Below are positions 1-33,218 of a DNA stretch of 33,218 nt, piece by piece. Within the stretch, counting starts at the first letter, position 1, and the number at the start of each line of letters is the position of its first letter. The notes beneath the pieces are model-generated. The model was not told the origin of the DNA. It made no database searches and saw nothing but the letters and a program-made list of their open reading frames with translations. The DNA comes from Trichosphaerium sp. ATCC 40318 (taxonomy: Eukaryota; Protista; Tubulinea), in contig JALMLS010000528.1 in NCBI GenBank assembly GCA_038496445.1, positions 1 through 33,218 of the forward strand, written 5' to 3'. Both the position numbers and the translations under genes were made by a program.

Positions 1-342
1 AATTCTGTCAACTATCTCTTACTATGTAGTGCAGGTAAGATGTGTGCTTGTAATAGGTAGTGATACCTCCAATAATATTCTGGTGTCATGGCATGGAAGT
101 ACAAATCACGTGGTTTTTTTTTTCACTGTAGGTTTGATCTACACAAGCTGTGTTACTTGTATGTCATTTCTATGCGTAGAAAAGCGCTGTAGCAGTATCT
201 ATGCTACCATTGAGTATTTTTAGGCTGAGTTTTTTACACAAAGGGTAAACTTGCTCTAACAGCGTTTGTTAGATGCATTTCCGTGTTTTCTGAAAGTTTG
301 CGTGAGACTTAATAAGATTGAACACACAATTAAACACTAGCA

Positions 343-2351
343 ATGCTAACAGCACTAGAAAGATGCCCCACACGGCCAGCAACACCAACAATGGGCAATA
401 TTGGATTGCTGACATGGATGGAGTGCAATACTCCTATTTTTTATTGTTCTCCTCAAAAAAGATGGGCTCGGCAGTACAGTCCCATCAGACATGCTGAAAA
501 AGGCAATTTGACCACATGGTATTACCGTTGTAAAAACCGCGGTAAGTGCAAAGCTAAATTACAAATACTCTCAAAACATGGAAGAGGCACGTCAATACTA
601 AACATAAAGGAAACTGAAGGTATTTTTATTTGTTTTAAACAAAATGGTAAATATATTTGTTTAGGACATGTAAAAGAGTGCTGTCCTGTGCACATATCGA
701 AGCTGAAGCTCAATAATAGCGTTAAAAGGAGTATAGAACAAGATATTGAAAGAGGGATACCTCCGCTTAGTGTGGTACGTCAAATTATTCTAGACACTAC
801 CCTTATCATTTTCTGTACAGTATAAATCATTTTTGGAGAATGATGCTCATGATCCGCTGAATTCGTCAGAAATACCTAGCACGGACAACATGGCATACCT
901 TGCGCGTAAGGTACACCGTAGGCACGAAATGCACCACGAGGTATTATTTTTGGTTAATTAGAAATGTTTTTACACTAACACAAACTAGGTGTACTCAAAC
1001 ATTCGGTTAATGCATCCTTTGTCCTCACGAATTGTTCAGGCAACGAATGATGTCATATCATTTGTTCACCCTGAGTTAAACACTTATTTACGTGATTTTG
1101 ATAACAGTGTACTCTTTGTTGATGGCACCTACGGAATAGCAGATATTAATGCGCAGGTGAGAGCTACACAGGCACAACTCTTCTTTATTTTTTTTTGTAG
1201 GCTTTGTTTTTTTGGGTGAAAGCAGAAGGAGCTAAGCGTACTAAAGGAACCTGCATTAGCTTTGCAATCATGCATGCCAAGAACCTTCCTGAGTATGAGT
1301 ATGCATTCATGCATCTAAAAAGTGTATGTGGAGTGCCTTTTCAGCGGTTGATGACTGATGGAGAAACAAATATGAAACGAGGTAAACTTTTTTGTATTTT
1401 TTGTTTAGAAGACTCATATTTTATTCAGCAGCTGTAAATGTACTGGGCCCTTTAAAAATATCCCAATGTATCTACCATATTGCTGAAGCGCACAGAAGAA
1501 AGCGGTCAGAGCTGGGTATGAAGAAAGAAGGGCGTGAAGAGGAGAATAGATGGTGTAAGTTGGTGTCAACAACTTTACTATATGAAAAAAATGAGAAAAA
1601 GTTTTATCGTTATTGGAATTCCTTTCAGAAGGAAGCACTTGAAAAAACAAATGACTGTAGAGCATACATTAAGTACCTAGCCAACACATACATGAATGTT
1701 ACTGATGAAGTCACCAAGTACGTTATTCAATACTTGTTTATTAATTATTGCTTTTTTTTTACCTTACATTTTTTATACTAGATGTCCTCCATCTACATGG
1801 GCGCTATGGACAGTTACTGATACCCCTTGGGAGCATACGCGTACCAATAACATCAGTGAAGGTAACAACAGTGCTGTTAAAAAGGTGCTCTCATATGAGG
1901 GTACAAGGAAACGTCCTTGTGATGTTGTTTTTTCTTCACTGGTAAAGTTTGCTACTTGCAGCTTAAAAGATGGTCAACGCACAGTTATTGGAATAGCTGT
2001 GGGCACACCTAAGAGTGTCACTTTAAAGAGGCGAAAAGATCAAGCTGAGAAAATTGAGAAGAGGTGTAAGTGACCAATACTGTTATGGTATATGAAATTA
2101 ACGTTGTCAAAGTGAAGAAACTAAATACCCCACTTTTGAAAATTAAAGCACAAAGACAAGCAAAAAGAGCTGCTAAAAAAAAAAAGATGGAGAAAAAGCA
2201 ACGCCTCCAACATAATCAACGTCTTAAAGCTCCATTAAAGGTAAGTAAGAAGTTTTTTGGTTAATTAACATGACTGCAGCTACGAAGGAAAAAAACCATA
2301 ACAATTAAAAAAAGTGTACTCAAAAAGTATCTCGCCAACCAACTTAAATAA
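343..2351 (+). mobile_element. Mutator-like (MULE) DDE transposase gene, 9 exons, reading frame intact after splicing
   Basis: The spliced product has an N-terminal FLYWCH/WRKY-like Zn motif (WYYRCKNRGKCKAKL...EGHVKEC), then FVDGTY (D1), LMTDGE (D2), CIYH (CxxH), W...RTNNISEGNN (E) and a basic C-terminal tail. Eight GT-AG introns (e.g. 620-664, 775-820, 941-988) join these in frame; stop TAA at 2349-2351. No TIR/TSD is visible in the window. Confidence 0.88.
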
Positions 2352-2640
2352 ATTTTATTGACTTTTAATTTGTTCTATTACGTACATACACTTTATTTTG
2401 ATTTATAACGGCATATAATTCCACTGAGGGGTGATTTTCAGTATCTGAAACAATTGAAAATGGTATTGTCGCTGAAAAAAAGTTTTGTCAACAAAATTTA
2501 CACATGTTAACACCTTCACCCAAAGGAAAATCAGAATTCAAATACTATTCCATTGTCTTACATGAATCCAAGTAACTGTTGTCAAGGTCAATCAAGAATA
2601 TAGCATGGGAAGTCTTTGATAGGGATTGACAAATAGTTGA

Positions 2641-3006
2641 CAAAAAGAAGTTGACAAAAGACGGCATTTTCCTAGTCACCATAATTTTACTGTAATCTTA
2701 AAACCAGGTGATAAAAAAACGTATGAAATACCTTTCCTTTTCGACAGATCACTAGCACCCCAAGTAGGCTTTAGGCTTCCATTTCGCATGTCCTCTGAAA
2801 AATGTTCCCCAGGAACCTTTTCTCTTCAAGGAAAACGTTGTCACATTCATGTTGCGGATGCTAAAACACCTGATGTGTTTCCTCTTCAAGTATTTGTTCA
2901 AGTTAAAACATTTAAAGAACGCTTCATGATGCACTATGAAGAGGTTTATGGACATTGTTCATTGGTTAATAGCAATATTGTAAATCTTACTTTGTACAAG
3001 TCATAA
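2641..3006 (+). pseudogene. Open frame with no upstream start; probable gene remnant of unknown family
   Basis: Stop-free frame of about 121 codons (…NFTVILKPGDKKTYEIPFLFDRS…NLTLYKS*) followed by AATAAA. The upstream continuation (about 2440-2640) is broken by stops and a frameshift. Confidence 0.3.
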
Positions 3007-3469
3007 ATAAAGCAATTTCTTTTCAACCAACCACGTGACAACTTAAGTTCTGATAAACTCAAATAACAGATGAAGGAATGACATCGTTAACAATGTTAAA
3101 AGCTTAAGTAATGATCAATGCTGGGATATAACAGACTCTTGTTTGAAGAACTTGGCATCTTGAAATGTGGAATTACAGAATCACAAGTTTCTTTGCTTTA
3201 CTTTTATTTGCCTACGCGTCGGGACTGACCCATTCTTAAGCAATCCTACATTTTTGCTCACTAAGAGTTGACATTTGGAGTTGCTCCAAACCAATCTTTC
3301 ATAAAATGACATGAAACCTGTTACGAAAAAAGTGATACTGGTACTCGCTACTTGTGGCGAATAAATATGGTGACTGATAAAATGTTATGACAACAAACAT
3401 ACCTTACAGTAAACGGCAATTCGTAGGCTGTACATTTTTTATTTACAAGGGAGCTTATTAGTGGCTACA

Positions 3470-3724
<255 letters not shown>

Positions 3725-3884
3725 TTATGATTTTTCGACGTTAAACTTGGTGGTATTCTTTTCATTGAAAGTAACAGTTTTGAAGAAAAAGCAATCAAAA
3801 TTCCAGATTCTGAATTGAATTCCGTTTGTTTAACCTGTATTTATCGATTTTCTGTCACATTTTTAACATTTTTCTGAGCATTGG

Positions 3885-4490
3885 CTATAACCGAGTATCC
3901 ATAGTTTTCTTTTTTTTTTTTGGTGACCCATCAACTGATTTTTTATCATCACTACGCCGCCTATCACGTTCATCATCGTTTTTTACATCTTCATCACCAC
4001 GTTTATCATCAGATCTATCACATGCTTTTTCTTCTCGCTGTTGATCTCTTCTATTATCTTCCTTGCTTATCTTTTGCCCAGAAGCTGTTTTAAAAATATT
4101 CTACTGTCAACGAGCCGTAACTCTCGTTTACATTTCTACTAGCTCAAAGATGCTTTGGGGAGTTCATTCCGAAAAACCACTAGTACGGCTTTCTTCTTTA
4201 ATAAGTGGATAAGCCGGTAAACGAACATAGCTATCACAAAGAAACTAGATTTGGTTTTAATGGACATTTCGCTTTGCACTGTGCATGGCTTTTAATTACT
4301 ATTTCTTGACCATTGTTAATAGAAGCAACTACAACATTGCTTTCAGCTAGGTAGATGTTATATTTAACAGCTTTTTTCTCAATGTACTCATTCACCATTC
4401 CACAAATGTCTATTTTATTATTCTATTTATTGTACATTTGGCTTACCAAAATGTTTGTCCACATTTCTGAAGCTACTTAACCTCTACCGA
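3885..4490 (-). pseudogene. 5'-truncated, intron-containing gene relic ending in a charged exon with an NLS-like PKKKKK
   Basis: Last exon 3885-4084 (acceptor AAACAG) reads …KISKEDNRRDQQREEKACDRSDDKRGDEDVKNDDERDRRRSDDKKSVDGSPKKKKKTMDTRL*. Upstream exon-like pieces (VDKHF|DICGMVNEYIEKKAVKYN…) cannot be joined to it without stops. Confidence 0.35.
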
Positions 4491-4498
4491 GTGGCTTT

Positions 4499-5395
4499 TT
4501 ACATCATAGCACACTGTCTATTTTGTTTGATAGGTTTTGATGTAACTGAATCTCGGCGCTTCCTTATCTCTCGTACAAGTTGATAAAAAGCTTCTTCAAC
4601 ATTTTCACGTGTTTTAGCTGATGTCTCAAAAAAAGGAATGCTGTAATGCTTTCCAAGCTCTTCTCCTTCTTCTTTAGTAACTGCTCTTTGTTCTTCTAAA
4701 TCAACTTTATTCCCAACTATTACTAAAGGGACAGAATCTAGATCCTTGACCCTAATCCAATATCAGCAAAAACCTTTTTTGATAAAATAATGTGAAAAGA
4801 AAGTTGACGTTTATTCTTTACTCTAAAAGCTCCCTCAACCTTGGATAGAAGGGGAAATGTTTGTGTAGCACATGTTTGACTATTGGTAGTCTGGCTGTTA
4901 TGGATGCTATGATCCAGGAGGGTAATTGGATTGTCAACTTATCATGTGTTCCGTACCTTCTAACTTGGTCATAGAAATCTGGTAGTTCTTCAAAAGATGC
5001 ACGGCTTGTAATAGCGTAAACAAGTAAAAATCCTTCACCTATTCTCATGAACTGTACGTTAACGAATACGTTAGTTACACATGGCAGCTGACAGAGGTGC
5101 TTACTTGATCACGCATTGCAGTGAATATTTCTGTTCCTGCTACATGAAGAATTTCCAAGAGAAGCGTCTCTTCGTCTACAATAAATGTTTTACTATACCT
5201 ACAGAAGCGTTTTAACGCTTTTGAACAAAAAGACGACTAAACTGCGTAAAAAGTGTTTGTAGTTGATTAAAACGCTTACGAATCTTCTAGGGTAGGGTCG
5301 TATTCATCACTGAAGTGGTTGCTTATTAATTGTCTCGTAAGTGCTGATTTTCCAACACCACCGCTCCCAAAAACAGCTATCCTACATTCAGTCAT
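4499..5395 (-). CDS. Ras-family small GTPase, copy 1 (4 exons, intact, atypical G3 motif)
   Basis: [20 protein letters not shown]…YDPTLEDS|[31 protein letters not shown]|[22 protein letters not shown]…VRR|[18 protein letters not shown]…ETSAK…CAMM*. G1, G2, G4, G5 and the CaaX box are present; three GT-AG introns. Confidence 0.95.
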
Positions 5396-5938
5396 TCAGG
5401 GTGCTTCCCGTTACGTTATAAATTGGTGTTATTGTTGTACTTGACTACATTAGAAAAGTGGTTGATAAAAATAGAATTTTTCAACAAACCCATAGAATTT
5501 CGATTTGACGAAATACTTACTTCCTCATGTTTTCTACTTGTGGACACGATTGTCTATTTCTTCAGCTTTAGAACCCCATTTCTGGTGGTTAACGTTTGTA
5601 GATTCTTCTTCAGTTTGTATTGTGTCGTTAACGAAACTTGTTTGTAATGATCCTGGATAATGCCACGTGGGGCTACCATTGATGACAATATTCAAGATAG
5701 TCTCAACAGGGACCGAAAATAAGTTTGTGATGTCTGAGTTTGTGTCAGGCAACGCGTTTCGACATTGCTATTTCTTTTTACTAATTGCAACAAAAAAACG
5801 ATAGTGGCGGTCAAAGCACTTGTTATTAAGCTAGTTCTGGTAAATGTAATATTTCCAATGATTTGATGTTTGGACCATTATTTGACTCACGTAAATAAAA
5901 CTCACACGTGCGCCATTTTTATTTATCGTTTCTTCGTG

Positions 5939-7562
5939 ATGCTGGCACGTTTATTCATTTGTTTATGTATTGTATTCGTGTTTGCGTATGGTAATAACGT
6001 TTAAAAAGATTGCAGGTATGTATACTCAACGTAAATAGGTACAAGCGCTTGTACAAGCGAACGCGATTGTGGATATGGAGGGAAATGCGTCTCTTCGAAA
6101 TGCGAATGCTATTCAACATGGACAGGTAATAAAAGCGCTCCTATCTCTTTAAATGGCTTCAATTTTGTTAATTTAATACATCCAGGCGACAACTGCACTC
6201 TTCTTAACTTGAAACCAGCTCAAAGTTCGAAAGCTTTTTACAGATCTAATTCATCAAGCTGGGGAGGTTCTGTTTTGAAAGGAGATGACGGTTCGTATCA
6301 CATGTTTATGGCTAATATGGAGAATAACTGCGGTTTGAATTCATGGGAGTGTAATAGTGCTATTTGTACGACAGTTTGTTTCTATAGCAAGTGTTGTCAA
6401 CTTACTTTTCGCCAAGCACATGCTATATCCGATACCCCGCAAGGACCTTATATACAGCATGAAACCTTGATGAACCCTTTTGCGCATAACCCCACACTTC
6501 ACTATGATCCAATAGACAAGTTGTATCTCATCTTTCACATTGGACAGTACGCTCCCTCTTTTTTTTGTACATTTCTAACGCACTTGTACTTGACTCGCAT
6601 GCTAGCTAACATTGTTTGTTTTTATTAAAGGGGTGTACCAACAAAAGATAGAATGAAGTGCTCAAATGGAGTAACAAACGGAACTTGTGGTAGTAAAAGA
6701 GATTTAGGAATATATGATATTGAAGCATCTGATTTACCGAATGTTCTTTACAGTCCTAGTCTTAATGGTCCTTGGAAGATATTCAAAGGTGGTAACGGTT
6801 GGACATTTAATAACCCAAGTCCATTCATATTCCCCAATGGTACGAAAAGGCACTTATTATTAGTAAAGCACAAACTAATAGCCTTTTTTTTTTTACAGGT
6901 TCTATCCTCATGTTTCACAAAATTGGATGCTCAGCCCAAGGGTTTTGTCGTCAATACGCTATCGCTACTGCTCCAAGTTGGAAAGGGCCTTACTCAGAAA
7001 GTAAAAATATTACTGTTTATGGAGAAGACGCTTATGTCTGGAGACAACCTGCTGACGGCACGTGCATGCTTTTTTTTTTTTGCTTTTTTTTTTCAGCTGT
7101 TTCAGTTTTTGTAGCTTTATTTAGCAACCCACTGGTTACGCTGGTTTCATCAAAACGGTGAGGAATTCACCTCTCTAAATTTTGGATTTTCAATAGTCTA
7201 CTAAGATGGAAAAGAAGTGAAATAACATAATAATACAATTGTGTTAACATTGTTTTATTTTAGGATCATTTCATATGTTGTTCCAAGGAGGAAATTACTC
7301 ACCTTCCTTACCACATTACACTGGGCATTGGCATACTGCCTTTTCTTCAAATGGAATAGACTGGGAAGTATCTGCATGGGCACCTGCATTTACAAATGAG
7401 ATATCTCTTGAGAACGGTCAAAAAGTATCAGTAGTTAGGAGAGAACGCTCACAGGTATTATTCAATGATCAAGGATGGCCAGCGTACTTGTTTAATGGCG
7501 TAACTACTGGACACGAGGATTTTAGTTATACCGCTGTACAACCTATCGAAGTCCCGCAATAA
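5939..7562 (+). CDS. Secreted EGF-like + GH43-like five-bladed beta-propeller glycoside hydrolase
   Basis: Signal peptide MLARLFICLCIVFVFAYG; EGF-like CTSERDCGYGGKCVSSKCECYSTWTGDNC; propeller motifs SSWGGSV…YHMF, HAISDTPQGPY, AHNPT, NNPSP, GEDAYVW and RRERSQV…YLFNGV. Six introns, one of them GC-AG. Confidence 0.8.
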
Positions 7563-7619
7563 TAAACAAAGACAACGCCCTAGTTTTTGTCTAACTGTAA
7601 CACCAAAAGAAACAAGCTA

Positions 7620-10600
7620 TTTTATTTATGCTTGTAAGTACTTGATTAACAGTTGGATCCTTTAGATTTGTGTTCTTGAATCAAGAAAAAGAAAGAATTG
7701 TTGTTTAGGTGTTGTTTTTTATTTTTTTATGGTTATAATTAGATGGTTCTAAACTAAAAACTCACATGTACATGTTCCACGTCCGAACGCATAATTCTTT
7801 GTCAGTGTTACAGTTTTTAACTCACTTGTGGTCGGATAGGTCCTAGTACAATCTTGGCCATTTGGTTTTGGACACAAGAAACCACCTCCCACATTCTCAC
7901 AAGCTACTGAAGTGCACCTATTAATTCGATGTTGTTAGTGTCAAATAGTAAGAAAAAAAAGTACGTACAAACAACCATCTTGAGTTGGACGGAGAAGAGC
8001 CTGGAGACAAAAAACTAGTTGGGATCCTAATGGAGCCCTTGGTGCTCTTGTTGTAGGTGCAGGTGTTGGTTCAAATGTTGGTTGCATAACACTAACTGGA
8101 GCACTACTAGTAGGTTGTGGTGTTGGTTCCACCGAAGGCTCTTGAGTTGTAGGTGCAGTTGTTGGCGCATCCGTTGGTGGTTCCGTCGTAGGGGCATCTG
8201 TTGGCACATCCGTTGGCGGTTCTGTCGTAGGGGCATCTGTAGGTGGGTTCGATGGAGCAGCTGTTGGTGGAGCCACAGGAGCATTAGTAGGCGCATCTGT
8301 AACTGGAGCGTTTGTAGGGGCATCTGTTGGTGGAGCCACAGGAGCATTCGTTGGAGCATCTGTTGGTGCGTCAGTTTGAGTAGGAGCGTCTGTTGGAGCT
8401 GCTGTTGGCATATCTGTAGGTGGGTTTGTAGGTGGTGCTGTAGGTGTTGAAACAGGGGCAGTGGTAGGTGATAGCGATGGAGTACTCGTTGGTACTAATG
8501 TTGGAGGAGCAACAGGAGCATTAGTTGGAGCATCTGTGAACGGTGCGTTTGTTGGCGGTGCTGTTGGAGAAGCCACAGGAGCATTCGTTGGAGCATCTGT
8601 TGGCGGAGGTACAGGTGCATTCGTTGGAGCGATTGTAGGAGGAGCCGTTGGCGCGTTTGTAGGCGCGTTAGTTGGAGGCGCTGTTGGAGGCGCTGTTGGA
8701 GGTGCTGTTGGAGGTGCTGTTGGAGCGTTGGTTGGAGCTACAGTAGGCGAAAGCGTTGGCGATAATGTTGGTTGTGGTGTGGTTGTTGGCTCTAATGTTG
8801 GTGATGCTGTTGGTTCTGCTGTTGTTGGAGCGTCGGTTGGTGATGACGGTACTGCTGGTTCTATGACTAGTACGATCCCGTTCAAATCTGTTTTAAGTCT
8901 TGTATCACTTCCAGTGTATGACGTTTCGAGTGTAGGCAACTCATCAAGAAACCCCATTGTTCTAATCAAGAAAAAAATAAGATTAGCAATTACACTGTCG
9001 TTGACAAAAAATAATAGCGTATGTTTGGCTGTTATACTTACTCTATGAGCAATATTTCCACTGGCTCACTTGGTGCAGTTATAGATTCGCTGAATTCTAC
9101 AATGATTCTCGAGTCGCCTCCGAAAGGATTGATGACAAATCCAGAAGAAAATGTTCCGCTGGTTTGTATTTCATCAAGCGAAAGGATCTGGAATCCTAGC
9201 GCTCCTCCAGATATAAGAAATATAGATGCCACTGATGCCACAGTATTTGTTTTCTTAAAGAGTACACCATCCTTATTAACAATTATGTTCAAAGGAGATG
9301 GATCCGAATTAGTCAAGTCCTAAAAATAGGTCAAAAATAGTAAAAAATAAAAACCCAAAGCAATACCACGACGCTTGTTAAATTGAATAATCCTTTTCTA
9401 ATTCTCAGTGTGCTCTCTACTCCTGCGTCTACGTTTAATACCACTCCTGCTTCATTTTCTGTGTATAGTATGAGCTGAGAGTCTTCAATGGACGTTGATA
9501 GCATAAATTGCATTGGGAGTATAGTCGCTTCAACCCTTGCTCTAAGAAATGGTCGGTTAATAAACAAGCACCGGGATTTATGTACCCTTCTATTAGTCGC
9601 AGAACTCTATTTATAGCAAGATCTGCAATCTCAGCATATATTTTGGCAAGAATAAGGTCACCAGCAGAAGCAACAGTATTCAAAGTGACATTCACTTCTC
9701 TACTCACTTGCTCTAAAAAAAAAGAAAATATGAGAACCAAAAAAAAGTTATAAACTAGCACGTGCGCGCATAATAATAAAGTAAGTTTTTATATGTGGCG
9801 GTTGTTTTGTTTGAAGGCTATTTTGATGAGAATTTTGTTTCACGCACCGACACGAAGAGGCTGAGAACTTCTCCAGATTATATTAGCATTATCCATTTTT
9901 CCATCAAACGATAGTACATTTTCCACTGAAGTATCAAGATTAACGCTATCGCTTATTGTTACATCAGTAATAGAAGACATCCCCGTGAATCTTAAAACAC
10001 CATAAAATCCAATGAAACCGCCAGTAACAGTGCTGTCCACGCTAGAATTCTGGGCACGGAAAAAAAAAAAGTAAGGAAAGATTTTTTACAAGTGTCTATT
10101 AATATAGACTATGCGCACATACCACTGACATATCAACTGTCACACCGTCTGAAATATTTATATCACCACTGAAAGCAGATAATCCGTTCCTATTTATAAA
10201 CGAAACTGGACCTTCAGCTCTATTCAAAGCACTTCGTTAGCGATAGAAAACAAAAAAACAATGGATGAACAATCATATCTGATATCACGTGCCTTATCAA
10301 TGCGCGTACTATCAATAAATAAGTGTTAGGAATTATGCGAAGTTGTTCTGTTCCCGCTTGTTCTATGAGTGTTTCCAAATTGACAACTTCCTTAAAAAAA
10401 CAATTGGATCATTCGCCAACAAAAAAAAAAAAAAACTTACGATTGGATCATCTGCATTAGAGAAAGGTTCCAATACAATATCTTGATCAATTTCTGGTGC
10501 AGAACGTATATTTGATATTGCTACTACTCTATTTCTGTTTGATCTAAACTCACTGGAAAAAGCGTTGGCATCAAGACTCAACCAGTTTATGAAGACACTC

Positions 10601-11353
10601 TGTAAAAAAAATTACCATCAGTCCATAAAAATCTATTGACGCACTTCAGCTATTATTCTCGACGTTCTAAAAACAGTAACTGTATTAACAGAGAATTGTC
10701 CTTGTAGTAGCTGAATAGTAGATGCTACACCTCTGAAGACAAAGTTGTACAAAGTAGTTGATCCAATTGGTGCGCTTAAGAAGAAATAAAAAGTCAATAG
10801 AGAATATGTCAAATGTGAATCATCTCATCACTTTACCTTGCCATAATCAACTCAGTATTATCAAGTTCTATAACAGGACATCTTCCAGGAACAAGTTCAA
10901 TAGGTGGCCATCGAACACTGGCTATATTACTTATTTCCAAATCGACAGCGTCTGCCTAAAATACAAAAACAGAATATTAATTACAGTGTCAAGTACTTTT
11001 TTTTTGAAACAAAGATCGGGACGCGCACGCAAGGTTCAAAGCCAATTAAAAAAGCATTATCTGTTGTGTCTGGAGGTATTGGAGCATTATTACATAGAGT
11101 CTGATCAGTTGCCTCACATCTCCAGTTATTTGTGTTCCTACAACGTACGTCCGTTACACATAAGATATCATATGATTTTAATTTATGTTTTCTTTTTGAG
11201 TCGACGACAAGGACTGAACGTACTCCCACGCTGAACTCTGTGCGCCTGTCCATATAACACGGACTTGACAAGCGCCAAGGCTTATAAAACAAATTACGAC
11301 TAAAGGTAATCAGCTAACAAAGAATCACGTGTTGTTAAAGTGCAAAGAGTCAT
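7620..11353 (-). CDS. Large multi-exon secreted protein with a PT-repeat (Pro/Thr/Ala) mucin-like stalk and Cys-rich C-terminus
   Basis: Signal-like start MTLCTLTTL|VICFISLGAC, then WTGAQSSAWENTNNW and many beta-rich exons. The long exon at about 7968-8969 carries xPTx repeats, followed by Cys-rich exons. The 3' end is approximate. Confidence 0.75.
8040..8850 (-). repeat. Coding degenerate tetrapeptide repeat (PTDA/PTNA/PTAP)
   Basis: About 12-nt periodicity with higher-order copies such as PTDAPTNAPVAP. It produces spurious Gly/Val-rich antisense ORFs. Confidence 0.9.
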
Positions 11354-12152
11354 GATCCAAGTGTTTTAGTAAAAGTTGTTTTATCAAACTGTTTTTTTCA
11401 CAATTTAGCGAGATACAAATCACGTGAACAACAAAACGGTTGTATATACGCGTTATCTCATAAAAGAGCGTTATTTTGTTCATAGGAGATAAGTTATAAA
11501 GGGTATTGTTTATAATCTATTCTAGCTTGTTTTAAACACGTCTAAGTAGAAAGTACCGAATAGGCGACTAAACGTTAGGTGCATTGCCAATGAGCCTCAC
11601 AATCCATAAACGAGATGGTCGTGATTAGTCTTGCCAACGTGTTTTGAAATTAAACGGTTAATTTGCTAACATGCTTTGTTATGTACACCTAACAGATAGA
11701 CGCTGGTAATTGCAGTAAAAAAGTCGTTTAATATCACGTGGACGCTCAAAAGGGTAAAGTGCGTTTACATTTTCTTTGGTAAAAAATAAAGCGCGCTTCG
11801 TACTGCACTGTAAAGTTAAAGGCAACGCACGAAATTCCAAAAAAAGAGAAGTGCTTTTTTTGTTGTTACCTCAAGTTGTAACTTGGTTATCATTCCCCGA
11901 AATACTACCCACAGTCGTCACTCATACTGTTGTGACATGTTTACTGAAGTTATACTTCATGGCGTAATTGTAAAGATTGAACAGTACGTTGTTTGTTAAC
12001 TACAACTTTGACCAATTCATTTGAACATGTGTGCTCCATTTCCGCAGTACAGCCTCTGATATTCTTGTGTTTGAGATGTAGTTCAGCAACAAGTGCGTTT
12101 TATGGTAAGTTTATTGATTACTATACGAACAGTCAAAGGCTTAGTCTTCCAA

Positions 12153-14337
12153 CTACAACATGACCAAAGCGAAGAGAGAAATAAGAGCACTCAATACGAA
12201 TGCTTTAATCGAAGCTGGCGACGATGGTGGTGATGTCGCTTGAGGAGTAGTTGGCTCTATAGGTTCTTGCGTTGGCATTGTTGGCACTGGTACTATTTCT
12301 GGGAAACATCCAACAGGTGAGCCACTTATGCTTTGCCAACTAAACACAGCATCTTCAATAGCTTCGGTTGGTTCTGAAGCTGTCACAACCATTGTATATT
12401 GTTCACCTTGAACGAGGAAAGCCGCTATTGGTATATTTTCTCCAGCTTTTACGAATGATCCAGCAGAGCAATCAGGTGGAAGGGTGCTGTAAAAAAGGTA
12501 AGGTACTGTAAGTTGTATATTCTTTACTAGTTTCGAAGAAGGAACTTACTCGAAATTTCGCATACTGTATGCCTCAGGTGCAACAGATTCGTTGAAAAGG
12601 GTTAATACAAGTTTATCAATCATATTGCAGCCATCAGGCACGATGACGTTTGAAAACGGAGAGACTATAGTATATCCAGTGGTTGTAACATCGATTGGCT
12701 AGCAAAAAAAAAATGAGTTTGTGCTGAGAATTGTTGGCACATGTCAAACGTACCACTGCGTTCCAGCTACCCATAGGACCATCATCGCTACATTCAGTTG
12801 TCACATTACCATCAGGAGTTGAAACTCGTGCATATTGCTAAGAAAGAAAAGGTGTTAACCTAAAAAGTTTGCTGAACACGTGTTTGTTTTTTTTCATACT
12901 GTGTCTCCGAGTCTCATAGGATTTGTGCAATTTGTAGGAGCGACAGGGTTTAAAGGAGGCTCAGCTGCAGGGACATACTCTTGTACCAAAACACCAGCAA
13001 GAACTACAATCAACAAGTGAGCTAAAACTGGAAATACATGAAAAAACAGTGGTTACTGGCGTACGTTCATTATATTCCATTCCAAAAACGAAAGTATACT
13101 CAGTACCACTTTCTAACTCCCACACATCACTAGAGATAATCGTCGTCTTCGTAATTTTGGTTCCACAATTGGTGTTGTCCATGCATGGTCCGACGTAGTC
13201 GGCATAAGCTTCAATACCAAATGGTGTTCTGACAGGTTCGATTAATTCCCCAACGAGAAAGCCAATAGATTTCGTAAAGTGAGTGGTACTAAAGAAAAGA
13301 TAAATAAGTGAAAATAAAGAGCCACTAGTCTTGTGTACCCATTGTTCGAGTTTGCTACTATGCCAGTAAACCCTAAGGTATAGTTTGCAGTTGCTGGTGG
13401 TGTCCACGTAAATGTGGCCGATCGGATAGGGGATACAAAGCCTGTAAACCCTCGTAAAACACTGTTTCGGTCTAGTTCTACTAAGGCTTGGTATTCAGGC
13501 TGTTTAGTTAACTCAACAACAAACACTCCCTCGAAACCAGTTTGGGGCTTTTTGATGCTATCGTCATGTGTTACAATACCAATAATAGTACCGGCTGGAA
13601 GCCATATAGCTCCAATAGAGGTAGCAGCTAAGAATTATGTCAGATTTTTATTTTCGAACAATGTTACAAAGAGAAGAAAAAAAAAAGAGTGAAAAACGGA
13701 CCTGGGTTACTTTGGATTTCGCCATGAAGGGCCCATACGAGGTTATCGCAAGAGGCAGCACAGTCAAAAGAGTCTGCATAGAAACCAACGTTGATGTGTT
13801 TAAGGAGATAACTAGAAGCATGAACTGCAAAAAAATTAGACTCAAAAAAAAATACCACGTGATCAAAACCCAAAAAAAGAGAAAAAAATGTTTTCCGGAT
13901 TTAAATAATCAAAAGACTCCGAATCAGAATCTAAATAGGCGAAATAAGTACCTGTGACGTAGTAAAACCCGGATGTAGCAACAGAAAGTTCCATTGATAC
14001 CCACGAAGTTGATTTTGTGCCACTAAAGGAGTAATGAGTATAAAACACCTTGTCACGTGTGTTTGGATAGTTTATTGATTATTGTTAATTAACAACAAAA
14101 AAAAAGGGATAGAGCGTACACTGCGCATTCGCCGCTTGCACCTAGGCCTAGAATAGTATACTGGGGTGGCGTAGCGCAAGTCCCGGCAGAATTTTTCCTT
14201 CAGGAAATGAGTTAATTGTTTGATTATATGATTTATTGACGTCTGTACCCGCAAGAGACATCGGCGAGTTGGCCAGAGAAACTTATTTTTGCAGAGTACG
14301 CGACTGCTGCGAAAAGCACAAGGTAGAAGAGATGCAT
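12153..14337 (-). CDS. Multi-exon secreted, probably GPI-anchored surface protein of unknown family
   Basis: Signal peptide MHLFYLVLFAAVAYSA; Cys-containing beta-rich exons join in frame; P/T/S linker followed by a hydrophobic tail (PSSPASIKAFVLSALISLFALVML*). Confidence 0.75.
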
Positions 14338-15266
14338 TAGCAGTTGAGGTCAAACCAGTATGGATTGAAAAAAATTGGATATTTTCGGTAAATTTTGGTT
14401 GTTACTTCAATTCAAATGTTCACCAATCTCGTCGATATTTCACAAAAAAAACGCGCGCAATATGCTGCCCAAGTGTAGACTATAGGTAGAATTTACTATT
14501 GCGAAAAAACTGTTACCCTTTTGATACTTTACGACACAGTAAATGAATCAACACAAAGTACCTTCACGTGGTATTTTTTTGTTTTAATGATTTCAAAACC
14601 AACAGTTTTAGAGCCTATTTGATAAGTGTAATGTACTTTCATGTACTCGTACTTAACTATGTAACGATACCTTAATAATGATACTGCTAAACTAATTGCC
14701 GTTCATCTGTATTACAGGTACCATATTAATACAACCAACTCTGTGATTTATGGCTTGTTTCTTCATTCTTGCTCTCAAAAATCGGTTCAAAGAAGGATTG
14801 CCTATTACTGTAACTCTCCAGACTCTGAAAGTCCTTGACTTAACCCTTAAATACTTAATAAACATCTTTTTATTCTAGTCTCTCGGTTACGTTACAGTAC
14901 TAGTTTATTGGATTTTGTTCGAAAAATTTCGAACTTCCTTGTTCGAAAAGCGGTCTCAACGCAAAGATTCTGGTGAGGTAATGTTAAGTGAAAGGGAACT
15001 ATGACAACAATAAAATAGTACAACAGCATCAATATTAGCGTCAATACATAACGTTTACCACTATAATAATAAAGTGAGGTTTACGGTACATTTTTTTGTG
15101 TTGCCTCAGGTTCGCTAAAAAAACCCAACATTCAGTTTTAGTTTCTAAGTCAGAATCTCATCTCTTCTACGGATATTACCACAGGTCCTCAACACTAAAT
15201 AACACAGCTGGGTATTGATAAAACATACATTTATATATCCACAAGAACAGTAACAACACATCAAAA

Positions 15267-15659
15267 ATGTGGAAGAACCTCAAGCGCTGTAGTAAAGCAA
15301 TACGATCTACTTTAGGTCGCACAAAAAAAAACTCAAGAAAAAAACCTTTTCATTATAATGCTTATGACGTAACAATGATTAATGGCGACTATGTATATAT
15401 ATCACCTATACACAAAGATAAAAAGTCATATCACTTAAAAATAAGCTTCACTATCAACACTGGAGCGAATAATAACAGAACACAACAACCTAAAACTCTG
15501 GAACATGTAAATACTTCAAAACACACCTACACTCAAAACAAAAGCAATACACAACGAAGGAACTATTGCGAACACACAAACAAAAACTATGTAAATCCGT
15601 TACCTCTATTCTTATTTTTTACATTGCTTTTGATGATGGTGACCAACACTTTTAAATAA
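15267..15659 (+). CDS. Hypothetical intronless basic protein with a C-terminal hydrophobic segment
   Basis: 130-codon ATG ORF preceded by the ACAACAC-rich leader seen at other genes; its stop overlaps AATAAA. No recognisable domain. Confidence 0.4.
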   Translation: MWKNLKRCSKAIRSTLGRTKKNSRKKPFHYNAYDVTMINGDYVYISPIHKDKKSYHLKISFTINTGANNNRTQQPKTLEHVNTSKHTYTQNKSNTQRRNYCEHTNKNYVNPLPLFLFFTLLLMMVTNTFK

Positions 15660-15873
15660 AAAACTTAAAAATCACACTTGTTTTACTTGTTGTTTTTCTT
15701 GTTGACTCGTGCGTTCACACGTGCTTCTGGATATCATACCGCACTATACTCATGTACTCTATTAAACATATTGTATGCTACTATTTATTGTAGTCTGCGA
15801 GCACTGATATCTAGAGAGCAGTACTTAACTTTGTTAAGGTAGTATTTGTAATTACGCTATCTGGTTAGACGCA

Positions 15874-16450
15874 ATGCTTTCTATTAAAATAGTAGAGGCT
15901 AAAGACTTACTCAACATGGACACAACAGGTATAAAACCGCGAGTTTCGGAGTCTTTAAAGAGTTTTTATTGTTTTATTATTCCTGATCCCTCTGCTGACG
16001 TCTTTTAGGCAAAAGTGACCCATACGTTGAAGTGCAGGTTGGATACGAGTATAAATGGTCCAAAGTATGGAAAACAAAAGTGAAAAACAACACATTGTCG
16101 CCAGTATGGAACGAAGAATTCACGTGCGCACATGACTACATTAATCTTTTCGATAACATGGTAATAATAATTCTTAACTCGATTGTAGTATCCCTGTTGG
16201 TGACGTGTACCAAGCTAGAATACGCCTAAAATTAAAGGATAAAGATATAATGAGCGCTGATGACCAGGTTAGGCGATGATCACGTGATACATTTTAACAC
16301 ATCCACTAACTTTTTTTCCTTACCAAGATGGGTGGTATCGAAATTCCGCTAAAGGGGCTTGAAAAAGGGGCTGTACATGATAAGTGGTATGGTATTAAGC
16401 TAAAAAAAAAGGACGCTGGCGTTATTCATGTTATTTATAAGCTTGAATAG
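15874..16450 (+). CDS. Stand-alone C2-domain (Ca2+/phospholipid-binding) protein, 4 exons
   Basis: MLSIKIVEAKDLLNMDTTG|KSDPYVEV…KTKVKNNTLSPVWNEEFT|IPV…LKDKDIMSADDQ|MGGIEIPL…DKWY…GVIHVIYKLE*. The Ca-binding Asp residues are present. Confidence 0.93.
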
Positions 16451-16566
16451 TTATATGTAATAAAAACCACCGATCTGCCCATTATTTCATTAAAAAGTAC
16501 CGTAGATTTGCTTGCCGAAGGCATTCTGAAGTTTTGAGCTATCGCATTACGAAACCCTTAGTTTTC

Positions 16567-16600
16567 CACGTGTAATTGCTAGTAAGAGCGTAAACACGTG
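16567..16600. promoter_or_regulatory. Paired CACGTG (E-box/G-box) sites upstream of the ATG at 16654
   Basis: CACGTG at 16567 and 16595. The same motif lies upstream of several other starts. Confidence 0.5.
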
Positions 16601-16653
16601 TTGATGAATCGGTAGTTAAGTGTTATTCTGAAAATACAGTAAAAGCTTCCCAA

Positions 16654-18240
16654 ATGAAGATCAAACGCCTCCTGGTTTTTATTTCAATATGTATTATTGC
16701 AGCAGGTACCTTTAAAGCGGTTTAATAAAATAACGCGAAAGACTCCTCTAAAACACAATTATTCTTCCATTTTTGCGCTGTCAACAGACAGCACTTAGTG
16801 CCAATATAAATTGGATAGAAAAAAAGTTAATTGGTGCTGTAAGTCGCTTAATAATGATGTTATAGTGAGTCAAAGTACAATCACGTCGATAATTGGTGAT
16901 TCAAACGCAGCATTTATTGACGGTGGTATGTCGTTGACGGATAAAAACTTTGGACGAAGAATTGTAGTTGAGGTAGGGCCGACACGAGTTGGTCTTGTAA
17001 GATTTTCTAAAATATTTGAGAGAGATGGTAACATGTTGTGTCTGCAACACTAAAAATCTGACTTTTCCCGAGGTGGACCTGTACCAGACAATGCAGAAAT
17101 CATAAACGCAACTTTTACAGTGACAACAGGTGATGTAATCTTAGACGCAGCAATATTCGAAGCGACCAAACTATGGGATGAAGATACAGTCACATGGGAT
17201 AATTATGGTAATTTGTACAAACTATTTTATGCCTTTAAAGTAAGTCTTCTTAGGCCTAATATCTACTTCACCGGACCTGTTTATCACAGATATAAAGTAT
17301 GTGGATAGTCATGTTGTACATGCTAATGTAACTTGTACGCTAAAGATAAATGGCCGTGTTTTGAAGTTGTTAACTTGTTTTTTAGCGTATTTCCAAAATT
17401 TGGTTGCAACTAACTTTACCAATGATTTCGGGTGGAGTTTTCTGCAAAATTTAGGTTTATCTAGTTTCAATAGCAATGATAATACAGTTGAAAGTACAAG
17501 ACCTTCTTTATCTGTTGAATGGCGTTGTAATGACCAAGATGGTTGCACACGTGATGTACACATGATTTTCACATAACGTTATTAACCTTTTTTAAACAGT
17601 GCTTTGTTGGCAACCTCAAGTGTCAGTGTTCCCTTAATTCGACTGTATACGATTGTCCTGATGTTTTAGATGGAACAGTGACCCTTCCTCAGGGAGAAAT
17701 AACTTGGACAAGTACGTTCCCAAAGCAAAACCTTATAAAGAATGAAGCTTGTTTGTAGATGCTTTTAAAACTACAAACTCTTCAATTATCGTCTTCAACA
17801 TTGACACAACAGTTGTCTTTGAATCCTGCCATGACATCAAAGGTAAGAAATTTGTAGCAGCACTTTTTGGTTATGTGCTTTCATGCAAACTTATGTATTT
17901 GTGTAAACAGGTACAATTCAAGTCAACTTCCAACTTGGTGCAGGACTAGAGGCTGTCCTCTTGAAATACAAAAGCACTTGTACTATTTCTGATGTCAATG
18001 TTGTTTTCAAAGGTGTAAACGATGACTGCATTACAGGTCGGGCAGTGAACCGAGGTACATAAATCTGAAAAATTTACATAGTCAAACTAAAAAACGTCTA
18101 CTTTACTTGAATTGAGTTGTCTCCATTTAGGTGCAAGTCTCGTTGCTGTTTTTGGAAATATTTGTTCTGGAAGTATTAAGACTATTCAAGCCACAATTTT
18201 GATAATCATTGCAATACTGTTAGCAGTTGTCATACCATAA
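16654..18240 (+). CDS. Secreted, probably GPI-anchored protein with a DNRLRE/CBM96-like domain and a Cys-rich region
   Basis: Signal MKIKRLLVFISICIIAA; AAFIDGG…DKNFG…GLVRF…VPDNAEIINATF…WDEDTVTWDN…NVTSYFQN…FNSND…RPSLSVEW matches the DNRLRE pattern; hydrophobic tail ILIIIAILLAVVIP*. Confidence 0.75.
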
Positions 18241-18522
18241 AGTCAATGCTGCTTATGCATCATTTATTTATCTCCTATTTTAACTTTAGGCATACATTTA
18301 CCTTAAATGCTTCATATCTACTACTACCCCATGCACCTTTTGCACTATTCCAAGGCGTGTTCAAGTCTATCCACATGCCAACCTAATGTTATTCTGTTGT
18401 TTACCATTACAGGCTTGAAAAATCGAATTGCTTTTTCTATTTATAGCCATTCAATGATTTCTTTTCTGAGTCGTTCAAGTGCAACAAACCAGCAATTTAT
18501 AACGTAACGGGAAGCACCTTGG

Positions 18523-19396
18523 ATGGTTGAATATAAGATAGTAGTTATTGGCGATGGTGTAGGTAAATCAGCACTTACAATACAACTTATTCAAAATCAC
18601 TTTGTTGATGAATACGACCCTACCATAGAAGATTCGTAAGTGTTTTTAATCAAACGCTTTTTACGCAGTTTACTCTTCTCTTTGGTTCAAACGTGTTATA
18701 ACGCTTATGTAGGTATTGTAAACTATGTATTGTGGACAAGGAGACACTTCTTTTGGATATTCTTCATACAGCGGGAAGAGAAGAGTACAATGTAATTAAT
18801 GCGTGATCAAGTATCAGCTGAACGCGTATAACTAACGTATTTGTTAACATGTAGTACATGAGAACAGGCGAAGGGTTTTTAATTGTTTACGCCATTACAA
18901 GCCGTGTATCGTTCGAGGAAGTAACAGCTTTATATGACCGAGTTAGAAAGTACGGAACTTTACAAATCTATAGTCCAATTTTACCTTGTGGATCGGCATC
19001 TACGACAGACAGACTACCAATAATCAAACATGTGCTACACAAACATGCCCCTTCTATCCAAGCTTGAGGAGCTTTTAGAGTAAAAGAATAAACGTCAACT
19101 TTCTTTTTCCCATTATTTTATCAAAAAAGGTTTTTGCTGATATTGGATTAGAGTCAAGGATCTAGACACTTTCCCTTCAGTAATAGTTGGGAATAAAGTT
19201 GATTTAGAAGAAGACAGACAAGTTACTAAAGGAGAAGGAGAAGAGCTTGGAAAGCATTACAGCCCTTTTATGAGACATCAGCTAAAACACGTGAAAATGT
19301 CGAAGAAGCTTTTTATCAACTTGTACGAGAGATAAGCAACAAGATTCGATTACATCAAACCCTATTAAACAAAATAGACAGTGTGCTATGATGTAA
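18523..19396 (+). pseudogene. Ras-family GTPase copy 2, inverted duplicate of copy 1, frameshifted
   Basis: Same intron positions, 5' leader (CAATTTATAACGTAACGGGAAGCACC) and CAMM tail as copy 1. One codon is missing in G1 (GDGVGKS), there is a 4-nt insertion at about 18795 giving TGA, and further frameshifts at about 19265 and about 19340. Confidence 0.85.
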
Positions 19397-19454
19397 AAAA
19401 AACAGCTTGCGGGGAATGGACACAGAGCCACAATTTTTCAAGCATTTATTCTCA

Positions 19455-19490
19455 AATGTACCGTAAACAAATACTTGTTTACGGTGCATT
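19455..19490 (+). repeat. 16-bp inverted repeat (hairpin) downstream of Ras copy 2
   Basis: AATGTACCGTAAACAA-ATAC-TTGTTTACGGTGCATT; one U-G wobble if read as + strand RNA. Confidence 0.8.
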
Positions 19491-19786
19491 GATTTAGAAG
19501 AGGGCCACAGGCCTTCGCATACTTATTTTAGTTTACAAGTTTGATTAGCGTTAACTGCAGTATTGCAATGTCAAAGCTATTTTCATCATAGAGTTATTAG
19601 TAATTTCTCATATGCTAGCCACGTTCTTCTCCTTATTAGCTAGTTTTTAGGCAATAGGTAAATTTTTTTACCGGGCATTTTACCAGATATACTATGCTGA
19701 TTCTTAGTTCTGAGTTGTACTGAGAACCAGAAAATTGACCTTTTTTTTCTGTGAAGAGTAGAAAGGTTTTCATACAAAATAATAAA

Positions 19787-19816
19787 CACGTGCGGGTATA
19801 ACCTTTTATTCACGTG
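19787..19816. promoter_or_regulatory. Paired CACGTG (E-box/G-box) sites upstream of the beta-helix receptor gene
   Basis: CACGTG at 19787 and at 19811 (extended palindrome TTCACGTGAA). Confidence 0.5.
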
Positions 19817-19920
19817 AACGTTATCCTCTTCTTCGGAGAATAAGAATTTGTGCAGCACAGTGCATGTCTCCATGTCGCACAAAACTTAATAACCGACCGT
19901 CTTTTATTGTAAACTGACAA

Positions 19921-21747
19921 ATGATTTACAACACAACAATGAATTACTGGATGTTTGTTGCCGCATTATTGATGTTCATACCTTATTGTAGTGCCGAGGT
20001 CGTTCTACAACAGAACATTACAACAGATATTACTCTTAAAGCGGAAGAAAGCCCTTATATCATCGCAGATTTGGTAAGAGTCCAACCTTGGGTAAATTTT
20101 ACAATGGAACCTGGCGCGATAATTCAGGGAATTTCTTCTCAGTCAAGCATCTTGTTCTATGGTACAAACGTTCATTTATCGGGAAACAGTACACACAATA
20201 CGGTAGTAACCAATAACGGTTCATTAAACTTTTTCATGTACTTCGAATCAACATCAACTAATCCGTACACGTGGAAATATGCAAATATTTCAGGTTGTTG
20301 GATTACTATCAACCACATGATCTTTTCAATCTCTCATTCTTATGTGTACGCAAGTTTTGAATACTCTTCGAGAACGCTGTTGTTTGAATACGTAACAGGA
20401 GGTGTACGGGTAGTAACAGAACTTGGAAATCTTGTAGTTTCTAACAGCAAGTTAACTGGTTTCTCGAACGGTCTTTCTGTTGTTACTTCCAATGGCCAGT
20501 CATATCCGCTCTTCATAGACAGCAACGTACGATGTTTTCAATGCAATGGTAGATTTGTAAGGAGCAATGTAACCTTAAAGGAGAAGAATGTAATAGTATG
20601 GGGTGCAGTTGATAGCCATTTTGAACTTCAATATAAAGAAAACAGTCAATACGAAGTGAAGCTAAGACCAATAATATCAGATATACGAAACAACACCTTT
20701 CGCGGAACAGGATGGATATCAACTGCATTAGACAACGCAACTCCGTATAGCACTTCAGACAACGTCATGAATGTATCTAGAATTGATATAGACTACAACG
20801 TAAACGTGACATATAATAACATTTCAGCAGATTTAATTTTTCTTAGTACCAGAAATTTTGTACAAAGTAATACTTTTATTGCAAGACAATACATCGCTAG
20901 TTACGGACACTCAAAACCAAATAGATTCTCTGCACCAAAGTATTATACACAAGGCGATATTCACAACAGCGATTTTAGCTTGGAAATGCGCGTAATAGCA
21001 CAGAGTAACAATGTGGATATCAGTAACAATTACTGGAGTACAACTGATTTAGGAGAAATTAAAGATCGTATATCCTGTGACCATATGTGTGTAAACAATT
21101 CTTTTGTATTCGAGCCGATAAGAACTCAGCACGTGATACTACCACCGGAAGCTCCTTTACCTCCGCCACCAACAACAGTTGTACCTACAACATTATCTCC
21201 TACAACAATACCTCCTACAACAGCACCACCAACAACGGAAGCACCAACAACGGAAGCACCAACAACGGAAGCACCTACAACACTTGTTCCTATAACAGCG
21301 CCGCCTACAACAGCATCACCAACGACAGCACCACCAATAACAGTATCACCAACAGCAAGTGTACCTACAACGTTATCTCCTACGACAACATGGCCAACAA
21401 CACTACGGCCAACATCACCTCCAACAATCCCTCCAACAACATTAACACCTACAACAATTGTTCCAACGACCACGCATCCTACACCGTTACGGCCAACAAC
21501 ACAACCAGTAGCGCCTACAAGCACACAAGTACCAACAACAGCTTCACCTACTGGACCTCAACAACCTCCTGCTGAATCTACTGGCAAACAACGAAACAAA
21601 AACCTGTATGTAGGTTTGGTTTTGGCACTTTGTGCAGCTTTGGTTATTTTCGTTTCAAGTATGATTGTTTTCTTTTACTGTAAAAAGAAACGTGCGCTTG
21701 TAAACGATGAACCTGAGTATGACCTTTTAAGTGACACGCAACTTTGA
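19921..21747 (+). CDS. Intronless type I membrane protein: pectin-lyase-like right-handed beta-helix, PT stalk, TM helix, short tail
   Basis: Signal peptide (the true start is probably the ATG at 19939); SPYIIADLVRVQPWVNFTMEPGAII and NNYWSTTDLGEIKDRI..D motifs; N/I-rich beta-helix; PTT repeats at about 21140-21570; TM LYVGLVLALCAALVIFVSSMIVFFYC; tail …YDLLSDTQL. Confidence 0.85.
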   Translation: MIYNTTMNYWMFVAALLMFIPYCSAEVVLQQNITTDITLKAEESPYIIADLVRVQPWVNFTMEPGAIIQGISSQSSILFYGTNVHLSGNSTHNTVVTNNGSLNFFMYFESTSTNPYTWKYANISGCWITINHMIFSISHSYVYASFEYSSRTLLFEYVTGGVRVVTELGNLVVSNSKLTGFSNGLSVVTSNGQSYPLFIDSNVRCFQCNGRFVRSNVTLKEKNVIVWGAVDSHFELQYKENSQYEVKLRPIISDIRNNTFRGTGWISTALDNATPYSTSDNVMNVSRIDIDYNVNVTYNNISADLIFLSTRNFVQSNTFIARQYIASYGHSKPNRFSAPKYYTQGDIHNSDFSLEMRVIAQSNNVDISNNYWSTTDLGEIKDRISCDHMCVNNSFVFEPIRTQHVILPPEAPLPPPPTTVVPTTLSPTTIPPTTAPPTTEAPTTEAPTTEAPTTLVPITAPPTTASPTTAPPITVSPTASVPTTLSPTTTWPTTLRPTSPPTIPPTTLTPTTIVPTTTHPTPLRPTTQPVAPTSTQVPTTASPTGPQQPPAESTGKQRNKNLYVGLVLALCAALVIFVSSMIVFFYCKKKRALVNDEPEYDLLSDTQL

Positions 21748-22089
21748 AACCTATACAAAACCAAGACAATAAACTGTTGAACACCTTAACAAACTCCTAA
21801 ACCTTTTGCCTATTTCAGTTGCTATCTCGTTCCGTTTTGTTGAATGACGCTCACTATAATCTCCATATTGCAACACCTCAGTAATTTCTTACGCTCCTAC
21901 CTAAAGTTTATTCTTGTGCTTGATATACATTTGCAAATATTCATAGGTGTTTGGTGACAATGCCAATTTGAGAACTTGTGTTTGAGAAAAATGAAAGGGT
22001 TGCCAACTATAACGATAAATAATTTACATTGTAATCTTTGATTTTGATTTAACTTGTCAAAAGTACAGTTTGTGAAATTACCAAATTTT

Positions 22090-23020
22090 TTACTTTAGTT
22101 GGCCATCCTCATACCATCGTTTCTTTTCGCCATGCCGTTTATTCTCAATCCAGAAGCTGTGTTCCTTAAGTTGTCCATTCTCATACCACTTTTTTTTTTT
22201 ACCATGCTTTTTACCATCGACCCACATACATTGTCCCTTAAGTTGACCACTTTCAAACCAATATTTTGCTTCACCATGTTGTTTACCATCTACCCAAATG
22301 CATTGTTCCTTTTGTTGTCCATTCTCATACCACTTTTTTTTTTCACCATGCTTTTTACCATCAACCCACATACATTGTCCCTTAAGTTGTCCACTTTCAA
22401 ACCAATCTTTACGTTCACCATGTTGTTTACCATCTACCCACATGCGTTGTTCTTTCAGTTGTCCATTCTCATGCCATGTTTTATCATGACCATGTTGTTG
22501 GTCATGAGCCCATATGCTGTAGTCCTTAAGTTGTCCATTCTCATACCATCCCTTACTATCACCATGTTGCTTACCATTAACACACGTCCACTGTTCCATA
22601 AGTTGTCCATTCTCATACCATCCTTTACATTTGCCATGCTGTTTACCATCAAGCCACATCCCGTGTTCCTTCCAATTTCCACTCTTATAAAATCGTATCC
22701 ATGCACCTTTCTTTTGTAACAGTTTGTCAAAATGTGTATTAATAGCAGCTCTCTTTGATAGCACGTGAAATTTGGTGAAGACTTCAGCATTGAAAGTACA
22801 AATATACTTTTGAAGTTCACATGGAATATCTAGTAAAGTCAAAGGGCCCAATGCCAATTCACAGTTTATGTTGATAAGCTTTGCACTAGACTGTAAAAAC
22901 TTAGACAAAAAAGGCAAACAAAACGTTTGGGCAGCTCGCTTTTGACAGTTTCTTAGAATTTCGGAAAAAGCGAGTTTGAAAAATTATTGCTTTGTCTGTC
23001 AGTACGGTTTCTCGGTACAT
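22090..23020 (-). CDS. F-box-like N-terminus + MORN-variant (YwqK-like) repeat protein
   Basis: LLDIPCELQKYI (F-box-like) followed by about eight 24-aa repeats of G(K)xHGxxKxWYENGQLK. A likely ATG at 23020 is joined by a 34-nt intron ending TTTTACAG; the ORF-track start at 22917 is a TTG. Confidence 0.85.
22160..22470 (-). repeat. Recent 144-nt (two-repeat-unit) tandem duplication within the MORN array
   Basis: GTTGTCCATTCTCATACCAC recurs at 22170 and 22314 with near-identical intervening sequence; the basic period is 72 nt. Confidence 0.85.
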
Positions 23021-23451
23021 AAATCGCAAAAAGTTTGACTACCTGTAACTATAGCATCATAACTATATGTTAAAAGTAGCGATTGAAGTGTAAGATGGTT
23101 CTGAGGTGAGTAAAAACGTCTCAAAGATTTCAAAACAGTCTCAAAAGCGATGCTGCCCTTTATCTTCTTCTTTCAATGGTACTTGTTACAAAAGCAAAGA
23201 AATCGCTTCAAAAAAACAATTCCAAGGAGCTTTGCATTCAAATGACTACTTACAAGAGAGTTGTAGGTATTTCTTGCGTTTTACGTACCATTACTGATCC
23301 TCGTTAAAAAACGTGCGGTTAAAATAAACTTGTTGGGTTTGCAGTACTTTTCGCGGTTTACGTGAAGCTGTTATATGTCTAAGCAGAGCTTGCTTATTGT
23401 CCGAAATTATTACAAGAAAAGAAACAGTACGAAGATTAAGTTAGCTTAAGT

Positions 23452-24653
23452 ATGTCGTCAGCAGCCAAGAAGTCTGGGCGTCGTTGGCTCAAAGTTGAAT
23501 TGAGTAGCATGGACTCATTACCACACGAATTGTGGCTTCAAATATTGGATGCAGCAGATGCTAAAATTGCATGCAAATGCTCTGAGCTCTGCAAAGCCAT
23601 TAGATACGCAGCTACATCAACGAGCGTATGGTCAGCTCAAATGCGCACTTCTTTTGGTAACAATGTCGTTACTACTATAAAAAGCGTACCAGACGACGAC
23701 CTGTGCGTAGAAAGGCCGTTTTTCAAAGCATACAAATTCTTTTGTACGTTCTAGACACAAAAACCACCTACTTATCTATATAGCCACTATAAAGCCACGT
23801 ACCCTCGCTTACGAAGTATCTGACAGTGATTGCGGTGAATATTCATCTTATTACGGTTTTAACAGCCTCAAATCTCGAACCGGAGGAGGATACTGTACGT
23901 GAAAAGAATTTATAATTGGAGGTAACATAAAAATAGGCACAAAACCAGGAAATAAAAAAAACGCAAATATTTTGTTGAAAATCAAAAAAAAGGCACTCAT
24001 CTCCGAGATGGTTATTTGTATCGCTGATATTCAGTCATACACTACTCCAGTTAACAACTGTTTGTTTTTCATTCCCAAAGAAGCAGAACCTTTTGGTACA
24101 ATGGTTAAATACTCCAACCAGTTTAGTGGAATGCGTAATAATGATTTTGAGGCAATGAAACCAAAAGAAGGTCGGTATTACATGTCTTTGATTGTTTTTT
24201 TTTCAACTGAATTTCAAATATTTGCAAGAAATTCCGTATCTATTCATTGATTTATTCTTTAGGTAATCCGGTTGGTGGACTATTTAATATTGCAAGTACA
24301 AGACCGCAAGGGTCAGGTACAACTTATCATAAAGCTAGTTTCAAACCAGAAACAAGTAGTAGAGTGCTAGTCAGTACGTAAAAAACTTGAAGTTTTTTTC
24401 TCTTTTTTTTTATCTAAACTACTCAAACCTAGAACTACTCGATAGTCATGGTCAAGGTACAACAATAGACGTTTATTTCATATCATGTAATGGATGGTAC
24501 CTTGATGAATTACTTGATTACTTGAAAGAAAACAACGAAGATGCGGAAGAAAATCAGCAAGCACAACCACAAGCACAAACAGTTGAAAAGTCTTCGTCTT
24601 CGATAAAAAACTTACTTAACAAAACAAAAATAAAAATATCGAACTTTTTTTAA
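23452..24653 (+). CDS. F-box protein with a probable galactose-binding-like (jelly-roll) C-terminal domain, 5 exons
   Basis: MDSLPHELWLQIL…CSELCKAIRYAATSTSVW is an F-box. The spliced C-terminal part reads SDCGEYSSYY…YCTKPG…NILL…ISEMVI…YTTPVNNCLFF…IDVYFISCNG; its domain call is tentative. Confidence 0.75.
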
Positions 24654-24693
24654 GGGACCTTAAGTCTCGCAATAACAGCCTTTTATTAGTTAC

Positions 24694-25179
24694 TTATTGG
24701 ACTTTGACACCTTTCCAGAATGCGAAGTGTCCCTTTATGTTACTTGCAGCAGCCTATTTGTTGTTTAGAAAGGCACAAGTCTTAAAATGAAAAAAAAACG
24801 TACTTTTGGCTCTTTGTAGAACCATGCAGCGTTCTCGCTCTCTTTTCCGTTAACAGAGACGGTCTTGTAGCTAGCTAAAAGAGATTGTTAGCAAATTGCT
24901 GTGAATAAACGTTACTCAACGTCATCTAGTGTGATTGGCTAACACTACGTTGTAAAAATGCGTACCTAGGCCTTTCCATGGGCAACCGCTTGTGTGAGAC
25001 GAGTCTTTGAAGTATTCTTGTTTGAGCGAATCAGCAGGGAAGTAGTGGTTACCTACGCGCGTGTAAGCCAGGGAGGAACAAAGAATCGCCGGAGTGAACG
25101 GTATTAGCGTACCTTCAACTACTACAGTGTTTGAAGACTCAGCGATTACGACGTTATTAAAGATGGCTTTCTTGGACAT
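24694..25179 (-). CDS. DUF427 (NTP_transf_9) family protein, 4 exons
   Basis: MSKKAIFNNVVIAESSNTVVVE|GNHYFPADSL…TSGCPWKGL|ASYKTVSVNGKESENAAWFYKEPK|AAASNIKGHFAFWKGVKVQ*. Confidence 0.93.
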
Positions 25180-25743
25180 GTTGCTTGTGTTGTAAGTTTG
25201 TTTTACTGACTTGTAAAATGTCGTTAAGCAATACAATTTCTCCGCCTCATTTTTTACTGAAAAGCGAACCCGTGGAACAAGCGTCATAGAGCGATTTAGT
25301 CCGCTTCCACGCCACTGCGAGCGTGAGAAACTAGTCGTTACATTATAAACACCGTAGGTGCCAAACTGATTGGTAAAACGTTAACAGACGCTAAAGTTTT
25401 CTAAAAGTAAAACAAGCGGTTAAACCCTCACTGCGCGTGTCGGTGTTCGAAGGCGTGGCTAGTTGGTAATATGTTCCTTTTGGGTTAGCGTTAAAAATAC
25501 TTTCGCAGTTTGTTTTGTAAGGTTGTTGAATGTGTCATCTACTTGCCATGCGCTTCATTTAAGGTTTTTTATGCTTTTGTGTCATTTACCAAACACACCA
25601 ATACCAGAATTCTACCTCCAGTACGCCGATGTAGCCTAACAACAGTAATTGCCTTGAATTGTGTTGTAGCGAAACAATCTGAGACTTAAGTTTAATTGTA
25701 ATTGGTTACCAGTCTGTCTTGCGCCTCTGTTCGCTAGGTTCTA

Positions 25744-28700
25744 ATGGAAAACAAGTTCATAGAGCTGTACGTAAAAGGAACAGGTTATTTTCCTCGCACT
25801 CACAACAAACGCAGCCAAGAGGTAGCTGAAATCTTAAAAGTGGTGCATATAGTGGTTGGCGATGCTTTAAAGTGCGATAACGCCATTTCACCCTTCAAGT
25901 TACAAAAGGCGCTAGAAAGTACAGAGTCGCTAAGAGAACGCATACAGGTACCCTATTAAATAAAACAAAAGAACTCTAGGCAATTTTTTCTACAAAATTT
26001 TTTTAATGAGCGTTATGATCATCAATACACCATTTGTAACTCTGATATAACCCTCACGTAATAATACGAAGCTAATTCTTTGTAATTAGTACTCATGTCA
26101 AAACCGAATTATGTCTCTGGAAACGTACGACGTGTACACGCGCTTACTCGTTCGTATCACGGATTTACTCATTCCATTCCTCATGGGTTGTGCGGCTCCA
26201 ATCAGCGCTATTACTAGGTACATTTTCGGCACTTTTATGGCCTCTCACGTGATAGTTTCGCGCCATAAAGTCTGGCATAAAAAAAGAAGTTTGTGGATTA
26301 ATTTTATATTGTAGATATAAATGTTATACGTGTATAGCACTCATTGGTGCACCTGTCCTTATTCCACACGAGCAGCACTCTTTCCGATTTTACATGTGTC
26401 ACCTACTGGCATGCGAAAACGGTACAACAAATCAAGCTTTAAACAAATCAAGCGTTAAACAAAAAACTATTTAATTTTTATTTATTGAACTAATTAGGAA
26501 TTATTTTTTTACACTTTTTTGTGTCATCTTGACGAAGGATACTTGCGTTAAAATTGCATAATATTAATGAGTAAAAACTCATGCTATTTAGGAACTAAAA
26601 CAGTTGATACTTCTGTGTCTGGGTTACACGTATTTTTACAAGCAGGAGACGAAGGTCATACAAAAGATAGATCAGGCGATTTAGATGGTAATAAGACATA
26701 CGAGGGTGCTTTTGCTGTTACATTCCCTTTCGCATATAATACAGAGCTTGTTGGTACTGATGTTAAAACATATTATTTAAAAGCTACAAGTGATATTGGC
26801 GTACGTTTGTTTTAACACTTAAAAATAGTTTTTTCTACAGGCTTTTCTTTGTTTACCAAGTTTAGCTATTTGATGAATCTGGAACACCCGTACAAGTAGC
26901 TGAAGTATGCTCAGCGACACAACCAACATTAATTGTTAGTGCTAAACCAGGATTATGGCAAGACGCTGCATATCAATGGGTAGAACAGACAGTTTTTAAA
27001 GAAGGTACTTACCTTTTTTTTCCTTTTTTTTTTTCGCTGTGTGTTTTTCCTCATTTCTCGAGATAGGCGTAGAGACAGTACATGTAAATTTTTTATCTAA
27101 CGTTATACACCAAACATACGCTCGTGCTTCAGAAGGATACAATACAGATTTTTATACAAAAGCTTTTATGCCAGTCATCACTGAATCTCCGTTTAAATCA
27201 CTCGTCAATAAACTTCAAGCAAAATCACTGTGGGATTTATTGGCACCTTTATTTGGAAAGATACATGATAGTCAAGTATATTTTTTATTAATTAAAGAGG
27301 AGTACGTCAACATAATAGCCAGAATCAATCCATAATATTAAGTCTGTTTGTAGTTTAATACATCCAAAACTGTACAAAAAAGATGAACCTTTTTCAGAAC
27401 TACTGCCTGAAAAGTTGGCTTCAAAAAATAGCGAAGAGGTACCTCCTATTTACTTTGGTGTCTATGCCTTTTATTTATTAATAACTTTATAGGATGAAGA
27501 TACACCCATACTGACATTAATGATGGACGCAAACGATTTTACGACTATAAGAGCTGTAGAGTCAACTTCCAAGACTGACTTGTGCGTTTTATTTTTTTAT
27601 CATTTGTTTTGCTCTTATTAAGTTGCGCAGGTTGTTTCCTCAATTAAGGGGTGTGAGCTCAGAAGACTGCTTACGTAGATTGCTATCAGATATTGTTGTT
27701 CAGAGACCAGGCATAAAGATTCGGTCTGGTGACCAAATAGTGCTGCTAAAAGACACTGAAGTCATAAAATATGTAGACTCAGGTATGTAGCTGTTAGCGA
27801 ATAAGTTTAGGTCGTTATCACTCGTGATTTTCTAACTTGTTATTGTTTACTTAAGATTGTCCAGCGGAAGGTATGAGACCACGTGCTATAAGAGAAAAAA
27901 CCAAAAAGAAGTTAAAGAAAAAGAAGACAAAAAAAGCCACTTTGGCATCAAAAAGGTAAATCTCTACACTACTAGTAGTATTCACCGTATTATTGATTAT
28001 TATATTGACATTACAATAGATGTCTTACTTTGAAGAAATGAATAAAGTGGCATCAATGACACGGTAAGAAATTAATAATTGTTTTTTTCAGTATATAACT
28101 AACTTATGAATCAGTGCAGCAACTCCGCAGATTAACTCTTTTGAAGATCTTAAAATTGCTATAAGTACACCCATATCTAGTTTAATTATAAGAGTCCTTA
28201 CTTTATTTATTACAGAAACTAGAGGCATGGATAAACTCAACGAAGCTGAGCTTCTTAGCTTGCACGGATTGAAAGATATCTGTTTAAATTTTAGTAATCT
28301 TAAAGTGATGCCTGCAGCCTTGTTTAAACTCACCTTGTACGAATATACTATCTCCCAATATAACACCTTTATATTCAATCTAATATTCAAACGTAGGTTA
28401 CAATCGCTGAATATAGAAGGGAATCAAATAGAATCAATAGACACTAATATTGGAAAACTTACTAATCTCACAAATCTAAATCTTTCTGGTACCTCTCTCA
28501 CTTTGACTGAAATGTCCGCTTACTAATTATTTATGCAGGTAATAAACTTAGTACACTACCTCTACAGCTAGGAAAGCTTGAAAATCTTGTACACTTATTT
28601 TTACACAAGAACGTGCGTGTTGAACAAAAGGTAGCTGTAAATTTGCTTATTTCTCTTTTTAGCAATTTTTGGCATTACCTTCATCTTTGGGATCGATGAA

Positions 28701-31700
28701 GAAGCTGTTGTCTTTATACTTACAGAACAACAAGCTAAATTACTTGCCTGCTGAAATAGGACAATTACAGAATCTTAGAACACTTGTTGTTGCTAATAAC
28801 GAGTTGAAACAACTTCCTCCTTCGATTGGAAGATTAAAAAGTTTGTACGTGTTTTACATCAAAATGTTATTTTCATTGACTGACAATACTTTAGATCTTG
28901 GCTTAATGTGGCTGATAACGAACTTGAGTACCTCCCTCCTTCTCTTGGACGTGTGTGGGGTCATTTGGGCGATTTTTTCTACTCTGGTAACCCATTGAGT
29001 CGCATCCCAGCAAAACATACAACGTCGGCCGGAGAATTATTGTCATACTTGAAGGATCAACCTCCAGGTAAACCCACCCTTCTTTTGTTTCTCTATTTGT
29101 TTGTATCTATTAAACCGCTTTTTAGAGGTATTGGTGTCTTCTCCATCACTTGAAGCAGATTTAAAGAACATGGCTCGAAGGCTCGAGTACAATGACTTGA
29201 AGTTCAATCATTCTGAAGGGAATGTCTATTACCTAGACAAATGCATATTGTGGGCAAGACGCGATATGTTTTCTGAAGAATTGTTTCCTAACATTGAAGG
29301 TACGGAATCATTAAAACAATTGTCTTAAACAGTATTTTTTTGCGCTTTTTTACGACCATGTTTGACGTATTATAGACCCAGAGTGCAAGGAAATTAGCTT
29401 ACATCAATTAAGTGCTAAGTATGCTAAAACACTGAAAGATAAGGTTGCTTTTGAGTCATTGCTCTCAGTTATCTATGGTCATAAAATCAACAATGAAGCA
29501 GAGAAGGTACAAATTAGTTGAAACAAATTATTTTTAATTTTTTCGCATTATTGTGGCTTTGTTAACTCTACTGTTAGGGTATTTGTTTGGAGCTAGCTAG
29601 CTTCGATTATTGTAAAATAAATGCTAAAGAGCGCGAAAAAATATATGTAGAGCACTTGAGCAAGTTGGTGAACAACCAAAAATTTTCAGATGTAGCTTTC
29701 ACAGGCAAGATTCTCGCGTTTTCCCCATTCTTATGGCGTTACACCTAACACTTAAACTAAACCTGTTTTAGTCGGTGAAGAAAAAATATACGCGCACAAA
29801 GCTATAATTTGCTCAAGATGCTCGTTCTTGAGCGCTATGTTCGCAAGTGGTAGGTTTTAATTTTTGTTTTTGTATCTAAATTAAATTGTTTTAGGCATGC
29901 GTGAAGCACAGTCTGATGAGATAGCATTACCTGATATGTCATTATCTCTTTTATCTAATATTATGAAGTATATCTATACTGGAACATGTGATATTGATGG
30001 TGATAATGTTTATGATCTTTTAAATATTGCAAATATGTATCAATTGGATAGGCTCAAAGAGCAGTACGTTTTCGGTGATTATTTTTATTTGATATTTGTT
30101 TATGTTGTGAATGTTAACAATGTCGTGTAGATGTGAAGCTATTATTGCTGAGTCTATTGAACCTAGTAATGTAAATGACGTATTCGACCTCTCAAAGTAT
30201 TTTAACTTGGTTCAACTCACAGATTACTGCACCTTTGCAGTCCATAGATTCACACAACTTGGAAGATACTTTGAGGTACGTGTTAACAACACCATTCTAC
30301 TTTAGTCATAACTTATGTTATAGATTACTGATGAAAGCAAACCTGAAGATCTTAAAAACGAGTTAATATCGGATTACCTTGTCGCAAAGATTGGTGCGTT
30401 TGACTTTCTAAAATCTGTTCATTGGATGAGATCTCCTTTTTTTCTTATTTCTTACATTTTTCTTAAGATCCCGAAGTTAGTCCATTGCGTCAGCTGCCAA
30501 ATGTACGAAACGTACCACCATCATCGTGTTCTTCAAGACAAGCGTATGATATCATTCTACTTTGTTTTATATGGCCTACATGAGGTATACCAACGAAGAA
30601 GATAAAATCAAAAGCGAAGAAAGAGCAAAAAAGCATGCGGAAGACTTAAAGAAGAAAAAGGCTAAAAAAAGTGAAGAGAAAAATCAATGGAAACTACGTT
30701 GCCACCTTCTATAGCTAAAAGAGCTAAAATTCGTGGAGTAGAACAAAGGCACAAGGTTTCACAAAGAAGAAAACATTTGGAAATTTCGATGGTCCTGGAT
30801 TCGCTGATACTGGAGAGATTGATAGTCTTCCTAAGTTTGGATCTAAGATATCTACTCAAAAAGAAATTTTGAACAAAAAGAATCAAGAGCACACGAAGTT
30901 CGATTTTTTTTGGGCCAGTTGGAACGTGTAACGAGTTAACTTCTTCTTCTTCTCCTCCGCCTAATTCTTTTGAAAATGCTTTTGGTGCTATGTCAATAAC
31001 AGATAACACTAAACAGAAAAAATATTCACTTTTTCAAGCAGTTCTGATGCTTTCAGTGGTAACTCTTCAGGAGAGAAGAGTTTGACTTTTTTTTTTTTTT
31101 TTTTTTGAAAAATCTAATTGGTTATTGTTTAGTGCAGCCCTTCATCTGATTCTCATGATAAATCAGAGCCAAAGCCTTTCAAGTTTGATTTCTCTCCAAG
31201 TAAAGATAAGGACAAGTTGGATTCTTCAAACTCTCCAACATTTTCTTTTGGCACAAGTGACAGCTCATCGGTAAATCCTGTCTTTTTCACTTTTTTTCGC
31301 TAACAATTTGTAGGTTGGATCACCACAAGGCACCTTCTCGTTTTCTGGATCATCTTCGCCTAGTTTAGCACCTTCAAAAGAGTTATTCTAGAGCACCAGA
31401 GAAAGTAAGACAAAGAAGGAGAACAAACAGAGAAAGCAAAGGCAGCTGTACGCTTTGGATTTGCGAAGAATTCCTTATGAGACTTTTGTTGACATTTTGA
31501 CTAGGCTTCCGCTGCTGTTACACAACCCAAACAAGTACAGAATGTATATAAACATACAGGACATGGTAGAGTATCAAATAGCCAGATGGTTGAACGTACA
31601 AACCCAGCAGATGATACAGGATATGACGTCAAAGTAAAAGAACACTTTTACTAGATTTGGCGAAAGGCCTTCATCTAGAAGATAGACTAGTTGTAGATAG

Positions 31701-32254
31701 ATTAGGAGGATTTTTATGGACGTTGAATTTTCTACTTTTAATGAGCTTGTTGATATCTTTAAACGGAAGATATACCCTGATTATTTCTTACCCGAGAACG
31801 ACGAGCGAAGAGAACGCGAAGCAGCTTGGTTATTCGCTGATTACCCGGTACGTAGATAGAGATCCTCTACATGCTCTTATTTCAAAAAAAACACGAGAAA
31901 GTCACAGATAGTGGGTTTTTTATACTGACACTGGTAGATAACTATATACGTATACAACGGCAATACAGGCCAATTCGCTCCTGAAAATTTTACTACAAAG
32001 TTACTTGAGCGCTCTAATAAGACTGGTACTGTTGGTATTATTATAAAGGTCTCATCGTGGTGGTTCACAGGTAAACAAATCAGTTTTAACGATTTTTTAT
32101 GAAATCCTTTCTACAACGGTTAAACTAACACTATTACCTCCATAGATCGCGAAAAACAAATTGCATTAAAAAAATCGGAAAGAAAGAGGAAAAAGTATTC
32201 AGCCCTGACGTCACCTCACAAAAGACTGAGTTGAACCAAACGGGAGAATTTTGA
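25744..32254 (+). CDS. Large multi-exon protein: unknown N-terminus, LRR array, tandem BTB/POZ domains, low-complexity FxF(G) tail; 3' part frameshifted in this sequence
   Basis: LxxLxLxxNxLxxLPxxIGxL repeats at about 28230-29060 end in GNPLSRIP…LLSYLK. A degenerate BTB lies at about 29130-29500 and a canonical BTB (FSDVAFT|VGEEKIYAHKAIICSRC…MREA…KYIYTG…ANMYQLDRLK) at about 29680-30270. Beyond 30680 the frame needs several +1 corrections. The N-terminal exon structure is uncertain and could be a separate gene. Confidence 0.75.
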
Positions 32255-32661
32255 CTTATTGGTGGGAAAAAATAGTGGATTTCAATTGTAGAGCTTTTTA
32301 CGACTTCTTTTCTGAGTCTTTGGCTTTGTTTTGTTAAGTAAAATATTGTAGTATAAACAACACCCTTAGTTGCCAATTACTCTAGTTGCTCAACACTACG
32401 ACTTAAGCAATCCAAAGCATAAGTAATGATAACTATCATTTGGGTTAATCCTTGTGTTGTCTTAATAATAGCATATGCTACGTATTTGTGATGACAAGAA
32501 AGTTGTATTAGCAATGGAGAATGTAAATTTTAGAACGAAATTTCGTTCAGATTGTAGTGGAGCATTGGATTTCAATTCTGTTCCAAATAGATTTCAGTGA
32601 AATAAGTGAACTGACAGTTTAGACCGAAAGAGTCAACATACGCACCTCACACGTTAAACTC

Positions 32662-33218
32662 ATGGCTGCCTATTCCTCACAAGTTGAGCCTGGAGTGAAT
32701 AACTATAAACTTGTCGTATTGGGCCCTACAGGGGTTGGAAAATCAGCAACATCAATACAATTCATTCAAAACATATTTGTACCAGATTCGGACCCAACCC
32801 TAGACGATTCGTGAGCACGGAGCTTTTTAACCTTTAAAAAGTCTAAAACACCTCTAAACGCTCACCCACGCGCTAAGGTATCGTAAGCAAGTCACTATAG
32901 ACGACGAAACTGCCGTACTTGATGTTCTAGACACAGTTGACTCTGACGACGACTACTCGAGTATCCCGCACATGGTAATTAAATAAATCGTTTTTAGGCT
33001 GAACTAATCTAACAGATTGTAGTACATACGAGGTGGTGAAGGCTTTATTTTCTGTATATCACAGACAGACTGTCATTTGAAATAATGCCATACTTATTTC
33101 ACCAGGTTTACAGGTGACAAAACTAAAGTCTTTGCCTAGGTCTACGACACTAAATATTTTGTGTACAGAGTAAAAGACTTGGATGCTAATACAGACAAAA
33201 TTCCTATTGTACTTGTAG
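32662..33218 (+). CDS. Ras-family GTPase copy 3 (divergent; partial, runs off the window; one frameshift)
   Basis: [36 protein letters not shown]|[32 protein letters not shown]|[10 protein letters not shown]…[shift at about 33055]ITDRLSFE…VYR|[16 protein letters not shown]. Same intron positions as copies 1 and 2. Confidence 0.85.

What the first reader, a model, noticed from the sequence alone, without database searches (positions are those of the whole stretch)
4499..5395. Intact, prenylatable Ras with D57H/T58V/Q61T: candidate natural dominant-negative, pseudo-GTPase or decoy
Seen: G3 reads LHVAGTE instead of LDTAGQE (numbering matches HRAS exactly), while G1, T35, NKxD, SAK and CaaX are intact. 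Copy 2 shares H57 (LHTAGRE), so the change predates the duplication and is unlikely to be a sequencing error. Known: D57 positions Mg2+, D57 mutants act as GEF-sequestering dominant negatives, and Q61 is catalytic. Inference: an HxxG Ras subfamily that dampens Ras signalling or uses different chemistry.
Basis: partly seen in the sequence, partly recalled or inferred. Interest (0 to 1): 0.7.

Follow-up and report, generated by a model that had tools for sequence, protein, structure and literature searches.

The report
Divergent Ras gene lacking magnesium-site aspartate
An amoeba gene encodes an otherwise complete, membrane-anchorable Ras switch protein in which two key chemical residues (Asp57 and Gln61) are replaced; it is the only intact member of a local trio of Ras copies, and whether it is expressed, or works as a brake on Ras signalling, could not be tested.

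Summary
A four-exon gene on the minus strand (5395..4499, 185 codons, GT-AG introns) encodes a classical Ras. G1 (GSGGVGKS), T35, G60, NKVD, SAK and a CAMM CaaX box are intact, but G3 reads H57-V58-A59-G60-T61.

Copy 2 (18523..19396, +) shares the same CAT codon for H57 and also lacks Q61. A third, also disrupted, Ras gene lies at the window's end. T61 is the normal Rap residue, so it is unusual only for a Ras proper.

None of about 370 G3 motifs in the nearest Ras relatives I could fetch has His at position 57. No "HxxG subfamily" was found beyond these two copies.

Copy 1 has no indel or stop where neutral decay predicts several. Pairwise dN/dS is about 0.4-0.7. It is nonetheless the faster-evolving copy (17 versus 5 polarised changes) and departs from 25 of 106 near-invariant Ras columns.

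Best reading (about 0.5): a selectively maintained but relaxed, non-cycling Ras-like protein. Main rival (about 0.35): a duplicate early in decay.

The spliced product was never searched or folded as one piece. The scan noted other crippled Ras domains in this genome, but not this one.

The parts
5280..5395 (-). Copy 1 exon 1: M1 to the first two bases of codon 39. Holds G1 (GSGGVGKS) and switch I with T35.
   Evidence: Pfam Ras 6.7e-07. Aligns to HRAS 1-38 at 1.2e-13.
5199..5279 (-). Copy 1 intron 1 (81 nt, GTAAGC..TGTAG).
   Evidence: Alignable to intron 1 of copy 2, 9 mismatches in 75 aligned bases.
5105..5198 (-). Copy 1 exon 2: residues 39/40-70. Holds the altered G3 (LHVAGTE); H57 codon at 5146..5144, T61 codon at 5134..5132.
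   Evidence: Aligns to HRAS 40-70 with the His opposite D57. No Pfam match on its own.
5052..5104 (-). Copy 1 intron 2 (53 nt), with an ACTAAC branch-point-like motif shared with copy 2.
4957..5051 (-). Copy 1 exon 3: residues 71-101/102 (FMRIGEGF...).
   Evidence: Pfam Ras 3.6e-05. Best PDB matches are R-Ras2, M-Ras and K-Ras.
4752..4956 (-). Copy 1 intron 3 (205 nt). Its 3' half is about 93% identical to copy 2; its 5' half is much more diverged.
4499..4751 (-). Copy 1 exon 4: residues 102/103-185 plus the stop. Holds NKVD, ETSAK, a basic tail and the CAMM CaaX box.
   Evidence: Pfam Ras 2.6e-19. Best PDB match is S. rosetta Ras 5wdr at 1e-22.
18523..19396 (+). Copy 2: a Ras pseudogene with the same exon structure and H57 (CAT at 18765..18767; LHTAGRE). 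Lesions: a 3-nt deletion in the P-loop (about 18550/18551), a 4-nt TAAT duplication in exon 2 (about 18793..18796), and 4-nt deletions in exon 4 (about 19262/19263 and 19339/19340).
   Evidence: The duplicated unit runs from about 60 nt upstream of the ATG to the stop.
32662..33218 (+). Copy 3: a more distant Ras-family gene that runs off the window. D57 is kept, but G3 reads LDTVDSDDD (A59V, G60D, Q61S). The P-loop is GPTGVGKS. Exon 3 is 91 nt where copies 1 and 2 have 95, so the frame breaks.

Best explanation
Copy 1 is a lineage-specific, fast-evolving paralogue of classical Ras in a marine amoeba (Trichosphaerium, according to earlier notes of this scan). It is the only intact member of a local trio of Ras genes.

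Shown:
- It keeps an open four-exon frame.
- It keeps the phosphate loop, T35, G60, the guanine-specificity motifs and a farnesylation-type CaaX box.
- His replaces the Asp that holds the magnesium-bound water (D57).
- Thr replaces the catalytic Gln (Q61).
- Both losses predate the split from copy 2.

Inferred:
- The protein, if made, still folds as Ras and goes to membranes.
- It binds Mg2+ and nucleotide weakly.
- RasGAP-type chemistry cannot switch it off.
- It would therefore act as a non-cycling Ras-like protein, that is, a nucleotide-site-degenerate 'pseudo-GTPase' kind, not a normal switch.
- Its most plausible activity is competition for exchange factors or effectors of the canonical Ras proteins. 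Of all these points, this one is the least supported.
For: Gene model and motifs.

H57 is shared through the identical CAT codon. Codon 61 is ACA in copy 1 and AGA in copy 2, so neither is Gln.

Frame maintenance:
- All four coding indels between the copies lie in copy 2 and none in copy 1.
- The introns carry 12 indel events in 339 nt. That predicts about 10 coding indels per lineage if copy 1 were neutral, giving P(0) of about 1e-4.
- Even at copy 2's own rate of 4, P(0) is about 0.02.
- P(no stop after 40 random substitutions) is about 0.22.

Substitution rates: pairwise dN/dS is 0.43 in exons 1-3 and 0.69 in exon 4.

After the split, the copy 2 lineage gained only 5 polarised amino-acid changes despite a synonymous divergence of 0.4-0.6 in exons 1-3. 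An H57 Ras was therefore kept under constraint for a long time.

Known biochemistry:
- Rac2 D57N lowers GTP binding and is dominant-negative (PMC5927519).
- S17 and D57 mutations raise nucleotide dissociation in Ras (PMC4182752).
- Q61 positions the attacking water (PMC5538825).
Against:
- No relative with His57 among 299 G3 motifs of fetched proteins or 71 of metagenome loci.
- Copy 1 is more derived than the pseudogene: 17 versus 5 polarised changes, binomial p 0.017.
- It departs from the consensus at 25 of 106 columns that are at least 90% conserved in 211 Ras homologues. At 14 of these it carries residues never seen in them, including Y4C, I21R, I36L, T58V, E63I and Y71F.
- Both neighbouring Ras copies are disrupted.
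- The changes at E63, Y64 and Y71 touch the surface that exchange factors use (Tyr64 is called crucial for GEF binding in PMC5538825). That weakens the GEF-trap idea specifically.
- The neutral yardstick is uncertain. Synonymous sites of exons 1-3 are three times more diverged than the introns (Fisher p 0.0004).
Confidence: 0.5

Rival explanations
1. Copy 1 is a redundant duplicate early in decay. Selection was released recently, and amino-acid changes are accumulating at once-invariant Ras positions. The frame is still open only because no disabling hit has occurred yet.
For: - The sister copy and the third Ras gene in the same 33 kb are both disrupted.
- Copy 1 carries 17 derived changes against 5 in copy 2, and departs from 25 of 106 near-invariant columns.
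- If the introns rather than synonymous sites are taken as the neutral yardstick, the nonsynonymous rate on copy 1's lineage is roughly neutral. This is my estimate.
- There is no H57 relative elsewhere and no expression evidence.
Against: - Copy 1 has no indel and no stop in 555 coding bases, while copy 2 gained four indels and the introns twelve.
- All nucleotide-contact motifs other than D57 and Q61, and the CaaX box, are intact.
- dN/dS measured against synonymous sites is 0.4-0.7, not 1.
Confidence: 0.35
2. Copy 1 is a working GTPase switch with altered chemistry. His57 still holds the magnesium-bound water, or binds a metal directly. Thr61 makes it a substrate for a RapGAP-type activator that supplies its own catalytic residue, as in Rap.
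For: - T61 is the native Rap residue, and Rap is hydrolysed without a catalytic Gln (PMC2265111).
- G1, T35, G60, NKVD and SAK are intact.
- An H57 state persisted under constraint on the copy 2 lineage.
Against: - All exon pieces match H/K/N-Ras, R-Ras/M-Ras and S. rosetta Ras best. No Rap entry is among the 60 rows that each of these searches shows.
- D30-E31 is Ras-like.
- Replacing the equivalent Asp even with Asn cripples GTP binding in Rac2 (PMC5927519).
- No natural small GTPase with His at this position turned up in any search here.
Confidence: 0.1
3. The exons of one copy were overwritten in patches by gene conversion from other Ras paralogues elsewhere in the genome. The apparent rates and the polarisation would then be artefacts. 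H57 would also be carried by further, unseen family members.
For: - Synonymous divergence in exons 1-3 (18 differences in 42.5 sites) is three times the divergence of the flanking introns (17 in 118). Exon 4 and the 3' half of intron 3 are about 93-95% identical.
- This mosaic points to at least one conversion event.
Against: - Short introns are packed with splice signals, so they underestimate the neutral rate.
- Three separate exon-limited tracts would be needed.
- The rest of the genome could not be searched, so no donor is known.
Confidence: 0.05

Closest known systems
Classical Ras (H/K/N-Ras; Salpingoeca rosetta Ras, PDB 5wdr; Dictyostelium RasG/RasD-type proteins)
   Same: Same length and numbering through G3. 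Same G1, switch I with T35, G60, NKxD, SAK, and a basic tail with CaaX. These are the best sequence matches for every exon.
   Different: H57, V58, T61, I63 and F64 in G3/switch II, plus 20 further departures from columns that are at least 90% conserved in 211 homologues. None of those homologues has anything but D57, T58, Q61 and E63.
Rap1/Rap2
   Same: Thr at position 61 in place of the catalytic Gln (PMC2265111).
   Different: The rest of the protein matches Ras proper, not Rap. Rap keeps D57.
Engineered or disease mutants of the G3 Asp (Rac2 D57N; Ras S17/D57 mutants)
   Same: Loss of the carboxylate that organises the Mg2+ site. The reported consequences are lower GTP binding, faster nucleotide release and dominant inhibition (PMC5927519, PMC4182752).
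   Different: Those are single changes in an otherwise wild-type protein. Here the residue is His, the change is evolutionarily fixed, and the GEF-contact residues in switch II have also changed.
GTPase-defective or pseudo-GTPase members of the Ras superfamily (RhoH, Rnd/RhoE, RhoBTB; class i pseudoGTPases such as AAGAB)
   Same: Ras fold retained with catalytic positions replaced (PMC5927519, PMC12490416).
   Different: RhoH and Rnd lose G12 and Q61 but keep D57 and stay GTP-bound. Class i pseudoGTPases have lost most G motifs. Copy 1 keeps G1, G2, G4 and G5 and loses only the G3 Asp and Q61.
Other crippled Ras domains noted by this scan in the same genome (F-box-Ras fusions with K16V or a lengthened P-loop)
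   Same: Same organism, a Ras-derived domain and a degenerate nucleotide site. This suggests the amoeba tolerates or uses non-cycling Ras folds.
   Different: Those are fusions without CaaX. This is a stand-alone, CaaX-bearing Ras with an intact P-loop. I did not re-check those notes.

Membership tests
Ras family small GTPase (Pfam PF00071), classical Ras subgroup | Ras-type G domain recognised by the family profile | tested here: met
   PF00071 matches exon 1 (6.7e-07), exon 3 (3.6e-05) and exon 4 (2.6e-19). Exon 2 alone gives no match.
Ras family small GTPase (Pfam PF00071), classical Ras subgroup | G1 P-loop GxxxxGK[ST] | tested here: met
   GSGGVGKS at residues 10-17.
Ras family small GTPase (Pfam PF00071), classical Ras subgroup | G2 / effector loop YDPTIEDSY with T35 | tested here: met
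   YDPTLEDS(Y); T35 present, I36L.
Ras family small GTPase (Pfam PF00071), classical Ras subgroup | G3 DxxGQ (D57 at the Mg2+ site, G60, catalytic Q61) | tested here: not met
   HVAGT: G60 is kept, D57 and Q61 are replaced. All 211 aligned homologues have D57 and Q61.
Ras family small GTPase (Pfam PF00071), classical Ras subgroup | G4 NKxD and G5 SAK guanine-specificity motifs | tested here: met
   NKVD and ETSAK in exon 4.
Ras family small GTPase (Pfam PF00071), classical Ras subgroup | C-terminal CaaX prenylation box | tested here: met
   The protein ends in CAMM. By established CaaX rules, X = Met predicts farnesylation. The modification itself was not tested.
Ras family small GTPase (Pfam PF00071), classical Ras subgroup | GTP binding and GAP-sensitive hydrolysis cycle | not testable with these tools
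   Needs purified protein.
Rap subfamily | Thr61, together with overall best similarity to Rap | tested here: not met
   T61 is present, but the 60 rows shown for each exon's PDB search are H/K/N-Ras, R-Ras2, M-Ras, RERG, Rit1 and S. rosetta Ras; none is Rap.
Pseudo-GTPase (catalytically inactive GTPase fold) | GTPase fold with catalytic residues lost | tested here: inconclusive
   By sequence, D57 and Q61 are lost and the other motifs are kept. The fold was not modelled because the spliced product has no reference.
Pseudo-GTPase (catalytically inactive GTPase fold) | Demonstrated lack of hydrolysis and/or nucleotide binding | not testable with these tools
   Biochemical assay required.
   There are only two H57 copies, and one is a pseudogene. 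None was found among 299 protein and 71 metagenome G3 motifs. Caveat: the rest of this genome could not be searched, and the listings are capped.
Expressed gene | Spliced transcripts covering the three junctions | not testable with these tools

The most novel reading that the evidence does not exclude
A His57/Thr61 Ras is a selectively maintained, farnesylated, natural interfering Ras. It would act as a built-in GEF or effector trap that tunes canonical Ras signalling in this amoeba. Alternatively, it could be a Ras whose metal site has been rebuilt around a histidine. No natural Ras-family protein with His at the G3 Asp position turned up in any search here.
Probability: 0.15. Interest if true: 0.65.

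Novelty: new variant of a known kind. Interest (0 to 1): 0.33.

Why it matters
The G3 aspartate is among the most conserved residues of all P-loop GTPases, and replacing it in the laboratory or in patients gives interfering proteins. A naturally fixed, selectively kept His57 Ras would be a ready-made example of a genome encoding its own dominant-negative or non-cycling Ras. It would also give a simple system for asking what a Ras fold can do without a normal magnesium site. If instead it is a duplicate on its way out, it is an ordinary product of birth-and-death evolution in a Ras-rich amoeba genome.

Tried and rejected

2. Exhaustive representative search with exon 4: 18,926 hits, best identity 69%, none close and none with H57.

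3. Word search with exon 4 alone: only fragments, at most 72% identity.

4. Two profile word searches. Each exon was a separate row, by reference, beside full-length Ras scaffolds (A4, A5). The listings are capped at 120 and filled with canonical Ras. A local check showed that copy 1's own product would score only about 286-300 bits against A5, at the listing cut-off of 303. These searches therefore cannot show that the protein or its close kin are absent.

5. Alignments with a single scaffold (A3, A6) misplaced exons 2 and 4 and were discarded.

6. The look-up of encoding contigs for two intronless neighbours, the ubiquitin-like ORF and the 608-aa ORF: not on record. This genome's genes are apparently not in that collection.

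7. Metagenome scan with exon 4: nearest loci 67% identical, all with D57.

8. Earlier-findings look-ups by place, by sequence and by several word sets gave nothing on this locus.

9. The deep-mutational-scan paper's supplements hold no D57H entry.

10. Rejected: a Rap identity, because only T61 fits. Also rejected: sequencing error, because the codon is shared, and a retrocopy origin, because the introns are duplicated too.

11. P0062 looked like a vertebrate K-Ras-type sequence, so I dropped it from all later searches.

12. Left out by rule: joining the four exons into one product for any search, exact-sequence look-up or structure prediction.

Full report
**What is there**

The stated interval holds a four-exon gene on the minus strand. 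Translating the three frames and locating the junctions gives these exons:
- exon 1: 5395..5280
- exon 2: 5198..5105
- exon 3: 5051..4957
- exon 4: 4751..4499

The introns are 81, 53 and 205 nt and all are GT..AG. An in-frame stop lies directly upstream of the ATG. The product has 185 codons.

The joined product was never sent to a search, an exact-sequence look-up or a fold. Local statistics were also done exon by exon.

Pfam Ras (PF00071) matches exons 1, 3 and 4. Exon 2, which carries the odd G3, matches nothing on its own.

Against solved structures:
- Exon 1 aligns to HRAS 1-38.
- Exon 2 aligns to HRAS 40-70.
- Exon 3 aligns to R-Ras2, M-Ras, K-Ras and H-Ras at about residues 71-101.
- Exon 4 matches Salpingoeca rosetta Ras 5wdr best (1e-22), then K-Ras 103-177.

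This is therefore a Ras proper, and HRAS numbering applies through G3.

**The observation**

G3 reads L-H57-V58-A59-G60-T61-E62. The following are intact:
- G1 (GSGGVGKS)
- T35 within YDPTLEDS
- NKVD
- ETSAK
- a basic tail ending in CAMM

By the established CaaX rules, X = Met predicts farnesylation.

One correction of emphasis is needed. Thr61 is the normal residue of Rap, which is hydrolysed with RapGAP without a catalytic Gln (PMC2265111). T61 is therefore unusual only in a Ras proper. The truly rare change is His for the G3 Asp.

**The other copies**

A motif scan and translation confirm a second copy at 18523..19396 on the plus strand. It reads LHTAGRE and uses the same CAT codon for H57.

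DNA alignment shows that the duplicated unit runs from about 60 nt upstream of the ATG to the stop, introns included. It is a DNA-level inverted duplication, not a retrocopy.

Copy 2 is a pseudogene. Relative to copy 1 and to every Ras homologue it has four lesions:
- a 3-nt deletion that shortens the P-loop
- a 4-nt TAAT duplication in exon 2
- two 4-nt deletions in exon 4, which put the SAK segment and the CaaX segment in different frames

At codon 61 the copies read ACA and AGA, so their ancestor was already non-Gln.

A profile scan of all six frames then found a third Ras-family gene at 32662..33218, which runs off the window. It has these features:
- the same intron phases as copies 1 and 2
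- D57 retained
- G3 reading LDTVDSDDD (G60D)
- an altered P-loop and switch I
- a 91-nt exon 3 where the other two copies have 95, which breaks the frame

The window therefore holds three Ras genes, and only copy 1 is intact.

**Is there an HxxG clade?**

I could not find one.
- The exhaustive representative search with exon 4 gave 18,926 hits. The best identity was 69%.
- The three word searches brought the total to 402 fetched proteins. All 299 recognisable G3 motifs have Asp.
- A metagenome scan with exon 4 returned 80 loci, at most 67% identical. All 71 of their G3 motifs have Asp.

These negatives have limits.
- Listings are capped. Copy 1's own product would score only about 286-300 bits against my profile, at the cut-off of 303.
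- Two intronless neighbouring ORFs are not on record in the gene-position collection. This organism's genes seem to be missing from it.
- The rest of this genome could not be searched.

What the searches do show is that His57 is not a feature of the nearest known Ras relatives.

**Selection or decay?**

Pairwise dN/dS between the copies is 0.43 in exons 1-3 (dS 0.42) and 0.69 in exon 4 (dS 0.11).

The two halves differ in age. From the middle of intron 3 to the stop, the copies are 89-95% identical. Upstream they are 82-84% identical. This points to a later conversion of the 3' part.

I polarised the differences with an alignment of 211 Ras homologues:
- 17 changes are derived in copy 1
- 5 are derived in copy 2
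- 19 are ambiguous
- binomial p is 0.017

Copy 1 departs from the consensus at 25 of 106 columns that are at least 90% conserved. Copy 2 does so at 16 of 100.

Both copies share L6I, I46V, D57H, I100V, C118V, A135G and F138Y. Both are also non-canonical at positions 41, 43, 61 and 65.

The changes private to copy 1 cluster in the first 74 residues: Y4C, K5R, V7A, G11S, I21R, Q25S, V29S, I36L, D54E, T58V, E63I, Y64F, Y71F and T74I. This is the half of the protein that holds the P-loop and both switch regions.

Two inferences follow.

1. The copy 2 lineage changed little at the protein level while synonymous sites diverged by 0.4-0.6. An H57, non-Q61 Ras was therefore held under constraint for a good while before copy 2 died.

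2. Copy 1 evolves faster than a typical Ras but has kept its frame.
   - The introns show 12 indel events in 339 nt.
   - That rate predicts about 10 coding indels per lineage under neutrality. Copy 2 has 4 and copy 1 has none.
   - P(0) is about 1e-4 at the intron rate and about 0.02 at copy 2's rate.
   - The chance of no stop after 40 random substitutions is about 0.22.

Together these argue that copy 1 has been under selection for an open frame for most of its history, with relaxed constraint on many formerly invariant positions.

**An unresolved point**

Purely synonymous differences in exons 1-3 number 18 in 42.5 sites. That is three times the divergence of introns 1 and 2, which is 17 in 118 (Fisher p 0.0004).

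Short introns packed with splice signals explain part of this. Both copies share an ACTAAC-like motif in intron 2. Exon-limited conversion from unseen paralogues is the alternative.

If the introns rather than synonymous sites are taken as the neutral yardstick, copy 1's nonsynonymous rate looks close to neutral. For this reason I keep the decay hypothesis at about one third.

**Mechanism**

The following is established knowledge.
- D57 organises the Mg2+ site and interacts with T35. Mutations of S17 and D57 raise nucleotide dissociation in Ras (PMC4182752).
- The equivalent Rac2 D57N lowers GTP binding and is dominant-negative in patients (PMC5927519).
- Q61 positions the attacking water. Tyr64 is crucial for GEF binding (PMC5538825).

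Inference: a protein with H57, V58, T61, I63 and F64, but with intact G1, G2, G4, G5 and CaaX, should fold, reach membranes and bind guanine nucleotide only weakly. It should not be switched off by RasGAP chemistry.

Whether it traps exchange factors is doubtful, because the switch II and helix 1 residues that GEFs contact have also changed.

A working switch that uses His57 together with a RapGAP-type activator cannot be excluded.

**Context and identity of the organism**

Earlier notes of this scan call the genome a marine amoeba, Trichosphaerium. They also list several crippled Ras domains (F-box-Ras fusions) elsewhere in it. I did not re-test those notes.

The window's GC content (about 36-38%) and its short introns agree with the published draft genome, which has 37.7% GC and a mean intron of 75 bp (PMC10521059).

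**Verdict**

- The reading is partly supported. The change is old and real, and its predicted effect rests on sound precedent.
- There is no evidence for a subfamily, for expression or for any activity.
- The only sister copy is dead, and a further disrupted Ras gene lies nearby.
- I rate this a new variant of a known kind (an atypical, possibly pseudo-GTPase Ras) of moderate-to-low interest until expression and paralogue data are in.

Noticed in passing
window 32662..33218 (+): A third Ras-family gene runs off the window end. It has an 11-residue N-terminal extension. The P-loop is GPTGVGKS and switch I is [11 protein letters not shown]3 reads LDTVDSDDD (D57 kept, G60D). Exon 3 is 4 nt shorter than in copies 1 and 2, so the frame breaks. 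It is probably another Ras pseudogene.
   Followed up: partly
window 18523..19396 (+): The 4-nt TAAT duplication in exon 2 of copy 2 creates a GTAATT that could act as a new splice donor and keep the frame while dropping the AMRDQ segment. The two 4-nt deletions in exon 4 would still truncate the product.
   Followed up: no
window 4499..5460 versus 18458..19455: Synonymous sites of exons 1-3 are about three times more diverged between the copies than the introns between them. Exon 4 and the 3' half of intron 3 are 93-95% identical. The pair is a mosaic of older and recently homogenised segments; the cause is unexplained.
   Followed up: partly
window 3470..3703 (-): An intronless 77-residue ubiquitin-family ORF (Pfam ubiquitin 1.3e-33) lies about 800 nt downstream of the Ras gene on the same strand. 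It is a single unit ending in GGC and diverges from canonical ubiquitin at several positions.
   Followed up: partly
window 7941..8969 (-): A GC-rich (51%), strongly GC-skewed stretch of imperfect short repeats encodes a PT-type disordered repeat ORF (Pfam PT 3.5e-17).
   Followed up: partly
window 19921..21747 (+): A 608-residue intronless ORF lies just downstream of copy 2. It has a signal-peptide-like start, many N-x-S/T sites, a long Pro/Thr stalk, one transmembrane segment and a short tail. It has no Pfam match and is not on record in the gene-position collection.
   Followed up: partly
window 22021..22917 (-): A tandem array of 72-nt units encodes MORN-variant repeats (Pfam MORN_2 9.3e-31).
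   Followed up: partly
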